A program made the position numbers and the translations under genes. A DNA stretch of 64,000 nt from NCBI GenBank assembly GCA_965209085.1, contig OZ242376.1, positions 128,001 to 192,000 on the forward strand, given 5' to 3'. This document shows positions 1 through 64,000 of the stretch, one piece after another. How positions within the stretch are numbered: the stretch's first letter is position 1; the number at the start of each line of letters is the position of its first letter. The notes beneath the pieces are model-generated. The model was not told where the DNA came from. It saw only the letters and a program-made list of their open reading frames with translations, and ran no database searches. The stretch is from Nitrosopumilaceae archaeon (lineage in GTDB: Archaea > Thermoproteota > Nitrososphaeria > Nitrososphaerales > Nitrosopumilaceae).

Positions 1-939
1 AAATTTTATCTTATCGCTTATATCCAAAGTAAATGCAATCTCATCGGATATTTTATCTGTTTTTTCCATGATATTTTTTATATATTGCAGGTGATCTCCA
101 AGTAAAACAAAGTGTATGATTCGATAGTCTTCCTTTGTATAATCGTCTATGATAATTGAGGATTTAAAAAGATCTATGCCATTGGCGGTACCCGTATATC
201 CTGGACTATAAAATTCTGTAAAATTCTTTGGAAATCTAACTTCTATGTGAACCACGGGTATGTGTGATATCGTTCCATCGTTCCAATCAAAAGGAATTTG
301 TAGATAAACTCGTTTTTCTTTATCATCATATTCAAAATCTGTTACAATATCAAAATATGAATGTGTTTCAAATTTTACAACATCTCCGTTTGAATCATGT
401 ACCATATGCGTGGCATCTTCTGCAACGCTTACATCAGTCCGAAATATTTTATCACCATCCAATGATCCGTTTATCCACAAAGCATTCTCCACACCAATTT
501 TAAACGTGTACAAACCTTTCAAACCAAGTCCTTCCCCCTTTAGAATAATTTCATCATTGTCTTTGGAACTCCATACGCCAGTAAATTCATCAAAAACCCC
601 GTCGATTTTAACTGATTCTTTTCCTGGTTCCATTACAAATCTTAAAACACCTTCAGGCGCAAGAAAACGTTCATGCAGCAAACTTTTTCCATCACGCTGT
701 AATTCTACAAGAAGCGTAACATCACCCACCGTTTTCTCAGAATTTCTTTCTAATACCATTATGATGACTTTTTCCTCTCCTGCAACATTTGTTATTTCTG
801 TGGATATCTGGATTTTTTTATCTCCAATTTCAACAATTCTGGCAGTATCGATATCTATGCCGTGACCCCATGCGATCCCAGGTGACAAAATCAGTAATGT
901 GGTGGTAACTAGCATGACATATGATAAAACGTGTCGCAT
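1..939 (-). CDS. Exported thaumarchaeal conserved protein (3' end runs off window)
   Basis: Manually translated open frame from ATG at 939 (MRHVLSYVMLVTTTLLILSPGIAWGHGIDID...IPFDWNDGTISHIPVVHIEVRFPK...IDDYTKEDYRIIHFVL); signal-peptide-like N-terminus; not in ORF track because no stop in window. Confidence 0.75.
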   Translation of the reverse strand, partial: MRHVLSYVMLVTTTLLILSPGIAWGHGIDIDTARIVEIGDKKIQISTEITNVAGEEKVIIMVLERNSEKTVGDVTLLVELQRDGKSLLHERFLAPEGVLRFVMEPGKESVKIDGVFDEFTGVWSSKDNDEIILKGEGLGLKGLYTFKIGVENALWINGSLDGDKIFRTDVSVAEDATHMVHDSNGDVVKFETHSYFDIVTDFEYDDKEKRVYLQIPFDWNDGTISHIPVVHIEVRFPKNFTEFYSPGYTGTANGIDLFKSSIIIDDYTKEDYRIIHFVLLGDHLQYIKNIMEKTDKISDEIAFTLDISDKIKF

Positions 940-953
940 ACTGCAAAATACGG

Positions 954-1880
954 CTATATGCCGCCCTCGTTTAACAATAGGGACAAAAGAGCTGCTCTTG
1001 TATATATGCCATATTCTGCCTGTTTGAAGTATTTTGCATGCGGTGTTGAATCTACGTCAGATGATATCTCGTCAACTCGGGGAAGCGGATGCATGATTAT
1101 AGCATCGTTTTTCATTTTTTTGAGCATGTCAAGACCAATTATGTAGCTACCCCTGACTTTGAGATATTCTTCTGCATCGGGAAATCTTTCTTCTTGTATC
1201 CTTGTAACATATACAACATCCAAATCATCAATTCGTTCTTCAAGGTTGGAGGATTCTGTAAATGAAATCTTTTTCTTTATCTCATATACGGAATCAGTAC
1301 GTATTCTCAAGGATTCTGGAGATATTAAATGTACTTTTACATTATAATTTCCAAGTGCTTGTAATAACGAATATACGGTACGACCATATTTCAGATCTCC
1401 AATTATGCCGATTGTCAGACCGTCGATTTTACCTTTTTCACGGCGTATCGTAAACAAATCTTGTATTGCTTGTGTGGGATGTTCTTCTGTGCCACTTCCA
1501 CCGTTTATCACAGGTTTTGGGGAAACATCCGCGGCAAATCTGCTTGAACCGTCTAGTGGATGACGCATTACCAATACGTCCGAATAAATTGACATCATTC
1601 TTACCATGTCGGAAAGACTTTCTCCTTTTTTTGCTGATGATGATGCAACATTTGATATTCCCAATGAAGTACCTCCAAGAAGCGCTATTGCAGATTTAAA
1701 ACTCAGACGTGTTCTAGTACTAGGTTCCAAAAAAAGATATCCAAGTATTTTCCCTCTGGCCACTTCACGTCGTTTTGCTGGATCCATGTCCATAATACGT
1801 TCTGTCGTATCAAAGATGGTCTCAAAACCATCTTTGTCTATGTTACGTACCGAAATTATGTCTTTTTGATAAAACTCCAT
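954..1880 (-). CDS. pyrB: Aspartate carbamoyltransferase catalytic subunit
   Basis: FLEPSTRTRLSF, HPTQ, GDLKYGRTVYSL, HPLPR motifs. Confidence 0.97.
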   Translation of the reverse strand: MEFYQKDIISVRNIDKDGFETIFDTTERIMDMDPAKRREVARGKILGYLFLEPSTRTRLSFKSAIALLGGTSLGISNVASSSAKKGESLSDMVRMMSIYSDVLVMRHPLDGSSRFAADVSPKPVINGGSGTEEHPTQAIQDLFTIRREKGKIDGLTIGIIGDLKYGRTVYSLLQALGNYNVKVHLISPESLRIRTDSVYEIKKKISFTESSNLEERIDDLDVVYVTRIQEERFPDAEEYLKVRGSYIIGLDMLKKMKNDAIIMHPLPRVDEISSDVDSTPHAKYFKQAEYGIYTRAALLSLLLNEGGI

Positions 1881-1949
1881 TATAACACAAAACCAAGTAG
1901 CGTAATATACGACTTTTGCATCGTATTGGGCATGAAAACACTGTATAAT

Positions 1950-2027
1950 CGATTATATGCATAATTGATCAAATTCACAATTTTTACGAATAAAAATGAC
2001 TGATTTGAATAATTATGCATACGATCT
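1950..2027. mobile_element. 78-bp MITE family B copy (left end degenerate)
   Basis: Near-identical to 32016-32093; imperfect TIR (..TATGCATAAT / ATTATGCATA..); flanked by AAT/AAT (1947-1949, 2028-2030). Confidence 0.8.
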
Positions 2028-2069
2028 AATGAAATAAACTCTTAACCTATAACTGTCTGTACGAATTAA

Positions 2070-2996
2070 ATGGTAGATCCCATATACACTGACGCATTAA
2101 TATACGCTAGTTTGCTTGCAATGCTGGCCATTGGACTTACATTGACCTACATTACAACTCGAGTGCCAAATTTTGCACATGCTTCAATAGCTATGATTGG
2201 CGCATACATTGCGCTCATTATTACAAGAATTGTTGATATTAATCCATACATTTCAATTCCAATATCATTTGTTGTTGCCGGTATGGTTTCTCTTGGATTA
2301 TACACGTTTGTACTAAAACCTTTGATACGTCGGAACGCTTCAAAAGCAATTCAAATGATATCTACCATTGCATTTGATCTGATCTTGATAGGAGTTTTGA
2401 ATGTGCTTGCCGATTATATTGTAACCACGTATAAAATACCATCTAGAGAATTTACACTTCGTGGATATGATTTAGCAGTAGGTGATGCCCCAATGATACT
2501 GATAGTTGCACCAATATTGATTGCTTCATTGGCGTTTGCATTACATATCATGCTTCGTAAAACAAAATTTGGAGTGTCTATGAGAGCAGCGATAGAAAAT
2601 CCAGATTTGGCACAGGTGGTTGGAATCAATATAAATATTATTTATGCGGTTTCATGGTTTTTGGGTGGAGCAATGGCTGGAGTTGCAGGAGCGTTAATGT
2701 CATTATGGTTCCAGGGAGATCCGAGTCTTGGAATTACCATAATGCCTAGCATATTTGCCGCAAGTATAGTTGGTGGATTTTCTAGCATATATGGTGCAAT
2801 AGCCGGAGGCATGTTGATAGGCCTAACGGAAATACTTGGAACTAGATTTCTTGCCAGTGAACTTGGTACGTGGATAATATCCTACCGTCCATTAATTCCT
2901 CTAATATTCATAGTTATTACAATAATGATCGCCCCCAATGGTTTGGCTGGCATAAAATTGAAGGAGGTTGCAAAACGCATTGGTATTAGAAAATGA
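2070..2996 (+). CDS. livH: Branched-chain amino acid ABC transporter permease, LivH-like
   Basis: GLTLTY..TRVPNFAHA, TKFGVSMRAAIEN..A..VGIN, IVGGFSSIYGAIAGG. Confidence 0.85.
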   Translation: MVDPIYTDALIYASLLAMLAIGLTLTYITTRVPNFAHASIAMIGAYIALIITRIVDINPYISIPISFVVAGMVSLGLYTFVLKPLIRRNASKAIQMISTIAFDLILIGVLNVLADYIVTTYKIPSREFTLRGYDLAVGDAPMILIVAPILIASLAFALHIMLRKTKFGVSMRAAIENPDLAQVVGININIIYAVSWFLGGAMAGVAGALMSLWFQGDPSLGITIMPSIFAASIVGGFSSIYGAIAGGMLIGLTEILGTRFLASELGTWIISYRPLIPLIFIVITIMIAPNGLAGIKLKEVAKRIGIRK

Positions 2997-4017
2997 AATC
3001 GTATTTTTTGCTGATTTGATGGCAATATATGCAATATATCTAATCATCAACACCAGCTTGAATTTGGAATTTGGCTTTGCTGGCATTCCAAATTTTGGTA
3101 AAGTTTTGGCAGTGGCAGCGGGTGCATTCGTCGCAGCATCAATTCCTGGAAGAATGTTGGTAGCGATGGCAGGAATAGAAGGTGATTATATACGGGATAA
3201 TTTTAGAATAATTTCCGAAGTTAACATATGGCTTGTAGATAATACTGGAATTGGCATTATCGTGTTTGTTCTAACTTTGGGGATAGCTGCAATCATTGGT
3301 AGTATAATGGGACTTGTTTCATCATATCCTGGAATCCGATTACGTGGAGATTATTTGGCAATTGTTTTACTAGCACTAGGCGAGGGTATACGAATAATTG
3401 GCAATAATTATGCCCCGCTTGTTGGAGGATCAATTGGAGTACACATACCTGATCCACTTTCATTTTTAGCAGGAGATTTGAGATTTCCAATTGCAACGGT
3501 GGCACTTGTAGGTATTGCGGCAGCAGTCTATCTATATGTGCGGCGTGTAACTAGATCCCCCCTTGGCAGATTGCTGAGATCTATAAGGGATGATGAAACG
3601 GCCGCCGAAGCTTTAGGTAAGAACATAAAATCAGCACGCATAAGAACCATCATGATGGCTGCGGCACTTGCTGCAGTTGGCGGAGCACTTTATGCGTTTT
3701 ATGTAGGAAGTACCATAGCATTTGCATACGATAGACTGAGCTGGACGTTTTGGCCGTTTGTTATGATTATAATAGGAGGTCTTGCTAACAACAAGGGCGT
3801 ATTAATAGGTACATTGGTATTTGTCACAATGCGTAAAGTAATAATTTACTTTAAAGAATATTTGGAAAATTTTGTCCCGTTTGACGTAATATGGTTAGAA
3901 TATCTTTTATTAGGAACAATATTGATTATAGTACTAATATACAGACCGCAGGGAATATTCCCAGAAAAACCAACCAAAACTCTACCAAATTCCAAAAAAA
4001 CTTGGTGGCGTAATTAA
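2968..4017 (+). CDS. livM: Branched-chain amino acid ABC transporter permease, LivM-like
   Basis: SLNLEFGFAGIPNFG, LRGDYLAIVLLALGE, SPLGRLLRSIRDDETAAEALG, RPQGI. Confidence 0.85.
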   Translation: MQNALVLENEIVFFADLMAIYAIYLIINTSLNLEFGFAGIPNFGKVLAVAAGAFVAASIPGRMLVAMAGIEGDYIRDNFRIISEVNIWLVDNTGIGIIVFVLTLGIAAIIGSIMGLVSSYPGIRLRGDYLAIVLLALGEGIRIIGNNYAPLVGGSIGVHIPDPLSFLAGDLRFPIATVALVGIAAAVYLYVRRVTRSPLGRLLRSIRDDETAAEALGKNIKSARIRTIMMAAALAAVGGALYAFYVGSTIAFAYDRLSWTFWPFVMIIIGGLANNKGVLIGTLVFVTMRKVIIYFKEYLENFVPFDVIWLEYLLLGTILIIVLIYRPQGIFPEKPTKTLPNSKKTWWRN

Positions 4018-4035
4018 CCGTCAAAAATGATTGTG

Positions 4036-4695
4036 TTATTGTACCTGTACTGTACCAATCATCCATGGATGGACTATACAATAATAGTCATACATGCCAG
4101 AATCCTCAAACGTATATTCAAATGTAGATCCTGAGAGAAATAAACTGCTGTCGAAAATACCATTATGGCCTTCTGATACAGTACCACTTGTCACAGTATG
4201 CGCGGATACATCATCGTTACTCCATGTTACAGTTCCACCAGAAATTACTTCTGCATTGAACGGTGCAAAACATTCGTTTGTTTTAGCACATGCGGGAGTA
4301 GCAGAACCTGAGGGTATTGATACAAACGCTGTGTCACCAACATCATTTTTTTCACTTTCCATCATCTCCTCTTCCATCATTTCACTTTCCATCATCTCTT
4401 CCATCATCTCCTCTTCCATCATTTCACTTTCCATCATCTCTTCCATCATCTCCTCTTCCATCATTTCACTTTCCATCATCTCTTCCATCATCTCTTCCAT
4501 CATCTCCTCTTCCATCATTTCACTTTCCATCATCTCCTCTTCCATCACAAAATTCTTGTTCATTTCAATCATGGATAATGGTACACCTGATGGTATGGAA
4601 TCCGGCGATGCGACAATTAATGCCAAAATACCTAAAACTAGAACGCCCATAATACTTGCTAAACCAATCTCAAATTTACCCATATCAAACTCCAT
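4036..4695 (-). CDS. Membrane-anchored blue (type 1) copper protein with Glu/Met-rich linker
   Basis: N-terminal TM helix; WSNDDVSAHTVTSG and YYCIVHPWM cupredoxin ligands. Confidence 0.9.
   Translation of the reverse strand: MEFDMGKFEIGLASIMGVLVLGILALIVASPDSIPSGVPLSMIEMNKNFVMEEEMMESEMMEEEMMEEMMEEMMESEMMEEEMMEEMMESEMMEEEMMEEMMESEMMEEEMMESEKNDVGDTAFVSIPSGSATPACAKTNECFAPFNAEVISGGTVTWSNDDVSAHTVTSGTVSEGHNGIFDSSLFLSGSTFEYTFEDSGMYDYYCIVHPWMIGTVQVQ
4348..4546 (-). repeat. Coding tandem repeat (EEEMM/EEMM/ESEMM units)
   Basis: Repeated catcatctc(ctc)ttc / catcatttcactttc units. Confidence 0.9.
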
Positions 4696-4754
4696 TATTC
4701 AGGGTTTGATAAAGTTTAGGTATGCAAATGACAAATCATTAACGAACGAACGAA

Positions 4755-5066
4755 TTAATTTCCTTTGGAGTCTTCTAATTCTGCTATATCTCCAAGATTA
4801 TCGTACGCTACACGATTCTTATCGGTTCTGATACAATAATCTGATTTTGTCTTTTTGGCTGTTATTCTTTGACCAATAATCCATGATTTTGAGCTTTTTG
4901 TTATGGTGTGATATACCATGCCTTTTTTTATGTTGGATGCAACCATTGCCCTCTCTACAAGTTCACCTTCTTCAATAGCACCTCCGGTATCTTTGTGTTG
5001 TCGGAGAAGATTGATTTTGTGATCTGAACCGTAGGATACGGCGGATACTAGATAAACAACAGTCAT
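4755..5066 (-). CDS. Hypothetical protein
   Basis: 103-aa ORF filling the intergenic gap; no recognised motif. Confidence 0.45.
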   Translation of the reverse strand: MTVVYLVSAVSYGSDHKINLLRQHKDTGGAIEEGELVERAMVASNIKKGMVYHTITKSSKSWIIGQRITAKKTKSDYCIRTDKNRVAYDNLGDIAELEDSKGN

Positions 5067-5114
5067 CTCTACGGCATGGCGTTATTCACCTCGTTATAAA
5101 ATTAATGCGTGATC

Positions 5115-6467
5115 CTATAGATTTGTCACGTTTATTTTGTCCATAGACGGAATTTTGGCCAATTCAAATCCTTCTGGCCACTTTCCTGGCGGCACCGTGG
5201 CATCAAAACCGGTTTTGGCAGTTTTTAGTGTTTTTTGATTACTGGACGGATCCAAACTCGAACCTCTGATATTTTTGAGTATTAGTAGATCCTTATCAGC
5301 TTGGAATCTAGTAGCTAATGCATATTCAACCTCTACAGCAGAATCTGGATTAATGTCAGAATCAACTATTATGACACGTTTTAATGATCTGTGAATATTG
5401 AATGTCTCTTTGATGATTTTTTTTGGTTCGCCAGTCTTTGGTTTTTTTCCTAGCTGCACTACTGCGTGCATCCAGTTGGAACCCCCATCGGTAAGCGAAA
5501 CTCTGCATACTGATGAAAAAGATTTTTTTAACATGATATTGAGTTTTGCTTCCGCCGGCATGCCCATCAAAAGCCGGTGTTCTGCATATCCGGACAATAT
5601 GTCATGAAACAGTGGTTTGTTTCTAAAATACAATCTGTCCATCTCTATTACCGGTTGCTGACGTTTGTGATCATACGTCCGAAGCATTTCTACCATCCAT
5701 TCCGGGTGGGTTTTCTTATTCATGATGCGGCCTTCAATCACAATTTCTGCGCCGGAAGGAACGTACATTCCAGAATAAGGACATTTTGTAACTTCGAGAT
5801 TATTTCCTAAAAGTGCGTTGGCAATTCCCATCTCATCTTTGCCCCATTCTTCTTGGTATGCGCCAGCTATGGAGACGGCCGGATGCACTCCAATCGTAAC
5901 TGCTATGCGGAGATCTTCGCCGTGTTTTTTTGCATTCATAAAACATCTGTGTAGATGCCTGTCCTCGACCATTCTGATTGTCATATGTTTTTTATCTATG
6001 GGCATGATTCTGTGAAATGATGAATTTTGTTCTCCAGTTTCTGGGTTTTTGGCGTACACGATGGATGATGTAACAAATGGTCCAGATTCTTTTTCAAAAT
6101 GCTTTATCACAGGTAAAGCCGACAAGTCTTTGGAAGAATTTTCCATAAATTTGCCCGATTTTACAATCTTTGGTTTTTTACTTTTTTTGACTGCTGCAGA
6201 CATTGTTTTATGTATGTGTTCAGGGTTTGATCCAACTGCTTGGGCGAATCTTTTTCTTGTGCCAACCAAATTGGAAACTATGGAAAATTTTGAATTCTTG
6301 ACATTATTAAAAATTAGAGCTTCGCGGCCGTCAAATTTAGCAGTAATTGCGGCAATTTCATATTTTGTTGAAACTTGTTTTTTTATGATACGTACATCTT
6401 TTGTCTTTGATACAGACGCAAGATATTTTCTAAGATCAGACACTGCGAACCGCCTCTGCAATTTCAC
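5115..6467 (-). CDS. UbiD-family prFMN decarboxylase (probable anhydromevalonate phosphate decarboxylase)
   Basis: QNSSFHR, VPSGAEIVIEG, VIIVDSDINP, ALATRFQAD, GSSLDPS, KTGFDAT; specific function inferred from the archaeal mevalonate pathway. Confidence 0.85.
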   Translation of the reverse strand: MKLQRRFAVSDLRKYLASVSKTKDVRIIKKQVSTKYEIAAITAKFDGREALIFNNVKNSKFSIVSNLVGTRKRFAQAVGSNPEHIHKTMSAAVKKSKKPKIVKSGKFMENSSKDLSALPVIKHFEKESGPFVTSSIVYAKNPETGEQNSSFHRIMPIDKKHMTIRMVEDRHLHRCFMNAKKHGEDLRIAVTIGVHPAVSIAGAYQEEWGKDEMGIANALLGNNLEVTKCPYSGMYVPSGAEIVIEGRIMNKKTHPEWMVEMLRTYDHKRQQPVIEMDRLYFRNKPLFHDILSGYAEHRLLMGMPAEAKLNIMLKKSFSSVCRVSLTDGGSNWMHAVVQLGKKPKTGEPKKIIKETFNIHRSLKRVIIVDSDINPDSAVEVEYALATRFQADKDLLILKNIRGSSLDPSSNQKTLKTAKTGFDATVPPGKWPEGFELAKIPSMDKINVTNL

Positions 6468-6783
6468 CCATTAACATTTTTGCACATTCTGTATCAAGTT
6501 CCCGTGTGAAGTTTGCTGATACAACCGCGATACCATGCACGGAAGTACTTGTTCTTTCGGCTATCATCTTGAGAAATATTTCATCCTTTTTGGCAGGTAT
6601 TACCGAGGTTGTAGCAGGAATAGATCCTGTTGCCACTGAGACAAACATGGATCCAAGTCTTGGTCTGTTCTCGCCCTCTGAAATTGAGACAAATCTTCCA
6701 TTTTCAAAATCTATTATATGAATGGAAAATGTACGATCGATAACACGAACAATCTTTGATGAAAAATAATCCGATTTACTCAC
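6436..6783 (-). CDS. Conserved protein, proteasome assembly chaperone 4-like
   Basis: FENGRFVSISEG..RLGSM pattern recalled from thaumarchaeal homologues. Confidence 0.55.
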   Translation of the reverse strand: MSKSDYFSSKIVRVIDRTFSIHIIDFENGRFVSISEGENRPRLGSMFVSVATGSIPATTSVIPAKKDEIFLKMIAERTSTSVHGIAVVSANFTRELDTECAKMLMGEIAEAVRSV

Positions 6784-6799
6784 GTTTAATGTGTGTTGA

Positions 6800-7045
6800 T
6801 TATACCTTTAAGGGTACTGCTGCCTCTACTTCGTTATTTGTCTCTTCTACTCTAGCGCGCAATTTTGCTTTGTATTTCAAATTGCGTGGTTTTGTACGAA
6901 GTCTGTATCCGCAACACGGACACCAAAGACCTTCCCATTTGATAAAAATCTCACAGATTTGACAACGTCTTTGCCCAGATGCGTATCTTCCAGTTCCAAC
7001 TGGTTTTTGTGCTTTGTATCTAATACAGATGCCTTTACATGTCAT
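6800..7045 (-). CDS. Small conserved Cys-rich zinc-binding protein
   Basis: CxxxC, RRCQICE, WCPCCGYRLRTKPR. Confidence 0.8.
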   Translation of the reverse strand: MTCKGICIRYKAQKPVGTGRYASGQRRCQICEIFIKWEGLWCPCCGYRLRTKPRNLKYKAKLRARVEETNNEVEAAVPLKV

Positions 7046-7245
7046 TTATATCACATAGTATAATACTTGTAACTATATAAGCATGGAGAAATAATTTTTA
7101 CATAAAAAACATCATTTTTTACGAAAAATTCGTATTGTGAAATATAACATTATCAGTTTCATCATAAATAATCAAAATGATCAAATAATTATGCATTATA
7201 TTTTTACACTAAAAAATATTCAGTATACGCGCAAAATTAAGCATT

Positions 7246-8517
7246 TTATGATTTTTTACGCTTTTTTATAACAACTAATGTTCCGGTAATGACAAGTGCT
7301 GCTAGCAATACAAACAAAGCTGTAACAGTCGTATCATTTTCGTTATTGCTCACAGGTTCGGGAATCAATATTGTAGAATTGTGAACAACGGTAGTTTCGT
7401 TTCTAATTCCATCCTTGTATCTGACATCAATTTTAATTTCATGACTGCCGTACCTTGGAGCTCCGTTAAATTCTATGGGCATGTTAAACGGTACGGGAGA
7501 ATCTGTATCAATATCATCTATAAATTGCGTATTACTTTTTATGTTTGATCCTTCACGCGGGTTGATGGTGACAAATGTAAACAACGCTTTCTCATTTCCT
7601 TCATTAAGTATCTGTCCTATGATTGTCTGTTTATCTGATATGTCTATCACATCTATTCCATATATGTACAAATCAACTAGTCCCTGTACGTATATGTCTA
7701 CAGTCCTTTCCACATTTTGGATTACTCCCTGCGCGTCAAAATATTTTATGTCCAGTGGAAGTTTGATAGTTTTACCCGCAAGGTTACCTGGCACGTATAC
7801 ATTTGTAGTAATATTTTTGATCCCTCCGGCATTTATGTTGCCTACATTCCAACTACTCTTAAAAATTACCATGTCTGAAGATTTGCTGTATTCTTCATTC
7901 TCTCCAGATGACGGAGCCCGCAGAGTTGCTACAATACCGCTAGCTGAAGATGATCCTGTATTTTCAATACTTATCACTATGTCATTGTAGTTTAATGATG
8001 ACACAAACGGTTTTACCGCACTTGCATCAATTATGCTTCTTCCCACAAGTTCAAAACTAAACGTAAACAATTCTGTCCGCTGTCCGGTTTCACGCAGCCT
8101 AGAATACTCTGTCTTTACAGTTCCCTTGTATTTTCCTATTTTTGTTTGTTCTCCAACATCCGTATAGAAAGTCAGTGTAATGTGTTCTCCTGCTTTTACA
8201 TTGGCTTCTGCATTCGCTCTAATCATGGACACGCTAGATCCTACAGGACCAAAATTTATCGGCATTACAAGATCGCCGGTCAGTCCGACAATGTCAGAAT
8301 TACCCACGTTTGCCAAAACAACGGTAAACGGTACGTGAAAATCTCCCGGCTCTATCTCCATTTTTTCCTCAACTGTTCCAAAATATGCATCAAGCAGCTT
8401 TATTCCAGTATACGTTCTCTCATACGGCGATTCCCCTGTGGGCAGTTGTGCCGTTACAGCCTGTGTACCAAGCAAACCTGATGCTAGTACTGTCAATGCA
8501 AGTATTTTGAGAATCAT
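7246..8517 (-). CDS. COG1361-like S-layer-domain cell surface protein
   Basis: Signal peptide, repeated N.G Ig/CARDB-like strands (LANVGN, IENTGS, ILNEGN), C-terminal TM plus basic tail; in operon with ABC exporter. Confidence 0.75.
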   Translation of the reverse strand: MILKILALTVLASGLLGTQAVTAQLPTGESPYERTYTGIKLLDAYFGTVEEKMEIEPGDFHVPFTVVLANVGNSDIVGLTGDLVMPINFGPVGSSVSMIRANAEANVKAGEHITLTFYTDVGEQTKIGKYKGTVKTEYSRLRETGQRTELFTFSFELVGRSIIDASAVKPFVSSLNYNDIVISIENTGSSSASGIVATLRAPSSGENEEYSKSSDMVIFKSSWNVGNINAGGIKNITTNVYVPGNLAGKTIKLPLDIKYFDAQGVIQNVERTVDIYVQGLVDLYIYGIDVIDISDKQTIIGQILNEGNEKALFTFVTINPREGSNIKSNTQFIDDIDTDSPVPFNMPIEFNGAPRYGSHEIKIDVRYKDGIRNETTVVHNSTILIPEPVSNNENDTTVTALFVLLAALVITGTLVVIKKRKKS

Positions 8518-9221
8518 GCGACGCTCTCCTGCATATTTGAAGACGTATCGTTTGAAATTTTCCCATCACTTATCGTTATGATTCTGTCTACTTTGCCAAA
8601 CTGCTTTTCATCATGTGTTACGATAATAAACGTGCAGTCAAGCTTTTTCGCTATCGATTTCATCAAATTTACCACGTCTCTAGAATTGACTGAATCCAGA
8701 TTTCCAGTAGGCTCATCTGCAAGTATGATTGACGGGCGATTTATCAACCCTCGTGCTATGGCAACACGTTGCATCTGTCCTCCGGATATGGAATTTGCCC
8801 GTTTGTATGCTTGATTTTTCAACCCTACTTTGTTTAACAGATCAAGTGCGTCGCTATGGGCGCTATCCTCGTTTTTAGCTATCTGTCGGGGAAGTATGAC
8901 GTTTTCTATCACGGTCAGATCCGAGAGCAAATTTGAAAATTGAAATATGAATCCAATTTTTTTATTGCGGAATTCGGATATCTGATCTTCATTTAGTTTT
9001 CCAGAATCCATTCCGTCTATGCATACAACTCCTGAAGTAGGCCGATCAAGCATGCCCATGATGTTAAGCAGCGTGGATTTTCCAGAACCTGAACTGCCAA
9101 CAATCAACACAAACTGTCCTGATTTAATAGACAACGATATGTCATTTATGGCGTAAACTTTGGCGTTTCCTTCTCCGTATATTCTTGATACAGACTGGAT
9201 GTCCAAAACCGTTTTAGACAT
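8514..9221 (-). CDS. ABC transporter ATP-binding protein (LolD/MacB type)
   Basis: GSSGSGKST, ISGGQMQRVAIAR, ILADEPTGNLD, VTHD. Confidence 0.95.
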   Translation of the reverse strand: MSKTVLDIQSVSRIYGEGNAKVYAINDISLSIKSGQFVLIVGSSGSGKSTLLNIMGMLDRPTSGVVCIDGMDSGKLNEDQISEFRNKKIGFIFQFSNLLSDLTVIENVILPRQIAKNEDSAHSDALDLLNKVGLKNQAYKRANSISGGQMQRVAIARGLINRPSIILADEPTGNLDSVNSRDVVNLMKSIAKKLDCTFIIVTHDEKQFGKVDRIITISDGKISNDTSSNMQESVA

Positions 9222-10401
9222 TACGCATCGCCTCTACGGGCAGTAGTTTTGTGGCTCTAAATGAAGGATATAGTGAAGCTATTATGGCCAATACAAAAGC
9301 CAAAACCGCAGTTTGTATAATTTTTGTCCAATTATAACTAACTTCCAATGGAATACTGCCTGCAAATGTCATGTTTGTCTCTTTTGCGTATACGGTATAC
9401 CCAAGTCCTGCTGCGGTACCTATGCCCGCACCTATGGCACCTATGAGCATTCCTTGTATTAAAAATATCATCATAATGTCAGAACGTTTTGCACCTATGG
9501 CACGTATTATCCCCACTTCGCGCGTCTTGCTGTTTACTAACATCATCTGTATGGTTACTATGGCAAAGGCAGCAGACATCATGCCAAAATAACCAATCAT
9601 GTTTATCATTGCAATACCGGAACGAAATCCTGCAAGCTGTTTCTCGGCAGATTCTTCAATAGTTTCAGCTTTGTAATCGGCATCACCAAACGCTGCAATA
9701 AATTGATTCTTTACCTCGTCTGCATTTGCAGAATCTTCAAGTTTTACCATGATCGAACTGCTGTGTCCATCGCGCTCCATCATACTACGCAAAGTATCAA
9801 TATGCATAACCGCGCTATAATCAAAACCCTGACCTCCGGGAGATTCAGCAATTCCTGAAACTATAAAACTACGTTTAACATCAATACCGTACCTGTTTGT
9901 GACGTTTAACAAAACTCTGTCTCCCACTTTCAGGCCTCCCAAATCATCCGTTATTGCTGAACCAAGAGTAATGGAATTGCGTGCAAAAACATACTGTCCA
10001 TCAGAAACGGTCTGATGTGCAGTTGAAACCTGAATATCGTGGAAAGGATCCACACCGACCAGTGAAACTTGATTCAATTCATACTCTTTCCCAAAATTCG
10101 ACGTCACCAATGTGCCCGTACTGTACAGACGGGAAGAGGCTGCATCCACCTCCGGAATGCGGTTAAACCAATTGATTAAATATATATCTGATTTTGTAAT
10201 GTAATCTTTTTTACTGGTAATTAGTACATCGCCATTGGTATAGTCTGATATGTCTCGTACAATGGCATCAAATAATCCCTGAAATATTACAAAATTTACA
10301 TGTATTACAAGTATGCCTATGGTTACAGCTAAAATGGCTCCGGCAAGACTGCCTCTTTTATTAAAAAGCATTCTAGCCGCAAGATTTACTTTATAATTCA
10401 T
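9214..10401 (-). CDS. ABC transporter permease (FtsX/MacB/LolCE type)
   Basis: KTREVGIIRAIGA, YPSFRATKLLPVEAMR; 4-TM topology. Confidence 0.92.
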   Translation of the reverse strand: MNYKVNLAARMLFNKRGSLAGAILAVTIGILVIHVNFVIFQGLFDAIVRDISDYTNGDVLITSKKDYITKSDIYLINWFNRIPEVDAASSRLYSTGTLVTSNFGKEYELNQVSLVGVDPFHDIQVSTAHQTVSDGQYVFARNSITLGSAITDDLGGLKVGDRVLLNVTNRYGIDVKRSFIVSGIAESPGGQGFDYSAVMHIDTLRSMMERDGHSSSIMVKLEDSANADEVKNQFIAAFGDADYKAETIEESAEKQLAGFRSGIAMINMIGYFGMMSAAFAIVTIQMMLVNSKTREVGIIRAIGAKRSDIMMIFLIQGMLIGAIGAGIGTAAGLGYTVYAKETNMTFAGSIPLEVSYNWTKIIQTAVLAFVLAIIASLYPSFRATKLLPVEAMRNV

Positions 10402-10493
10402 TGATGGCGAAAGCTATTATGAGATATAATAATGATCTCATGCATTGTTTCCATACAGATAAGATAATTATATGATAATATCTGAATCATGCT

Positions 10494-11006
10494 GTGAGAA
10501 AAAAAATCTATTCGGGCAGAATTATCGATTTGTACAGATATGACATAAAATTGGAAGGAAGGAAAGTTAGACGCGATATCATAGTCCATCCGGGAGCATC
10601 TGCTATAGTTGCATTTGATTCAGAAGGCAAAATTATTCTGGTAAAACAAAACAGATTCCCGCATGGCCGTGTACTGGAAATTCCTGCAGGAACCCTTGAA
10701 AAAGGAGAAACTCCCATGCAGTGTGCTAGACGGGAACTGCTTGAAGAAACAGGATACGCTGCAGGACGTCTGAAAAAACTGATCTCGTATCATCCTACCG
10801 CCGGCTCAAGCACGGAAATCATACATTGTTACGAGGCTCTAAATGCCAAAAAAGTTTCATCATTAAAGCTTGATTCGGATGAATTTATCACCGTGAAAAA
10901 AATGGACCTGGACAAACTTATCCAAATGATAAAAGCAGGAAAAATTACTGATTCAAAAACCATATGTTCTGTTATGATCTATGCTGCAAAAAACAGCCTA
11001 CTCTAA
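10494..11006 (+). CDS. NUDIX hydrolase (ADP-ribose pyrophosphatase-like)
   Basis: Nudix box EIPAGTLEKGETPMQCARRELLEETG. Confidence 0.93.
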   Translation: MRKKIYSGRIIDLYRYDIKLEGRKVRRDIIVHPGASAIVAFDSEGKIILVKQNRFPHGRVLEIPAGTLEKGETPMQCARRELLEETGYAAGRLKKLISYHPTAGSSTEIIHCYEALNAKKVSSLKLDSDEFITVKKMDLDKLIQMIKAGKITDSKTICSVMIYAAKNSLL

Positions 11007-11039
11007 CTCCTGGCAAATCATTTTTAACACCAAAGAGGT

Positions 11040-11813
11040 TTGATTACTTTGATGGACACTGACGAGATATTGAATTTTTTGGCATCGGGAAAAATTTCCA
11101 CCCAGGAGGCCAAAAAAATGCTTGCCATGCGGCATATTGAAAAAATTGGAGATTTTGCCCGTCTTGATATCGGAAGACACAACAGAAACGGCTTACCGGA
11201 AGTTGTTTATGCTGCATCCAAACCGTACGAACAAATATTAGCAATCACCAAAAAAATCCTTGAATCTTCAGGATTCGTACTTGTGTCAAGATTGAAAACG
11301 GATCACGCACAAGCAATGACAAAGTTTGCAGATAATTCGGGAATAAAATACAGTGTGGGAAAAAATACCACTTCAATGCTGTTTTATACAAAAGATACGA
11401 ACGTGAAAAAACGTGGCACCGTGGGTATAATGGCCGCAGGTACATCGGACATAGGGGTGGCAGAAGAAGCCCGCCTAATGTGTGAGGCCATCGGATGCAA
11501 TACCGTATGCGCCTATGATGTTGGTGTTGCAGCATTGCATAGACTGCTAGACGCAGTAAAAGAGATGATTGATAGCAACGTAGATGCAATAATAGCGGTT
11601 GCAGGGATGGAAGGATCCATGCCTACTGTTGTATGCTCCCTGACAAACATTCCAGTTATAGGAGTTCCAAGCTCGGTCGGATACGGCCATGGAGGCTCCG
11701 GTGAGGCGGCCCTCTCGTCGATGCTTCAAAGCTGCGCTGCGGGTCTTTTAGTTGTAAACATAGACAATGGCATAGGCGCAGGTGCATCTGCGGCTAACAT
11801 TGCACGTAAATAA
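11040..11813 (+). CDS. larB: LarB/PurE-like nickel-pincer cofactor biosynthesis protein
   Basis: R..R.GLPEVVY, AGTSDIGVAEEA, DVGVAALHRL, VAGMEG, PSSVGYG, VVNIDNG. Confidence 0.88.
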   Translation: MITLMDTDEILNFLASGKISTQEAKKMLAMRHIEKIGDFARLDIGRHNRNGLPEVVYAASKPYEQILAITKKILESSGFVLVSRLKTDHAQAMTKFADNSGIKYSVGKNTTSMLFYTKDTNVKKRGTVGIMAAGTSDIGVAEEARLMCEAIGCNTVCAYDVGVAALHRLLDAVKEMIDSNVDAIIAVAGMEGSMPTVVCSLTNIPVIGVPSSVGYGHGGSGEAALSSMLQSCAAGLLVVNIDNGIGAGASAANIARK

Positions 11814-11846
11814 TATATAGATAGCCGTGGAATTTTATTCATACTT

Positions 11847-13424
11847 ATGAACGGAAAGAGAATTGTTCTTACTGCCGATCGCAGTTTGATGACCAATTAT
11901 CGTGGGAATTTTTTATACGGATTTATTGCATGCGGCCCGTACGAAGTTCTTCCTGAATGGGTATTTGACAAAGTTTTTTGCCCTGCCGTTGAAACGGATC
12001 CGACTACCGGAGAGGCAAAAGTAGCCCAAGTGGGACTTCGTAGAATAGAGAGCGCGCTATTACAAGGTTATGATAAAAAAGACGTTTTTATTGCAAATCC
12101 AGAACATCTTGAAAAATCCATAGGCCCGGATACAAAAGTCGTCGGAATTAACGTAATGGATCCGCTTGGTATGGCACCTGTTACCACTACAATGTCTCCT
12201 GAAAAACTCTCCTATGTGGCAATGAAATTTAAAAAAATGTGCGCTGTTATTATTCAGCTAAAGAAAAAATACAAATTCCATGTGGCGGTGGGAGGAAACG
12301 GAGCATGGGAGCTTGCAAAACCAGACCGCATGAAAATACACGGAATTGATACAGTTGTTGTGGGAGAAGCAGACGAACTTGCACTGGATCTTTTTGGAGA
12401 CATGGAAAAAGGCGATGCGCCAGACCTGATGAATTGTTTTGTCAAAAACATACAAAACATACCAGTCATAGAGGGTCCGACGGTAAATTCGCTTATAGAA
12501 GCAATGCGGGGCTGCGGCAGAGGCTGTGATTTTTGTGACGTAAACAAACGTTCCAAAAAAGATCTACCAGTAGATCGGCTCAAATATGAAGCACAAATAA
12601 ACTTGGATTATGGATTTGATTCCATTTGGCTCCATTCTGATGAGATGCTTCTATATGGTTGCGATAACCGGGACTTTATTCCAAACAGTGATGCAATAAC
12701 CAATCTTTGGAGCAACCTCAAGAATTTAGGAGCAAATTTTGTGGGCACAACACACATGACGTTCTCAGGAGTTGCAGCCGATCCGGAACTAATGCACAAA
12801 ATATCCACAATAAACCAGCAGGAAAAAGACAACCGTTGGCTTGCCACAAATCTGGGAATAGAGACAGTCTCACCTCCAATGGTAAAAAAACACCTTGGTG
12901 TCAAGACAAAACCGTTTTCTACAGATGAATGGGGAAGCGTAGTAATCGAAGGTGCAAAAATACTCAACAAAAACCACTGGTTTCCCGCTGCAACAATAAT
13001 CATAGGATGGCCAGATGAGACACCCGATGACGTACAGGCTACGATAGACATGTTAACTGATTTTAAAACCATAAACTTTAGAGGATTAGTGGCACCGTTG
13101 CTGTACCAAGACTTTGGAGAGAAAAATTCAATGCACTTTGGAAATCTCAACGAAGCACAGTTTACCCTCTTTTGGAGGTGCTGGGAAAACAATCTGCAGG
13201 TGATAAATGACATTATTCCGATTATACTCAGAAACAAATCATACGGACCGCCCATGAAGATCTTCATGTATGGAATAATCAAAGCTGGAACATGGGCCAT
13301 AATGAGATATCTGCGCGGATTGTGCAAAGATTTGTTTAACGGCAGAACTCCTGAAGAAATTATAGATAAATATACGCGGAGCCGATCCGTTTCATCTCAA
13401 AAAATTATAACTAAAAAGTTATAG
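11847..13424 (+). CDS. B12-binding radical SAM protein, probable GDGT ring synthase (Grs family)
   Basis: IVLTADRSLM N-terminus, GLRRIESAL, MDPLG, EAMRGCGRGCDFC; resemblance to GrsA/B from recall. Confidence 0.7.
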   Translation: MNGKRIVLTADRSLMTNYRGNFLYGFIACGPYEVLPEWVFDKVFCPAVETDPTTGEAKVAQVGLRRIESALLQGYDKKDVFIANPEHLEKSIGPDTKVVGINVMDPLGMAPVTTTMSPEKLSYVAMKFKKMCAVIIQLKKKYKFHVAVGGNGAWELAKPDRMKIHGIDTVVVGEADELALDLFGDMEKGDAPDLMNCFVKNIQNIPVIEGPTVNSLIEAMRGCGRGCDFCDVNKRSKKDLPVDRLKYEAQINLDYGFDSIWLHSDEMLLYGCDNRDFIPNSDAITNLWSNLKNLGANFVGTTHMTFSGVAADPELMHKISTINQQEKDNRWLATNLGIETVSPPMVKKHLGVKTKPFSTDEWGSVVIEGAKILNKNHWFPAATIIIGWPDETPDDVQATIDMLTDFKTINFRGLVAPLLYQDFGEKNSMHFGNLNEAQFTLFWRCWENNLQVINDIIPIILRNKSYGPPMKIFMYGIIKAGTWAIMRYLRGLCKDLFNGRTPEEIIDKYTRSRSVSSQKIITKKL

Positions 13425-13742
13425 ATTTGCCATTGCAGCTTCAGCCAACGTGTTTCGTTTTGGCTTTATGCATATAAAATAGGCTTTGTCTGCGCGTTCG
13501 ACAGATTCTACATTTTTGTATTCTCGTGTGGACATGTCAAATTCGTATATTCCGGATTTTAGATCCTCTTTTGCATACAGGACAAGATATGATTCGCCTG
13601 TAGCGGGACTAAGCGGAATAAATGACATGACATTTCCCTTGTATGCAGTTATTGGCATTGTATTTTTCATTGGAGGTGCGGCTGAAACAAGATACAGGAA
13701 GAGATCGCCAATGTTCTCAAATTCTTCATATTCTATTTTCAT
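13419..13742 (-). CDS. Conserved hypothetical protein
   Basis: 107-aa ORF with typical composition. Confidence 0.65.
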   Translation of the reverse strand: MKIEYEEFENIGDLFLYLVSAAPPMKNTMPITAYKGNVMSFIPLSPATGESYLVLYAKEDLKSGIYEFDMSTREYKNVESVERADKAYFICIKPKRNTLAEAAMANL

Positions 13743-13777
13743 ACCTGATATATGATTCCTTGCTGTATAAATTTTTC

Positions 13778-13808
13778 GTATGAGGTCAGGTATGAGCTGA
13801 CCTCATAC
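13778..13808. mobile_element. 31-bp minimal MITE family A copy
   Basis: GTATGAGGTCAG-gtatgag-CTGACCTCATAC flanked by perfect 8-bp direct repeat AATTTTTC (13770-13777, 13809-13816). Confidence 0.85.
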
Positions 13809-13867
13809 AATTTTTCTTGATCTCATTTGAGATGATTTTCTGAACCGCAATTCTCGTATTTTTGAAC

Positions 13868-14917
13868 CTAAACACTAGAACGCTTGAGGATCTTTCTAGC
13901 TCCATATGCTGCACCTATTGGAGTTCCAACATAGATGCCAATATTGAGGGCAATAACAGAGATTCCTAGGGCAAGTACGCTAGAATCAGTATCCTCAGCT
14001 AGATTCATTATGCTAAGAGTGGATATCAAGGGAGTCAAAAATGCACCCACTGCAGATGCAAATGCCGGACTTTGACGCTCCCAGTCGGCTATTGTCGGAG
14101 AAAATGTGTAATAGAATGTGTTAAAACTTGACATGAATGATGTTCCAGAAGATGTCTCCATCAAAGTATTGTCGCGAATTTCTCTAAGCATTTGTATTTG
14201 TGGTGCAAGTTCTGTTCCGTATGCGGCAGTTGCTATGAGACAACCTCCGCTATTTTCAGAACCTGTATCATCCATTGCAGCTATACAACGTGTACCATCC
14301 CATTCAGTACCTGTACCACAAATGCTAGTACATTGACCGTCTACAAATTGCGTACCATCGCCACATATTGAAACACATTCGTCACCTTTTTTGACTTCTC
14401 CGGCAGCACACGTTATTTCCTGAGTGGGTGGAGTTACCGGTTCTATTATCTCAGGAGGTGTTACAGGTGGCTCTGGAGCGACAGGCTCAACTTTTTCTGG
14501 TTCCGGTTCCGGCGGTGTTAGTTCAGGCTCTGGTTCGCTGGAAACAATTTCAAAAGTTGCTTCAGCGTTCTGTACGCCATATGCTACTCTTACAGTATAT
14601 TCGCCAGATTTTGACAACAAGGCACTGCCTGTTTTTACTGTGATAGTATTAGGTACTTTGAGTGTTATGTTATTTGGGTTTATTTGATCAAGATATGCTA
14701 GGTTATCATTAGAATCTGTGATAGTAAAAGTCAATGCATTGTGATATGGCTCTGAATGTTTCTGCAAAACTGCAGTAATCCATATTTTATCTCCAGCAGA
14801 GTAACTTGCCTCATCTGTTTCAACAGTGAGTGTTGCTTGTCCATATGCTGCAGATATGCCAAATACCATTGATAATGATAAAAATACAATTGTCATCCTG
14901 AGCGTTCTGGTACGCAT
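13868..14917 (-). CDS. CFI-box-CTERM domain surface protein
   Basis: Signal peptide, Pro/Glu-rich linker, Cys repeats (CGDGTQFVDGQC), GGCLIATAAYGTELAPQIQMLREIRD, C-terminal TM. Confidence 0.85.
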   Translation of the reverse strand: MRTRTLRMTIVFLSLSMVFGISAAYGQATLTVETDEASYSAGDKIWITAVLQKHSEPYHNALTFTITDSNDNLAYLDQINPNNITLKVPNTITVKTGSALLSKSGEYTVRVAYGVQNAEATFEIVSSEPEPELTPPEPEPEKVEPVAPEPPVTPPEIIEPVTPPTQEITCAAGEVKKGDECVSICGDGTQFVDGQCTSICGTGTEWDGTRCIAAMDDTGSENSGGCLIATAAYGTELAPQIQMLREIRDNTLMETSSGTSFMSSFNTFYYTFSPTIADWERQSPAFASAVGAFLTPLISTLSIMNLAEDTDSSVLALGISVIALNIGIYVGTPIGAAYGARKILKRSSV

Positions 14918-14949
14918 ACAAGTTTTAATCCATCTTTTAGTATTTATTA

Positions 14950-16242
14950 TTATTGGTGGATAGTTTTACGCTTCTTATATGAAATATCACGCATAATGCG
15001 TTTTGCACCATTTACAGTAATATCGCCATTTTTTACCATTTTTTTTGCAACCATTGAAACTTTGTCCGAATGGACGCCGGCAGTGACTGCTATGTTACGG
15101 GCATGTAATCCCATATGGCCTCGTTGTATGCCGTCAGTAGCTAGTGCCTGAAGCGCGCTGAAATTCTGGGCAAGACCTGCAGATGCTATAATACATCCCA
15201 ATTGACGGGCGGACTTGGCCTTGGTAATTTTTATGCATACGCGTGCGGTGGGATGAACTGCCGCTATTCCTCCTATGATCCCTACCTGCATGGGCATCTC
15301 TATAGTACCTTTGAGATTGCCTTTGGCATCCTTTGACCATGTGGTGAGTGGCTCATATCTGTCATTTCTGCAGGCATACGCCCCGGCAGCAGCCTCTAAA
15401 GCACGACCGTCCTGACCGGTGGCATTTGCAATAGCAGTCACAGCGTTCATCACTCCTTTGTTATGGGTAACGGCTCTGTTGACGTCATATTGAGCAAATT
15501 CGTAGGCACGAACCATGTCGTCTACTATGCGATTACCTCCAATCAAATCACTGCGAAATATTGCACTTGCACGGGCAATACGGGTGGTCGAATAATTTGA
15601 AAGAATACGTAACAATGCCCTCCCCCCAGTCAATTTTTCAAGCATTGGCGATATTGCCTCACACATTGAATTTGTCACATTTGCGCCCATGGCGTCTGCC
15701 GTATCCACTAAAATCTCTACTATCAGCATAGGGCCAGACGGAGGATCTAACCTATGCGTCGAGATCTTTATGGCTCCTCTGTTCATTTTTGAAAGTGTAC
15801 GGCTTTGCTTGTTTGCCACACGCAATATTTTCAAAGTCGATTTTCTGATCTCATCTGATGCTGATTTTAGATTTTTAATTTTTAAAAGCTGGATTTGACC
15901 AATTACATGAGACGGACCACATTCAGCCTTGAATCCTCCAGAAGCACGGGCTATCTTGGCTCCCCGTGAGGCAGCCGCTATAACTGATGGTTCCTCTATG
16001 ACCATTGGCACTAGATAGTCACGTCGATTTATTGTAAAATTGGTGGCCACACCCATAGGCAAGGCAAACGTGCCTATGGCATTTTCAACCATGAGATCCG
16101 CTTCTGTAAATCCTATGCCTCCGACAGAACATAAAATATCAACCTCTGCCATGTTTAGTCCTGCAAATTTACGTACGATTTCCAATCGTTCATCATGGGT
16201 TTTTTTGTGCATGCCAGAAATGGCCGAGCTCTTTACAACCAA
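14950..16242 (-). CDS. mvaA: HMG-CoA reductase, class II
   Basis: ENAIG, EEPSVIAAAS, DAMGAN, ILSNY, THNKG, GQDGRA, GIQRGHMGLH. Confidence 0.93.
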   Translation of the reverse strand: MVVKSSAISGMHKKTHDERLEIVRKFAGLNMAEVDILCSVGGIGFTEADLMVENAIGTFALPMGVATNFTINRRDYLVPMVIEEPSVIAAASRGAKIARASGGFKAECGPSHVIGQIQLLKIKNLKSASDEIRKSTLKILRVANKQSRTLSKMNRGAIKISTHRLDPPSGPMLIVEILVDTADAMGANVTNSMCEAISPMLEKLTGGRALLRILSNYSTTRIARASAIFRSDLIGGNRIVDDMVRAYEFAQYDVNRAVTHNKGVMNAVTAIANATGQDGRALEAAAGAYACRNDRYEPLTTWSKDAKGNLKGTIEMPMQVGIIGGIAAVHPTARVCIKITKAKSARQLGCIIASAGLAQNFSALQALATDGIQRGHMGLHARNIAVTAGVHSDKVSMVAKKMVKNGDITVNGAKRIMRDISYKKRKTIHQ

Positions 16243-16495
16243 TCAAAACATACATGTGTCGAATAGTATAAAAGCATACAATATTTTTAATACAATATGA
16301 ACCTGCACAAAGGTAAAAACGCTGGGTACAACCTCATAATTAATTATTATATTAGATTTTAATATTAATATATATTATAAAATAAGTAATATGCTAAAAA
16401 AACTATTGGATATATGAATATATGTTGTATCTATAATATTAAAAATATCCATGATAAAAATGATAAACTGTGCCTAGAATAATTGTAGCAAATAC

Positions 16496-16890
16496 CCCCA
16501 CCTATTCAGATAAAATATGGGTAAAGAATCACATTGACCAATACTCCATTTACTGCATCCAAATTGGATGATTCTGATCTATTTTGATAATTTGGTGTTT
16601 TACTGGGTCATTTTTTTACCTTTTTTGCCCACCCCTATTCAGATAAAATATGAGTAAAGAATCACATTGACCAATACTCCATTTACTGCATCCAAATTGG
16701 ATGATTCTGATCTATTTTGATAATTTGGTGTTTTACTGGGTCATTTTTTTACCTTTTTTGCCCACCCCTATTCAGCTAAAATATGGGTAAAGATCACTTG
16801 ACCAATATCCAATTTACTGTATACAACTTGGATGATTTTAGATCTATTATGATAATATTGGTGTTTTATTGAGCCGTTCTTCACCCTTTT
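16496..16890. repeat. 133-bp tandem repeat, about 3 copies
   Basis: cctattcag recurs at 16501, 16634 and 16767; copies 1-2 near identical, copy 3 diverged and overlapping the 3' end of the next gene. Confidence 0.92.
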
Positions 16891-17407
16891 CAGTAAGCGA
16901 ATATACATATGGTTTGATTCCAGCATGCCGCTGAACTAAACCGTCGGCTGACAGCTTTTTCATGAGTCGTGATGTATGTTCTCTTGTTTTTCCTATTGTG
17001 ATTTGTATATCACGTGAAGTCATTGATTTATCTGTGATTGTGTGTAATATCACATCAATCACATCACTATGCCTAAAAACAGGCGCGACTGGGGTGATTA
17101 TTACCTGGGATTTCTCATTTTTTTTGCCCTGTTCCGTCTCTGTAGGCACGATTGATGGTTTTTTTGACTCTATCATTTCAGATTTAGGCACGTTTTCTAA
17201 ATCAATTGTATCTAGCCTTATCTTTAGGTCGATTAATTGCCGTTCATAGTATTCTAAACGCTCTAATTGTGCAGGATCTTTATGTATTTTTTTAGTATTT
17301 ACATACGTTTTTACCTTAAAATATGCAATTATAATTATAAAACCAACTAAAAATATGACTAAACCAGTTAGAACACTTGCAGCATCTGGTAACTCCACTA
17401 TCATCAC
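16847..17407 (-). CDS. Membrane-anchored winged-helix DNA-binding protein
   Basis: N-terminal TM, coiled coil, C-terminal TSRDIQITIGKTREHTSRLMKKL...YSLTEKG wHTH. Confidence 0.75.
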   Translation of the reverse strand: MMIVELPDAASVLTGLVIFLVGFIIIIAYFKVKTYVNTKKIHKDPAQLERLEYYERQLIDLKIRLDTIDLENVPKSEMIESKKPSIVPTETEQGKKNEKSQVIITPVAPVFRHSDVIDVILHTITDKSMTSRDIQITIGKTREHTSRLMKKLSADGLVQRHAGIKPYVYSLTEKGEERLNKTPILS

Positions 17408-17517
17408 ATATTTTGTGATTATGTTACAAATTACTGTGATGAATGATAATTATTCACACATTGCGTTGATATTATTGTAGCATATATCACTATAATATAT
17501 CATATATATGTATAATA

Positions 17518-17904
17518 TCACGAATTACATGCTCGTTTTACTATAAGATCTATGACACGCATCACTTCATCTTCCTTTTCTGGAAAAATATCACTATCTT
17601 TTAAAATATCAATCTGTTTTGATAAATCAATTATCACGTTCATATCACTATATTTTATCACACCTAAACTCAATAAAAGTGCCTGTGTATAGTAAAAACT
17701 GGCTAATTTTGTTCGTACTTGCGCAAGTTGTCTATAGTATGCACCTCTAGTTATGTTGAACTCTGTTTTTGATATGCCCTTGTAATTACTTAAAATTTCA
17801 ATTTGTCGCTCTGTAAACAATGATTTTTTAGCCAATTCATGTATTATATGATTAAAATTTACATTTTGATTATCACTCATAGCTATATAGATCTGTATAC
17901 CCAC
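17518..17904 (-). CDS. Conserved hypothetical protein (possible HTH)
   Basis: SLFTERQIEI, ITRGAYYRQ; divergent from GGGP synthase. Confidence 0.65.
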   Translation of the reverse strand: MGIQIYIAMSDNQNVNFNHIIHELAKKSLFTERQIEILSNYKGISKTEFNITRGAYYRQLAQVRTKLASFYYTQALLLSLGVIKYSDMNVIIDLSKQIDILKDSDIFPEKEDEVMRVIDLIVKRACNS

Positions 17905-17942
17905 AATTAAACTTTAAACATAGATCAATGTTCATCTGATAC

Positions 17943-18698
17943 ATGGCTATAGGAAGCGTAGAAAACAAGCTTATTTCCGATCTAAAGAAAAAGAAATGTC
18001 TTGTATTTGTTCTAATTGATTCTGAAATTGCTAATGCCAGTGTATCCGTACGTTTGGCAAAAGATTCAGAGGCTGCAGGCGCATCTGCTATTTTGGTAGG
18101 AGGTTCTACCGCAACGGATCAGTTAGGCATGGCCGAGACCGTTAAAAAACTCAAAAAAGCGGTTAAAATTCCAATAATTCTATTCCCAGGTAACATTACA
18201 GGTGTGGTTCCGGACGCTGACGCTATTCTCTTCAGTTCCCTCTTAAACTCAGAAAATCCATACTATATCTCACAGGCACAGGTTCTTGGCGCCCCTAATG
18301 TGATTAGATACGGTCTAGAATCACTCCCTACTGCATATCTAATCATCGGAGAAGGTACAACTGCATGGTTCATAGGCAGTGCTAGGGGCATCCCATTTGA
18401 AAAATCTGGTATAGCAGCGGCGTATTCAATGGCTGCTAGATGTCTAGGAATGAGATTTGTGTACCTGGAAGCAGGATCCGGCGCATCCGAAAGCGTAAGA
18501 CCAGATATGATCAAGACGGTTCGAAAATCTTTTGACGGGTTCTTAATAGTCGGTGGAGGCATAAAGGACGTAAAAGGAGCCAAAAAAATAGCCGATGCTG
18601 GAGCTAACGCAATCGTACTTGGAACAATGCTTGAGAAAAAGAATCAAATACAAAAACTTGCAAACATTGTAAAGACGGTCAACGGTTCTAGACGGTGA
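17943..18698 (+). CDS. Geranylgeranylglyceryl phosphate synthase
   Basis: ILVGGST, PIILFPG, YLEAGSGA, VGGGI. Confidence 0.93.
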   Translation: MAIGSVENKLISDLKKKKCLVFVLIDSEIANASVSVRLAKDSEAAGASAILVGGSTATDQLGMAETVKKLKKAVKIPIILFPGNITGVVPDADAILFSSLLNSENPYYISQAQVLGAPNVIRYGLESLPTAYLIIGEGTTAWFIGSARGIPFEKSGIAAAYSMAARCLGMRFVYLEAGSGASESVRPDMIKTVRKSFDGFLIVGGGIKDVKGAKKIADAGANAIVLGTMLEKKNQIQKLANIVKTVNGSRR

Positions 18699-18699
18699 T

Positions 18700-21600
18700 T
18701 TGGTGGCCACTAATGCTGCAATTGAATCCATAAAGACCATCAATGCCCCTGATTATTACATCAAATATTACAGTGATTTAGCAGTCCAAACTGAGGAAAT
18801 ATACGAACATATGGCCAAGGCAAAATCCGTTCTGACCGATATCACATCATCCATTGAACCAAAAATTGCATATGATTTGGCAGACAGAGTGGCAAAAATG
18901 CACGACATAGATGATATAACCGAACCAATCAGAAGCCTGCTTGAAGATCATGGAAAAGAATCCGCCGCCATGATACTAGCAAAGGAATTGGCTCTAGGAA
19001 AATATCAGCCAAAAGATACAACCCTTGAAGATCGTCTAGATTTGGCCGTCCGGGTAGGTTTGGCCATTGTAACAGAAGGCGTTACCATTGCACCACTGCA
19101 AGGAATATCTGAAATACAGATACGTAAAAACAAAGACGGTTCAGAATATCTTTCAGTGTCCATAGCAGGTCCTATGCGTTCTGCAGGAGGTACAGAATCT
19201 GCCGTAACCATGCTTATTGCAGATTCTGTGAGAAAAACCGTAGGTCTTGGAGCTTATCAGGCAAACTCATTTGGTGATGATGAAACAGGTCGTTTTGTAG
19301 AAGAGCTTCGTACATACGAACGTCAGGCCAGTAGTTTTCAATTTCACGTACTAGACGAGGATATTGTAACTGTAATATCACATTTGCCTGTAGAAATTGA
19401 TGGACCTAGCACCGATCCGTATGATGTTATTAATCACAAGGGTATGACAAGAATAAAGACGGATCAGGTAAGAGGCGGAGCACTAAGGGTGTTAAACGAT
19501 GGTCTCATAGGCAGATCAAAAAAGCTGTTAAAACGCATAGAAAAATACGATATGGATGGCTGGGATTGGCTCAAAGATCTAAAAGGTGCGGTACAGTCCG
19601 GAGATGAAGAAGACGCCTCATCAAAACGGATGGACGAAGTCATAGTGGGCAGATCAGTTCTTTCAACCCAATATGGCAGCGGCGGTTTTAGATTGCGGTA
19701 CGGCCGTGCATGCAATACTGGTTTTACTGCAATGGGATTTCATCCTGCAATACCGGAAATTTTGGATCATACCATAACAGTTGGAACACAGGTAAAGACG
19801 GACATACCGGGAAAAGGTGCTGTGGTAGCCATGGTGGATTCAATTGAAACTCCGATTGTATTACTCAAAAACGGGGACGTGATCAAAATTCGTGATGCGT
19901 TGCATGGCAAAAAAGTGCGCAATCAAATCAAAAAAATATTATATCTGGGCGATGTTTTAATTTCATTTGGAGATTTTCTAGAAAATAATGCAAAAATGAT
20001 ACCAACTGGGTATGTTGAAGAATATTGGGTTGAAGAACTGCGGTTAAAAGACAAAGATTTAGCCATAAAATACGCGCGAACAGCCCCAACACTGGATAAT
20101 GCCCTGGATATGTGCTCCAAATTGGGAATAGCACTGCATCCAAAATACCTCCATTACTGGGATCAGATAGACAAGAATGACCTCCAAAATCTTCTCTCCC
20201 CAGTAGAATCAAATCCACAAAAGATAGTTTTTGAACAAAATGCAAAAAAAGTACTAGAAAAAATCGGCATTCCACATACAATATCACAGTCACATATAGT
20301 GTTAAAAGACGATGATGCTCGTATACTGTATCATCTTTTATACAAACACTCTGTATCCATCTCTGAAAAAGATAACGTACTTGAAACAATATCAAAATCA
20401 TCTGGTATAACATTACGCACAAAATTTTCCATTTCTGTAGGAATACGAATAGGGCGCCCTGAAAAAGCGGCACCACGAAACATGAAACCTGCCGTCCATT
20501 GTCTCTTTCCAGTAGAAAAAACAGGTGGTCCTACACGTGATATCACAAAATCCGCAAAACGCAACGATTTTTATGCTAAAATATCTGATCGTGTATGTCA
20601 ATCTTGCGGTAAAGAATCACTGGCAATCAAATGTAATAATTGTGGTGAAAAAACTTTCATACTATACAAATGTAAACGATGCAATAAAACTGCGGATGAA
20701 TCATTTTGCAAGGATTGTAATAAACCAATTTATGCATATTCAAATAAAAAATTTCCACTAAAAGATTTTCTTATAACCGCACAAAGTACAGTAAATCTTA
20801 GGGCAAAATCTCCACTTAAAGGAGTTGTTGATCTTATCAGTAAGGAAAAAATTGCAGAACCACTTGAAAAAGGATTAATTCGACAATATTATGATCTTAC
20901 CGTATTCAAGGATGGAACCATAAGATATGATGCTACCAACACACCTATTACACATTTTAGACCAAAATGGATTGGTACTAGCATTAAACATCTCAAGGAT
21001 CTAGGATACACAAAAGACTACAAAGGCAAGGATCTGATCAGTGATGATCAAACCGTGGAAATAAGAATACAGGATGTCATAATCCCCTTGGATTGTGCAA
21101 AACATCTGATTAATATCTCCAAATATGTGGACATGGAGCTTGAAAAGATCTATGACATGTCGCATTTTTACAACATTTCAACACCAGAAGATCTGTTGGG
21201 ACATCTTGTAATTGGTCTTGCACCCCATACTTCGGTTGGCATAACGGCTAGAATCATCGGATTTACTGACACTCAAACGTGTTTTGGCACTCCCAATTGG
21301 CATTCTGCAAAACGTAGGGATGCTGATGGCGACGCAGACTCGATAATGCTTTATGCTGACGCATTGTTGAATTTTTCAAGAAAATTCCTCTCTGATAAAA
21401 TTGGAGGATTGATGGATGCTCCCCTGCTTATACAACCATTAGTGCTTCCACACGAATCACAACCGCAGGCGCACAATTTGGAAGTGGTGGAAAAATTTCC
21501 CATTGAATTTTATAAAACAACGGAACTGATGCCAAAAGCATCCGATGTAAAATCCGTTACAATGGTAAAAGATCGTTTGGGAAAAAGAGAAATGTATTAC

Positions 21601-22071
21601 GGATATGATTTTACTCATGATACGTCTATCATTGCATCTTCTAAATCCCGTTCTGCATATGCAACTCTTACATCGGTACCTGCCAAACTGGATTTACAAA
21701 TAAAAAATGCTGAAATAATAAATGCAGTAGATCCAAACAAAACTGTTTCCAACATTGTCTCCACACATTTGGTTCCAGATATTATAGGAAACCTCAGAGC
21801 ATACAATAGTCAGATCTTTAGATGTACTAGCTGTGATAGAAAATACAGGCGGCCTCTACTTTCTAAAAAATGTGTATGTGGTAATACTCCAATAGGAACG
21901 ATAAGCAGAGCTGGCGTGGAAAAATATTTGGGATTTGCCATTAGATTGGTGGATAAATATGATGTAGGAATTTACCAACGTGGTAGAATACATACTTTGG
22001 CAGATGAGATTAAACTTGTTTTTGGTGAATCTTCAGGTGATCAATCACTTCTTTCAGATTTTGAAAATTAA
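18700..22071 (+). CDS. polC: DNA polymerase D large subunit DP2
   Basis: AGPMRSAGGT, GGFRLRYGR, RIGRPEKA, FKDGTIRYD, GLAPHTS, catalytic DGDAD, GGLMDAP; no intein apparent. Confidence 0.97.
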   Translation: MVATNAAIESIKTINAPDYYIKYYSDLAVQTEEIYEHMAKAKSVLTDITSSIEPKIAYDLADRVAKMHDIDDITEPIRSLLEDHGKESAAMILAKELALGKYQPKDTTLEDRLDLAVRVGLAIVTEGVTIAPLQGISEIQIRKNKDGSEYLSVSIAGPMRSAGGTESAVTMLIADSVRKTVGLGAYQANSFGDDETGRFVEELRTYERQASSFQFHVLDEDIVTVISHLPVEIDGPSTDPYDVINHKGMTRIKTDQVRGGALRVLNDGLIGRSKKLLKRIEKYDMDGWDWLKDLKGAVQSGDEEDASSKRMDEVIVGRSVLSTQYGSGGFRLRYGRACNTGFTAMGFHPAIPEILDHTITVGTQVKTDIPGKGAVVAMVDSIETPIVLLKNGDVIKIRDALHGKKVRNQIKKILYLGDVLISFGDFLENNAKMIPTGYVEEYWVEELRLKDKDLAIKYARTAPTLDNALDMCSKLGIALHPKYLHYWDQIDKNDLQNLLSPVESNPQKIVFEQNAKKVLEKIGIPHTISQSHIVLKDDDARILYHLLYKHSVSISEKDNVLETISKSSGITLRTKFSISVGIRIGRPEKAAPRNMKPAVHCLFPVEKTGGPTRDITKSAKRNDFYAKISDRVCQSCGKESLAIKCNNCGEKTFILYKCKRCNKTADESFCKDCNKPIYAYSNKKFPLKDFLITAQSTVNLRAKSPLKGVVDLISKEKIAEPLEKGLIRQYYDLTVFKDGTIRYDATNTPITHFRPKWIGTSIKHLKDLGYTKDYKGKDLISDDQTVEIRIQDVIIPLDCAKHLINISKYVDMELEKIYDMSHFYNISTPEDLLGHLVIGLAPHTSVGITARIIGFTDTQTCFGTPNWHSAKRRDADGDADSIMLYADALLNFSRKFLSDKIGGLMDAPLLIQPLVLPHESQPQAHNLEVVEKFPIEFYKTTELMPKASDVKSVTMVKDRLGKREMYYGYDFTHDTSIIASSKSRSAYATLTSVPAKLDLQIKNAEIINAVDPNKTVSNIVSTHLVPDIIGNLRAYNSQIFRCTSCDRKYRRPLLSKKCVCGNTPIGTISRAGVEKYLGFAIRLVDKYDVGIYQRGRIHTLADEIKLVFGESSGDQSLLSDFEN

Positions 22072-22074
22072 TCT

Positions 22075-23400
22075 TTAACGCAATCGAATATATTCATATC
22101 CTCCAGTTTTTTGATCAAAACAATATTTTACCTTTTGATAATCACGTCTAAATGATTTTACTTGGCGAAGTATTTTCTTTGGATCTGCATTATGTATTAT
22201 AATTTTTGCTAGAAATGAAGCAATCTCGATCATCTCAGATTCTTTCATACCAAGCCTTGTAATCTCTGCGACACCCAGTCGTATACCGCTGGGGTGAAAG
22301 TAATTGCGTCCTGCCTTGATGTCTCCTGGTATAAGTTGCCTATTTACTATAATGTTGGATTTTTCAAGTATGTGCTCTGCTTTCCCGCCATCTGAATATT
22401 CTAATACGTTTACAGCTATCTGGTGTGATTTTGTAAATCCTTTAGATTCGCCTAAAACCTTGAAACCTTGACTGCTCATTTCCTGTGCTAGAGCCTTTGC
22501 ATTTTTGATTACTTGTTTTGCATAACCTTTACCAAATTCTAACGCTTCTGTAAATGCCACTGCTTTTGCTGCCATGTGGTGTATGTGATGATTACTTGTA
22601 AGACCGGGGAACGTAGCTTTTTTAATTATTTCTGAATGTACATTTTTTGCCAAAACCAATCCGCCCTGTGGACCAAAAAGTGTTTTATGAGTGCTCATTG
22701 TTAACGTATCGGCACCTTCTCTTATTGGATCCTGAAATTCTTTACCAGCTATCAAACCCGCCACGTGAGCTGCATCATAATTTATGTGCATATCATATCC
22801 CTTTAGAAAATCTGCTAGTTCTTTTACGGGATGCGGAAATAAAAATAGTGAACCGCCAAACATGGCCATTTTTGGAAGTCGTCCTTCTTTTTTCAGAGTT
22901 TTTACTTTTTGTTTGGTTTTATCAACATCTATTGTCATCTCTTGTGCGTCAAACGGATAATACTCTATGTCAAGACCGTGCACTAGTCCTGCGGTTCCAA
23001 AATGCTCTTTTTTTCCGTGTGATATGTGACCACCTGCAGGTATGGATGCAGTAAGCATTATGTCTCCGGGATTTGTAAATCCTGAATATACTACAAGATT
23101 TGCAACCACGCCGGATATTGGTCTTACATCGGCAAATTCTGCACGAAAAAGTTTTTTTGCAAGCCTTATGCACTCAAACTCAACTTTATCTATATAGGTA
23201 CATCCTGCATAGACGCGTTCACCTGGCCAGCCTTCTGCATATCGGTTACCAAAATCGGATATCAACGCTTCTCTTACTGCTGGACTAGGCACATTTTCAC
23301 TAGCGATCAGTGGAATAGATTCAGAAAACCATTTGTTATGATCCTTTAACATTGAAAATATCTCAGAGTATGATCGCTTGTTCGCAGATTTTGTACTCAT
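22075..23400 (-). CDS. glyA: Serine hydroxymethyltransferase
   Basis: LIASEN, RYAEGWPG, GGHISH, YDAAH, STHKTLFGPQGG. Confidence 0.97.
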   Translation of the reverse strand: MSTKSANKRSYSEIFSMLKDHNKWFSESIPLIASENVPSPAVREALISDFGNRYAEGWPGERVYAGCTYIDKVEFECIRLAKKLFRAEFADVRPISGVVANLVVYSGFTNPGDIMLTASIPAGGHISHGKKEHFGTAGLVHGLDIEYYPFDAQEMTIDVDKTKQKVKTLKKEGRLPKMAMFGGSLFLFPHPVKELADFLKGYDMHINYDAAHVAGLIAGKEFQDPIREGADTLTMSTHKTLFGPQGGLVLAKNVHSEIIKKATFPGLTSNHHIHHMAAKAVAFTEALEFGKGYAKQVIKNAKALAQEMSSQGFKVLGESKGFTKSHQIAVNVLEYSDGGKAEHILEKSNIIVNRQLIPGDIKAGRNYFHPSGIRLGVAEITRLGMKESEMIEIASFLAKIIIHNADPKKILRQVKSFRRDYQKVKYCFDQKTGGYEYIRLR

Positions 23401-23506
23401 TCATTCTACATGATATAAGCTGATTTAAAACTCCTACCAATAATCACGATAAATCATGTCTCAAATTGAGCAACTGGGCAAAATATCAAGGATCGGACAA
23501 ATATTG

Positions 23507-23587
23507 GTATGAGGTCACATCATGCCTAGAATTTACGCAATAAATGAAGATGTAGGCACAAAATAGCACGAGGTGCTGACCTCATAC
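23507..23587. mobile_element. 81-bp MITE family A, intact copy
   Basis: TIR GTATGAGGTCA/TGACCTCATAC; perfect 8-bp TSD AAATATTG (23499-23506, 23588-23595). Confidence 0.92.
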
Positions 23588-23635
23588 AAATATTGATAAA
23601 AAACGTATAATAAGGCTATTTACCTACCTGTAAAT

Positions 23636-25315
23636 ATGAGTAATGTCCATGCAACTAAGTCAAATATGCCTGTAATCTTGCTTAAAGATGGTACAAATGA
23701 GATCAAAGGCCGTGAAGCCCAAAGAAACAACATTGCCGCATCTAGAATAATCTCCGATATTGTAAAAACCAGCTTGGGTCCTAAAGGGATGGACAAAATG
23801 CTGGTAGATTCTCTCGGTGATGTGACAATCACAAACGACGGGGCCACAATTCTTAAAGAAATAGATGTTCAGCATCCTGCAGCAAAAATGTTAGTTGAAA
23901 TTGCAAAAACCACGGATAACGAGGTAGGTGATGGTACTACTTCTGCGGTGGTTCTTGCTGGAGCATTATTAAACAACGCCGAATCTTTGATAATAAAAAA
24001 TGTACATCCTACCATTATTGTAGATGGCTACAGAAAAGCAGCTAAAAAAGTCAAACAATATCTTCAAGATATATCTGAAACCGTGACGGCAAATGATACG
24101 ATAATTCTCACAAAAATTGCCAAAACATCAATGCAGACAAAATTGGTTCAAAAAGATTCGGATATGCTGGCAGAAATTATAGTAAAAGCAATTATTTCCG
24201 TATCTGACAAAGTGGCGGATAAATTCGTAGTTGACATTGATGATATCAAAGTAGAGAAAAAAGCCGGAGGTTCAATAAAAGATTCTCATTTGATACAGGG
24301 AATAATTTTGGACAAAGAAATTGTTCACGGAGGAATGCCTAAAAAAATAACAGGAGCAAAAATAGCTCTAATTAATACTGCTTTGGAAATAAACAAAACT
24401 GAAACAGATGCAAAGATAAACATCACAAACCCACAACAAATACAATCTTTTCTTGAAGAAGAAAATCGTATGCTCAAAAACATGGTGGACAAAGTTATCG
24501 GTTCGGGTGCTAATGTTGTATTGTGTCAAAAAGGCATTGATGATATGGCACAACATTATCTGGCCAAAGCCAACATAATGGCATTAAGACGTATTAAAGA
24601 AAGTGATCTGACAAAACTTGCTAGAGCTACAGGTGCTCGCATAGTTACAAATTTGGACGATCTGTTTGAAAAAGATTTGGGAACCTCCGAAATTGTAGAA
24701 GAACGAAAGATCGAAGAAGATCGTTGGGTCTTTGTTGAAGGCTGCAAACAACCAAAATCCGTCACGTTGCTACTTAGGGCAGGTTCACAAAAAGTAGTAG
24801 ATGAAGTGGAAAGATCTGCCCATGACTCACTAATGGTGGTAAAAGATGTCATGGAATCACCGTTTATCGTGGCAGGAGGAGGAGCTCCGGAAATATATGC
24901 TTCATCAAAACTACGTAACTGGGCCAAATCACTTGAAGGCAGAGAACAGCTGGCAGTGGAAAAATTTGCCGATTCCCTTGAAGTAATTCCATTGGTTTTG
25001 GCTGAAAGTGCAGGACTTGATCCGATAGATACGATAACATCCCTTAGATCAAACCAACAAAAAGGAGAAAAATGGATTGGAATAGATGTTATGAATGGAA
25101 AAATTGGCAACATGAGTAACAGTAGCATAATTGAACCCCTAGCTGTAAAACACCAAATTGTTTCAGTAGCTGCAGAAGCTGCATGTATGATTCTCCGTAT
25201 AGACGATGTTGTCGCCACCGCAAAATCAGCTGGACCCCCTCCTTCTCCTGGAGCCGAAGGCGGAATGCCTCCTGGTATGGGAGGAATGCCTGACATGGGC
25301 GGCATGGGAATGTAA
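23636..25315 (+). CDS. Thermosome (group II chaperonin) subunit
   Basis: LGPKGMDKM, TNDGATIL, GDGTTS, GGM-rich C-terminus. Confidence 0.97.
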   Translation: MSNVHATKSNMPVILLKDGTNEIKGREAQRNNIAASRIISDIVKTSLGPKGMDKMLVDSLGDVTITNDGATILKEIDVQHPAAKMLVEIAKTTDNEVGDGTTSAVVLAGALLNNAESLIIKNVHPTIIVDGYRKAAKKVKQYLQDISETVTANDTIILTKIAKTSMQTKLVQKDSDMLAEIIVKAIISVSDKVADKFVVDIDDIKVEKKAGGSIKDSHLIQGIILDKEIVHGGMPKKITGAKIALINTALEINKTETDAKINITNPQQIQSFLEEENRMLKNMVDKVIGSGANVVLCQKGIDDMAQHYLAKANIMALRRIKESDLTKLARATGARIVTNLDDLFEKDLGTSEIVEERKIEEDRWVFVEGCKQPKSVTLLLRAGSQKVVDEVERSAHDSLMVVKDVMESPFIVAGGGAPEIYASSKLRNWAKSLEGREQLAVEKFADSLEVIPLVLAESAGLDPIDTITSLRSNQQKGEKWIGIDVMNGKIGNMSNSSIIEPLAVKHQIVSVAAEAACMILRIDDVVATAKSAGPPPSPGAEGGMPPGMGGMPDMGGMGM

Positions 25316-25366
25316 TGTTGTTAGATAACACTCAAAGTTTATTTGTTAATTAAAAAATGATACACC

Positions 25367-25645
25367 ATGATTGAATCTGAACGCATAAAAAAATTTGTCA
25401 CGTATGCATATCTGCTGGCGTTCTTTGCTTTCGTTGCGGGAGTTTTTAACCCACTAACCAATCCAAACGCAGATTCAGTAGCAGTTTTAATCGGTGTGGC
25501 AGTATTGATAGTGGGTCTTGTAGGAGGAATACAGCTGTATCAAGCTGTAACTATGGAACAAAACCGTATGATTCGACTCATTGGAGGATTTGGACTCATT
25601 GGAGGATCCCTTTGGGGTATATTCTGGGTAATAAACCCAAATTGA
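25367..25645 (+). CDS. Small 3-TM membrane protein
   Basis: Three hydrophobic segments. Confidence 0.65.
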   Translation: MIESERIKKFVTYAYLLAFFAFVAGVFNPLTNPNADSVAVLIGVAVLIVGLVGGIQLYQAVTMEQNRMIRLIGGFGLIGGSLWGIFWVINPN

Positions 25646-25646
25646 A

Positions 25647-27107
25647 TTACACGTCAAAATAGAGATAAAATTCATGTGGGTGAGGTCTGATTGATATTTC
25701 CTTTTGATCTTTGCGTTCTAGATCTATCACTTTGTCTAATACCTCGTTGGATATGACTGGCTTTAGAAATTTACGATCACTTTCAAGCTCGTCTAGTGCT
25801 TCACCAAGGTTGGCAGGTAATATTTCAATATTGCGTTTTTCTCTCTCATTTTTACTCATCTTGAATATGTCCTCCTGTACGGGTTCTTTCGGATCCATCT
25901 TTTTCCTAATTCCATCAAGTCCTGCAGCTAGAACCGCAGCGAATACAAGATATGGATTTGCTGAGGGGTCTGGAGCTCTAAACTCTAGTCTCTTTAGATA
26001 TGCGTACCCTTTTCCTTTGAAGTGTCTTGGTACACGCACAATTGCAGAACGATTACTGCCGCTCCATGCTATGTAAACCGGAGCCTCATATCCTGGCACT
26101 AGTCTGTGATATGAATTTGTAGTGGGATTGCTGATTGCACACAAAGCTTTTGCATGATCTAGTATGCCTCCACAAAAATACAGCCCAATCTGACTCAGTT
26201 CCATACTTGCATCTATATCAAAGAACGCGTTGGCATCATTCTTCCAAAGACTTACGTTTGTATGCATGCCGGAACCAGAATCCATTGATATGGGTTTTGG
26301 CATCATGGTGGCAATTTTGTTGAATTTTTTTGCAACATTTCGGATTACAAATTTGTAGGATTGTGTTGCATCTGCAGCATTGGTAAGTCCGTCATATCTT
26401 ATGTCAATTTCACATTGTCCGGCAGTAGCTACCTCGTGATGATGATTGTCACATAAAATACCAAAATTTTCATTTAAAATGTTTACACATTCATTTCTAA
26501 ACGGAGTTAGTGTATCAGAAGGAGTGCTTGGATAATATCCTTCCTGCAGACCCATGGGATATCCATTGCCTTCTTGACTCCACGGTGCTTCTACGGATTC
26601 TATCGAATACGACTGTCCTTTGTAAGGAGTAAGTACGTCCCAATGTACCTTGTCGAAAACAAAAAATTCAACTTCTGGTCCCCAGTTACTTGTATCAAAA
26701 CCTTCTTCTTGCACATATTTTTCAGCTCTTTGTGCAACTCCTCTAGGATCATTTTGTAATCTACCTCTGTCCTCTCCCCAGTATACATCGCATAACAATC
26801 TTGCCGTTTTGTTTTCTGTTAGCCAAGGAATAATTGCAAATGTGTTTGGATCCGGTTTTAGTATCAAATCCGAATCATGTATACTGGTAAATCCAACTAT
26901 GGATGAACCGTCAAGCTTTGGCAAACCATCCTTCATTTGTTCTGGAGTAAACGTATTTGCAGAGATCGTCGTATGGTGAAAACGCCCCGTAAGACTCGTA
27001 AACTGTAGATCGACAAATTTTATGTTTTCATGCTGGATTGCCGCAAATACCTCATCTGATGAGTACTTTATTGGTACCACTTTTCCGTGATTTACTCTAT
27101 AAGGCAT
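25647..27107 (-). CDS. glnA: Glutamine synthetase type I
   Basis: DGSSI, GPEVEF, HHHEV, TMMPKP, GSGMH, RLVPGYEAP, NRSAIVRVP, EFRAPDPSANPY. Confidence 0.97.
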   Translation of the reverse strand: MPYRVNHGKVVPIKYSSDEVFAAIQHENIKFVDLQFTSLTGRFHHTTISANTFTPEQMKDGLPKLDGSSIVGFTSIHDSDLILKPDPNTFAIIPWLTENKTARLLCDVYWGEDRGRLQNDPRGVAQRAEKYVQEEGFDTSNWGPEVEFFVFDKVHWDVLTPYKGQSYSIESVEAPWSQEGNGYPMGLQEGYYPSTPSDTLTPFRNECVNILNENFGILCDNHHHEVATAGQCEIDIRYDGLTNAADATQSYKFVIRNVAKKFNKIATMMPKPISMDSGSGMHTNVSLWKNDANAFFDIDASMELSQIGLYFCGGILDHAKALCAISNPTTNSYHRLVPGYEAPVYIAWSGSNRSAIVRVPRHFKGKGYAYLKRLEFRAPDPSANPYLVFAAVLAAGLDGIRKKMDPKEPVQEDIFKMSKNEREKRNIEILPANLGEALDELESDRKFLKPVISNEVLDKVIDLERKDQKEISIRPHPHEFYLYFDV

Positions 27108-27154
27108 ACGTATCTTTATTCAATAATATATGGCTATAATTTAAGGATTAACTG

Positions 27155-27721
27155 ATGGCAGACACAAAAATCACCATAAACTCGATCTATATGACTTTAC
27201 AGCGTGAGGCTGAGAATGATTCTATTCAGGAGCTTCCACGTAATTATTACCAGTCAGCATCAACGGTTTTAGGAACCATGGCGAAGGAAAAATATGATGG
27301 CATAGAAGGGATATTGAATACACGGTTTTTCACTATCGCATCAGAACTTGCAGCATTACTTTTGCACATAAGACTTGAAAAAGTATTAAACGATCCAAAT
27401 ACCGATAAAATAAATCTCTTAGACGTGGAAAAATTTATTCTAGATTCCAATACGGACATGAATGCCAAAAAAAACATGATTATAACTGGAGTGTTACATG
27501 GCAAATTCAAACTTCTTGAATCAATTGCCACTGCTCAGAAAACCAAACCCATGTTAATACGGTTTCTGCAGGATTCAGAACAAATTATTGGAGCAGACAT
27601 GGCAAAATACGGGCCGTTTAAGGCAGAAGATGTAGCTTCAGTTCCATATGATAACGCACAAGCATTTATTGGTCAAAAAATTGCTTCAAAAGTCATTATT
27701 GATGAAGACCAATCGAGCTGA
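27155..27721 (+). CDS. GINS complex subunit (Gins51/Gins15-like)
   Basis: IQELPRNYY, IRLEKV, C-terminal IIGADMAKYGPFKAEDVASVP B-domain. Confidence 0.8.
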   Translation: MADTKITINSIYMTLQREAENDSIQELPRNYYQSASTVLGTMAKEKYDGIEGILNTRFFTIASELAALLLHIRLEKVLNDPNTDKINLLDVEKFILDSNTDMNAKKNMIITGVLHGKFKLLESIATAQKTKPMLIRFLQDSEQIIGADMAKYGPFKAEDVASVPYDNAQAFIGQKIASKVIIDEDQSS

Positions 27722-27736
27722 TGTTGCATATCTCAC

Positions 27737-28003
27737 ATTGACGTAGATGTAATTGATTTTCTTTTAATCACGATATATCCGGTCGCAGGTCTTCTTGGAA
27801 TTGAAATAATTTTTAGAATTGTAAAAGGATCTCAGTGGTTAAAATTATCAATACAAGGATTGCTCTCACTTGCTTTTGCAATTGCATATGTAGTTTTGAT
27901 TACAGCACATTGGCTCACAGCAATAGTTTTAATTGCGCTGGCTATAGCATTATTTTATCAGTCAAAAAGATCCTTGTTGCATCCTGGCAAATCTCCTTAC
28001 TAG
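27737..28003 (+). CDS. Small 3-TM membrane protein without canonical start codon
   Basis: Open frame (IDVDVIDFLLITIYPVAGLLGIE...AHWLTAIVLIALAIALFYQ...PY*) with no ATG/GTG/TTG before the first TM; start uncertain. Confidence 0.5.
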   Translation: MDVDVIDFLLITIYPVAGLLGIEIIFRIVKGSQWLKLSIQGLLSLAFAIAYVVLITAHWLTAIVLIALAIALFYQSKRSLLHPGKSPY

Positions 28004-28218
28004 TTGCGGCCAAAAATTCTACTCAAAAATCCTTTTTTTGGACCGCCGTCTCGAATTATTTTTTTTCCACCAAACTTTTTTGATCTGATTTGTGTTAATT
28101 TCACACAACGGTGATCCTCTGGCAACCTATGTTCTGTACAAAAGGGATCTTTACAGTAATTACACTCAAATGGCATATCGATCATATCTCCACAATACGC
28201 ACACGGTTTTTCAAGCAT
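28000..28218 (-). CDS. AN1-type zinc finger protein
   Basis: CxxC...CxxC...FCxxHRLPEDHxC. Confidence 0.88.
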   Translation of the reverse strand: MLEKPCAYCGDMIDMPFECNYCKDPFCTEHRLPEDHRCVKLTQIRSKKFGGKKIIRDGGPKKGFLSRIFGRN

Positions 28219-28327
28219 ATGGTTTCATTTGAATAATCTGCCTATTAAACATCTAGACCATTTTGACGTATGAGGTCACGTCATGCCTAGAATTTATGCA
28301 ATAAATAGACCGTATCCATGTGAATAC

Positions 28328-28343
28328 TTTTTAAAGGTTTCTT
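28328..28343 (-). promoter_or_regulatory. TATA box (TTTAAAAA) plus purine-rich BRE-like sequence, positioned for the recombinase only after circularisation
   Basis: In the joined-end circle the box lies at -30 to -23 from the GTG at 29640. Confidence 0.6.
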
Positions 28344-28518
28344 GCTTTTTTGTGTCATGCGGTATGGCTTTCGCTATGTGTCTGGTTCCAACCAAAAGAT
28401 AAAAGACATCTATCCATTCGGGATTTAATCCCACAACCATCTTCATCTACATGTTAAAGCTTACCGCAGTTATGCAGCCGGGGTAACATCCCCAAAGTCT
28501 AACCCGCGGTTTGTTGCT
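28340..28518 (-). ncRNA. Putative bridge/seek RNA with target- and donor-binding loops
   Basis: Hairpin 1 (28463-28510) loops UUAGACUU and UGCAUA match the MITE-B terminus; hairpin 2 (28397-28448) loops AUGGUUGU and AUGGAUA match the IS circle junction ATGGT-TAT-CCAT; transcript ends are estimates. Confidence 0.8.
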
Positions 28519-29640
28519 TTAACGATGATGTATTTCAAATTCACTCCTATCCTTTAGCATACGAAATATGATATCCAGCATCTTGGCCGCTGCTGCAACT
28601 TTGGCCTTGGATGATCCTCTCTTTTTTGCAAGACGCCGGTAAAATTCAGAAATGTTACTCTCTGATGCAAATCGGACATGTGTGGTAACAGCTTCCACCA
28701 ATGCCCACCGCATCATCCTGCTGCCTCTTTTTGTTATATGTCCGTGATGGACCACATCTGCTGAATTACGAACCGATGGGGCAAGACCCGCATATGATTT
28801 GAGTTGTTTTGGTTCAGAAAATCTCTCAACTCCATCAATCTCTGCTGCCAGTATCAATGAAATAAAATCACCTATGCCAGGTATTATCTTGAGCAACATT
28901 GCATCCTTGTTTGAACAGGATGCGTTGTGTACCTTTATGTTTGAGTCTGCAATTTTTGTATTAACGAATCCAATAGAATCCAAATATCCGTTTATACGGT
29001 AATCCTTTAGAGAACGCAGTTTTCTATTGTATGTAAGCGTAAATGTTGCTCCAAAGATCTTTATCCCTCCCTGTAATAAAATTCCATGTATTTTGTTTTT
29101 TAGAGTTGTCCTTGTCTTGACAAGACTGTCGCGATATCGTACAAGTTGCCGTTGTTCCACTATGTCCTTGTTTGAGACATGACAGAGGGATATGTATCCG
29201 CATCGTAACAGATCTGCAAGTGTTACAGCATCCCTCTTGTCGGTCTTTTTCTTGGATGCGGCGATGATTTTTGTCGCCCATGGATTTGACAATACGACAT
29301 TATAACCCATTTTATCTGTCATGTATCGATATAGACCGTACCATACGGATGAAGATTCCATTACGATTTTTGCATTTTCAGGTACGCTTGATCTGAAGAA
29401 TCGACTGATGGACTTGTTTTCATTTTCAATCCTCTCATTAAAAATCACTTTGGCTTTTTTATCCATCATTGCAACTTGAAGAAATTTCTTGTGAACGTCC
29501 ATTCCAACAAACATATTCTTCCCAGAATATGTGGTAATCTGTTTGTTTGCATTTGGATCTTTTTTAGATGATTTACGTTTCGGTGATACGGATCGTTTGA
29601 CATTCTTACAACCATCTGTGGTCTTAGAAGCTCTCTTCAC
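28519..29640 (-). CDS. IS110-family DEDD transposase/recombinase
   Basis: GMDVHK, VMESS, KTDKRDA (DEDD); IPGIG, YAGLAPSVRNSA (catalytic Ser region), TKRGSRMMRWAL; alternative start ATG 29514. Confidence 0.96.
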   Translation of the reverse strand: MKRASKTTDGCKNVKRSVSPKRKSSKKDPNANKQITTYSGKNMFVGMDVHKKFLQVAMMDKKAKVIFNERIENENKSISRFFRSSVPENAKIVMESSSVWYGLYRYMTDKMGYNVVLSNPWATKIIAASKKKTDKRDAVTLADLLRCGYISLCHVSNKDIVEQRQLVRYRDSLVKTRTTLKNKIHGILLQGGIKIFGATFTLTYNRKLRSLKDYRINGYLDSIGFVNTKIADSNIKVHNASCSNKDAMLLKIIPGIGDFISLILAAEIDGVERFSEPKQLKSYAGLAPSVRNSADVVHHGHITKRGSRMMRWALVEAVTTHVRFASESNISEFYRRLAKKRGSSKAKVAAAAKMLDIIFRMLKDRSEFEIHHR

Positions 29641-29772
29641 ATATGGTTATGCATAATCGTTCAAATTGGTCATTTTTATTCGTAAAAATTGTGAATTTGA
29701 CCCATTATGCATGAAGTCTAATGAAGATGTATGCATAAAATAACACGAGGTACTGACCTCATACATTTTGAC

Positions 29773-29853
29773 ACGTAAGTTTATGCTGTGCCTATAATTT
29801 ACACGAAAAATCAAGATCTAGGCACAAAATAAGACTGGGCGTTGACCTCATAC
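29773..29853. mobile_element. Older degenerate MITE family A copy in tandem
   Basis: 81 bp, intact right TIR TGACCTCATAC, internal tgccta/taggca; flanks ATTTTGAC/ATTTTGAT. Confidence 0.8.
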
Positions 29854-29948
29854 ATTTTGATAGAAATTGCATGCGTGGTCATTTTATATCTGATAATTCT
29901 AGGCGACATTATATCGTTATATCCAAATATGCCGTTATCACAGATAAT

Positions 29949-30692
29949 ATGATGTTAAAGGATAAAGTGGCAATAATAACCGGTGCAAGTAGCGGCATTG
30001 GACGAGCTACTGCCATCGCACTAGCCGGCCAGGGTTGTAAAGTGGCCATTGGAGCTAGAAGAACATCCAATCTTGAAAAACTACAAGATGAAATTGAAAA
30101 ATCCGGTGGACAGGCTTTTGCACAAAAGCTTGATGTTTCTGATAGACATAGCTGTGAATCATTTGTAAAAGAAGTTTTAAAAAAATGGAACGAAGTGGAC
30201 ATACTGGTAAACAATGCTGGTCTTATGCCGTTGAGTTTTTTTAAGAATTTAAAATATGACGAATGGGATCAAATGATCGACGTAAACATAAAAGGTGTTC
30301 TCTACTGTACCGGCGCGGTCATTAATCACATGAAATCCAAAAAATCTGGTCATATTGTAAATATTTCATCCGTTGCAGGAAGAATTGTTTTTCCTTCTGG
30401 CAGTGTTTATTGTGCTACAAAACATGCCGTAACCGCATTAAGCGAAGGACTTCGTCAGGAATTTAGCGCACGTTCGAACATACGTGTAACATGCATAGAA
30501 CCTGGTGTTGTGGCAACAGAACTAACCCACACTATAACCGATGAATCCTTGAAAGATTTTGTCGATAAAGCAAAAACCATGGAATCTCTTTCAGCCGATG
30601 ATATTGCAAAAGCAATTGTATATGCCGTGGATTCCCCTATGAATGTAAACGTAAACGAGATTCTCATAAGACCTACTACGCAGGAGCGTTAG
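29949..30692 (+). CDS. Short-chain dehydrogenase/reductase (YdfG/YoxD-like)
   Basis: TGASSGIG, LVNNAG, NISSVAG, YCATKH, IEPGVVAT; start moved from 29871 to MMLKDK. Confidence 0.93.
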   Translation: MMLKDKVAIITGASSGIGRATAIALAGQGCKVAIGARRTSNLEKLQDEIEKSGGQAFAQKLDVSDRHSCESFVKEVLKKWNEVDILVNNAGLMPLSFFKNLKYDEWDQMIDVNIKGVLYCTGAVINHMKSKKSGHIVNISSVAGRIVFPSGSVYCATKHAVTALSEGLRQEFSARSNIRVTCIEPGVVATELTHTITDESLKDFVDKAKTMESLSADDIAKAIVYAVDSPMNVNVNEILIRPTTQER

Positions 30693-31407
30693 GTTCTTCC
30701 CACTGCCATTTGTAATTAATGTAGGAATCTGAACGATTTTGATCGAATACTATTATTGTCATCGCTGAAAATTCTTTTCCCTTTAGATCGTCAACACGCC
30801 CGGTAAATGCCGTCTCTTTGTCGGTAGTTAAATTTTCAAAAACTGTAACTTTGATGGATTTGGTGTTAATATTGTTTTTTTCCAAATACATTGCAATTTC
30901 TGATGGCATAAAGTGTTTTTCCGGCATTTTGGGCCAAGGTCTAGGAACAAGAATCACGTTCATACCATTCTCCAAAGTTTGGCACAATTCCTTCTTTTTT
31001 TCCTCTATGGATCCGGTTACATGCATTGTAATTATCCTGGATTTATCTAGAGGTACGTGCGTTTTTGCTGCCGCAATCTGTATAGAGCTTATGCCAGCAT
31101 GCAATTCAACATGATCAAAAATCTCCACTAGTCTGTCTATCACTTCGGATTCTGAAAAATTAACATCTCCAGTAAATGGTATGACCAATGTTTTATTTCC
31201 CAATGTTTTTTTGGCTTTCTGATACGCCTCTTCTTGATTTGACATTGTAATTATCACAGTTTCTTTTCCTACAAGCAGATGTTTTATCGTATCCAGCGTA
31301 TACTGATAACCTATTACCATGTCGCAATTTCTAATAATTTTTTCAACTTTTACAGTTACACAATCAGGTGATCCTGGACCAACTCCTACTGCAAAAACAT
31401 TGACCAA
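30676..31407 (-). CDS. cbiE: Cobalt-precorrin-7 C5-methyltransferase-like tetrapyrrole methylase
   Basis: VGVGPGSPD, TGDVNFS, GISSIQIAAA, FENLT. Confidence 0.8.
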   Translation of the reverse strand: MVNVFAVGVGPGSPDCVTVKVEKIIRNCDMVIGYQYTLDTIKHLLVGKETVIITMSNQEEAYQKAKKTLGNKTLVIPFTGDVNFSESEVIDRLVEIFDHVELHAGISSIQIAAAKTHVPLDKSRIITMHVTGSIEEKKKELCQTLENGMNVILVPRPWPKMPEKHFMPSEIAMYLEKNNINTKSIKVTVFENLTTDKETAFTGRVDDLKGKEFSAMTIIVFDQNRSDSYINYKWQWEEPNAPA

Positions 31408-31408
31408 A

Positions 31409-31900
31409 TTATTTGGTCACCATTCGTCGGTTATTAATAAATTGTACAAATGGACTCCAATCAACTTTCATAAACTTTGTAGGCTCCTTGACAGGATATT
31501 TTACCCAATCTTGCGCCACCGAATATTGGTGTTTTTCATTTTTTCCGTTTTTTAAATATTCTACAGTTAACACACTACCCCATTCTTTTTCATCATATTC
31601 CAAATTTAGTATATCATTGAAAGAAAGAATTGTATTTTTAGGATTTTTTTGATCAATGACTAGATCTTTTTCATCATATCCATCATGATGTATCATTGTA
31701 TCTTTTGATTTCATAAAAATAAGAGCTTGGCGCTGAGTAATTGCTTTCCACCATTTTATTTTGGCAGTTGTTTTGTGTATAAATGACAAATGCTTGTCGG
31801 TAAGAATTAGCATACCTTCCCTGCCTCCGATGGACAGGAATTTCTTTGATTCTCTCCATATGGAGACTACGTGAGCTCTAATTTCTTCATCATTTTCCAT
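31409..31900 (-). CDS. Conserved hypothetical protein (PH-like fold possible)
   Basis: EGMLILTDKHLSF. Confidence 0.65.
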   Translation of the reverse strand: MENDEEIRAHVVSIWRESKKFLSIGGREGMLILTDKHLSFIHKTTAKIKWWKAITQRQALIFMKSKDTMIHHDGYDEKDLVIDQKNPKNTILSFNDILNLEYDEKEWGSVLTVEYLKNGKNEKHQYSVAQDWVKYPVKEPTKFMKVDWSPFVQFINNRRMVTK

Positions 31901-32015
31901 AATGAAATCTCATACATAACGTGTTAAAAACTAATTACTCCAAATCTGGCATTATGATTCTGATTTGTATTATTATACGGCATAACTACGTTAAATAGGC
32001 AAATTTTTACATATT

Positions 32016-32093
32016 AGACTTCATGCATAATGGGCCAAATTCACAATTTTTACGAATAAAAATGACTGATTTTAATGATTATGCGTGAGGTCT
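32016..32093. mobile_element. 78-bp MITE family B, intact copy
   Basis: AGACTTCATGCATAAT ... ATTATGCGTGAGGTCT imperfect TIR; TSD ATT/ATT. Confidence 0.88.
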
Positions 32094-32115
32094 ATTGTGC
32101 ATAGCTTTTATTTGA

Positions 32116-33294
32116 GTGCTTTTGAATTCATTTATGCACCAGAACAGAGTTTTAATTCTAACCCTACTAGCCGTCACTTCAATAATGGTTCCACTATACG
32201 CTTCAGCTCAATCCGAAAACATGGTGGCAACAGTTGAAACAAAATCCGGAAACTTTGTAATAGAATTTTTCCCTGATGTTGCTCCCTCTCACGTAAATAA
32301 TTTCATCACATTATCTAAAGATGGATATTATGACGGAACCGTCTTCCATCGTGTCATAAATGGATTTATGATACAGGGAGGTGATCCAAATACAAAAGAT
32401 CCAGAATTAATTTCACTTTGGGGTACAGGAGGACCGGGTTATTCTGTTAATGCGGAATTTAACGATATATCCCATGAAAGAGGTATTGTATCGATGGCTA
32501 GATCACAGGATCCAAACAGTGCCGGTTCACAATTCTTTATTATACACGGAGATGCAAGTTTCTTAGATGGTTATTATACAGTTTTTGGCAAAATAGTTGG
32601 TGATGAAAGTTTTACAACATTGGATAAAATAGCAAACATGGAGACTTCACTTAATGATGTACCTGTAGATTGGCAGAACACTGAGATTATTTCAATCACA
32701 TTTGATAAAACAATATTTGATAAAACAATATTTGATGAAACAATATTTGATGAAACAATATTTGATGAAACAATGTTTGATGAAACAATATTTGATGAAA
32801 CAATGCCTGATGAAACAATATTTGATGAAACAATGCCTGATGAAACAATATTTGATGAAACAATGCCTGATGAAACAATGCCTGGTGGCGGTGGATGTCT
32901 TATAGCTACTGCGGCATTTGGATCCGAAATGGCACCCCAGGTTCAAAATCTAAGAGAAATTCGCGACAACATAGTACTAGAAACCGAATCTGGAAGGACG
33001 TTCATGACATCGTTTAACCATATCTATTACGCATTTTCTCCTACAGTGGCTGATTTGGAACGTGAAAATCCAATAGTGAGAGACATCATTCAGATTACAA
33101 TAACTCCGATGATTGTATCCCTCACAATGCTTGAAAATATAGAAATTAATTCAGAGGCAACAATGATCAGCTATGGAATGTTGGTAATACTAGTTAATAT
33201 TTTCATGTATGTGGGAATCCCACTGACCGTATTGTACATTCTAAAACAATATTTTACAAGCATATCAAAAAATAAAAAATACATTGCCGCTTGA
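32116..33294 (+). CDS. Secreted cyclophilin-type peptidyl-prolyl isomerase with CFI-box-CTERM anchor
   Basis: FHRVINGFMIQGGDP, SMARSQDPNSAGSQFFI, YTVFG; GGCLIATAAFGSEMAPQVQ. Confidence 0.92.
   Translation: MLLNSFMHQNRVLILTLLAVTSIMVPLYASAQSENMVATVETKSGNFVIEFFPDVAPSHVNNFITLSKDGYYDGTVFHRVINGFMIQGGDPNTKDPELISLWGTGGPGYSVNAEFNDISHERGIVSMARSQDPNSAGSQFFIIHGDASFLDGYYTVFGKIVGDESFTTLDKIANMETSLNDVPVDWQNTEIISITFDKTIFDKTIFDETIFDETIFDETMFDETIFDETMPDETIFDETMPDETIFDETMPDETMPGGGGCLIATAAFGSEMAPQVQNLREIRDNIVLETESGRTFMTSFNHIYYAFSPTVADLERENPIVRDIIQITITPMIVSLTMLENIEINSEATMISYGMLVILVNIFMYVGIPLTVLYILKQYFTSISKNKKYIAA
32701..32880 (+). repeat. 15-bp coding tandem repeat x12 (FDETI/PDETM)
   Basis: tttgatgaaacaata / cctgatgaaacaatg variants. 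Confidence 0.95.
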
Positions 33295-33309
33295 ATCAAT
33301 CAGTAAAGT

Positions 33310-33963
33310 TCAACCAATTTCGGATCGTATAACATCATATGCTTTTGACGCATCTTTACGATTAAATGTTATAATCATATTTTCTTGACTAAAATATGCG
33401 TCAACAAATTCTATGCCGTTAATATGTAGCAATCCTATGACGTATGATCCAACATCAGCTCTGCTTTCTTCGGATACGGTTATTTTTATCCGTACCAATC
33501 TATTGTCTGATAAATCCATTGTATTGGGAATTGACTCAAGTAATTTCCGTACACTTTCCATATCTTCGGTCAGTATTCTAAACGATCCTGGAATTTTTAT
33601 AAGATCATACTCTTGAGTTATCTGTGTAAATTTTTCTAAAAAATCAGTCAAGTCACTACCCGTAGCATCCTGTTCAAGATTTATGTCCATCATGCTTTCC
33701 GTCAAAGACAGACGTGCATTTTTCAACAAGGTTTCATCATGCAGATCTTTTTTTTGTTCAAATGAATCTGCATATCTTTTGATGGCTACTACTATTGTAT
33801 TCAAATTTACTGATTTACCAATTTGACGTTCTATATCAGGCTGGATCTTTACTGCCAATGCAGTATAGTTTATGATGTCCATCTTCATACAGTCGTATAC
33901 TGAACGATTTCTAGTCACAATTTCACGAATTGCCTCCGTGACCGACAAACCCAACATTCTCAT
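33310..33963 (-). CDS. ACT-domain-containing conserved archaeal protein
   Basis: IINYTALA..I...NTIVVAIKRY N-terminus; C-terminal ACT-like region. Confidence 0.7.
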   Translation of the reverse strand: MRMLGLSVTEAIREIVTRNRSVYDCMKMDIINYTALAVKIQPDIERQIGKSVNLNTIVVAIKRYADSFEQKKDLHDETLLKNARLSLTESMMDINLEQDATGSDLTDFLEKFTQITQEYDLIKIPGSFRILTEDMESVRKLLESIPNTMDLSDNRLVRIKITVSEESRADVGSYVIGLLHINGIEFVDAYFSQENMIITFNRKDASKAYDVIRSEIG

Positions 33964-34035
33964 ATCTTATTTATGATATGTCACTATATTATACCTATGT
34001 CATATCATTAATATATCAACATAAATACTTATATT

Positions 34036-34053
34036 ATGTAATATATATTACAT
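34036..34053. promoter_or_regulatory. 18-bp perfect palindrome between TATA-like box and hsp20 start (candidate operator)
   Basis: ATGTAATAT|ATATTACAT directly after CTTATATT (34028-34035). Confidence 0.45.
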
Positions 34054-34065
34054 TAGATAAGTAAT

Positions 34066-34551
34066 ATGACTATGTTTAACAATAAGGAACTTGACAAACT
34101 CTTCGAGGATATCACGAATCGCTTTTTTGGATCTGATGATATCCAAGAGACAGTCAAGGCAGGACATTTTGACGAACCGGTTTATTATGGTTATACAATG
34201 ACCGTCGGCCCGGATGGAAAACCTGTAGTAAAAGAATATGGGAATGTAAAACCCAATCGAACTGCAACTTTGGACAACACGTTAGTGGACATCATAGTGG
34301 ATGAGAAAAACGAACAGTTGAAACTGGTTGCAGAGATGCCAGGAGTTGAGAAAGAAGACATACGTGTAGTCGTAAATGGCAACATGGTGACCGTTGAGGC
34401 AGAACGTGACACAAAAAAATACAACGTATCTGTTCCAATTGAACACAAGGTAGTCAAAGACTCTGCTAAAGCGTCGTACAAAAATGGAATACTCGAAATG
34501 GTGTTTAAACTCACCAAACAATCCGAGGGTACCAAGGTGGAGGTAAACTAA
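34066..34551 (+). CDS. hsp20: Small heat shock protein Hsp20
   Basis: YYGYTMTVGPDGKPVVKEYGN, AEMPGVEKEDI, ASYKNGILE. Confidence 0.93.
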   Translation: MTMFNNKELDKLFEDITNRFFGSDDIQETVKAGHFDEPVYYGYTMTVGPDGKPVVKEYGNVKPNRTATLDNTLVDIIVDEKNEQLKLVAEMPGVEKEDIRVVVNGNMVTVEAERDTKKYNVSVPIEHKVVKDSAKASYKNGILEMVFKLTKQSEGTKVEVN

Positions 34552-34569
34552 TCTCCACCATTTTATTTT

Positions 34570-36726
34570 ATGGTGATAAATATGGATGAAAAAATACAAT
34601 TATGGATAAATGAAATACATACTCAACATGTAGGCAGAGGCATTGCCATAGTGGATCCTAGTGTGATAAAAAAATATGGATGGCGCGCGGGACAAATACT
34701 TGAAATTGTAGGCAATAGAAAAACACATGCAAAACTTTGGCCTGGATCTATGGAAAATAATGATCTTGATTGCATAAGAATAGATGGAATTACAAGACAA
34801 AATGCTGGATCTGGCATTGGGGATAAAGTTCTAGTAAGATCAATCGAAGTAGTTTCAGCAGAACAAATAGTGTTGTCACCAACTGAAAAAGTGCAAACCG
34901 AAGGATTGCAAGAATATATGAAAGAAAATTTTCTAAACCACGTATTTACACCCGGCGATGCAGTATCTGCATTCACACAAATGGGTACAAAACTGCAGTT
35001 TGTTGTAACAACAACTACGCCTGCAAGTCCTGTCGTAGTCACGAATAAGACTGAATTCAAACAAGGAGGGCTGGTAAAATTATCCGACGCTCAGAGACCT
35101 AGAGTTACATACGATGATTTGGGCGGTCTAAAAGATGGCATTCAAAAAATACGCGAGATGGTCGAACTCCCAATGAGACATCCGGAAATTTTTGAAACCA
35201 TTGGAGTTGAAGCCCCAAAAGGTGTTTTATTGTATGGTCCACCCGGAACTGGTAAAACATTGCTTGCAAAAGCCGTAGCTGGAGAAACGAATACGCATTT
35301 TATTCAGATAAGTGGTCCTGAAATAATGGATAAGCATTATGGCGCAAGCGAAGAAAAAATCAGAGAAATATTTGAGCAAGCTGAAAAAAATTCCCCTTCA
35401 ATAATATTTATCGACGAAATAGATTCCATAGCTCCGAAAAGAGACGAAGTTACCGGTGAGGTTGAAAAAAGAATAGTTTCTCAGATACTTACCTTGATGG
35501 ATGGAATGAAAAACCGAGGCAAAGTGGTTGTTATTGCAGCTACAAACAGAATAGATTCCATAGATCCGGCTCTGCGAAGACCTGGAAGATTTGATCGGGA
35601 GATCGAAATAGGGGTTCCAGACAAAGATGGAAGAATGCAAATATTGGAAATACATACAAGAAACGTGCCGTTGGGAGACGATCTTGATCTTGCAAAAATT
35701 GCATCCGTCACTCATGGTTTTGTTGGCGCTGATCTACAATCATTGATTAAAGAAGCTGCAATGAAATCACTCCGACGTATATTACCAACTATTGATCTGG
35801 GCAGTGGAAAAATATCTCCAGAAAAACTCAAAGAAATTAAAATTACAAAACAGGACATGGATGAAGCAACAAAGGAAGCACATCCTTCAACCATGAGGGA
35901 AGTATTGGTGCAGATTCCAGAGACCAAATGGGAAGATGTGGGAGGACTTGATGCCTTGAAAAAAGAACTACTCGAAGCGATAGAATGGCCACTAAAACAT
36001 GCCAAAGAAGTGCAACATTTTGGGATAAAAACACCAAAAGGAGTGTTACTGCACGGACCTCCAGGAATGGGCAAGACGCTTATCGCAAAGGCTGTTGCTA
36101 GCACAACACAATCAAATTTTATCTCCATCAAGGGTCCAGAACTACTTTCTAAATGGGTGGGGGAATCAGAAAAAGGTGTACGCAAAGTGTTTCAAAAAGC
36201 AAGGCAAGTTGCTCCGTGTATTATCTTCTTTGATGAAATTGACTCATTGGTTCCAAAGAGAGGCAGTCACAACGGCAGCAACGTAACAGAAAACGTTGTC
36301 TCACAAATTCTCACAGAGATGGACGGATTAGAGGAGCTAAAAGGCGTATTGGTCATCGGTGCTACAAACAGATTGGACATGGTGGATCCAGCACTTTTAC
36401 GTCCAGGAAGATTTGACAGGATTGTTCAAGTATCGAAACCAGATGCAGCTGCACGTAAAAACATACTGCACATACATACGCGTGGTAAACCACTTGCAAA
36501 GAACGTTAATTTGGAAAAAATATCCGACACAACAGCTGACATGAGCGGAGCAGATTTGGAATTCATTGTAAATAAAGCGGCCGTAAGAGCATTAAAACGC
36601 CATATTTCTTCAACCGACAAGGAATCTAAACTCGGAGTGATCACACAAGAAGATCTTACACTCGCAGTCAAAGATGTAATTGGACTACCAATTAATGAAA
36701 AAAATTATTCAACCGGCGTGGCGTAA
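34570..36726 (+). CDS. cdc48: CDC48/VAT family AAA+ ATPase
   Basis: Two AAA modules ([27 protein letters not shown]). Confidence 0.95.
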
Positions 36727-36737
36727 AATCTATATTT

Positions 36738-37040
36738 TTAATTTGATCGGGACTGAATTTCACGGTCTATCCTGTCAATATACATACGACTGTATTTTGT
36801 AAACATGCGTATTTTTTTCTGTGAAACGGCCATTGCACCTGGTCTGGAATTTACAAGCTCATCGGATTTTATTTGATATTTTTTTTCAGATTCTAGTTCG
36901 AAATTGGACATGTTCTGCAGACCAGATTCCATGGAATCTAATTCCAATTTGAACACCTCCTCCATTTTACCCATATCTGGCATGGCACCTATTACCATAC
37001 TTGCTTTTATCTTGCCAAAAACTTCCTGCCAGATGTCCAT
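36738..37040 (-). CDS. Hypothetical protein
   Basis: 100-aa ORF. Confidence 0.55.
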   Translation of the reverse strand: MDIWQEVFGKIKASMVIGAMPDMGKMEEVFKLELDSMESGLQNMSNFELESEKKYQIKSDELVNSRPGAMAVSQKKIRMFTKYSRMYIDRIDREIQSRSN

Positions 37041-37096
37041 TTTATAGACTGAGAAATCTTAAATCATATAAATTCAGCACACGTTAGATATATGAT

Positions 37097-38016
37097 TGTG
37101 GTATCCCAAAAGTAGTATACCACTTACTTTGCATCATATTCCTCTCCTGTCTGCTCGTCAATAATCCTTTCGCCCGGTTCTGGCATCTTTCTTGCAAATG
37201 CCTGTACTGGCGTCTCTCTGTTTTCTGTATCCAATGACATGTGTGCTCTGTCCATGTTGTACCATTGCATGAACAAATCTATTGGATAGCTGACTCGCTG
37301 CATAATGCTCTCAAACTGGGGCAGCTTGTGCTGTATCTCCACATGAAGACGCTCAAGCTTGCCATTGGTCTGGGGATGATTCACGCGTGCCAAAATATGT
37401 TTTATGTCAAGATCAAGTTTCTTCTCAAATTTGAACAGACCTTTCTTTTTCATCTCTTATACATTGGCGTAAAACTGTGCACCATGATCAGTCATTACTG
37501 ATGCAGGTTTGCCGTGCTCTTGTATTGCCTTTTCTAAAACCAGTATGGCATTATCTGCAGTTGCGTGCTCAAATGTACCATATCCTGTAACAAAACGTGA
37601 GGCATCATCAAGATAGCACAGAAACCATCTACCATCATCTAGCAGTTTATAGTCAGTATGCCCACATGGAATTGGAATATCTGCGCTCATATCGAACCCA
37701 TTTGCGCTGTCTACTCTTTTTTGGCTGCTTTGAGATCAGATCATCGTCTATCAATATGCGGTGTATGGTATTGTGAGTGATATGTATGCCTGTATTTGAT
37801 TCGATGTCTTTTTCCAGATCAGTTGCCCCGTTGTGTTGTCTGCTGTGTGCATACAGCACTGCAGTGTTCTATGCGTCCTGTAAGGCTGTTGCAGTCTTCC
37901 CATTTGGGCAGGATATGATATTCTGCCCCTAGCATGCCTGTGAGTGAGACAGATACTATGTTTTTGAGCATCATGGTATCATGGGTTAGGGGGTATACTA
38001 CTTTTAGAATAATAGA
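37097..38016 (-). mobile_element. Decayed IS481-like element
   Basis: 14-bp perfect IR AAAAGTAGTATACC (37108-37121 / 37992-38005), TGT terminus, ~15-bp imperfect flanking direct repeat (cgttagatatatgat / tgttagatatacgat). Confidence 0.8.
37124..37975 (-). pseudogene. Fragmented rve/DDE integrase-type transposase
   Basis: WVRYER..SNSMW / HTDYK..DDASRF..MTDHGAQF / HPQTNGKLER split over three ORFs by a frameshift and a stop. Confidence 0.85.
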
Positions 38017-38066
38017 TGTTAGATATACGATAAAAAGAAATATTGCCACAGATTTGATAACAAAAT

Positions 38067-39212
38067 ATGCGGGAAAGCAATTATGACATACTGGGAATAT
38101 CCGAAACTGCGTCAAAAAAAGAGATTCGTGAAGCATTTCGACGCCTTGCCTTATTGCACCATGCTGATAGGGGTGGAAACGAGGAAGAATTTAAGAAAAT
38201 AAAACAGTCATACGATGATATCAAACAGGGAAAAAAATATCCTGACAGCAGCGCGGAAAAAAAGCACAAATCGCGAGTTTACTCTGCAGACGATGAAGAT
38301 GAAACTAGATATCGGAACGCCATATTGGCAGAAGAGATCTCCGAACAAATGAAACTTGCTAGGGAATGGTCAGCTGCACTCTCCAGAGCCAATGCCACGG
38401 GCAGGCATCTTTTTGGATCAAAAGTTTTGGGTGAAATGGAATTTGAGAGAATGGCAAACGGTGCCATGTCTATAAAAGGAAATATAATGGCAGGCAATTT
38501 TGAATATGACGGTCCAGTCATTATACAAGGTAGCGTAACAAGTCCTACTTTTAGCGATGATAATTCAACAAAAATCACCGTAACAGGAGGAGATCTTACG
38601 TTTGTCAATCCACATAAACACAAATACAAAATTGAAAATGGCACAATGGTAACAGTAACAAATGGAAATGTAAAAGCGGGAAACATATTTGGTAAAAAAT
38701 ATCAAACACAGGATCCGGAAGGCAGAGTGGGATATTATGTAACAAAAGAACGTCGTACTACAGTAATGGCTCCAAACGGACATGTTATAGTGGAAAATTT
38801 GGTCAATACTGTACGCATTGATGCAGATATTGTAAGCGTGCTTAACATTGAAGATGATGTTACAATATCTGCACGTGAAATTAATATCTATGGAAACAAA
38901 ATAACATATGATGTGGTTTTCGAATTGAAAAAAAATGGCTCCATAAGATTCATGGAAAATTATTCTATTTTGAGTCTAAGTGATGATGCAACCATAAAGC
39001 TTGAAAACGGAAAAACGTTTCGATTGCGTGAACTAAAGATAAGAAAAATTGGGGACGTACCTTTGGAATTTTCCTTGAATGGACATAAAAATGATCCTGA
39101 TGGCAGTATGATTGGCAACGGTTTTGTTATAACATATGCAATGTTGGATAATTTTGAAAAACGTGCAAAAAGACCTTCAATTTGGAAAAAAATGTTTGGG
39201 AAAAAACATTAA
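38067..39212 (+). CDS. J-domain (DnaJ-like) protein
   Basis: YDILGI...IREAFRRLALLHHADRGG..EEFKKI; HPD motif appears as HAD. Confidence 0.8.
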   Translation: MRESNYDILGISETASKKEIREAFRRLALLHHADRGGNEEEFKKIKQSYDDIKQGKKYPDSSAEKKHKSRVYSADDEDETRYRNAILAEEISEQMKLAREWSAALSRANATGRHLFGSKVLGEMEFERMANGAMSIKGNIMAGNFEYDGPVIIQGSVTSPTFSDDNSTKITVTGGDLTFVNPHKHKYKIENGTMVTVTNGNVKAGNIFGKKYQTQDPEGRVGYYVTKERRTTVMAPNGHVIVENLVNTVRIDADIVSVLNIEDDVTISAREINIYGNKITYDVVFELKKNGSIRFMENYSILSLSDDATIKLENGKTFRLRELKIRKIGDVPLEFSLNGHKNDPDGSMIGNGFVITYAMLDNFEKRAKRPSIWKKMFGKKH

Positions 39213-39246
39213 AGGAAAATAAAAAATAAATAATAAAGATAACTAA

Positions 39247-39546
39247 CTAGTCTACTAGTTCAGTCCAGCCTTTTACAAAAACAGAGTTTTTGTAGAGCGG
39301 AACCGGGTTACCTACAGTGAAGTCCATTGGACGCATCCAAAAGATGGCTTTGGTCGGGCAGACGCCAATGCATGCACCATCGGAGATACATCTCTCCGGA
39401 TAGAACACGAATGCTTTACCGCGTTTCCAGCCTTCTACTGGCTTTACTCTCAGAACGTCTGGACCCAGCGTGGTGCAAATTTCAACGCACAAGGCGCATC
39501 CGATGCACATCTGTTCACTAATGTCGGGTAGTATTGCTACTGGCAT
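39247..39546 (-). CDS. 4Fe-4S dicluster ferredoxin
   Basis: CIGCALCVEIC and CISDGACIGVCP. Confidence 0.92.
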   Translation of the reverse strand: MPVAILPDISEQMCIGCALCVEICTTLGPDVLRVKPVEGWKRGKAFVFYPERCISDGACIGVCPTKAIFWMRPMDFTVGNPVPLYKNSVFVKGWTELVD

Positions 39547-39624
39547 GCATGTACCACGTTGTTGGCATTAATATAATTTACCATCAAACGGCGTATTATA
39601 ACGGCGTTTGAGCTGCCATTGATT

Positions 39625-40203
39625 CTAACATACAACAGAACCGATCGGATTATCTGAACGATCAAACATATCGGCTATCATATTGGCATCATTTTTTCGT
39701 AGGCATATTTTTGATCCCTGGTGAAGAATTTTACCAAGTGCAGGGGATAAAATCCATTTTTTTTTAACATGTGATGCCATACAGACGGTTAGAATGCTAG
39801 AGTCGGTGTTTTTGGCGGCAAATGCTAGCAACGAAATGCATGTATTTATCATTCTACCTGCTTCGTCCCCGTGCATACTGAAAAACCCATTTAGAGTATC
39901 TAGTATGACAAGATGTTTTCTTTTGGTTATTTCTGATGTGACAATTTTTATCACATCAACATAGTTTGAAAAATCCATCATGTGAACTTGAACATTGTCT
40001 GGTTTTTCGGCAAATCCGCCCTTTATGCAACCGCTGTACATCAAATCAAAATCAAGATAAAATATCGGAATTTTGGTTGTTCGAAGCGCTCTGAGTATAA
40101 AGGATGATTTTAGAAACGGTTCTTGACATATGACAGTACACAATCCATCATTTATCGCCATTCTATATGCATCCATGCTGTTGGCATGATTTTTATCCAA
40201 CAA
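39625..40203 (-). CDS. Hypothetical protein, degenerate RecA-like fold
   Basis: YLDFDL, VILDTLNG; no Walker A. Confidence 0.55.
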   Translation of the reverse strand: MLDKNHANSMDAYRMAINDGLCTVICQEPFLKSSFILRALRTTKIPIFYLDFDLMYSGCIKGGFAEKPDNVQVHMMDFSNYVDVIKIVTSEITKRKHLVILDTLNGFFSMHGDEAGRMINTCISLLAFAAKNTDSSILTVCMASHVKKKWILSPALGKILHQGSKICLRKNDANMIADMFDRSDNPIGSVVC

Positions 40204-40229
40204 TAAGATACAGTACGTCCGTCATAATA

Positions 40230-40625
40230 ATGAATGCAAAAATTTCCTGCAGAGTAGAGGCAGACTGCCGCGTATACCCTTCAGAAAATAGAGAAAAAAT
40301 CCGTACGGCATTTGCTGAAATATTGCTAGAACCTAAAACAAAAATTGAAGGAAATACTGCAAGTGCTTTTTTTAATAATACCGAATGTCTTGAAAAAATA
40401 CGTACCGTAATTGAATCAAGAAAAAGTCAGAATTCATACAGAAAACGATTGATACGAAATACGCAAGAAAACAGATCATGGTTTTTACTTAACAAACAAG
40501 CAGCATACGCGGGAAAAATTGCATTGTGTGATGTGGATGATGATTCCCCATTAGGCGCGATCAGAATTACAATCGAATCCCCTGATCTTGAGGATTTGGT
40601 GGACTGGTTTGTCCCGTTTGTTTAA
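40230..40625 (+). CDS. DUF54-like putative RNA-binding protein
   Basis: PSENREKI, LNKQAAYAG, SPLGAI; start moved from 40167. Confidence 0.7.
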   Translation: MNAKISCRVEADCRVYPSENREKIRTAFAEILLEPKTKIEGNTASAFFNNTECLEKIRTVIESRKSQNSYRKRLIRNTQENRSWFLLNKQAAYAGKIALCDVDDDSPLGAIRITIESPDLEDLVDWFVPFV

Positions 40626-40693
40626 AAAATTCTAGTGAATGGGTTTGAATTTTTCAGTTTTGCTATAAATACTGCAGTCTAGAATGCAATCAT

Positions 40694-41008
40694 ATGTTTT
40701 TGAACGCAAAACTGCTAATCGCAGGAGTAATTCTGATTGGTGGGGTAGTGCTCTTGCTCCCACAGAACGGAGTCATGGCATGGATTGAATCCGGCTCCAT
40801 GGATATGGTTGCAGATGATATGACATCTGTCAACATGGCAGTATCCGACAAAATAATTTCAGGTGTTAATGGATTAAACCATTCCATGATTTATTCATCA
40901 GAACAGCTCGCTATGATAATAAACAATGCAGGAGAACACATACAGACCGTACTTGATAAAATTAACGGATTTGAAAACAATCTTGACAAAGTATTTTCTA
41001 GAGAATAA
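40694..41008 (+). CDS. Small exported/membrane hypothetical protein
   Basis: N-terminal hydrophobic helix. Confidence 0.55.
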   Translation: MFLNAKLLIAGVILIGGVVLLLPQNGVMAWIESGSMDMVADDMTSVNMAVSDKIISGVNGLNHSMIYSSEQLAMIINNAGEHIQTVLDKINGFENNLDKVFSRE

Positions 41009-41900
41009 ATTTAGACAAATCTTCTGCCATTAAAACCGATTCATGTATCTTTTTTGCTTCTTTTACCAGTTTTGTGGCGTCTGTATATCTAGAAGAGAAA
41101 TGTGTTAGTATCAGGGTCTTAACACCGGCGTTTTTTGCAAGTGTAGCAGCTTCTGCAGAGGTGGAATGCCCGGTTTTTTTTGCCCTCTCTTTGTGTTCAC
41201 TGCCAAAGGTTGAATCAAATACAAGATAGTCGCAATCCGCGAAAAATTTTTTCAGCATTACATTTGGTCTTGTATCGCCAGATATTCCGACCATTATCCC
41301 TTTTCTTGGATCTCCGGTCACCTCTGATGCAAGAACAGTTTTCCCTCCAACAGTCACATCCTGACCGTGCTGTAGTGCGTGCCAGTTTGCACCGCGTGGA
41401 ATTCCCAATTGTAGCGCTTTTTCCGGATAAAATTCTCCTAGTTTGTCGCATTCTTTGAACAGATATGCAAACGCCCTCACTCCGTGCTCTGAGCTGCATG
41501 CAACAACCGTGTATTCTTCTGTCTCTAATATCTGCCCGTTACCGGATATCTCAGAGATTGCAAGTGGAAATTTTGGAATGAATCCCAGCATCCTCATATT
41601 CTCAACCAAAAACTCTTCAAGTCCTGGAGGACCAAAAATTGTAACAAATTCATCCCTGCCCTGCAAGGACATGGTCTGCAATATGCCTAAAAGTCCCAGG
41701 CAGTGATCACCGTGCATATGTGTGATGAATATCCTAGTCTTTTTGTTCCACTTCAAACCTGCTTTTTGATACATGATCTGTGCACCTTCCCCTACATCAA
41801 AGATCAGCATTTCTGTTTCCGTGTTTAGGCATATACATGAGAGTCCTCTTTTTTGCGTTGGTCTAGCAGACGAGGTCCCCAAAAATACAAGTTCCATCAT
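40998..41900 (-). CDS. rnz: Ribonuclease Z
   Basis: FLGTSS, DVGEG, THMHGDH, SGDT, HST, LTHFSSRY. Confidence 0.95.
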   Translation of the reverse strand: MMELVFLGTSSARPTQKRGLSCICLNTETEMLIFDVGEGAQIMYQKAGLKWNKKTRIFITHMHGDHCLGLLGILQTMSLQGRDEFVTIFGPPGLEEFLVENMRMLGFIPKFPLAISEISGNGQILETEEYTVVACSSEHGVRAFAYLFKECDKLGEFYPEKALQLGIPRGANWHALQHGQDVTVGGKTVLASEVTGDPRKGIMVGISGDTRPNVMLKKFFADCDYLVFDSTFGSEHKERAKKTGHSTSAEAATLAKNAGVKTLILTHFSSRYTDATKLVKEAKKIHESVLMAEDLSKFIL

Positions 41901-42814
41901 AGCGCACGCGTATTTTTAATTTTACGTACTGGCCGATTTGATATTACTTGCGCTATTGCTTCTGAGACGTCTATTGAAGATTTGGAGCCTGGTATAGTAT
42001 TTGTACTTATTATTTTGGAGATTCCCGCTTTAATAATTTTTTTTTCTGCCCCATCCACCAAAAGCGCATGGGTACATGCAACTAGAATATTTTTACATCC
42101 TTTGCCGCGTAAAAATTTGGCAGCTTTTACTATGCTGGATCCTGTACTGATCATATCGTCCACCAAAACCACATCTCGATTGGAGACGGAGTTAAATTCG
42201 GATGTGGTTATACTGACTTTGCCCGTAATGCGGTTTCTCTTTTTGGCCAACGCATCACATTCTGCATTTAAAATTTTTGCAAATTCTAATGCTCTCTTTT
42301 TCCCGCCAGCGTCTGGGGATATAACCAGCGGATTTTTCAAGCGCATTTTTTTTACGTGCGTTGCAAGAGCCGGCACCGCGGAAACGTTTACTGCGCCACG
42401 GCCAAGTTTTTTGAGTGCATCCTTGCTGTGTATGTCGACTGTAACTATCCTGCATGCTCCGGCACCACGCAGCATGTCTGCTATGACCTTTACTGTTACA
42501 ATCTCACCCCGCAAAAATTCTTTGTCTTGTCTTGCATATCCCATATATGGGATCACGGCGGTAACTTCTGAAGCACTCTCTTTGGCCTTTGCAATCAGCA
42601 TGACTGCATGCAAAAGATGAGTATCCACCGGAGGATGTGTTGACTGAACCACGACTATTTTTCCTCTCACGCGCCCAAGATCGGCATTAATCTTTGATTC
42701 CCCGTCAGGAAATACCATCAAAGAGGATTCAACATACGATGCGTTCATCTTTGCGGCAAGATTTTTTGCAATCTGCACGGATGTGCTTCCGGCTAGAACC
42801 GTAATTTTTGCCAC
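41897..42814 (-). CDS. prs: Ribose-phosphate pyrophosphokinase
   Basis: FPDGE, PYMGYARQD, SPDAGG, VDDMISTGSS. Confidence 0.95.
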   Translation of the reverse strand: MAKITVLAGSTSVQIAKNLAAKMNASYVESSLMVFPDGESKINADLGRVRGKIVVVQSTHPPVDTHLLHAVMLIAKAKESASEVTAVIPYMGYARQDKEFLRGEIVTVKVIADMLRGAGACRIVTVDIHSKDALKKLGRGAVNVSAVPALATHVKKMRLKNPLVISPDAGGKKRALEFAKILNAECDALAKKRNRITGKVSITTSEFNSVSNRDVVLVDDMISTGSSIVKAAKFLRGKGCKNILVACTHALLVDGAEKKIIKAGISKIISTNTIPGSKSSIDVSEAIAQVISNRPVRKIKNTRAL

Positions 42815-42848
42815 AACTGTCTGCAGTCTAGGACTGTCTTAAATCTGT

Positions 42849-44576
42849 CTAGTCTTCTGATCCGCTGTATCCGGGCGAACCGGTACCGAATTCGTCGACC
42901 AGCTGGTTGCGTTCGGATTCTAGACGTCCAATCTCTTCTGCCTCTCTTTTTTCATCGCCCTGATAGACTGTTCGAATGGGCCACGGTATTCGTATGTCGT
43001 ATTTTTTAAATTCCTCGTACATTATAATTCGCATGTCGCTCTTTACTTTGAACTGCGCTCCGTAATTCCAAACATACAGTAAAATAGAAAAATCAAGTGC
43101 CGAATCGTTGAATTTGTTGAATCTAATTAGCGGCTGCTCTAGTTCAACATGTATATTTTTGTCACAACCGCAGCTGGGCTTGTTCTCATCAAGATACGGA
43201 CACCGTTTTTGTCTTATCATATGGTTGTTTTTTGAATCCCGTATCTCCAGCATCGCACGCTTGCCAACCTTTGTAAGAATGGCTGAAACCTGTCTTGGAT
43301 TGTTCAAATATGAAACGCCCACCTGTACCACTGCAGGAACAATGGCAACTTCCTTTGAATAACTGGTAATCTGTCCGCTTACAAGCTGCCTTGTGGGTAT
43401 TATTGCATATGATTCGTTGAGACCGTCGCGTATGTATGTGACTCTAGATGTGATCTTGTGTACATATCCGTTGTATCCGCTCTCTAAAGAGACCCTTTCA
43501 CCTTCGGATATTATATTCTCCTTGCGGATCATAATATATGCAAACCAGTTTTGCATAGTCTCCTGAAGGGCAAATCCAATTCCTACTGCCAGTCCTCCGG
43601 TGGCCGTGGCAAGTACCCACAGATCTATACCCCACCAGCTTAATATCCCAAGGCAAACTGCCGCAAATATTACAATCGGAATCATCTGCGTGGCTGATTT
43701 TGGAATATCTTTTTTCTTTTTCTTGCCATATCCGGAAGGTTTTGATCCCGCTACGATTATTTCAAATCCGTACAGTCTTCTCATTTCACGCCATGTATCT
43801 ATTGGATAAATTTCCTCCATGTCCTGGCCCAGTTTTAGTTTTCTACCAACGTTGTTGTTACCGCTTGTGCATGATTCGTAATATGCGGCATACTTTACAC
43901 GCTGTTGTATTCTCCAAACTTTGTATGGATGTTTTACCAGCTTTTCGTAGGTTCCTATACTTGCATCTTTTGAAGTGCGATAAGCTTCCAAATACTTCCG
44001 GCCTTTCTCGGTAGAAAGATACTTGTCAAATTCATCTTTACTCAGATCTTTTGGAGGATTTTTTGGAGCTATCCATTTAAAAACCGTATGAAAAAGATCT
44101 TTTTGATCGTCAACAAATCCTCCCGTAGATATCCACGAGTTATAGTCGGCTTTTTCAAGAATCATGGTTTCTCGTTTTGTAAGTATGACGGGAATTATGT
44201 GCGCTATGGTGTATCCAATTACGAGTATGTTCATCGTGTCCAAAACCATTGGAAACGTTTTTTCCGCACCGCCTGTGGCACTGCCAAAGAGATCCACCGT
44301 ATGCACGTATACGTTAATGGATGAGACTAGTGCTATCGCAAAGAGCGGAAGCACTGCAACCCGAATGAATCTGGATATGTGCGGACGAAAATATCTGAAT
44401 TTTTGTGCGCGTATCCATTTGGAAAAAGCCCTGTATCCTATAACAATGGAAATAATCCCAGCAATCAAAACGGTAAACGCTATTTGCAGTTCTATTGATG
44501 TTGCCAATAAATTGCCCACCGTCTGAAATTCCCCTGCCTGTGATGAGACAGTTTCCACTAGATCATTATCGGCCAT
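42849..44576 (-). CDS. MscS-family mechanosensitive channel with large inserted soluble region
   Basis: GLAVGIGFALQETMQN, VGVSY, FNDSALDF, IRIPWP. Confidence 0.88.
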   Translation of the reverse strand: MADNDLVETVSSQAGEFQTVGNLLATSIELQIAFTVLIAGIISIVIGYRAFSKWIRAQKFRYFRPHISRFIRVAVLPLFAIALVSSINVYVHTVDLFGSATGGAEKTFPMVLDTMNILVIGYTIAHIIPVILTKRETMILEKADYNSWISTGGFVDDQKDLFHTVFKWIAPKNPPKDLSKDEFDKYLSTEKGRKYLEAYRTSKDASIGTYEKLVKHPYKVWRIQQRVKYAAYYESCTSGNNNVGRKLKLGQDMEEIYPIDTWREMRRLYGFEIIVAGSKPSGYGKKKKKDIPKSATQMIPIVIFAAVCLGILSWWGIDLWVLATATGGLAVGIGFALQETMQNWFAYIMIRKENIISEGERVSLESGYNGYVHKITSRVTYIRDGLNESYAIIPTRQLVSGQITSYSKEVAIVPAVVQVGVSYLNNPRQVSAILTKVGKRAMLEIRDSKNNHMIRQKRCPYLDENKPSCGCDKNIHVELEQPLIRFNKFNDSALDFSILLYVWNYGAQFKVKSDMRIIMYEEFKKYDIRIPWPIRTVYQGDEKREAEEIGRLESERNQLVDEFGTGSPGYSGSED

Positions 44577-44674
44577 TATTGAACTCCCATTTTGTCTAAC
44601 AATACGCCAAAATCATACTTTAAGTATATAAATAAAACATTAGATTAAACATGGGGTAAAACCGACTTTACTAA

Positions 44675-46027
44675 TTGTCCAATCTTGAAAGTAAACGGAT
44701 CAGTCTGTCACGTCCAAAAATCATGCAGTATACGGCAGAAAACTTTCAAAGGCTTGATCAGATGGAGAATTTCAGCGATGAGGAGATTTTTAACATGCAA
44801 GTTGTCTCCAAAGTTCTGCCATTTAAAACAAATAATTATGTTGTAGAGTATCTTATCGACTGGAACAACGTTCCAAACGATCCCATGTTTGTCCTGACAT
44901 TTCCTCAAAAAAATATGCTCATAAAGAAACATTTTGATATTATTGCCAATCTGATAAAAGGCGGCGCTAAAAAACAAGAACTGGATAATGCTACAAACAA
45001 AATTAGATTGGAATTAAACCCGCATCCGGCAGGCCAGATGGAACTGAATATTCCAACCCTCAAAGACGGTACAAAGCTGTACGGAATGCAGCACAAGTAC
45101 AAAGAAACATGTCTTTTCTTTCCAAGTCAGAGCCAGACGTGCCATGCATACTGTAGTTTCTGTTTTAGATGGCCGCAGTTTGTGGGCATGGATGATATGA
45201 AATTTGCTTCAAAAGAAACCGACAGCCTTGTACAGTATATTTTGGAGCATCCTGAAATAACGGACATACTGTTTACAGGAGGCGATCCGATGATAATGAA
45301 AGGAGAGATGTTCCGTACATACGTTGACAAGCTGCTGAATGCGGATCTGCCAAACCTCAAAACCATACGAATCGGTACAAAAATGCTTTCATATTGGCCG
45401 CACAAAGTTCTAACCGACAACGACGCTGATGTAACGCTGGAAACTTTTGAATCAATTACAAAAAGCGGATTACATCTTTCTGTTATGGCCCACTTTAACC
45501 ATTATGTGGAAATGCAAACACAGGCAACCCGCAAGGCCATTAAAAAAATACGTTCCACTGGAGCACAGATAAGAACACAGTCGCCCCTGCTTGCACACAT
45601 AAACGATGATGCACAAGTGTGGAAAAAAATGTGGACGGATCAGGTAAACCTTGGATGCATTCCATACTATATGTTCATGGTAAGGGATACGGGTGCACAG
45701 CACTACTTTGGAGTTCCGCTGGTAAAATCATACCAAATATTCAAAGAGGCATACTCACAGGTCAGCGGACTGGCAAGAACCGTGCGTGGTCCAAGCATGT
45801 CTGCAACTCCTGGCAAAGTGCAGATAGACGGAATAGTGCAGGTAAACGGCCAAAAAGCCATGTCAATGAAATTCCTACAGGCACGCAACCCTGATTGGGC
45901 GTGCAGGACGTTCCTTGCCAAATATGACGAGAATGCCGTGTGGCTTGACGATCTAAAACCCGCATTTGGAGGGGAAAAATTCTTTTTTGAAAACGATCTG
46001 GCACTTACCGCTTCGCGCCGTAATTAA
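44675..46027 (+). CDS. KamA-family radical SAM aminomutase
   Basis: QHKY, CHAYCSFCFR, LFTGGDP, IRIGTK, HFNH, PYYMF. Confidence 0.85.
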   Translation: MSNLESKRISLSRPKIMQYTAENFQRLDQMENFSDEEIFNMQVVSKVLPFKTNNYVVEYLIDWNNVPNDPMFVLTFPQKNMLIKKHFDIIANLIKGGAKKQELDNATNKIRLELNPHPAGQMELNIPTLKDGTKLYGMQHKYKETCLFFPSQSQTCHAYCSFCFRWPQFVGMDDMKFASKETDSLVQYILEHPEITDILFTGGDPMIMKGEMFRTYVDKLLNADLPNLKTIRIGTKMLSYWPHKVLTDNDADVTLETFESITKSGLHLSVMAHFNHYVEMQTQATRKAIKKIRSTGAQIRTQSPLLAHINDDAQVWKKMWTDQVNLGCIPYYMFMVRDTGAQHYFGVPLVKSYQIFKEAYSQVSGLARTVRGPSMSATPGKVQIDGIVQVNGQKAMSMKFLQARNPDWACRTFLAKYDENAVWLDDLKPAFGGEKFFFENDLALTASRRN

Positions 46028-46047
46028 TTAAAAAATACGCTTAAAAT

Positions 46048-47043
46048 TTACAGCCAGTGCGGCGTCTGCAGATAATCCCCTATTTGTTCTCCTCGCAAAA
46101 CCCGCAGCATGGCCAGCGCTTGCGGTGTGGAAAGAACCGGCATGTCAAATTCGTTATCGGTCGCTATGCGGGGGCATGCAACCTGTACAAACGCGTCTAT
46201 TCCGCGCAAATTATGCAGTCTCTCGTTGTTGATGTCCGTCATGGCAAACAGCTGGACGGATTTACCGCACTCTTCCAACTCTTTTTTAAATTTCAAAGCC
46301 GTGGTCTTTGAAAGCTGTCCTTCTTTTAGACCCACAATTACTCCAAATGTTTGCGCATCGGCGGCAGCATATATGGCAAGTGTGGCTTTTTTCTGTATTT
46401 TTTGCGCAATCTTTGTTACCTCGCGCACTTCGTTAAAGTACGGATCAAGAACATACGTGGCAAGTCCGGTTGCAAGCGCAAGTCCGGCCGCATGAAAATC
46501 ACTCTGGCCAAGAAAGACGTTTGCATCTGCCTTTTGCGCCGCATCTTTTGCGGGATAAAACTCACACCCAAAAACCTGTCCGTCATTGAGCTGCCCTTTT
46601 CCTCTGCCTACCTTTACGTGCACTCCGCCTTTTTCCAGTATGTTGCGTACCTGATCTATCTTGTGCAGATGCTGGCTGTCCGTTACAAGCGATACTGTTT
46701 TTTCACAAAACATTTCTGCCGCTTTTCCCGCAATTTTTTCAAATGAGATATCATCAAAAGCGTCAATCATTACCACCTGTTTGTCCCACATTGGAACGCC
46801 TATCGTATGCCCCACATTGAACAAAACATCCGCCCCCAAAACCTGCGCTCCGTTGGAATTAAGATCGCATGAACCCCATGTGGTATCGGCTAGCACGTAC
46901 GCGGGAATTCCAAATTTCTTGGTTATGTTGGATGCGGCAGTCTGCACCGCCGGCAGTATGCCGTCCGGACCGTTGATTGCAACAGATACCGGTTTTCTCT
47001 CCCGAATTGCCTTAAAGATTGATTCCTCGTCTATTACTATCAC
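46048..47043 (-). CDS. dph2: Diphthamide biosynthesis enzyme Dph2
   Basis: WGSCD, GQVFGC, KEGQ, ACPRI; start GTG 47043. Confidence 0.92.
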   Translation of the reverse strand: MIVIDEESIFKAIRERKPVSVAINGPDGILPAVQTAASNITKKFGIPAYVLADTTWGSCDLNSNGAQVLGADVLFNVGHTIGVPMWDKQVVMIDAFDDISFEKIAGKAAEMFCEKTVSLVTDSQHLHKIDQVRNILEKGGVHVKVGRGKGQLNDGQVFGCEFYPAKDAAQKADANVFLGQSDFHAAGLALATGLATYVLDPYFNEVREVTKIAQKIQKKATLAIYAAADAQTFGVIVGLKEGQLSKTTALKFKKELEECGKSVQLFAMTDINNERLHNLRGIDAFVQVACPRIATDNEFDMPVLSTPQALAMLRVLRGEQIGDYLQTPHWL

Positions 47044-47115
47044 GCACGTTTTGCGCACTCTTACCCACTTAATCCTTGGGCAAACCAAAAATGTGCAGCA
47101 GACTTGCATCCATGT

Positions 47116-48432
47116 ATGACTGCAACCGTACTCTCCGTGGGAATTGATGACACCGATTCGCCTCTGGGAATGTGCACCACGTATCTTGGCTTCAAGATAG
47201 TGGGAGGGCTCAAAAAAAGAGGGGTGAAATTTTCCTCGTATCCGCGTTTGGTGCGCTTTAATCCGAATATTCCATGGAAGACGCGCGGCAACGGCGCTGT
47301 GGGCTTGAAATTTCTCACAGACGATGCCAAAGGGGACATTGAATACATCACGCGCATGGTGGAAAAAAATGCGGACGTAAAAAACGGCGCAAACCCTGCT
47401 GCCGTATTCTGTACGGGAACAATTCCAGAATCGGTGAAACATCTTGGCAATCTTGCCATGTGGAAGCTTGTAAAACGCGCTGCTGCAAAAAACCTTGTAC
47501 GCGGGGAAAAACTGGAATCATTTCACATGGGAAACGGCCAGGGTCTGATCGGAGCTGCCGGTGTCATTGGATATGATTTTGGATCCGACAGCACTTTGGA
47601 GATGCTAAGTTATAGAAAACCGTCCATGTTTGGACTCAAACGACACATCGACAAAGATAGAGTGCAGCGTATGCAGCAAAAAACCGCCCCCGATACATTC
47701 AGCAGCTATGATGATGCACGCGATCACGTTATGATATCCCCGCGCGGTCCGGATCCTGTTCTGTACGGAATACGCGGCGAGAATGCCCGCTCTATAATTG
47801 CCGCATCATCCATGGTAAAAACCGGAGAAAAATCCGCTGGATATATGATCTTTCAATCAAACCAGGGAACGGCAAGGCATCTTGACCACAAACTTGATGC
47901 CTCATCATTGGAACCGTACATGGCCGGAACAATCTCCGGTTCCGTATGCAAAACCCCGCAAACACTGCGCGGCGGTCATATAATATTTGAAGTTGAGACG
48001 GCAAACGGTTCTGTACAGTGCGCCGTATACAAAGAATCCGGCATGGGGGGAGCAATCTGCCATCTTGCGGCAGGCGATGAGGTTACGGTGGGCGGTGGCG
48101 TACGCCCCGCATCCAAATCTAGACCCCGCTCCCTAAACGCGGAATTTATCCGTGTGCGGCACCTGAAAACCGTATACAAAAAGATCAACCCGCAATGTCC
48201 GCACTGCCGTAAAAACATGAAGTCAAAGGGATCCGGGCAGCATTTTGAGTGCGTCAAATGCGGACGCCATGCGGCATCAAAAAAGACGGTTCAGGTTGCA
48301 CGCGCACTGCACGTTGGATCATACCTGCCGGCCGTATCCGCACAGCGGCATTTGACGCGTCCGGCACAGCGTGAAAAACGCGCCAACACTCCAATCTTTG
48401 CAGGATCATCTCGGTGGTTTTGTGAATTTTAA
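47116..48432 (+). CDS. tiaS: tRNA(Ile2) agmatidine synthetase
   Basis: GIDDTDS..GMCTT, NPNIPWKTRGNG, PDPVLYGIRG, SNQGT, Zn ribbon, RHLTRP. Confidence 0.95.
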   Translation: MTATVLSVGIDDTDSPLGMCTTYLGFKIVGGLKKRGVKFSSYPRLVRFNPNIPWKTRGNGAVGLKFLTDDAKGDIEYITRMVEKNADVKNGANPAAVFCTGTIPESVKHLGNLAMWKLVKRAAAKNLVRGEKLESFHMGNGQGLIGAAGVIGYDFGSDSTLEMLSYRKPSMFGLKRHIDKDRVQRMQQKTAPDTFSSYDDARDHVMISPRGPDPVLYGIRGENARSIIAASSMVKTGEKSAGYMIFQSNQGTARHLDHKLDASSLEPYMAGTISGSVCKTPQTLRGGHIIFEVETANGSVQCAVYKESGMGGAICHLAAGDEVTVGGGVRPASKSRPRSLNAEFIRVRHLKTVYKKINPQCPHCRKNMKSKGSGQHFECVKCGRHAASKKTVQVARALHVGSYLPAVSAQRHLTRPAQREKRANTPIFAGSSRWFCEF

Positions 48433-48435
48433 AAG

Positions 48436-48542
48436 TAGCGGGGAGTAGATTTGAACTACTGATTTGCGGGTTTCCCATCATTGATAGGTTATGAGCCCGC
48501 CGGGATGACTTTGCCCGGATGGTCTGACTTCCCCACCCCGCT
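48436..48542 (-). tRNA. tRNA-Met (initiator, CAT) with anticodon-loop intron and a second D-arm insertion
   Basis: AGCGGGG/CCCCGCT acceptor (A1-U72), GCGGG-CTCATAA-CCCGC anticodon arm interrupted by 18 nt, TTCAAAT T-loop; 107 nt total. Confidence 0.9.
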
Positions 48543-48585
48543 GAAAGTGTGGGGCATCGGGCTGTGTATAAGCTTTTTTCCCCGT

Positions 48586-48972
48586 TTACTCAAACGTCAC
48601 AAAAGGACTACTTTTGGTGTCCACAGATACTGTAAGACCGTCTCTGAGAGATTTGAACTCGTTTTCGTCTGCCACAAGCAGCGGTATGTTGGCCATTGCG
48701 CATCCTGACGCCACCATTAAATCCGCTTTTTGACATATCATTGCCGCAGGCGCAGCATCATTTGATTTTAGCGCATATATCGTGTACGCTCCAACGCTGC
48801 TTCCAATCCCATATGGAAAAGCAAGTATTGAACCAGAAAGGGTTTTGCCAAAGAGATCGTGTCCCTCATCGCGTATGCGCCCCGTCTCTTTTTCCACCGC
48901 CCCAAGAAAGTTTATCGGATTTTGCGCCCTCGTTATTTCCCCCCTAGCGCATCCTGTCACTATAATTTTCAT
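48586..48972 (-). CDS. AcnX small subunit (DUF126; phosphomevalonate dehydratase small subunit)
   Basis: INFLGAV..TG, ILAFPYGIGSSVG, APAAM. Confidence 0.88.
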   Translation of the reverse strand: MKIIVTGCARGEITRAQNPINFLGAVEKETGRIRDEGHDLFGKTLSGSILAFPYGIGSSVGAYTIYALKSNDAAPAAMICQKADLMVASGCAMANIPLLVADENEFKSLRDGLTVSVDTKSSPFVTFE

Positions 48973-48973
48973 T

Positions 48974-50131
48974 TTATAGCGTCTCCTCGTTTACAATATC
49001 CGAGAGTGATTTCAAATTAACCTGCACTCCTGTGGAGTTTTTCAGATAATATGCGCCTTTTATGCTGTTGGTGGTAACAGCATCCACTTTGTTTTTGTCA
49101 ACAAGGGGTGTAAGACACGTACAACAATCAACAAGTATCCTAGCGCCGGATGCCTCTATGCCTGCAGTATGTCCCAGACTGCGCGCCTTATCACGAATTT
49201 TTCTTGGGGCAAACACCGTGCACGGTTTTTTAAACGACCTGCCCTTTAGCATCGCAGAGAGTCGCACGATCTCCTCCAACCCAAGCTGCGGACTTCCAAG
49301 GGTTATGATATCGCCCCGCTCTGCAGTTGAGAGCTCGTCTTTTATCCCATCCATCTCTTCTTTACCAAAGTCAATCTTTTCGGATTCTGATCCGCCATCG
49401 CCCATGATGAATTTACTGCACGTTCCCGAAGTTCCCATCCCGCCGCAGATTGCCTTACATTGGAGACGGTCCGGACTGCCGGGACATGAGAGTGCAACAG
49501 GTGCCGATGTGCCGGTTTTACCTGCAAAGTATCCAAGCATCCCGTATGCAAGCTCGTCCGGTTCCTCCACCTTTAGACGCAGTGTTATCTCCGGTTTTTG
49601 ATTTGCCGTATTCTCCGAGTACGTACTCTTGCCTGTAATGGCGCTGGCAAGGGCGCTAAAGGCGCTCTCCTTGTTGGTCTGCAGGTTTGCAACAGAGTTT
49701 GCAAATATTGCCGCATTGCTCTCGGCAAACGCCACCCTGGTGTTCTCCTTTGGCATGTCAAAAATATCGTATGGAACGCATGAAAACGTCGGGATCACAC
49801 CCATCCGCAGATAGGATTCCCTTATGCTCTCCTGTTTTTGCATAAATTTTTCATCAAGATCGTATTCTGAAACGCTGTCAATGTCGTATCCCATGGGATT
49901 TACAGTTGTCTTGATCTTTACGCGCGCCTCTGCACTAATTTCCGAGAGAAATTTCTCGCCTGCGTCTCCGATTGTATTGTAATTGACACCGGAAAGATGC
50001 GCCCAGCTGACAGATTCGAGCCTGTCTGCGTCAGTTGCCTCCCCGGTGGCTACCAAAATCTTGTATGCAAGCTGCAACGCGTATCCTTCCTCGCCGGCAA
50101 GCGCCGCCTCTTCCTGTCGGGAGAGCTGCAT
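48974..50131 (-). CDS. AcnX large subunit (DUF521; phosphomevalonate dehydratase large subunit)
   Basis: AHLSGVNY, TFSCVPY, AESNA, LGSPQ, DCC, TNSIKG; start moved from 50173. Confidence 0.88.
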   Translation of the reverse strand: MQLSRQEEAALAGEEGYALQLAYKILVATGEATDADRLESVSWAHLSGVNYNTIGDAGEKFLSEISAEARVKIKTTVNPMGYDIDSVSEYDLDEKFMQKQESIRESYLRMGVIPTFSCVPYDIFDMPKENTRVAFAESNAAIFANSVANLQTNKESAFSALASAITGKSTYSENTANQKPEITLRLKVEEPDELAYGMLGYFAGKTGTSAPVALSCPGSPDRLQCKAICGGMGTSGTCSKFIMGDGGSESEKIDFGKEEMDGIKDELSTAERGDIITLGSPQLGLEEIVRLSAMLKGRSFKKPCTVFAPRKIRDKARSLGHTAGIEASGARILVDCCTCLTPLVDKNKVDAVTTNSIKGAYYLKNSTGVQVNLKSLSDIVNEETL

Positions 50132-50198
50132 GATGAATATGCCAACAACTGATATAATACTTGTATGCTGCACGTATAGTGCGCCGACTGCTTGATGG

Positions 50199-50829
50199 CA
50201 TGAGTAAAACCATGAATGCCGTCCAACCCCCGAGAATGACGGCTTTGCGTCAGCTGCATGATGCGGAGACTGGCGGACCGTTTAGCATTCTAATCGGAAC
50301 CATTCTCTCAGCAAGAACCCGGGATGAGAATACTGCCAAAGTGGCCAAAAAACTGTTTGCCGTTTATAAAAATGCCAAAGAACTTTCGGGCGCGCGCATA
50401 CGCGATGTTGAACGCATCATAAAACCAATAGGATTCTATCATGTAAAGGCGCAGCGCATAATACAGGTGGCGGGCATAATTCATTCCGAATACGGCGGCA
50501 AGGTTCCAAAAGATCTTCCCTCTTTGATAAAACTGCCTGGAGTCGGCCGTAAAACCGCAAACTGCGTCCTAGTATACGCGTACGAAAAACCCGCCATACC
50601 TGTGGACATACACGTACACCGCATATCAAACAGGCTAGGACTTGTTGATACAAAAACTCCCGAAGAGACCGAATTTGCCCTGATGAAAAAAATACCAAAA
50701 AAATTCTGGCTAGAGATAAACGATACGTTTGTCATGTACGGCCAAAACATATGCAAACCCGTATCCCCAATGTGCGACGTATGCGGCATAAGAGGCGGCT
50801 GCAAATACTATAAACAAAATTCAAACTAG
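50199..50829 (+). CDS. nth: Endonuclease III
   Basis: LIGTILSARTRD, LPGVGRKTAN, VDIHVHRI, CKPVSPMCDVCGIRGGC; start approximate. Confidence 0.93.
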
Positions 50830-51539
50830 GATTTACTTGTGGCAGAAGCTGGTTTTTTCTTTACAATAATCAAAATTATCACTATAATTCCGACCGCAGC
50901 TGTAACATAAAATGGAAACAGATGAAAAACGTTGTCGGCCGGATCGCCGGAGAGAAATTCAACCAAATATTCGCCGGAAACCATGGCAGGAGGATCGGTG
51001 GATCCTTCCATGCCGTGCACCGAATAGGATTCTATTCCAAATATGCCAATATCCAGATTGGTAATTATGATTCTCGCCCCGTTGTTTATCGTCATGCCTG
51101 CCCTTTCCGTATACGAAATGACTGTCTTTGCGCTTGGAACCCAGCCCCTTTCAAGTTTGTCGTGGACTACCACGTATTCCTCAGCTCCGGGTATCCGCAC
51201 GGCCACCCAAAGCTTGTTATCTTTTGGAGCTCCCATGCCAACCTCGATAAATTTATTTTCCACATTTTCATCGTACAGACGGATCACCGCGTTGCCGTTT
51301 GGATTTCCATACTGTAAATTATTGTCAATTGTAACCTGCCAGATGGTTTTGTGCACACTTGAGAGCTCTGTTACCTGTGCCTCTAACGAGACTCTGTTAA
51401 AATCCTGCCACTGTATGGGTAAAAGCTCCACTGTCATGGACGGATTTTTCATTTCCTGCTCTTGTGCACCGGCAGCACCAAACACGCCTGCCAAAGCCAG
51501 AAGCGATAGTGAAAATGCGGGCAGATATTTTGTATTCAC
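50826..51539 (-). CDS. Exported membrane-anchored hypothetical protein
   Basis: Signal peptide plus C-terminal TM followed by KKK. Confidence 0.7.
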   Translation of the reverse strand: MNTKYLPAFSLSLLALAGVFGAAGAQEQEMKNPSMTVELLPIQWQDFNRVSLEAQVTELSSVHKTIWQVTIDNNLQYGNPNGNAVIRLYDENVENKFIEVGMGAPKDNKLWVAVRIPGAEEYVVVHDKLERGWVPSAKTVISYTERAGMTINNGARIIITNLDIGIFGIESYSVHGMEGSTDPPAMVSGEYLVEFLSGDPADNVFHLFPFYVTAAVGIIVIILIIVKKKPASATSKS

Positions 51540-51546
51540 AGCAAAT

Positions 51547-53634
51547 CTACTTTTTCCAGATGAATTTATTGTATACGGTTTCGGGCATTAGATTTTTGAA
51601 TACGGGGCCGCCACCGTCATACCATTTTGTGAAATATTCGTACAGATGAAGCCTGAGGGACTGTATGTATACGATTAATCCCTCTATCATCATGATTCCA
51701 AGATTACCTCCTATTATCATGGCCATGGCAACGGGTGAGGATATGCCGCCAAGCGATACGAATGCATTGTTTACGGTGAGTAGCAGCGCCGCATGAACAA
51801 GCAGCATGATCCCTATTCGAGCATAGCTTACCGTGTGCGCAAGTGATTCAATTGTTTTTCCAAGCAGTGTTTCAATTATGACACTTGCCGGATCCGCCCC
51901 TTCTTCGGGATGTTTCTTTGCATGTTTTATGCCGCCGATGATCATTATCACTATTGAGGATATTGCCAGCACTATTGCAATTCTTGTTATTATCCAGACC
52001 TGTGCCCAGTCTCCGACCAGTACTGTCACCCACGGCACAGCTTCGGTGTGAACTCTGGAATACATGTTGATAACATCATAGCTTGATCCGATGGCACACA
52101 TCATTATCGCTATAATGCTAAGGTACAGTGTAATGTTTGGAATGTTCTCCAAATATGCGACAAGTTTGCGTCCTGCTTTTAGATTGCGTCTCACACGCAA
52201 AACCATCGCAGCTAACAGGTGCAAAATTCCCAAAAACAATGAAACCTTTAGTATGTTTATGACCTGTTCAAAGTTGAGCTCTGAGACGCTGATTGATCCG
52301 ACAATCCATGAGAATGAATGCAAAGCGCCTCCCTCGTGCAAAAGATCCTCAAACGGAGCTATGTGATCCAGATGAAATCCAAAAACCTCGCCGGTACCTG
52401 TTCCTGCTATGGCTGCGGCAGCTCCGGATATTGCAATCAGCATTCCCCAGCGCGCCATATTGCCCTGTCCTTTTACCTTGAATAGCAGTCCCAATCCCAT
52501 CAAAAGCAGTCCGTGTCCCAAATCGGCGAACATTATTCCGTAAAAGATGGGCCACATGATGGCAATCATCGGGGTCGGGTCAAGCTCGCCTTTTTTGGGG
52601 AATCCCTGGCTGTCGGTTATGGTCTCAAAGGTTCTTACAAATCTTGGATTGTCAAGTAATACGGGCTCTTCTGCATCCTTTGCCGGCTCTTCTGTAATTG
52701 CGGTCCACTTTGAGCAAATTTTCTTAAATTTCTCCTCCATCTTTACCGGTATGTAACCGCGTATTACGGCAAAACGTTTTGTTCCGCCAGGTTTGCGCAG
52801 ATGTTCTAGTACGTCTTTTGCCACAATGCATCTTTCATGCAGGGCAAGAATCTCTCCCCTGTTTTTCTTTGCAAAAGCTGCCGTCTGTTTTGCATTCTCC
52901 GCCTGTCTTTTCTCAAGTATTTTTATCTGCTTGACTGCCAGTGCATGCGCTTTGTTTGGCGCCTGGGGAAATTCAGAAGGAATTAAAATCGCAACAGCGT
53001 TTACACCGCGCATTATCCTGCCGATTTTATCGGCATCTTCTGCGGCTGCAACGACAATTACCGCCGCATGTGTTTTCAAATCAAGATCATACTTGTAAAG
53101 CGTAACGTCAGGCAGCGAGCGTGTTATCTCGCCAAACGATGATTCTTCTATTATGAAAAGATCCGAATAAAGATATTTTGTAGATTTGAAATCGTCAAGA
53201 TTAAAATCAAGTTTTTTTGCCAATACGGTGGTCTCCCTGAGGGCAATATGATTGTCCAAATCGCGCCGGATTGCATCCCCTGCGTCAAGACGTTTTCTGG
53301 CATCGTCTATCAGATTTGCCATGTTTTCTTCAAGATCTTTTATGACCGTCTCAATCTCATCGGTACTGTAGTTTTTCATTTTGATTACGGTTCCCTTGAA
53401 CATGATCTCAAGTATGCCGACTCTGAGGGGAATTCCAAGACCCCCTAGCACATTATCGGCACTCTGATGCAGCTTTTGTGCCCGAAGCAGCAAATCGTCA
53501 ATTTCCGGCGTAACAGTCTCATTATCAGAATCGATCTTGTGAAACCATCCAAATTCCGCTAGCCGAGATATAACTTCCGGAGAGTCAGAACGGGGAAGGA
53601 TAATCGTGCCAAGTTTAAGTTTAGCAACACCCAA
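51547..53634 (-). CDS. atpI: A/V-type ATP synthase subunit I
   Basis: DPTP, FYGIMFADLGHG, TVSYARI, QSLRLHLYEYF; TTG start 53634. Confidence 0.95.
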   Translation of the reverse strand: MGVAKLKLGTIILPRSDSPEVISRLAEFGWFHKIDSDNETVTPEIDDLLLRAQKLHQSADNVLGGLGIPLRVGILEIMFKGTVIKMKNYSTDEIETVIKDLEENMANLIDDARKRLDAGDAIRRDLDNHIALRETTVLAKKLDFNLDDFKSTKYLYSDLFIIEESSFGEITRSLPDVTLYKYDLDLKTHAAVIVVAAAEDADKIGRIMRGVNAVAILIPSEFPQAPNKAHALAVKQIKILEKRQAENAKQTAAFAKKNRGEILALHERCIVAKDVLEHLRKPGGTKRFAVIRGYIPVKMEEKFKKICSKWTAITEEPAKDAEEPVLLDNPRFVRTFETITDSQGFPKKGELDPTPMIAIMWPIFYGIMFADLGHGLLLMGLGLLFKVKGQGNMARWGMLIAISGAAAAIAGTGTGEVFGFHLDHIAPFEDLLHEGGALHSFSWIVGSISVSELNFEQVINILKVSLFLGILHLLAAMVLRVRRNLKAGRKLVAYLENIPNITLYLSIIAIMMCAIGSSYDVINMYSRVHTEAVPWVTVLVGDWAQVWIITRIAIVLAISSIVIMIIGGIKHAKKHPEEGADPASVIIETLLGKTIESLAHTVSYARIGIMLLVHAALLLTVNNAFVSLGGISSPVAMAMIIGGNLGIMMIEGLIVYIQSLRLHLYEYFTKWYDGGGPVFKNLMPETVYNKFIWKK

Positions 53635-53782
53635 GTTATGACTACGATCTGTGCGTAATATATTATCCTTGTCCAATTTGCCGTTTTTCCCTGTAAAACT
53701 ACAGGTTTCCATAAAACCTTCAATCACGGATCAAATCCGCGTCTAAACATTAAAATTCATTATTACGGGCACGGCGGTCATA

Positions 53783-54370
53783 ATGTCTAAAAATGTGGGA
53801 TTAGATGGTACTATTGATAAAATATTGACAAAAACCGAGAACGGTATTGTCTCAGAACTGGACACGATTCTACAGGATGCAAAATCCTCGCTACAAAGCT
53901 CTAAAACTTTGATGGAATCCGAATATGATGCCATTATAGACCACGGCAAAAAAGAGGCCGAAAAGATCGAAAAACAAATCATTGGAAGCTCCAATTTGGA
54001 AGCTAGAAACAAACAGATCATGCTTGTAGAGGATGCAATATCGTCAGTATTTGAACAAGCATTGGACAAACTGCGCTCTTCAAAAACCGATCCTACTCTT
54101 TTAAAATCGCTTATAAAACAGGCTACGGATACGTTGGGAACAACAAAGGTTACAATTTCTGCAAATTCAAATGATGCCGACTCTGTAAAATCAGCTCTTT
54201 CAGATTTTACCGGATCACAACTTGATTCAAAACCAATAGAATGTCTTGGAGGAATAATCGCGCAATCATCTGACGGTAACATGACATTTGATAATACGTT
54301 AGATGCCCGTCTTGATCGGTTGAAGCCTTTAATAAGGAAGCATGTGGCATTAAAATTCGGACTAGAATAA
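53783..54370 (+). CDS. atpE: A/V-type ATP synthase subunit E
   Basis: Coiled coil plus LGGII...FDNTLDARL. Confidence 0.92.
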
Positions 54371-54371
54371 T

Positions 54372-56150
54372 ATGGTAGCAAAAGGTAGCATAGTTTGGAT
54401 TAGTGGACCTGCGGTTAGAGCTAACGGTATGTCAGAAGCTAAAATGTATGAAACAGTAAGCGTGGGCAATGCAAAACTCATCGGTGAAATCATACGGCTG
54501 ACCGGCGATGTGGCATTTATCCAGGTATACGAGTCAACCAGCGGTCTAAAACCTGGAGAACCGGTGATTGGAACGGGCAATCCGCTCAGTGTCATGCTAG
54601 GACCTGGAATCATAGGTCAGATATATGATGGAATACAAAGACCGCTCAAAGAGCTCTCAAAAAAATCCGGCTCTTATATCGGCAAAGGAATTACAACCAG
54701 TCCAATTGACATGTCAAAAAAATACCACTTTGTCCCAAGCGTCAAAGTAGGAGATACGGTTGAACCCGGTTCTGTTATCGGAGTTGTAAAAGAAACCGAT
54801 CTTATTGATCACAGCATCATGATTCCGCCGAATAATTCTGGTGGAAAAATTACGGAAATTATTTCAGAAGGTGACTATAATTTGGAGACGGATATGGCTT
54901 TTGTGGAAAAAGATGGCAACAAAGTTGTCGTAAAAATGTACCACAAATGGCCTGTAAGACATCCGCGTCCCTACAAAAACAGGCACGAGCCTACCATTCC
55001 ACTGCTTACGGGTCAGCGAGTTATAGACACATTTTTCCCAATTGCCAAAGGCGGAACAGGATCGATACCTGGCGCATTTGGGACGGGCAAAACCGTCACA
55101 CTGCACCAGATTGCAAAATGGGCCGACTCACAGGTGGTGGTATACATTGGATGTGGAGAACGCGGCAACGAGATGACAGAAGTGCTGGTGGAATTCCCAC
55201 ACCTCAAAGATCCCCGCACTGGCAAACCTCTGATGGACAGAACCATACTGGTTGCAAATACCAGCAACATGCCAGTAGCTGCCAGAGAAGCCAGTATTTA
55301 CACTGGAGTTACAATTGCAGAATATTATCGCGACATGGGCAAAGACGTGGTATTGGTTGCTGATTCTACCAGCAGATGGGCTGAAGCGCTCAGAGAGATG
55401 AGCGGCAGACTTGAAGAAATGCCTGCAGAAGAGGGATACCCTTCCTATCTTGCATCCCGTTTGGCAGAATTTTATGAAAGAGCGGGCCGGGTGCGCGCAC
55501 TGGGCAGTCCTGACAGGGATGGTTCTGTAACATTGGTGGGTGCTGTCTCACCGTCGGGAGGGGACTTTACCGAACCGGTTACAACACATACGATGAGATT
55601 CATAAAGACATTTTGGGCGCTTGATGCAAAGCTTGCATATTCTCGACACTATCCATCGATAAACTGGATGAACAGCTATTCTGGATATTTGGCTGATATT
55701 GCAAAATGGTGGAATGAAAACATTGACAAAAACTGGCTTGAAACAAGAAACGAGGCGTATAGCATTCTGCAAAGAGAAGATACTCTAAAAGAAATAGTCA
55801 GACTGCTTGGTCCAGAAGCCCTTCCTGACGAGGAAAAACTGATACTCGAGGTGGCCCGCATGACAAAGATCGGACTGTTGCAGCAAAATTCATTTGATGA
55901 TGTTGACACTTACTGCAGTCCTGAAAAACAATACAAACTGCTAAAACTTTTAGTGGAATTTTATAGACGCGGTCAGCAGGCGCTAAAAGACGGCGTGGAA
56001 CTTGATCTGATCAAAAAATTGGACGTCATACCGGTACTGCTTAAAGCCAGAATGGAGATCAAAGACGACGAGATATCCAAACTTGTGGATATTGAAAAAT
56101 CAATGGACGAGCAGTTCAAAAACATAAGCGGAGCAAAGGTTAAAAATTGA
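54372..56150 (+). CDS. atpA: A/V-type ATP synthase subunit A
   Basis: [23 protein letters not shown]; no intein. Confidence 0.97.
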
Positions 56151-57529
56151 GCGCCGGCGGAATAAAGTACAGCAATGTCGTAGAGATTAAAGGTCCTCTG
56201 ATCATAGTGGACGGAGTCGAAAGTGCAGCTTTTGATGAGCTAGTTGAAATTGAGACCACCGACGGCGAACACAGACTGGGCAAAGTACTTGAGATAGGCA
56301 ACGGCAAGGCAATAGTTCAGGTATTTGAGGGAACTACAGGTCTTTCCATAGCGGGAACCAGTGCAAAATTCGTGGGCAAAGTCATGGAGATGCCGGTTTC
56401 AAAAGAGATACTCGGCCGCGTTTTTGACGGTCTTGGACGTCCAAAAGACGGTCTGCCAGAACCAATTGCGGACAAATTTATCGATATAAACGGGGAAACA
56501 ATGAATCCAGAACAGCGTGAATATCCAAAAGACTTTATCCAAACCGGCATCTCAGTCATCGATGGAATGATGACGCTGGTTCGCGGACAAAAACTTCCCA
56601 TATTTTCCGGCTCTGGCATGTCGCATAACATACTGGCAGCACAAATTGCACGTCAGGCCAGTGTGGCGGGAACCAATGAGGATTTTGCCGTCGTGTTTGC
56701 CGCAATCGGAGTGCAGTACAGTGAATCCGAATATTTTAGAAAAAGTTTGGAGGAATCAGGTGCGCTAAAAAGAAGCGTTTTGTTTCTAAACCTTGCAGAC
56801 GATCCGGCAATAGAGAGAATAATCACCCCGCGCGTGGCACTTACCGTTGCAGAATATCTTGCATTTGAGCTTGGAATGCACGTACTGGTAATTTTAACAG
56901 ACATGACAAATTATGCAGAGGCATTAAGGGAGATTAGCGCAGCAAGAGAAGAGGTTCCTGGACGCAAAGGATATCCTGGATACCTGTATACGGATCTTTC
57001 AACCATATACGAGAGAGCCGGCAGGCTTGTTGGTAAAAAAGGCAGCGTTACGCAGGTTCCGATACTTACAATGCCCTCCGATGACATTACGCATCCCATA
57101 CCGGATCTTACAGGATACATTACAGAGGGGCAGATTGTACTTGGCCGTGACCTGTTCAGACAGGGAGTATATCCTCCGGTTAACATACTGATGAGTCTGA
57201 GCAGACTGATGAAAGACGGCATAGGGGAGGGGAGCACCCGTGCTGACCACCAGGAAATCTCAAACCAAAATTATGATTCATACTCCCGCGCACAAGAAGT
57301 GCGCGCACTGGCCGGCATTGTCGGCAAAGCCGGCCTCACCGACATTGATCTAAAATACATGGCTGCGGGGGATTTATTTGAGAAAAAATTCCTTACCCAG
57401 GCCCTTGATGAAAACCGCACCATAGAGGAAACACTTGGAATTTTATGGGATACGGCATCAAAACTTCCGCGCTCTGAGCTTACCAAAATAAAAGACAAAC
57501 ATATTGACAAATTTTTCAAGGGTGATTGA
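56147..57529 (+). CDS. atpB: A/V-type ATP synthase subunit B
   Basis: [33 protein letters not shown]. Confidence 0.97.
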
Positions 57530-57532
57530 TAC

Positions 57533-58165
57533 GTGTCTTTTGGTCAAAACGTTGCAACTACAAAAATTGAACTGTTAAAATATAAACGCTCAAAACAAAT
57601 TGCCGCCATGGTTCAACAAATTCTTGACGACAAACGCAAGATATTGCTTAAAAATATAGAAGAGATGATGATCGAAGCTGACAAAGCCCGCGGAGGCATA
57701 TGGGATCCGTTACAGGATATTTATAAATCAGTAAAAGAGGCATATCTTGCCTTGGGGATTAATACTGTGGATACTGTGGCCCAGTCGACTCCGGCGGTGA
57801 TAAACATGGAAATAACTACAAGGCGCATCGTGGATGTAAAAATACCCACTATGACAGTTATCGAAAAAGATACAAAGAGCATCCCTTATGGTTTTGGAGA
57901 TACAAACTCGTCAATAGACATAGCCGCCAAACAGATCAAAACCTTGTTGCCCCACATATGCAAGGCAGCAGAGTATGAAAATTCCATATTTAGACTCGCA
58001 AAAGCGTTAGAAAAGACACAAAAACTGCTAAATGCCCTTGAAAATGTGATAATTCCGCAGTATCAGCAGAGAATAAAATTCATTTTGGGTACCCTTGAAG
58101 AGCGTGAACGCGAAGAATTCGCAAAGTTAAAAAAAGTAAAGGCAGCCATGGAGAAACGAAAGTAA
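57533..58165 (+). CDS. atpD: A/V-type ATP synthase subunit D
   Basis: TKIELL, NALENVIIP, LEEREREEF. Confidence 0.95.
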   Translation: MSFGQNVATTKIELLKYKRSKQIAAMVQQILDDKRKILLKNIEEMMIEADKARGGIWDPLQDIYKSVKEAYLALGINTVDTVAQSTPAVINMEITTRRIVDVKIPTMTVIEKDTKSIPYGFGDTNSSIDIAAKQIKTLLPHICKAAEYENSIFRLAKALEKTQKLLNALENVIIPQYQQRIKFILGTLEEREREEFAKLKKVKAAMEKRK

Positions 58166-58299
58166 TGGCAAAAGAAGAAATTGAAAAAATGTTGAATGAT
58201 TCCTCGGCAATCATAGATAAAGCTCACACCGAATTCCTAAAATCAGTTAAAGCTAGTCTGCAAAAATACAAATCCGAGACGCTTGCAAAGACCAACTAG
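58165..58299 (+). CDS. 44-aa helical protein within ATP synthase operon
   Basis: TAATG overlap with atpD; MAKEEIEKMLNDSSAIIDKAHTEFLKSVKASLQKYKSETLAKTN. Confidence 0.7.
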   Translation: MAKEEIEKMLNDSSAIIDKAHTEFLKSVKASLQKYKSETLAKTN

Positions 58300-58336
58300 A
58301 CTTTAAGCTTTAAATAAGGAATATTCGACACACAAT

Positions 58337-58648
58337 TTGAATATGCGAAAAACAGTTTTGGTATTTATTACAGCCGCAATACTTGCTAGCTTTACACTTA
58401 TTGGAACAGCATATGCGCACGAGACATCAAATCCCTCAGACGGCTACAAATTCCTGAGTGCGGGTTTGGCTTTTGGTTTGGCAGCTTTGGGTGCTAGCAT
58501 TGGTTTGGGATACGTGGGATCCGCCGGTCTTGCAGTCATTAGTGAAAATCCTGCACTCCAGTCAAGGGTATTCATATTCATTGGAATGGTTGAATCCATA
58601 GCCATATACGGCATCGTCATGATGTTTATCCTGCTAGGACAATCATAG
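58337..58648 (+). CDS. atpK: A/V-type ATP synthase subunit K (c-ring proteolipid)
   Basis: AGLAFGLAALGASIG, GMVESIAIYG with ion-binding Glu; extra N-terminal signal-like helix. Confidence 0.93.
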   Translation: MNMRKTVLVFITAAILASFTLIGTAYAHETSNPSDGYKFLSAGLAFGLAALGASIGLGYVGSAGLAVISENPALQSRVFIFIGMVESIAIYGIVMMFILLGQS

Positions 58649-58739
58649 GCACTTTTTACTCTTTTTGATCGTATTATACACCCCTGATTGTACCTTGTCG
58701 CATAAACGCTAAATATGAAATTATATAGCATAAAACATC

Positions 58740-59495
58740 ATGTTTCCACTGCGCGATGAAAATCCACACCCTCCGGGTTTTAAACCAAAACTTACCATTG
58801 CACTTATTATAATAAACGTCATGGTATTTTTTTACGAGGCAATCTATACGGGACAGCTTTTGGAATTTACAAACGGCGCTGCAGCAAGACTCTTTTACGA
58901 ATGGGGCGCTGTTCCATCCTGTCTTGTATACGGAGCACTTCCTTCACAGTTCCCATTTAACTGTCCGCCCGCGCCACAAATCTCGCTTGTAACTTCGATA
59001 TTTTTACACGGAGGTCTGATGCATCTTGGAGGAAACATGCTGTTTTTGTGGATATTCGGCGACAACATTGAACACAAGTTTGGCCGCAATAAATTTTTCA
59101 TCATATACATGGCATGGGGAATTGTAGCGGGTCTGGCACACGTGGCAGTGGATCCTGCAAGCACAATTCCGGCAGTGGGAGCTTCTGGCGCGATATCAGG
59201 AGTGCTTGGAGCATACCTTGCATTATTTCCCCGTGCAAAAATACACACATTTTTGATGCTTGGATTCATTTGGAGAATGATACGCATAGAGGCAAGATGG
59301 TATCTGCCTTTTTGGTTTGTGTTTCAAAACATTCTGCCGTTTGTTATAGGCGGATTTGGAACCGCCGGAGGAGGCGTGGCGTTTATGGCACATATCGGAG
59401 GTTTTGCCGCCGGATATGCGGTGGGATTTGCGTACAAGAAAATGCATGCTCAGAATTCCACATACGGCACACGATACGGCTGGCGCGGCGATTAG
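58740..59495 (+). CDS. Rhomboid intramembrane serine protease
   Basis: HLGGNM, GASGAISG, AHIGG. Confidence 0.95.
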   Translation: MFPLRDENPHPPGFKPKLTIALIIINVMVFFYEAIYTGQLLEFTNGAAARLFYEWGAVPSCLVYGALPSQFPFNCPPAPQISLVTSIFLHGGLMHLGGNMLFLWIFGDNIEHKFGRNKFFIIYMAWGIVAGLAHVAVDPASTIPAVGASGAISGVLGAYLALFPRAKIHTFLMLGFIWRMIRIEARWYLPFWFVFQNILPFVIGGFGTAGGGVAFMAHIGGFAAGYAVGFAYKKMHAQNSTYGTRYGWRGD

Positions 59496-59526
59496 GGTTA
59501 AATTCCAGGAAAGGTTTGGAGAATGC

Positions 59527-59703
59527 ATGCCGTTGATCAAGGTATCAATGTATCCGGGCAGAAGCGAAAAACAAAAGAAAGATTTTGCAGAATCTGTTAC
59601 AAACTCTGCCGTGGAAATATTGGGAACAAAAAAAGAACACGTTATAGTGGTTTTTGAAGAAAATCCCTCAGAGAACTGGTTTTTAGCCGGAACCCGGCTC
59701 TGA
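59527..59703 (+). CDS. 4-oxalocrotonate tautomerase family protein
   Basis: N-terminal Pro (MPLIKV), GRSEKQK. Confidence 0.9.
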   Translation: MPLIKVSMYPGRSEKQKKDFAESVTNSAVEILGTKKEHVIVVFEENPSENWFLAGTRL

Positions 59704-59737
59704 TTATCTTTTTATTTTTGTATGTGCAGGCACATTT

Positions 59738-60550
59738 GTGTCCAAAGTAGCGGTCGTACAGTTTCAGGCATCGACTGATAAAAGCGGGAATCTTAAACGC
59801 ATTGTCCGGTATGTAAAACAGGCATCCGGACGCGGTGCTGACCTGGTGGCATTTCCGGAATTTATGATGTTTTACTCGCAAAGCTCGCAGACTGCTGTCG
59901 AGCTTGCCTCAAAAGCTGAGAGCACCGGAGGAAATTTCCTTGCCACCATTGCAAAAGCTGCGCGCGATAATTCGATAGAAGTTGCAGGATCGTTTTATGA
60001 AAAAGTTCCCGGCAGAAAAAACCGCGTATATGATACCGCGTTTTTACTTTCAAAAACTGGTGCCATGACGTCAAAATACCGCAAGGTGCATTTGTATGAT
60101 GCTTTGGGTTTTCGCGAATCTGCAAAGCTTGCCGCAGGATCATCCATGACAAAACCTGTCAAATCCGCACTGGGAAAGATGGGAATGATGGTGTGCTATG
60201 ATTTACGGTTTCCAGAGATGGCGCGTTCCATAGCTTCTGCTGGCTGCCAGATAATTATTGCCCCGTCCGCATGGGTAAAAGGAAAATCAAAAGAAGAGCA
60301 CTGGATTACATTAAACCGTGCAAGAGCAATAGAGAACGGCTGTTACGTAATCTCGCCGGATCATGTGGGGAATATTTACTGTGGCAGAAGTCTTGTAGTG
60401 GATCCTTTTGGAAAAATTTTATTGGACATGAAAAAACGTCAGGGAATCGGCATGGCTGAAATATCGCTAAATCTGGTAAAAGAAACGCGAAAAGTCATGC
60501 CGCTTTTAAAAAACAGAAGAACCGATCTGTATCCGGATATGCGCCTCTAA
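59738..60550 (+). CDS. Carbon-nitrogen hydrolase (Nit1-like)
   Basis: FPE, YRKVHLYD, VCYDLRFPE. Confidence 0.93.
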   Translation: MSKVAVVQFQASTDKSGNLKRIVRYVKQASGRGADLVAFPEFMMFYSQSSQTAVELASKAESTGGNFLATIAKAARDNSIEVAGSFYEKVPGRKNRVYDTAFLLSKTGAMTSKYRKVHLYDALGFRESAKLAAGSSMTKPVKSALGKMGMMVCYDLRFPEMARSIASAGCQIIIAPSAWVKGKSKEEHWITLNRARAIENGCYVISPDHVGNIYCGRSLVVDPFGKILLDMKKRQGIGMAEISLNLVKETRKVMPLLKNRRTDLYPDMRL

Positions 60551-60981
60551 TCTGCCCTGGTGGGGCAGTTTTGATTGGGACACTGCCTGCTCCATTTTTG
60601 TTTTCTTGAATACCGGAAAATGATGATGGGCCAGCCGCATTCACTGCATGCCTGTTTGAGTGCGCGCAGACGCGCCCGCTGTAGCAGGGGAGCCGTTGCC
60701 GAACATCCTCCTGAATAATTTGTGCATCCAAGAAACCTTTTCCGGGTTTTTGGCGAACGGACGACTAGTATGTGGCCAAATTTGCATTCCGGACATTGAA
60801 CAAGGCAGCCTTTTGGCGAGCTCGTACCCAATATTACATATTTTTTTTTGGCAATGGACCATGAAAGATATCCGTTTGAATCATAGCATTGCTCAATCTC
60901 TTCCCTGAATGCAAGTATTCTTGCCCGAGTTACCCTTATCGAGTGGCGCTGGACTAGTACTGTTTTTTGTTTGTGTACCAT
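60547..60981 (-). CDS. Topoisomerase C4 zinc-ribbon domain protein
   Basis: CPECK...RFLGCTNY..C, CSECG, CPNQNC; start ATG 60981. Confidence 0.8.
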   Translation of the reverse strand: MVHKQKTVLVQRHSIRVTRARILAFREEIEQCYDSNGYLSWSIAKKKYVILGTSSPKGCLVQCPECKFGHILVVRSPKTRKRFLGCTNYSGGCSATAPLLQRARLRALKQACSECGWPIIIFRYSRKQKWSRQCPNQNCPTRAD

Positions 60982-61042
60982 ACATTTGTGTACACGATAC
61001 GCCAATAAAACGATTTTATATGGATGTGAAATATTTTCATTT

Positions 61043-62197
61043 GTGGAAAACGTCTGCGTACTGGGAGCTGGCAGCACAAAATACGGCAAATTACAAGAAA
61101 GTCTTTCTGATATAACGGTGCAGGCATCAGTTGCCGCAATAAAGAGCGCGGGAATAGATCCAAAAGAAATTGGAGCCGGATACATTTCAAACGTTTTTGG
61201 CATAGCCGACAAACAGGTTCACCTAGGTCCTGTAATTATGAGCAATCTTGGAATTCCGGAAAAACCGTCCCTCACGATAGAATCCGCATGCGGCAGTGGT
61301 TCAGTATCGTTTAGAGAGGCGTTTGCAAACGTGGCTGCGGGATTTTACGACGCCGTACTGGTCACCGGCACGGAAAAAGTCACGCACACGGGCACGGAAT
61401 GGACCACGACATATTTTTCATATTGTTCTGATTTCTTTTATGAAGGACAAGCGGGAGCCTCGTTTCCGGGACTGTTTGCCTCCATGGCTAGGGCATACCT
61501 TGATGAATTTGACGCGACAGAGGAGGACTTTGCCCACGTGGCAGTTAAAAACCACGAGAACGGAATATTAAACCCAAAGGCACATCTGCAGAAAAAAATT
61601 ACCATCGATGACGTTTTACAATCCGCCGTTGTTGCAAGTCCGTTAAAATTATACGATTGCTGCCCATTCTCTGACGGTGCAAGCTCAGTCATACTGTGCA
61701 ACGAAAAATTTGCCAAAGAACACGGAGGAGATTATGTGCAGGTTATAGGTTCAGGACGCGGCGGCTCTCCGGCGGCATTGCAGGGGCGCGAACACATGAC
61801 CACCATACCAAGTACAAAATCCGCTGCAGAAGCGGCATACAAAATGGCGGGCATTACTCCAAAGGATGTTGATTTTGCCGAAGTGCATGACTGCTTTACC
61901 GTTGCAGAGGTTGTGGATACAGAAGATTTGGGATTTTTCGACAAAGGCACTGGAGCTAAAGCTGCAAGAGAAGGATTAACCCGCCTTAACAGCGAGATTT
62001 CAATAAACCCGTCAGGCGGATTAAAGTCAAAAGGTCATCCAATAGGTGCCACCGGCGTAGGCCAGATTGTGGAAGTTTATGATCAGCTGACCGGCGCTGC
62101 AGGTAGACGCACGGTAAACGATGCCAAAATAGGATTGACACATAACTTTGGCGCCACCGGAGCCAGCTGCGCTGTGCATATATTCAAGAGTGTGTAA
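61043..62197 (+). CDS. Archaeal thiolase (acetyl-CoA C-acyltransferase)
   Basis: ESACGSG, EVHDCFT, NPSGGLKSKGHPIGATG, HNFG; start GTG 61043. Confidence 0.93.
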   Translation: MENVCVLGAGSTKYGKLQESLSDITVQASVAAIKSAGIDPKEIGAGYISNVFGIADKQVHLGPVIMSNLGIPEKPSLTIESACGSGSVSFREAFANVAAGFYDAVLVTGTEKVTHTGTEWTTTYFSYCSDFFYEGQAGASFPGLFASMARAYLDEFDATEEDFAHVAVKNHENGILNPKAHLQKKITIDDVLQSAVVASPLKLYDCCPFSDGASSVILCNEKFAKEHGGDYVQVIGSGRGGSPAALQGREHMTTIPSTKSAAEAAYKMAGITPKDVDFAEVHDCFTVAEVVDTEDLGFFDKGTGAKAAREGLTRLNSEISINPSGGLKSKGHPIGATGVGQIVEVYDQLTGAAGRRTVNDAKIGLTHNFGATGASCAVHIFKSV

Positions 62198-62200
62198 AAA

Positions 62201-62566
62201 ATGGCAAACAAGGAAAAATTTATCAATGCTGCCAAATCCGGCAAAATCCTGATTGAAAAATGCGTAAAATGCGGCTACTGCCATTTGGCCACAGTCTATT
62301 TTTGCCAAAAATGCGGCGGTTCTGATTTTACCGACGAGATACTAGATGGTTCAGGCAAAGTGGTAACATATACGATAATCACGGTGCCTCCGGACGGCTT
62401 TGAAAAACATGTTCCATATGCATGGGTGGTTTTAAAATTGGACGGATCAGATCTGCGCGTTTCAGGTTTTATGGCCGACATAAAGGCCCCATCTGATCTG
62501 CCAATCGGCACTGAATCCCGGATAACAGGATTTGACGATCGGGGCATCATAATCGAGCAAAAATAG
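62201..62566 (+). CDS. DUF35 Zn-ribbon/OB-fold thiolase partner
   Basis: CxxCG...CxxCG, GKVVTYT, PYA. Confidence 0.9.
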   Translation: MANKEKFINAAKSGKILIEKCVKCGYCHLATVYFCQKCGGSDFTDEILDGSGKVVTYTIITVPPDGFEKHVPYAWVVLKLDGSDLRVSGFMADIKAPSDLPIGTESRITGFDDRGIIIEQK

Positions 62567-62601
62567 GCATTTTCTGCCAAACATGGGGAAATTTTAATAT
62601 C

Positions 62602-62784
62602 ATGATCGATTTTACACACTGTATGTCTGTAGATATAACATGTGGCAAATGTGGGAAAAAAATAACCACATTGAAAATGATAAAACCCATAAAAGATGTC
62701 ATGGCAGCATATGATGGCAAATGTCCGTTCTGCAAACAAAAACTTTCCACATCGGAATTTTCTCTTGACAGGGTTGAAAACTGA
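62602..62784 (+). CDS. Small zinc-ribbon protein
   Basis: CGKCG...CPFCK; true start probably MSVDI. Confidence 0.7.
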   Translation: MIDFTHCMSVDITCGKCGKKITTLKMIKPIKDVMAAYDGKCPFCKQKLSTSEFSLDRVEN

Positions 62785-62825
62785 TCGTCAAAAGTTTTAT
62801 TTAGTGTACGACTAGTAGAAACACT

Positions 62826-64000
62826 ATGGAAATGCAAGAAGGCATGGAAACAAAACGTAGTGGTCTTCTCCTATCCCAGGCAAAACGCGTAAAAATGATC
62901 TTTTCGGTCATGGCAAGTCCAAACCGCATAGACATCCTTCGAATTCTCAATTCAAAAGGTCCTCTGACGTATTCAGAACTGAAATCACTTGCTGGCTTTA
63001 AATCCAAAAAAGAGAGCGGCAAATTCGCCTACCATCTGCGCAAACTACTCAGACAGTCACTGGTGGCACTGAACAAATCCGAGCGCCGATATACGATTAC
63101 AAATTTGGGTCAGCTGGTTCTAAGCCTTGCCCGACAGATAGAGGAACGCTCGGTCATAGAAAGCGGCAAAATGTACGTGCGTACGTCACACGAATCAATC
63201 GAGGAATTTGCCTCCCATAAAATTACCCAGTCGCTTGCAAAAGAGGGCGGATTGCCGGAGAATCTGGCACAAAAAATCAGCGAAGAAGTTGAGAATCGAA
63301 TATACAAGTACCAGCCTTCGTATCTTACCGGGTCACTCATACGTGAAATGGTAAACGCTGTTCTTATGGAACACGGACACGAAGAATATAGAAACAAACT
63401 TGCACGACTTGGAATGCCCGTATATGATATTGCCGACACGTTTTCAAACATTGAAAAAGTTGGCAGTGGAATAGACAGCTTGGTTTCAAAGATTGGATCC
63501 ACGGTATTTTCAGAATTTCTTCTCTTGGAAAAACTTCCAAAAGATATTGCAGATTCACATCTTGGCGGCGATTTACACATTACAAATACCGGACTGTGGT
63601 CTCTTTTACCTGATACAATATTTACAAGCATAAAGGAACTTGCCGACGACGGATTGGATTTGGGAGGAAAACTTTTAAACGTTTCAAGATTGGCTCCAGT
63701 GAAAACTTTGGACGGAATAGTATCCGCATTATCCATAATCGTTTCACTTGTTTCACGGGAAGCCTCACAGGAAGTCGTATTGGACGGACTTGTACAATTG
63801 GTTTCAAAATATTCAAAAAATATTGGAGAATTTGAAGAAAAACTGGTTTTTGCATTTGCTACAGCTTCTGCATCATTACAGCACGGAAGAGATTCAGGCA
63901 CCGTTACATTTAGACTGGCACTTGGATCTGATACAAAGATAATTCGTGCCATAATTTCAGCCTATGTACAATATGTCAAAATTACTCCAATACCCAAACT
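62826..64000 (+). CDS. ArsR-type wHTH + ATP-cone + NrdD-like domain protein (3' truncated by window)
   Basis: Manually translated: ASPNRIDILRIL..GPLTYSELK...FAYHLRKL; YVRTSHESIEEF..KITQSL..EG..LTGSLIREMVN (ATP-cone); SHLGGDLHI. Confidence 0.8.
   Translation, partial: MEMQEGMETKRSGLLLSQAKRVKMIFSVMASPNRIDILRILNSKGPLTYSELKSLAGFKSKKESGKFAYHLRKLLRQSLVALNKSERRYTITNLGQLVLSLARQIEERSVIESGKMYVRTSHESIEEFASHKITQSLAKEGGLPENLAQKISEEVENRIYKYQPSYLTGSLIREMVNAVLMEHGHEEYRNKLARLGMPVYDIADTFSNIEKVGSGIDSLVSKIGSTVFSEFLLLEKLPKDIADSHLGGDLHITNTGLWSLLPDTIFTSIKELADDGLDLGGKLLNVSRLAPVKTLDGIVSALSIIVSLVSREASQEVVLDGLVQLVSKYSKNIGEFEEKLVFAFATASASLQHGRDSGTVTFRLALGSDTKIIRAIISAYVQYVKITPIPK

What the first reader, a model, noticed from the sequence alone, without database searches (positions are those of the whole stretch)
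28260..29772. Three-level nested insertion: IS110 inside MITE-B inside MITE-A, with every junction reconstructable
Seen: removing the IS (leaving one TAT) restores a 78-bp MITE-B. Removing that (one AAT) restores an 81-bp MITE-A matching 23507-23587, which is flanked by the 8-bp duplication ATTTTGAC. Inference: the IS110 guide is programmed against the terminal inverted repeat of another mobile element. That makes the IS a hyperparasite using a multicopy intergenic safe harbour, as some bacterial IS110s do with REP sequences and transposon ends, and its insertion would immobilise the MITE.
Basis: partly seen in the sequence, partly recalled or inferred. Interest (0 to 1): 0.85.

Follow-up and report, generated by a model that had tools for sequence, protein, structure and literature searches.

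The report
Archaeal guide-RNA transposon targeting transposon ends
A small jumping gene in an ammonia-oxidising archaeon carries its own guide RNA that steers it into the end-repeats of other jumping genes, a lifestyle already known from a few bacterial relatives but here seen, with its guide readable, in archaea.

Summary
It is an 8-bp duplication (ATTTTGAC), then an 81-bp MITE-A, then a 78-bp MITE-B flanked by AAT, then a 1332-bp IS110-family element flanked by TAT. The rebuilt MITE-B is 78/78 identical to an intact copy elsewhere in the genome.

- All 17 ends of this IS on the guide-RNA side, and 11 of 12 ends on the other side, lie at one position, AGAnnnTAT^GCATAAT.
- That position is in the terminal inverted repeat shared by MITE-B and its roughly 1.4-kb IS5-like parent IS.
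- The 203-nt region downstream of the transposase folds into two hairpins with internal loops, which is the bridge/seekRNA architecture.
- The loops of the first hairpin match both sides of the target. The second hairpin matches the IS ends.
- A guide variant (C to G) goes with the matching target variant.
- In 33 related RNAs, 14 of 20 stem pairs show compensatory changes. Guides fit their own flanks far better than other elements' flanks.
- Relatives target other transposon ends: an IS630-family terminus, the same repeat 6 bp further in, and a 129-bp MITE end.

This is an IS1111-type element, a new member of a known kind. Bacterial IS4321 and IS5075 hit Tn21-family transposon ends in the same way. 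That the insertion immobilises the MITE was not tested.

Other first-stage notes of this scan on the same genome already proposed a guide RNA and listed these MITE families.

The parts
28260..28267 (.). Left copy of the 8-bp target duplication of MITE-A (ATTTTGAC)
   Evidence: Identical 8-mer at 29765-29772.
28268..28306 (+). Left arm of MITE-A (39 bp). Its last 3 bp, AAT, are the site that MITE-B duplicated.
   Evidence: 94.9% identical to positions 1-39 of the intact MITE-A. Rebuilt element is 81 bp.
28307..28315 (+). Outer 9 bp of the MITE-B inverted repeat (AGACCGTAT). Its last 3 bp, TAT, contain the crossover core.
   Evidence: Intact MITE-B copies read AGACCGTATGCATAAT without a break.
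28316..29647 (-). IS110-family (IS1111-type) insertion sequence, 1332 bp, ends CCATGTGAA.../...TTCACATATGG
   Evidence: 17 plus 12 ends mapped in the genome with the same boundaries. 99.2% identical to the copy at genome 693541-694967.
28519..29640 (-). Transposase/recombinase gene, 373 aa from a GTG at nucleotide 8 of the element
   Evidence: PF01548 and PF02371. NF033542 'IS110 family RNA-guided transposase', 218.6 bits against a cut-off of 140. One of only two copies with an open frame over the whole query.
28464..28509 (-). Target-binding hairpin of the guide RNA. Outer stem CCGCGG/CUGCGG, 5' loop GUUAGACUUU, inner stem GGGG/CCCC, 3' loop GGCUGCAUAA.
   Evidence: Loops match the two sides of the insertion site. 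Stems covary.
28404..28448 (-). Donor-binding hairpin. Outer stem AGAUG/UGUCU, 5' loop AAGAUGGUUG, inner stem UGGGA/UCCCG, 3' loop AAUGGAUAGA.
   Evidence: The 3' loop equals the element's end ATGG plus ATA. GG or AG in this loop goes with a CACATGG or CACATAG end in 23 of 23 relatives that have an end found.
28328..28335 (-). TATA-like box TTTAAAAA, 13 nt inside the element's end, reading outward
   Evidence: Conserved in the 7-sequence alignment. Promoter role inferred only.
29648..29650 (.). Second copy of TAT (core repeat)
29651..29719 (+). Remaining 69 bp of MITE-B
   Evidence: 100% identical to the intact copy.
29720..29722 (.). Second AAT (3-bp duplication made by MITE-B)
   Evidence: ANT duplications flank the family.
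29723..29764 (+). Right arm of MITE-A
29765..29772 (.). Right copy of ATTTTGAC
23507..23587 (+). Intact MITE-A used as reference, flanked by AAATATTG on both sides

Best explanation
The 1332-bp element is an IS1111-type member of the IS110 family in an ammonia-oxidising archaeon.

Components
- It encodes a DEDD recombinase.
- Downstream of that gene it encodes a roughly 110-nt two-hairpin bridge/seekRNA.
- The first hairpin's internal loop pairs with both strands of the target. The 5' side pairs with the flank next to the element's guide-RNA end. The 3' side pairs with the opposite strand on the other side. They meet at a TA core.
- The second hairpin's loop pairs with the element's own joined ends.

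Target
- The guide is set to (T)TAGA[C/G]YTT-AT-GCATAA.
- That sequence is the last nucleotide or two of the 3-bp duplication plus the first 16 bp of the inverted repeat. The repeat is shared by an IS5-like (DDE_Tnp_4) IS and its 78-bp MITE.
- The element therefore lands 9 bp inside the tips of those elements, always in one orientation.

History of this locus
- The MITE-B copy had itself landed at an AAT inside an older MITE-A. That gives the three-level nest.

Shown: the sites, the RNA structure and the guide-target fit.
Inferred: that the RNA is made and bound, that a circular intermediate exists, and that the host element is disabled.
For: Family
- The protein matches PF01548 and PF02371, and NF033542 above its cut-off.
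- The genome encodes archaeal AmoA.

Insertion sites
- 17 of 17 and 11 of 12 ends lie at the same position in the repeat.
- Uninterrupted repeats exist in 85 element ends, on MITE-B and on both ends of the roughly 1.4-kb parent IS.

Core
- 16 occupied against 42 empty TAT-type ends, and 0 occupied against 43 empty CAT-type ends. Fisher p = 5e-5.

Guide loops
- GUUAGACUUU and GGCUGCAUAA match the two target halves.
- All 4 copies with guide ...GAGUUU sit at AGAGTT-type ends. Of the 9 insertion events with ...GACUUU, 6 sit at AGAC- or GGAC-type ends. One-sided Fisher p = 0.049.

RNA structure
- RNAalifold gives two hairpins with internal loops.
- In 33 RNAs, 92.4% of cells are paired against 81.5% in shuffles (0 of 500 shuffles reach it). 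With partners slid, 40-52% are paired. 14 of 20 pairs show changes on both sides.

Own against foreign flanks
- 5' guide pairing run: mean 7.2 (n = 19) against 3.8 (n = 316), p = 7e-11.
- 3' guide identity: mean 6.0 (n = 12) against 3.1 (n = 132), p = 2e-7.
- Donor loop against element end: 23 of 23 agree.

Retargeted relatives
- A second type in this genome sits at the TA terminus of an IS630-family IS, with 4 of 7 ends occupied.
- A G001 element sits 6 bp further inside the same repeat. A G002 element sits at the same position as this one.
- G095 elements sit 6 bp inside the inverted-repeat motif that ends a 129-bp MITE, seen intact in G112. The G015 elements share a close variant of that target.
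Against: - No RNA data: the one run search found only DNA-type contigs, none on record as RNA, so transcription and the RNA's ends are unknown.
- No circle junction or polymorphic empty allele was seen. Contigs break at the repeats.
- The window copy's own site (AGACCGTAT) pairs with the 5' guide over only 6 contiguous positions.
- Three guide-A insertion events sit at AGAG-type ends with a C·C mismatch.
- The register of the 5' guide relative to the core differs by 2 nt between this element and the IS630-targeting type. I cannot explain this.
- One of 12 ends abuts an unrelated repeat.
- The structure counts were made on an alignment fitted to the model.
- The sequences are related, so the p-values overstate.
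Confidence: 0.85

Rival explanations
1. The site preference is read by the protein, not by an RNA. The recombinase recognises the palindromic TTATGCATAA of the inverted repeat, and the downstream hairpins are only a terminator or a binding site.
For: The target contains a perfect 8-bp palindrome, TATGCATA, a typical protein site. No expression data are available.
Against: Relatives with the same protein fold and the same stems have different loops that each match their own, unrelated targets. A within-genome guide variant tracks a target variant. NCBIfam names the family RNA-guided.
Confidence: 0.05
2. The shared flanks belong to the element itself. Either the true IS is longer and carries the AGAnnnTAT and GCATAAT pieces with it, or MITE-B is a deletion derivative of the IS110 element.
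For: Every copy has the same flanks, which is also what mis-set boundaries would give. An earlier first-stage note read MITE-B as a derivative of the IS (e1-6368415).
Against: - 85 uninterrupted repeats exist, including both ends of a 1.4-kb IS with its own DDE_Tnp_4 transposase.
- The flank continues into three different interiors: MITE-B, parent IS end A and parent IS end B.
- The 3-bp duplications outside vary (AAT, ATT, ACT, AGT).
- The interior of MITE-B has no similarity to the IS.
Confidence: 0.02
3. The nest is an assembly artefact. Repeats were collapsed or chimerically joined at this locus.
For: Short-read contigs stop inside the repeats. No listed contig bridges 28294-28330.
Against: - The genome is one 1.69-Mb contig.
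- All three levels have exact duplications, and excision rebuilds a 78/78 match.
- The right-hand junctions from 29694 into the unique flank (to 30200 in two runs, to 29957 in the third) are in contigs of three runs without a difference. These runs may include the source sample.
Confidence: 0.03

Closest known systems
IS4321 / IS5075 (IS1111 group, Enterobacteria)
   Same: IS110-family elements with sub-terminal inverted repeats. They insert at one position, in one orientation, inside the terminal inverted repeats of another transposon family (Tn21). I saw this only as the title of Partridge & Hall 2003 in the reference list of PMC11208160 and in passages of PMC11187229.
   Different: - The host is an archaeon.
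- The targets are an IS5-like IS and its MITE, not Tn3-family transposons.
- Sister elements in the same archaeal family hit an IS630-family terminus and another MITE.
seekRNA elements ISEc11, ISKpn4, ISPa11 (Siddiquee et al. 2024, PMC11187229; sections 6, 9 and 13 read)
   Same: - The long non-coding region lies downstream of the transposase gene.
- Two short guide segments overlap in the target. The match to the top strand lies 5' of the match to the bottom strand.
   Different: No sequence relationship was tested. Here a second, donor-matching hairpin directly follows the target hairpin. Nothing here has been shown experimentally.
IS621 bridge RNA (Durrant et al. 2024, PMC11208160; passages read)
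   Same: - Two internal loops. The first pairs with the target and the second with the donor.
- Each side of a loop pairs with a different strand, overlapping at a core.
- The recombinase has the same two Pfam domains. The IS621 and ISCro4 structures are the only PDB hits (E = 6.6e-6 and 2.1e-8, C-terminal domain only).
   Different: [quoted passage not shown]
- Here the RNA lies downstream and the order is reversed.
- The core is TA, not CT.
ISPpu9 and other REP-targeting IS110 elements (PMC12288879, abstract seen; Tobes & Pareja 2006, title seen in a reference list)
   Same: They use a multicopy intergenic repeat as the landing site.
   Different: REPs are not transposon ends. Here the landing site is the functional tip of another mobile element.

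Membership tests
IS110 family | DEDD transposase with DEDD_Tnp_IS110 and Transposase_20 domains | tested here: met
   PF01548 E = 7e-28 and PF02371 E = 1e-21. NF033542 218.6 bits against a cut-off of 140.
IS110 family | Site-specific insertion without a long duplication; only a short core is repeated | tested here: met
   TAT is repeated at both junctions. The same site is used at 17/17 and 11/12 ends.
IS1111 group | Longer non-coding region downstream of the transposase gene | tested here: met
   203 nt downstream (28316-28518) against 7 nt upstream of the GTG.
IS1111 group | Sub-terminal inverted repeats of 7-17 bp | tested here: met
   CCATATGTGAA at one end and CCATGTGAA at the other (reverse complement). 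They are imperfect, differing by a 2-nt indel, and start 1 nt from the end.
IS1111 group | Transposase clusters with IS1111-type transposases; C-terminal GL-P----S/T-G motif | tested here: inconclusive
   The protein reads GLAPSVRNSA, so it has GL-P but SA in place of SG or TG. No phylogeny against ISfinder sequences was made.
Bridge RNA / seekRNA | Structured RNA with internal loops flanked by conserved stems | tested here: met
   RNAalifold structure. 14 of 20 pairs compensatory, and 92.4% paired against 40-52% with partners slid.
Bridge RNA / seekRNA | Loop sides complementary to opposite strands of the target, overlapping at the core, and varying with the target | tested here: met
Bridge RNA / seekRNA | Second loop complementary to the element's joined ends | tested here: met
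   The 3' loop AUGGAUA or AUAGAUA follows the end CACATGG or CACATAG in 23 of 23. The 5' loop fits with one mismatch and one wobble.
Bridge RNA / seekRNA | RNA is transcribed, binds the recombinase and is needed for transposition | not testable with these tools
   None of the 5 runs listed is on record as RNA.
MITE-B as a derivative of the IS5-like parent | Same inverted repeats and same duplication length as an autonomous element in the genome | tested here: met
   - The AGRnnYATGCATAAT ends are shared by both. A 3-bp ANT duplication flanks the ends scanned (AAT, ATT, AGT or ACT before 92 of 123 matches).
- The parent encodes a 398-aa protein with DDE_Tnp_4 and DDE_Tnp_1 above their cut-offs, and HTH_Tnp_4 below its cut-off (21.7 bits against 27).
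- Its NCBIfam IS5 models score only 60 bits against a cut-off of 140. It is therefore IS5-like, not a certified member.

The most novel reading that the evidence does not exclude
A whole clade of archaeal bridge-RNA recombinases, found in 18 of 121 genomes and 8 of 27 genera of this ammonia-oxidiser family, lives as hyperparasites of other transposons.
- Their guides are repeatedly re-set to the tips of whichever IS or MITE family is abundant in the host (IS5-like, IS630-family, a 129-bp MITE).
- Guide variants track repeat variants, which would be an RNA-programmed arms race between mobile elements.
- Each insertion splits the tip the host element needs. If so, the net effect would be to disable it, a natural transposon-against-transposon control.
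Probability: 0.35. Interest if true: 0.75.

Novelty: new member of a known kind. Interest (0 to 1): 0.55.

Why it matters
- It gives a natural, readable example of bridge/seekRNA targeting in archaea.
- One genome holds occupied and empty sites that differ by single bases (TAT against CAT core, AGAC against AGAG arm). It also holds two guide variants. Together these form a ready-made specificity experiment.
- Targeting of transposon tips recurs in several lineages against unrelated IS families. That suggests a stable niche rather than an oddity.
- For annotators, it explains why these small streamlined genomes show nested repeats.
- It supplies a covariance model that finds the RNA.

Tried and rejected
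- Rfam: no family matched 28200-29800. The best matches were chance snoRNA hits at E of about 1 or more.
- Empty alleles in public runs: only short contigs were available. They break at the repeats. One 96-nt contig in X4 joins 28303 to 29720, but it cannot be told apart from any other intact MITE-A copy. This gives no evidence either way.
- Composite mobilisation (host IS plus passenger moving together): not seen. The two occupied parent copies are 91.7% identical while their passengers are 98.2-98.6% identical. I read this as independent insertions. This does not test immobilisation.
- Base-precise empty site in the congener G001: the intergenic sequence has diverged beyond ...TTAAACATCTA. 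Only the length difference, 104 against 1689 bp, can be used.
I rejected this. That stretch lies in the 5' side of what I read as the donor-binding hairpin, and the true target is the MITE-B repeat.
- Literature: searches 'IS110 + Nitrosopumil' (3 papers), 'bridge RNA + IS110 + archaea' and 'IS110 + MITE + terminal inverted repeat + target' listed nothing describing archaeal IS110 elements that target transposon ends. Passages of PMC13343696 and of the bioRxiv preprint 10.1101/2024.06.21.599552 do not mention it either. Supplements were not seen and might list such targets.

Full report
**What is there**

I read 28100-29950 and recomputed the pieces by coordinate.
- ATTTTGAC stands at 28260-28267 and again at 29765-29772.
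- Between these copies lies an 81-bp MITE-A, 28268-28306 plus 29723-29764. It is split after an AAT.
- The insert is a 78-bp MITE-B, 28307-28315 plus 29651-29719, flanked by AAT on both sides. It is itself split after AGACCGTAT.
- The innermost insert is a 1332-bp element, 28316-29647, with TAT on both sides.
- Rebuilt, MITE-B is 78/78 identical to an intact copy at genome 1111177-1111254.
- Rebuilt, MITE-A is 75/81 identical to window 23507-23587 and 77/81 to three of the other six copies compared.
- Going by identity, MITE-A is the oldest layer and the two inner layers are recent.

The window is 128001-192000 of a single 1.69-Mb contig. That genome encodes archaeal AmoA, so the host is an ammonia-oxidising archaeon.

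**The three families**

- MITE-A: BLAST with the intact copy gave 44 hits, partial ones included. Ends are GTATGAGGTCA... and many complete copies have 8-bp duplications.
- MITE-B: BLAST gave 41 hits of MITE-B length, with some palindromic copies counted on both strands. Flanks are 3-bp ANT duplications.
- MITE-B shares its ends (AGRnnYATGCATAAT) with an IS of about 1.4 kb. BLAST found 32 matches of at least 150 bp to this IS.
- That IS encodes a 398-aa protein with DDE_Tnp_4 and DDE_Tnp_1 above their cut-offs, and HTH_Tnp_4 below its cut-off. NCBIfam IS5 models match below their cut-offs. It is the parent of MITE-B.
- The innermost element encodes a 373-aa protein with both IS110 domains. It scores above the cut-off of NCBIfam's 'IS110 family RNA-guided transposase'.

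**Where the IS sits genome-wide**

- BLAST with its two ends found 17 ends on the side downstream of the transposase and 12 on the other side.
- All 17 are preceded by an AGAnnnTAT-type tip, nearly all with the ANT duplication in front. One reads CAC for TAT and a few are degenerate.
- 11 of the 12 are followed by TATGCATA[AT]T.
- The longer flanks show eight of these inside MITE-B, one in end A of the parent IS and two in end B.
- The twelfth abuts an unrelated repeat with three further matches in the genome. Its partner end has a normal tip.
- Orientation relative to the repeat is always the same.
- Two left ends (728589 and 959461) share near-identical flanks over 150 nt and count as one event.
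- Two occupied parent copies are 91.7% identical to each other, while their passengers are 98.2-98.6% identical. These were separate hits, not one composite that moved.
- Only two copies keep an open transposase frame: this one and the copy at 693.5 kb.

**The core**

- Among 85 uninterrupted ends, 42 read TAT and 43 read CAT at the crossover.
- Sixteen occupied ends read TAT and none reads CAT (Fisher p = 5e-5).
- The base at an occupied junction could come from the element itself, so this is suggestive rather than proof.

**The guide RNA**

- In transposase orientation, 203 nt follow the stop codon and only 7 nt precede the GTG.
- The first hairpin is at 28464-28509 on the minus strand. It has an outer stem CCGCGG/CUGCGG and an inner stem GGGG/CCCC. 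Its internal loop reads GUUAGACUUU on the 5' side and GGCUGCAUAA on the 3' side.
- The 5' side is complementary to A-AAGTCTAA. That is the flank at the element's guide-RNA end for an AGACTTTAT-type tip.
- The 3' side equals TGCA-TA-A, the flank at the other end. It therefore pairs with the opposite strand.
- The two matches overlap at the TA core. This is the order Siddiquee et al. give for IS1111-type seekRNAs (section 9 of PMC11187229). It is the reverse of IS621 (passages of PMC11208160).
- The second hairpin is at 28404-28448. Its loops are AAGAUGGUUG and AAUGGAUAGA, and they match the element's own two ends joined through ATA.

**Tests of the guide model**

1. Within the genome. Four copies carry ...GAGUUU instead of ...GACUUU, and all four sit at AGAGTT-type tips. 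Of nine events with ...GACUUU, six sit at AGAC- or GGAC-type tips and three at AGAG tips. One-sided Fisher p = 0.049.
2. Across relatives. A protein search of 41 genomes found relatives in 9.
   - A 7-sequence alignment folds into the two hairpins, with 5 compensatory pairs.
   - A covariance model built from it matched 18 of 121 genomes and 8 of 27 genera of the family.
   - In 33 aligned hits, 92.4% of cells pair. Shuffles give 81.5% (0 of 500 reach the observed value), and slid partners give 40-52%. 14 of 20 pairs change on both sides.
   - That alignment was fitted to the model and the sequences are kin, so these numbers lean in favour of the model.
3. Guides against flanks.
   - For 19 distinct 5' guides, the longest pairing run with their own flank averages 7.2, against 3.8 for 316 foreign pairings (p = 7e-11).
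   - For 12 distinct 3' guides, identity with their own flank averages 6.0, against 3.1 for 132 foreign pairings (p = 2e-7).
   - The donor loop reads GG or AG exactly as the element end reads CACATGG or CACATAG, in 23 of 23.
   - Ends could not be located for 10 of the 33 hits. One further hit was dropped for a guide shorter than 8 nt.

**Relatives hit other transposon tips**

- A second type in this genome, about 60% protein identity, has the guide CGCAGUAUAU.
  - It sits at ...TA^TACTGCGG, the TA terminus of a 1.12-kb IS whose protein passes the IS630 model.
  - Four of the seven ends of that IS are occupied.
- In the same-genus genome G001, one element has guides UCUUGUGCAU and GUCAAUAA. 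It sits 6 bp further inside the homologous IS5-like repeat. In G002 another element sits at the same position as here.
- In G095 the target motif GGAASTA^CTGATG occurs 15 times, against 0 for the reversed control.
  - In G112 the motif forms the two inverted ends of a 129-bp MITE. The insertion point is 6 bp from the tip.
  - The G015 elements share a close variant of that target, though the exact 13-nt pattern has no uninterrupted copy there.

**What remains open**

- No RNA or circle data exist for this organism in what I could reach.
- The window copy's own site pairs with the 5' guide over only six contiguous positions.
- The 5' guide register differs by 2 nt between the two types in this genome. 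I cannot explain this.
- Immobilisation of the host MITE is an inference from the split repeat.

**Comparison and verdict**

- This is an IS1111-type element with a bridge/seekRNA.
- Targeting the inverted repeats of another transposon is known from IS4321 and IS5075. Targeting multicopy repeats is known from REP-directed elements.
- The new points are the archaeal host, the IS5-like/MITE and IS630 targets, the recurrence across lineages, and the natural single-base variants of guide and site in one genome.
- My searches and the passages I read show no description of this in archaea.
- I rate it a new member of a known kind, of moderate interest.

Noticed in passing
window 29773-29861: A diverged MITE-A relative lies directly after the nest. 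The ATTTTGAC at 29765-29772 serves as the right duplication of the new MITE-A and as the left flank of the old one. The old one's right flank is ATTTTGAT. The same 8-bp site therefore seems to have been hit twice.
   Followed up: partly
window 28328-28335 (minus strand) and 29638-29640: - A TATA-like TTTAAAAA lies 13 nt inside the element's guide-RNA end and is conserved in relatives.
- After circularisation it would lie about 24 nt upstream of the GTG, which is nucleotide 8 of the other end in all six relatives looked at.
- It was counted by hand only.
   Followed up: partly
genome 558904-561638 (locus L024): One IS110 copy that sits in the tip of a parent IS is itself split by a 99.4%-identical copy of that parent IS (559669-561068) with an ATT/AAT duplication. 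The two families have inserted into each other.
   Followed up: partly
genome 662-697 kb: A dense cluster of copies and fragments of the IS110 types, the IS5-like IS and MITE-B. It looks like an IS graveyard.
   Followed up: no
loci L002, L003, L004 (genome 666.5, 856.5 and 1172 kb): All three copies examined of the IS630-targeting type share a stop after residue 208 of the transposase frame (...SYKYIASL). Either they share an inactivating mutation or the frame is recoded.
   Followed up: no
genome 1299998-1300975, 688427-688933, 955170-955514, 724217-724561: A third, distant IS110-family type (33-35% protein identity) is present. Its RNA and targets were not examined.
   Followed up: no
window 32016-32093 and 1947-2030: Two further MITE-B copies lie in the window. 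The copy at 32016 has an end that fits the 5' guide well but reads CAT at the core, and it is empty. This fits the core rule.
   Followed up: partly

Follow-up and report, generated by a model that had tools for sequence, protein, structure and literature searches.

Junction promoters are a classic route by which circle-forming insertion sequences express their transposase only when excised, and they drive the bridge RNA of the IS110 recombinases that are now used in genome engineering. To our knowledge, all described cases use bacterial sigma-70 signals. Two studies report that when bacterial IS110/IS1111 elements circularize, the junction forms a working promoter, which is presumed to transcribe tnp together with the non-coding region (PMC11187229; PMC11208160). 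Our literature search, with supplements and subscription journals outside its reach, found no description of an archaeal junction promoter. Here we analyze an archaeal element whose right end probably carries a promoter that a circle would dock on the GTG start codon of the recombinase gene, giving a leaderless recombinase message. Judged from its sequence, this would be an archaeal counterpart of a switch so far described from bacteria.

The element lies on the minus strand at positions 28313-29650 of the window, by which we mean the whole 64,000-nucleotide stretch analyzed from a Nitrosopumilaceae archaeon, and is an IS110-family, IS1111-like insertion sequence. The host is an ammonia-oxidiser-type archaeon. 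The genome contains 7 full copies of the element and about 10 partial ones, which define its ends, and 11 left and 17 right copy junctions all break at identical points. Because these junctions agree and the donor loop of the bridge RNA matches both ends, the boundaries are firm. The element proper (28316-29647) is flanked by copies of an ATA core at 28313-28315 and 29648-29650. Read along the minus strand, the right end runs ...AAGAAACC-TTTAAAAA-GTATTCACATGG and then ATA (28315..28313), and the left end runs ATA (29650..29648)-ACCATAT-GTG, with the GTG at 29640..29638. The left terminus, ACCATAT (29641-29647), was placed by the left junctions of the copies and by comparison with homologues, and the right terminus, CACATGG (28316-28322), is an inverted match to the left-end CCAT(AT)GTG. 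These terminal repeats match over 7 bp with a 2-nt insertion and are terminal, not clearly sub-terminal, when compared with the sub-terminal inverted repeats of 7 to 17 bp that we took as characteristic of the IS1111 group. The layout is that of the IS1111 group. The stop codon is 203 nt from the right terminus versus 7 nt between the left boundary of the element proper and the GTG, and a long non-coding region and its RNA lie downstream of the gene, with the right end far longer than the left.

The insertion target lies in the arm of a palindromic repeat of ~75 bp, repeat B, the left part of which occupies 29651-29719, with the remainder of the arm at 28307-28312. Seven of the 11 left junctions fall within repeat B, in either orientation, and the repeat has roughly 40 more short matches in the genome when both strands of the palindrome are counted. 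One X4 contig joins 28303 to 29720, which corresponds to a repeat A without B and the insertion sequence; it is most likely another copy of A.

The recombinase open reading frame (ORF) occupies 28519-29640 on the minus strand and encodes 373 aa from the GTG. It contains DEDD_Tnp_IS110 and Transposase_20 domains by Pfam (PF01548, E value of 7e-28, residues 45-190; PF02371, E value of 1e-21) and matches the NCBIfam profile NF033542, 'IS110 family RNA-guided transposase', at 218.6 bits against a cut-off of 140, over residues 44-366. The recombinase is a member of the IS110 family of DEDD RNA-guided transposases.

A structured non-coding RNA of the bridge/seek type lies at 28364-28523 on the minus strand. 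It begins at the stop codon and consists of two stem-loops with internal loops and a small third hairpin. Its consensus fold over 12 lineages has 26 pairs, 14 of which show compensatory changes. No Rfam family matched the region at an E value of ≤1, apart from a chance miRNA match elsewhere. In the donor loop, the sequence of the right terminus and the adjoining ATA recurs on the 3′ strand, and the 5′ strand shows complementarity to the left terminus. Ten of 12 lineages have a 3′-strand match of 7 to 8 nt, L033 has one of 6 nt, and L039 has one of 4 nt; this strand covaries with the ends through three states, ATGGATA, ATAGATA, and ATGGGTA. Complementarity of the 5′ strand to the left terminus extends over 4 to 6 nt in 9 of 11 lineages and over 3 nt in the other two. 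The target-loop strands match the flanks, and they differ between the two families of the source genome, in line with different targets. At the level of sequence, it is supported that the predicted junction is one that the element's own bridge RNA is built to recognize. The comparison also yields a set of related bridge-RNA elements from archaea, at least 13 in number, in which guide-target pairs can be read.

The right end contains a TATA-like box, TTTAAAAA (28328-28335, minus strand), which was identified by matrix and alignment and faces outward 12 nt from the right terminus. Upstream of it is a purine-rich, BRE-like stretch, AAGAAACC (28336-28343, minus strand), in which the A at 28339 corresponds to position -34. 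When the ends are joined through one ATA, the box falls at -30 to -23 from the GTG (29638-29640), because 12 + 3 + 7 = 22 nt then separate the two. In the integrated copy, ACCAATTT occupies this position by our count. The initial annotation had given the same sequence and element coordinates, with TTTAAAAA at -30 to -23 and ACCAATTT there in the integrated state, and we recovered all of them. We revised its proposal that the junction builds the promoter: a circle would only dock a ready-made promoter on the start codon, as BRE and TATA are wholly in the right end.

We scored this arrangement with a promoter weight matrix trained on gene starts of the same genome. The junction reached 6.7 bits and peaked exactly at offset 0, with a T at -1 and a G at +1, and the integrated state scored -5.4. 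Scores of 6.7 bits or more were found at 113 of 50,000 random single positions, at 146 of 20,000 random positions when offsets of ±2 were allowed, and at 138 of 1132 gene starts. Matrix matches are common in the A/T-rich element (7 per strand of ≥4 bits in 1.7 kb), so the single junction score is weak when taken alone; it is conservation across lineages that raises the junction box above chance. The matrix was seeded with TATA-like hexamers, which makes its TATA columns partly circular but does not affect the -34 position or the sharp positional peak. We also considered target repeat B as a promoter for the integrated state and rejected it, as it gave only a weak 2.4-bit match with a start at -9.

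Set against the same genome's profile, the sequence geometry is that of an archaeal BRE/TATA leaderless promoter, which has a TATA box centered at about -26/-27, a purine-rich BRE upstream, a pyrimidine/purine step at -1/+1, and the start codon at +1. The split -35/-10 arrangement of bacteria was not found: the right end holds both the BRE-like A and the TATA box, and the host belongs to the archaea. By its layout, the element is a putative junction-promoter switch but not one of the split sigma-70 type.

The host genome itself provides the reference for leaderless genes. Around the first ATG of 1132 long ORFs, TATA-like hexamers starting at -31, -30, -29, -28, and -27 number 30, 45, 74, 62, and 43, respectively, compared with a background of roughly 4 to 17 elsewhere around these starts. 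This sharp peak at -30 to -27 from the genome's own ATGs indicates that leaderless genes are common. The promoter consensus of the genome is A(-34), W(-33), and T(-29)TWWWWA(-23), with a pyrimidine at -1, and A(-34) is the strongest matrix position outside the TATA box. For an ATG followed by an ORF of at least 100 codons, the counts at matrix offsets of -1/0/+1 peak at 58/102/70, against a background of about 24. At leaderless-type positions, ATG shows an enrichment of about fourfold, and GTG is enriched weakly (14/14/12 at offsets of -2 to 0, with a baseline of about 7.5), with leaderless GTG starts being rare in the genome. GUG is described as able to start leaderless mRNAs in archaea (PMC7531240). 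That the predicted junction geometry equals the geometry of the genome's own leaderless genes is supported by these profiles.

We compared the ends of 13 lineages, consisting of the two families in the source genome and 11 loci from other Nitrososphaeria genomes. These 11 were the loci with recognizable left and right ends among 29 homologue loci (L032-L060). L043, L044, L046, and L047 were left out with a left-end motif present and the right end out of reach, L045 was left out of the end comparison as a fragment, and the 13 loci L048-L060 were left out as distant (≤36% identity) or fragmentary, with other ends. Some of the last group have a Shine-Dalgarno-like leader. A wider homologue search of contigs returned five loci, three of them Nitrososphaeria MAG fragments and two of them distant bacterial matches, which were not useful for ends.

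Conservation of spacing in homologues, a check proposed with the initial annotation, was found throughout: a TATA-like octamer lies 11 to 13 nt before the right terminus in all 13 lineages, and the matrix fits best at an offset of -1, 0, or +1 in every case. In the alignment of 12 lineages, the box forms an island of seven columns with 92 to 100% A/T, in which T(-28) and A(-27) never vary. All 11 sequences with a letter at -34 have an A there, matching the genome's matrix, which agrees with the purine-rich, BRE-like stretch that had been noted upstream of the box. The 5-nt spacer beside the box is not conserved in the same alignment (42 to 50% identity). Because the A-rich patch is on the element-strand side only, the box has an outward direction. 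Three of the 13 lineages score poorly (L035, -3.7; L040, 0.5; L042, 1.6) owing to a G or C within the box; L040 and L042 contain stop codons, and L035 looks intact. Owing to common ancestry, the 13 lineages are not independent trials, and L032 and L039 are close. Together, the geometry, the conservation, and the open frame support the reading as an archaeal-type junction switch by comparison rather than by experiment.

A/T tracts near insertion sequence ends often have architectural roles. The box could be a DNA-level recombination feature required for right-end synapsis, such as a bend or a site bound by the recombinase or by chromatin proteins of the host, with its promoter likeness being coincidental. 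Its location close to the terminus, its conservation together with the terminus, and the nearly palindromic octamer, which scores 5.7 bits on the opposite strand, are in keeping with such a role. We consider this explanation unlikely, as it does not account for the invariant A at -34, which is the BRE-like position of the genome, for a box-to-GTG spacing within ±1 nt of the leaderless geometry, or for a promoterless gene that starts 10 nt from the left boundary.

The GTG (29638-29640, minus strand) is the first possible start codon, with an in-frame TAA before it, and is the predicted +1 of the junction transcript; TAA-C(C/T)ATAT-GTG is kept in homologues. Codons 2 to 42 (29515-29637, minus strand) form an open frame for a basic N-terminal extension that lies outside the family profiles. 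We found that in 16 lineages the frame that begins at the GTG stays open, with an extension of 12 to about 90 aa, and that the lineages have the motifs K/R-x-S/R-x-SDG and ANKQI in common. The earlier suggestion that the basic 42-aa extension may be real is strengthened: an open, partly conserved frame in 16 lineages is supported, and translation would presumably begin at the GUG. Alternatively, the protein may start at Met43 (ATG, 29512-29514) from read-through transcripts, with the GTG kept as part of the terminal repeat CCAT(AT)GTG and the upstream frame left untranslated. Consistent with a Met43 start, the Pfam and NCBIfam profiles begin at residues 44-45, the SDG motif falls where the terminus is repeated in inverted form, and leaderless GTG starts are rare, as noted. 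The frame is open in the 16 lineages despite the range of extension lengths, however, and the second motif, ANKQI, is outside the hairpin described below. Furthermore, there is no promoter-like site or Shine-Dalgarno-like run upstream of Met43. An internal promoter for this start was sought in the matrix scan, and no match of ≥4 bits places a start anywhere from the left end to the Met43 ATG. We regard initiation at Met43 as quite unlikely.

With initiation at the GTG from a docked promoter as the preferred reading, the same promoter should also fire into the flanks when the element is integrated, because BRE and TATA are both wholly in the right end. The promoter could therefore be real but act mainly in the integrated state, on neighbor genes or for read-out, with no special part for the circle. 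It is complete when integrated, with a predicted start at window position 28305, and a co-directional zf-AN1 gene (28000-28218, minus strand; Pfam PF01428), which is context and not part of the element, is next downstream and begins at 28218. Among 17 right ends, we found a co-directional long ORF within 400 nt at just 4, a convergent one at 6, and neither at 7, so the promoter does not appear to be kept for neighbors, and in this role a selfish element would gain nothing from a fixed spacing to the start codon in its own left end. A mainly integrated-state role is very unlikely. Least probable of all is a box that fires inward, producing antisense RNA to the bridge RNA and to the 3′ part of the recombinase message as a brake on transposition: the plus strand scores 4.2 to 5.7 bits, with predicted starts at window positions 28357-28359, but the conserved A-rich patch is on the other side, the would-be BRE is the nonconserved spacer (42 to 50% identity), and the outward score is higher (6.7 versus 5.7).

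The left terminus and the GTG recur in inverted form as CACAGATGGTTGT (29608-29620, minus strand), which is able to pair with 29638-29650. The predicted hairpin has a free energy of -11.9 kcal/mol with 10 upstream nucleotides, versus -5.7 from the GUG onward. Hairpin cells are paired in 76% of cases in 11 lineages, versus 23 to 46% in slid controls, and one pair covaries. Transcripts entering from outside would carry the left terminus, which would pair with the inverted copy ~22 nt downstream and bury the GUG; a leaderless transcript would be made without the left-terminus arm. This fold-back layer, in which the hairpin would act on RNA, is more tentative, and the predicted hairpin could equally be a DNA-level sub-terminal repeat. 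In IS10 and IS50, terminal sequence present only in outside transcripts reportedly pairs with the start region and would block translation. The archaeal fold-back would be similar, resting on a predicted hairpin with one covarying pair.

Our model builds on the observed ends, junction geometry, conservation, leaderless geometry, RNA structure, and guide matches. According to this model, the right end carries a complete outward archaeal promoter, made up of the BRE-like A-rich patch and the TATA box 12 nt from the terminus. The integrated element would offer the recombinase gene no promoter, since the 10 nt between the left boundary and the GTG leave no room for one, and the right-end promoter would fire into flanking DNA. 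Excision as a circle would join the ends through one ATA core and place the TATA box at -30 to -23 of the GTG. TBP, TFB, and RNA polymerase would then start at or beside the G and yield a leaderless recombinase mRNA, and this transcript would continue past the gene to include the bridge RNA. Two copies in tandem would dock the promoter on the GTG in an equivalent manner. We infer circle formation, binding of TBP/TFB to the box, the start at the G, and translation from the GUG. Of 17 sequencing runs, 10 cover part of the window, all as assembled contigs and with no RNA data set among them. Four of these, compared over window positions 28200-29800, show no right-to-left back-joint, and contigs cannot show rare circles. 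Junction probes of 30 and 21 nt gave 0 matches in the genome, as did a degenerate end-core-end pattern for tandem copies or junctions in the genome and the homologue loci compared. The broader reading, in which topology gates expression across the clade, with a right-end BRE/TATA productive only on the circle, a leaderless GUG recombinase message plus bridge RNA, and silencing by fold-back, is possible rather than probable.

The closest described systems share much of this organization. Like ISEc11 and the IS1111 group in the seekRNA study (PMC11187229), the archaeal element has a DEDD recombinase, a very short left end, and short inverted repeats at its ends. As in the elements of that report, an RNA that matches target and donor comes from a long non-coding region downstream of the gene, and insertion is sequence specific (PMC11187229). 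For the ISEc11/IS1111 group, that study describes a circle with abutted ends, the junction of which activates expression, and the archaeal element is predicted to form a circle of this kind (PMC11187229). The ISEc11 junction is described as assembling a bacterial promoter, with the -35 element in one end and the -10 element in the other (PMC11187229). In contrast, the archaeal element is in an archaeal host and has the whole BRE/TATA unit in its right end; its left end gives only the initiator position and the start codon, and its message is predicted to be leaderless.

The element also resembles IS621 of the IS110 group as reported in PMC11208160, with a two-loop bridge RNA and insertion into repeated palindromic elements. 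In the loops described there, one strand matches the left side plus the core and the other is complementary to the right side, and the archaeal loops are arranged likewise (PMC11208160). A promoter is reconstituted across the core in the circular form of IS621, and in the archaeal circle a promoter would likewise act across the core (PMC11208160). The two differ in that the IS621 RNA precedes its gene, within a long left end, and the archaeal RNA comes after the gene (PMC11208160). In addition, the sigma-70 junction promoter reported for IS621 is far upstream of the coding sequence, whereas the archaeal transcript is predicted to start at the first codon, and the IS621 core is CT, whereas the archaeal core looks like ATA or TA (PMC11208160). 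If the broader, clade-wide reading is true, this would be the first TBP/TFB-dependent junction switch, one that gates a recombinase through a eukaryote-like promoter, and it would represent a natural bridge-recombinase cassette built for archaeal/eukaryote-type transcription. Compared with the bacterial systems, the same logic would have been rebuilt with archaeal signals: one end would supply the complete promoter and the opposite end the leaderless start, and read-through might be blocked by a fold-back.

The insertion sequence at 28313-29650 (minus strand) is 1.33 kb long and carries a single ORF, a recombinase gene at 28519-29640 (minus) that encodes 373 aa counted from GTG and has IS110-family domains. 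We found PF01548 at residues 45-190, as well as PF02371 (Pfam), and NCBIfam NF033542, "IS110 family RNA-guided transposase," matched residues 44-366 with 218.6 bits (cut-off, 140). Of 201 genomes sampled from the same class, 38 (the source genome included) encode relatives of the recombinase, and the relatives identified by name are Nitrososphaeria MAGs. The source genome, one contig of 1.69 Mb with 41% G+C, holds 7 near-full copies (95 to 100% identical) and about 10 partial ones. About nine fragments of 70 to 480 bp are right ends only, in which the bridge-RNA region and outward TATA box are kept and the recombinase gene is absent (for example, at 1642551-1642943, 1168577-1168961, 728323-728601, 959195-959473, 670232-670393, and 794840-794907 of the source contig, G000:C1). 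The genome also contains a second IS family, at G000:C1:1172112-1173450 (L020), with further copies near 666534, 857691, and 730168. It is 65% identical to the first in nucleotide sequence and 57% in protein, and its termini and box are the same. Copies and fragments of both families cluster at about 556 to 562 kb and 662 to 735 kb.

All 11 left junctions of the genome's copies read flank-ATA/ACCATAT-GTG. The 17 right junctions read ...TTTAAAAA-GTATT-CACATGG/ATA-flank, with point changes in a few decayed copies. The flanks are alike across copies because the element is site specific. Seven of the 11 left junctions, in either orientation, fall within an arm of B, a palindromic repeat of ~75 bp, and the consensus target is TTATGCATA/(A/C)NNTCTA(A/T)T, with insertion at the slash. 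Repeat B (29651-29719 plus 28307-28312, with about 40 more short matches in the genome) is MITE-like, ends in inverted repeats of the form AGACnnnATGCATAAT, and is flanked at this locus by a 3-bp ATT duplication. Each arm is an IS target, which recalls the insertion of bacterial IS110/IS1111 elements into REP elements or transposon ends. Three repeat layers are nested here: B is split by the IS and itself splits the ~85-bp repeat A (29720-29764 plus 28268-28306), which has at least 25 intact genomic copies. A contig of sequencing run X4 in which 28303 is joined directly to 29720 probably represents a further intact copy of A. The target loop of the second family fits a different site: the end of a repeat that spans at least 329 bp and also stands alone at C1:1361698, 1091052, and 580579. 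At the homologous locus L035 (G110:C20), a ~30-bp direct repeat lies immediately before the left end and immediately after the right-end core; it far exceeds the 3-nt core, and candidate explanations for it are a tandem target, a partial tandem copy, and a different end.

The boundaries gained independent support from the 203-nt noncoding stretch 3' of the stop codon. The fold from a 12-lineage alignment comprises two stem-loops, which have internal loops, and a small third hairpin; 14 of the 26 consensus pairs show compensatory changes. The 3' strand of the second loop equals the right terminus plus core over 7 to 8 nt in 10 of 12 lineages and covaries with the terminus among three states (ATGGATA, ATAGATA, and ATGGGTA); its 5' strand is complementary to the left terminus. 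The first-loop strands match the target flanks and differ between the genome's two families in step with their targets. This layout is the architecture of the IS1111 group, in which the bridge/seek RNA occupies a long right end and the left end is very short (PMC11208160, PMC11187229). This RNA is built to hold a sequence made up of right terminus, one ATA, and left terminus, exactly the junction proposed in the initial annotation.

That annotation held that the circle junction builds an archaeal TATA promoter for a leaderless recombinase mRNA starting at GTG (29638-29640). We found that its geometry was correct. With a single ATA joining the ends, TTTAAAAA (28328-28335) lies at -30 to -23, 22 nt before GTG; the purine-rich BRE-like stretch, AAGAAACC, sits directly upstream; and the integrated copy holds ACCAATTT where the junction would place the box. 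We then tallied the positions of TATA-like hexamers before the first ATG in 1132 long, nonoverlapping ORFs of the source genome. Counts at -31 to -27 were 30, 45, 74, 62, and 43, versus roughly 4 to 17 elsewhere, and 173 of the 1132 ORFs had a hexamer in this range. Therefore, a large share of the genome's genes are leaderless with a fixed TATA-to-ATG distance. The own-gene profile and matrix (refined on 157 sites) feature A(-34), A/T(-33), T(-29), A/T as far as -23, and a pyrimidine at -1. Scripted joining of the two ends gave a junction sequence that scored 6.7 bits, and the score peaked at offset 0 precisely, with the G of GTG at +1 and T at -1. Scores at least this high occurred at 138 of 1132 gene starts versus 113 of 50,000 random single positions. 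The integrated copy scored -5.4 at offset 0, and its best score (2.4, offset -9) came from the A/T center of repeat B. The matrix is not very specific, giving 7 hits of at least 4 bits per strand in a 1.7-kb region; none of these hits placed a start in the interval from the left end to the ATG of Met43 (29512-29514).

The predicted spacing recurred in homologues. Recognizable ends were present in 13 lineages (the genome's two families plus 11 loci of other genomes with recombinases 40 to 58% identical), which share ancestry, with L032 and L039 close, and so represent fewer than 13 independent trials. A TATA-like octamer lies 11 to 13 nt before the right terminus in these lineages, with the best offset at -1, 0, or +1. 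Junction scores were 6.7, 8.3, 9.4, 5.0, 8.0, -3.7, 7.9, 8.8, 4.8, 12.0, 0.5, 8.8, and 1.6; the three low scorers (loci L035, L040, and L042) have G or C within the box, and two of them are pseudogenes. In a 12-sequence alignment, seven box columns are 92 to 100% A/T, T(-28) and A(-27) are invariant, and so is A(-34), the strongest non-TATA-box position in the profile of the genome's own genes. Identity is only 42 to 50% in the five spacer columns that separate the box from the terminus, and sequence upstream of the A-rich patch is not conserved. The box island is maintained, as the decay of neighboring columns shows. The A-rich patch is on the element-strand side only, so the promoter faces outward.

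In all lineages, the left end consists of a stop codon (TAA or TAG), 3 to 6 nt, and GTG. The initial annotation suggested that the N-terminal extension may be real. In its favor, the GTG frame is open in 16 lineages, with 12 to about 90 codons before the catalytic domain, and the extension is basic with the common motifs K/R-x-S/R-x-SDG and ANKQI. This comparison favors translation from GTG. Counting against a GTG start are the family profiles, which begin only at residue 44 or 45, and the weak enrichment of GTG at leaderless-type positions in this genome (14, 14, and 12 at offsets -2 to 0 versus a baseline of about 7.5; for ATG, 58, 102, and 70 versus about 24). AUG, GUG, and UUG are all usable as archaeal mRNA starts with any leader length, according to a review (PMC7531240).

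A near-complement of the left terminus and its adjoining GTG (29638-29650), CACAGATGGTTGT, lies 22 nt downstream at 29608-29620. With 10 upstream nt, the predicted hairpin (-11.9 kcal/mol) buries GUG. RNA from GUG onward cannot form it and has a best predicted fold of -5.7 kcal/mol. Across 11 lineages, 76% of cells paired versus 23 to 46% in slid controls, and one pair covaries (C:G to U:A) in three related lineages. The hairpin is weak in other lineages (-1 to -8 kcal/mol), and the arms could instead be a DNA-level repeat. As a lead from these models, the hairpin would block translation of read-through transcripts. IS10 shows fold-back inhibition, to which we liken this predicted effect. In this copy, the flanking repeats contain a 5.7-bit promoter-like site at 29714 (-), with a predicted start 74 nt upstream of GTG, a possible source of read-through transcripts.

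We propose that the circle junction would dock a complete outward promoter onto a promoterless, leaderless recombinase gene. The transcript would also take in the bridge RNA 3' of the gene, as is presumed for bacterial elements in the seekRNA paper (PMC11187229). In the integrated state, the right-end promoter would start about 7 to 8 nt into the flank (28305 here). Long ORFs within 400 nt of the 17 right ends were codirectional in 4 cases, convergent in 6, and absent in 7, and the promoter seems not to be kept for neighboring genes. A codirectional 72-aa AN1-type zinc-finger gene (28000-28218, minus) lies 95 nt downstream of the IS; read-out would reach it, and it has its own TATA-like TTTAATAG at -30 to -23 of its ATG.

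Assembled contigs, a data type blind to rare circles, contained no back-joint from right end to left end, and a tandem end-to-end junction was absent from the genome and the homologue loci examined. We consider a functional circle-dependent promoter fairly probable from the sequence comparisons, and a message leaderless from GUG somewhat less so. The open-access main texts searched did not describe an archaeal junction promoter, although a prior mention elsewhere is possible; the single paper in which these topics came together deals with ISH6 target preference (PMC3942029). The proposed adaptation of the junction switch to TBP/TFB has comparative and genome-context support. The promoter, however, is not junction built: BRE and TATA are both in the right end, and therefore the junction does not assemble it from halves. 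In the bacterial -35/-10 cases, the junction unites promoter halves (PMC11187229, PMC11208160), whereas here the whole promoter lies in the right end. The archaeal junction promoter would be a variation on a switch known from bacterial elements.

Follow-up and report, generated by a model that had tools for sequence, protein, structure and literature searches.

A probable bridge RNA/seekRNA guide in an IS1111-type IS110-family element of a Nitrosopumilaceae archaeon

The RNA encoded directly after an IS110-family recombinase gene in this Nitrosopumilaceae genome is very probably the bridge RNA/seekRNA guide of an IS1111-type element, carried by an ammonia-oxidising archaeon. Gene and RNA lie on the minus strand of a 64,000-nt stretch of genomic DNA (the window, hereafter). 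A preliminary description of the window had read the region as a bispecific bridge/seek RNA, and what that reading predicts at the sequence level was found in the recombinase, in the first internal loop (loop 1) and the flanks of the element, in the second internal loop (loop 2) and the element ends, and in the stems. The assignment to the IS1111 type relies on the position of the RNA 3' of the gene, the sub-terminal inverted repeats, and a predicted top-strand guide that comes first. From these comparisons, we infer that the RNA is transcribed, bound by the protein, and used in catalysis, and that the system is intact.

The element, its recombinase and its host

At the element level, we define the following features in the window:

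28313..29649, minus strand: family-1 IS110-family element of ~1.33 kb, both TA core copies included (29649-29648 and 28314-28313)
28519..29640, minus strand: recombinase ORF, 373 aa from the GTG in the left-end inverted repeat or 331 aa from the ATG at 29514
29638..29647, minus strand: left-end sub-terminal inverted repeat ACCATATGTG, with the GTG start codon inside
28315..28322, minus strand: right-end sub-terminal inverted repeat CACATGGA
28328..28335, minus strand: candidate outward-facing archaeal TATA box TTTAAAAA, starting 23 nt before the element end

Judged by its sequence, the gene encodes a genuine recombinase of the IS110 family, complete with DEDD and Ser residues. Both Pfam domains were found above their cut-offs (PF01548, 97.7 bits; PF02371, 77.1 bits), and the NCBIfam model NF033542 ('IS110 family RNA-guided transposase') scored 218.6 bits against a cut-off of 140. 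Alignment to the ISCro4 and IS621 chains placed the catalytic residues at D6, E54, D92, D95, and S251 (331-aa numbering), and the motifs VGMDVH, VMESSS, KTDKRDA, and P-SVRN-S-A line up with their ISCro4 counterparts. PDB matches were weak and restricted to IS110-group structures; the nearest solved relatives were ISCro4 (9T56, E 2e-8) and IS621 (8WT6, E 6e-6), with only the C-terminal stretch scoring well. Besides the domains and the catalytic residues, insertion at a short core common to both junctions, with no long target duplication, is in line with the IS110 family.

The genome (1.69 Mb, one contig) holds seven full-length copies of this element, which we call family 1, and nine 3' fragments. 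The ends were set by aligning the seven full-length copies, which have differing flanks, and read flank-TA-ACCATATGTG...CACATGGA-TA-flank in gene orientation. The junctions common to the copies are N-TA-ACCATATG and CACATGGA-TA-N, and the joined ends, CACATGGA-TA-ACCATATG, agree with those given in the preliminary description. Sub-terminal inverted repeats are found 1 nt inside the left end (CCATATGTG) and 1 nt inside the right end (CACATGG); they are kept in all homologues and are of the kind that marks the IS1111 group (7-17 bp). From the stop codon (28519) to the right end (28315) runs a noncoding stretch of ~205 nt, and at the left end the GTG is preceded by no more than 7 nt and the ATG by 133 nt. 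A long noncoding region with an RNA downstream of the recombinase gene is also an IS1111-group trait. Of 19 distinct left ends, 17 have a frame that stays open from the GTG in the left-end repeat to the catalytic domain.

The ORF is intact in two of the seven full-length family-1 copies, namely the one in the window and another that is 99-100% identical to it. A second element family in the same genome (family 2; 65% DNA and 60% protein identity to family 1) comprises four copies, all with a broken ORF and with the same ends as family 1.

The nine 3' fragments of family 1 are ordinary truncations. We considered modular transposition of the RNA module, as in ISPpu9, and rejected it for these fragments, given that their 5' borders lack the left target half. 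One of them is a microhomology deletion, from an internal copy of the left terminus (LE-int, described below) to 28788, and another is split by a MITE. In the DNA contigs of runs X1-X4, which are fragmented at repeats, the circle junction was not seen. One X4 contig skips 28303-29720.

A YTTWWWWW box that starts 22-25 nt before the element end is present in 14 of 17 right ends. This conserved TATA-like box, taken with a GTG start that lies within the left-end repeat, 8 nt in from the left end, lends support to an archaeal counterpart of the bacterial circle-junction promoter.

Regarding the host, the genome encodes an archaeal AmoA (394.7 bits), and the protein scan of the species genome collection returned a single relative of the recombinase, in the Nitrosopumilus sp. 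D6 MAG (54% identity). The host is therefore an ammonia-oxidising archaeon, as had been proposed. A covariance model built from 17 copies of the RNA in the window genome detected it in 11 further genomes out of 150 from the same taxonomic family. Most of the 26 RNA matches that we fetched lie directly after an IS110-type gene (36-62% identity), and a few are solo. On a phylum-wide sample of 150 genomes, the same model with strict filters retrieved nothing outside the window genome. An Rfam scan of 27500-30500 returned no bridge-RNA family; its four matches were unrelated, with E values of 1.8-9.1 and scores far below gathering.

RNA modules, target loop and core

The RNA consists of two modules placed directly after the stop codon and built alike, with an outer stem, an internal loop of 10-11 + 10-11 nt, and an inner hairpin:

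28463..28510, minus strand: target-binding module (module 1), outer stem ACCGCGG/CUGCGGU, internal loop, inner hairpin GGGG-AUGUUA-CCCC; in order, A-CCGCGG (28510-28504), GUUAGACUUU (28503-28494), GGGG-AUGUUA-CCCC (28493-28480), GGCUGCAUAA (28479-28470), and CUGCGG-U (28469-28463)
28494..28503, minus strand: G1, 5' strand of loop 1, GUUAGACUUU, matching the right flank
28470..28479, minus strand: G2, 3' strand of loop 1, GGCUGCAUAA, in the sense of the left flank plus the TA core (TGCA-TA-A)
28404..28448, minus strand: donor-binding module (module 2), outer stem AGAUG/UGUCU (conserved form GGAUG/UGUCU), internal loop, hairpin GGGAU-UAA-AUCCC; in order, AAGAUGGUUGU (28443-28433), GGGAU-UAA-AUCCC (28432-28420), and GAAUGGAUAGA (28419-28409)
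28433..28443, minus strand: D1, 5' strand of loop 2, AAGAUGGUUGU, pairing with A-TA-ACCAT at the left end with one G.T wobble
28409..28419, minus strand: D2, 3' strand of loop 2, GAAUGGAUAGA, in the sense of the right end ATGGA-TA

For module 1, the letters on the minus strand are those already described. For module 2, the hairpin and the loop strands proposed earlier held, but the proposed outer stem, AGAUGAAG/UCUUUUAUCU, is absent in sister copies. It could form 8 bp in the window copy and in about eight lineages, and it competes with GGAUG/UGUCU (28448-28444 with 28408-28404), with which it is incompatible and which is present in 28 of 28 parsable sequences; we therefore rejected it.

Folding the single sequence recovered module 1 in the minimum-energy fold and the centroid alike. 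The inner hairpin of module 2 was present in both, and its outer stem in the centroid only. Thus, the fold expected from the preliminary description was recovered for module 1 and the module 2 hairpin, but in energy it surpassed shuffled sequences by a modest margin: z was -1.70 for 236 nt and -1.97 for 142 nt, with 4 of 200 shuffles folding as well in the latter case. Since this single-sequence signal is modest, the above-chance case rests on the comparative data. In an alignment that was itself fitted to the model, and whose lineages are related to one another, 96.8% of the cells are paired, compared to 35-53% when partners are slid, and 12 of 20 stem pairs change on both sides. Two conserved, covarying modules of stem, internal loop, and hairpin are what a bridge RNA/seekRNA should present.

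Loop 1 matches the flanks in ~15 insertions of the window genome, in family 2, and in the homologues from the 11 of 150 related genomes. Guides and flanks were scored leaving out the core. The mean G1 score was 5.09 for own flanks (34 events) and 3.28 for flanks belonging to other guide classes (924 pairs), with 38% of the former and 1.3% of the latter scoring at least 6; the observed mean was not equalled in any of 5000 shuffles of the 12 guide classes. For G2, the means were 3.45 for own flanks (n = 22) and 2.54 for others (n = 412), again with 0 of 5000 shuffles (9 classes) reaching the observed value. G2 matches are shorter than those of G1, 3-5 nt plus the core, and the variants GGGGAAC and GGGGAAG stand beside GGAAC and GGAAG flanks in five of six cases. 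Covariation of the loop with the flanks was the check proposed at the outset, and both strands track the flanks over independent insertions and lineages. The strands of this loop are complementary to opposite target strands across the core and covary with the target, as in bridge RNAs and seekRNAs.

We consider the divergent elements, those of family 2 and of other genomes, to be the decisive evidence for the predicted target loop. In family 2, G1 is CGCAGUAUAU and sits at TA-TACTGCG, a match of 10 out of 10. The target in this case is the tip of a 1120-bp repeated element, two empty copies of which begin at the same TA. Among the other genomes, guide and flank change together in the sister pairs L054/L057 (A/G), L058/L061, and L047/L052 (C/T). 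The changes include GUAAAUAUAU with GTAAATA versus GUAAAUGUAU with GTAAATG, and also UAUCCUA versus UGAUGU and CGCCAG versus CGCUAG.

Within the window genome, family 1 carries three G1 variants. All four copies with the guide UUAGAGUUU are in TTAGAGTT(T)-AT targets. The guide UUAGACUUU accounts for nine distinct events, six in TAGACC-type sites and three in TAGAG-type sites; one of the six reads TGGACC, and several are fully paired if U.G wobbles count. Taken alone, the link between guide and target variants is only suggestive here (Fisher p = 0.07), with three of nine C-guide copies in G-type targets. As the family-1 copies share their ends, a guide supplied in trans would obscure it.

The G1 of the window copy forms six Watson-Crick pairs and one wobble among nine positions with its own flank. 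The mismatch noted earlier at the occupied site (CG versus UU) is real, and one of its two positions is a U.G wobble. TTAGACTT is found where the preliminary description placed it, at 28495-28502 on the minus strand and 32014-32021 on the plus strand, and also at 29714-29721 on the minus strand; the bare count in the window is ordinary, with at least three matches in 31 of 100 shuffles. UGCAUA likewise lies at 28476-28471, as described. The family-1 G1 duplex ends at the first core nucleotide, 2 nt short of family 2 and most relatives, whose G1 ends in UAU, and the G1 register is off by 1 in some lineages. The short duplex may be tolerated, given the flipped-out guide bases in the IS621 complex (PMC11208158). 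Full-match targets would read TTATGCA-TA-AACTCTAA for the G-guide and TTATGCA-TA-AAGTCTAA for the C-guide; the site occupied by the window copy is TTATGCA-TA-CGGTCTA.

This site belongs to a ~80-bp palindromic MITE, one terminal inverted repeat of which is interrupted by the window copy:

29650..29723, minus strand: left part of the interrupted MITE (the target), its far end TAGACTT-CAT-GCATAA unoccupied
28304..28312, minus strand: right part of the same MITE, CGGTCTATT, reverse complement TAGACCG

The restored site, TAGACCG-TA-TGCATAA, has eight uninterrupted occurrences elsewhere in the genome, and in the X1-X4 DNA contigs TAGACCG immediately precedes TATGCATAA in uninterrupted MITE copies.

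The core had been described as TAT/AT. In family 2, the two junctions (N-TA-ACC and GGA-TA-T) have only TA in common, which makes the dinucleotide TA the core (letters one and two of the plus-strand TAT) and rules out AT or AA. At the core position, the 74 empty MITE ends read CAT (42) or TAT (32). Among 15 insertion events, the right junction reads TA in 14 and TG in one, which differs from the empty ends (Fisher p = 3.8e-4). This fits a requirement for a TA core for insertion, although the core at the junction may come from the donor, which makes the evidence indirect. TAGACTT, the best match to the C-guide, is present in 18 empty copies (16 of them CAT) and in no occupied one. We propose that the other end of the window's MITE (TTAGACTT-CAT) is empty because the TA core is required.

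Donor loop and alternative readings

The strands of loop 2 are complementary to the joined element ends, as expected of a donor loop in bridge RNAs and seekRNAs. They could be explained in another, improbable way: loop 1 would be the sole guide (a seekRNA for the target only), loop 2 would serve as a scaffold for protein binding, and the recombinase would read the sub-terminal inverted repeats, with the likeness between loop 2 and the ends arising from constraint by the same protein. Ends and loop 2 are indeed nearly invariant, and the covariation is thin, consisting of a G/A switch in D2 and two left-end variants. Moreover, in most lineages D1 lacks complementarity to TA at the two positions opposite the core, target matches are present in short seekRNAs, and end recognition by IS1111 elements may differ (Siddiquee et al., PMC11187229). 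However, whether D2 carries G or A (AUGGAUA or AUAGAUA), the right end carries the same letter in all 22 elements, 11 per state and each state in several genomes, and over the whole D2 7-mer the two are identical in 20 of them. The element L040 alters D2 and right end together, to GGG, and D1 follows both left-end variants seen, ACCGT in L031 and GTCAT in L047. Loop 2 also has the same 11+11-nt internal-loop build as loop 1, and a bispecific guide is our preferred reading of both loops.

Even less probable is that the region is a structured 3' UTR or terminator of the recombinase mRNA rather than a trans-acting guide, its likeness to the flanks being a scar of target capture or inter-copy recombination. 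It lies directly after the stop codon, which is taken in by the outermost stem, and U-tracts follow module 2 in the window copy; these U-tracts, though, are not conserved. A scar would not put the two target halves on the two strands of one internal loop, vary in step with different targets across 12 guide classes, or preserve stems by compensatory changes. Despite the ordinary count of bare TTAGACTT in the window and the modest fold z-scores, it is hardly credible that the matches are due to chance, considering the shuffles for either strand of loop 1, the full match of family 2, and the RNA homologues that adjoin IS110 genes in 11 other genomes.

The bridge RNA/seekRNA reading leaves one feature of the donor loop to be described, a twin of D1 in the left end:

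29608..29620, minus strand: LE-int, CACAGATGGTTGT, an internal inverted copy of the left terminus and same-sense twin of D1

LE-int lies 30-36 nt inside the left end. In the window copy it encodes the D-G-C residues of the N-terminal extension, and its codons correspond to a conserved D-G-x motif of this basic extension of the recombinase. The D1 dinucleotide that faces the core equals the LE-int dinucleotide in 16 of 18 rows, through the states TG, AC, AG, GC, and AA. Covariation falls on the first and second letters of the codon for x, a residue free to vary (C, T, S, A, K), which places the link at the level of nucleic acid and not of protein. Pairing as a handshake guide was considered for the dinucleotide, but inspection by eye revealed no correspondence with the flanking nucleotides; an explanation by LE-int pairing with the left terminus does not hold for the AC, AG, GC, and AA states. 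The covariation lies outside the published donor, target, and handshake pairings. It is conceivable, albeit doubtful, that it reflects a third, undescribed interaction. As candidates, D1 may invade the LE-int duplex and release the left terminus as a hairpin, an antisense left-end RNA may titrate the donor loop, or the recombinase may bind a donor-loop mimic in its own mRNA. If true, the interaction would add a regulatory or mechanistic layer to bridge recombination.

Proposed mechanism and comparison with known systems

Under the bridge RNA/seekRNA reading, the element would excise as a circle with the junction CACATGGA-TA-ACCATATG, and the RNA, encoded directly 3' of the recombinase gene, would probably be cut from a longer transcript. 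The donor loop would hold the circle junction and the target loop the target, with G1 pairing to 8-9 top-strand nucleotides right of the core and G2 to the core and 3-5 bottom-strand nucleotides on its left side. The DEDD/Ser recombinase would then exchange strands at the TA common to donor and target. Family 1 would be addressed to the terminal inverted repeat of the ~80-bp MITE (TAGAS..-TA-TGCATAA), and family 2 to the tip of another insertion element of 1.1 kb.

To our knowledge, ammonia-oxidising archaea are without routine genetic tools. A native programmable recombinase with a predicted RNA and known ends is an obvious candidate tool for them. The locus extends bridge/seek RNAs, with clean comparative evidence, to the Nitrosopumilaceae, which are abundant ammonia-oxidising archaea. 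A single 1.7-Mb genome presents guide variants beside their targets, empty TAT and CAT targets, and a second family with another address, and can be seen as a natural experiment on how strictly guide and core must match. In addition, the TATA-like box and the start codon in the repeat bear on an archaeal version of the circle-junction promoter cycle.

Bridge RNAs in archaeal IS110 elements are expected by specialists, and nothing known is overturned here. In Durrant et al. (PMC11208160), bridge RNAs are predicted for 85.7% of IS110 and 93.0% of IS1111 entries in ISfinder, and another report lists 662 archaeal IS110 recombinases (10.1101/2024.06.21.599552). Our literature search found no paper joining IS110, bridge RNA, or seekRNA with Nitrosopumilus, Thaumarchaeota, or Nitrososphaerota, except for one from 2012 on a soil metagenome, in which IS110 is mentioned once; such elements may be among those listed in Supplementary Table 5 of PMC11208160 or among the targets tabulated in PMC11187229. 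The guide strands of 8-9 nt and 4-7 nt given in Durrant et al. (PMC11208160) fit the archaeal lengths (8-9 nt; 3-5 nt plus the core).

The closest parallels are with IS1111 seekRNA/bridge RNA elements. In ISEc11, ISPa11, and ISKpn4, according to PMC11187229 and PMC11208160, a long noncoding region and the RNA likewise lie downstream of the gene. IS1111 seekRNA elements also share the sub-terminal inverted repeats, the overlap of the two target matches at the core, and a top-strand guide 5' of the bottom-strand guide (PMC11187229). The archaeal element differs in its host (Nitrosopumilaceae) and in the donor guides, which lie in a simple internal loop here and in a multi-loop in many IS1111 elements, according to Durrant et al. 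(PMC11208160). Its C-terminal motif, GLAPSVRNSA, ends in SA, whereas PMC11187229 gives SG, TG, or TA (section 6), and its candidate junction promoter is a TATA box and not a -35/-10 pair.

With IS621 and ISCro4 of the IS110 group (PMC11208158, PMC11208160, and PDB 8WT6 and 9T56), the archaeal RNA shares two internal loops, target loop first and donor loop second, with a longer guide on the 5' strand (8-10 nt) and a shorter one on the 3' strand (4-7 nt) of each loop. A dinucleotide core common to donor and target and the DEDD and Ser residues are also shared, and wobble pairs and flipped-out guide bases are seen in the solved IS621 complex (PMC11208158, section 8). However, the RNA of IS621 and ISCro4 is in the left end upstream of the gene and not downstream of it, the 5' and 3' guides of the archaeal element are assigned to the opposite DNA strands, and the core is TA instead of CT. 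The proteins are only distantly alike (E 2e-8 for ISCro4 and 6e-6 for IS621).

ISPpu9 of Pseudomonas putida, with its sRNAs Asr9 and Ssr9, is likewise an IS110-family element in repeated palindromes, with an RNA gene downstream of the transposase gene and solo 3' copies of the RNA module scattered in the genome (PMC12288879). In contrast, the archaeal solo 3' copies are plain truncations and not box-flanked modules. The left-end RNA Asr9 is complementary to the downstream Ssr9 (PMC12288879), which may parallel the D1/LE-int twin.

Finally, IS1111 targets include REP sequences and the inverted repeats of Tn21. The archaeal families, at a palindromic MITE and at the tip of a repeated element, resemble IS1111 elements in targeting repeated palindromes or the ends of other mobile elements.

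Left end and recombinase N-terminus

Two features overlap at the left end of the IS110-family element:

29608-29620 (-): LE-int, an inverted internal copy of the left terminus
29515-29640 (-): 42-aa basic N-terminal extension of the recombinase, from the GTG

LE-int has counterparts in the left ends of loci L031 and L033-L061, and its sense matches that of D1, which forms the 5′ strand of the donor loop. In the left-end comparison, the variable dinucleotide was identical between LE-int and D1 in 16 of 18 rows, and the core was constant as TA. LE-int overlaps codons that specify a conserved D-G-x motif. Within the N-terminal extension, relatives keep the motifs (S/T/A)DG and ANKQI; the DNA encoding the latter (GCAAACAAACAGATTAC) presented unusually high nucleotide conservation across lineages with only ~50% protein identity.

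Right end and internal-deletion derivative

28328-28335 (-): conserved TATA-like box
28345-28385 (-): third conserved RNA-like block, 3′ of the donor module

The TATA-like box, in the window and across the right ends of 17 homologues, reads TTTAAAAA, CTTAAAAA or CTTATAAA. It is oriented outward and starts 22-25 nt ahead of the element end in 14 of the 17 right ends. In a circular form, transcription from this box would begin at the left end, 8 nt 5′ of the inverted-repeat GTG. The RNA-like block, UAGCGAAAGCCAUAC, is a possible GNRA hairpin, and in most homologues it separates module 2 from the TATA-like box.

We also found a shortened copy in the same genome:

G000:C1:1681560-1682160 (L012): internal-deletion derivative

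This derivative retains both ends, together with ~43 nt at the start of the left end (to LE-int) and a final stretch of ~480 nt that carries the RNA. It is possibly a non-autonomous element with its own guide RNA. One contig of sequencing run X1 contained a similar joint, from 28788 to 29610.

Target elements

G000:C1:667870-668989 (L022 about 2837-3956): 1120-bp repeated element; further copies at 1091053 and 1361699

This element, which encodes a 295-aa protein, provides the target of the second IS110 family (family 2) at its tip, TA-TACTGCGGATC. At least three of its ~7 copies have a family-2 element exactly there.

Around the window element, a second MITE family with ends TCGTATGAGGTCA...TGACCTCATACG (29720-29860 and 28260-28300) encloses the interrupted MITE, indicating nested insertions. 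Elsewhere in the window, a 392-aa cyclophilin-like ORF contains a tandem repeat of ~12 15-bp units (32655-32909, +) that codes for (I/M)FDET repeats.

The MITE type with ends TCGTATGAGGTCA...TGACCTCATACG serves as target for the related element in G019, a sister genome (L054, L057). The G019 junctions were unequal (left TA, right TG; L054, L057, L045), and the 3′ strand of the donor loop (D2) contains UG there. This pattern looks like insertion at a TG-core site, with the top-strand core retained by each junction.
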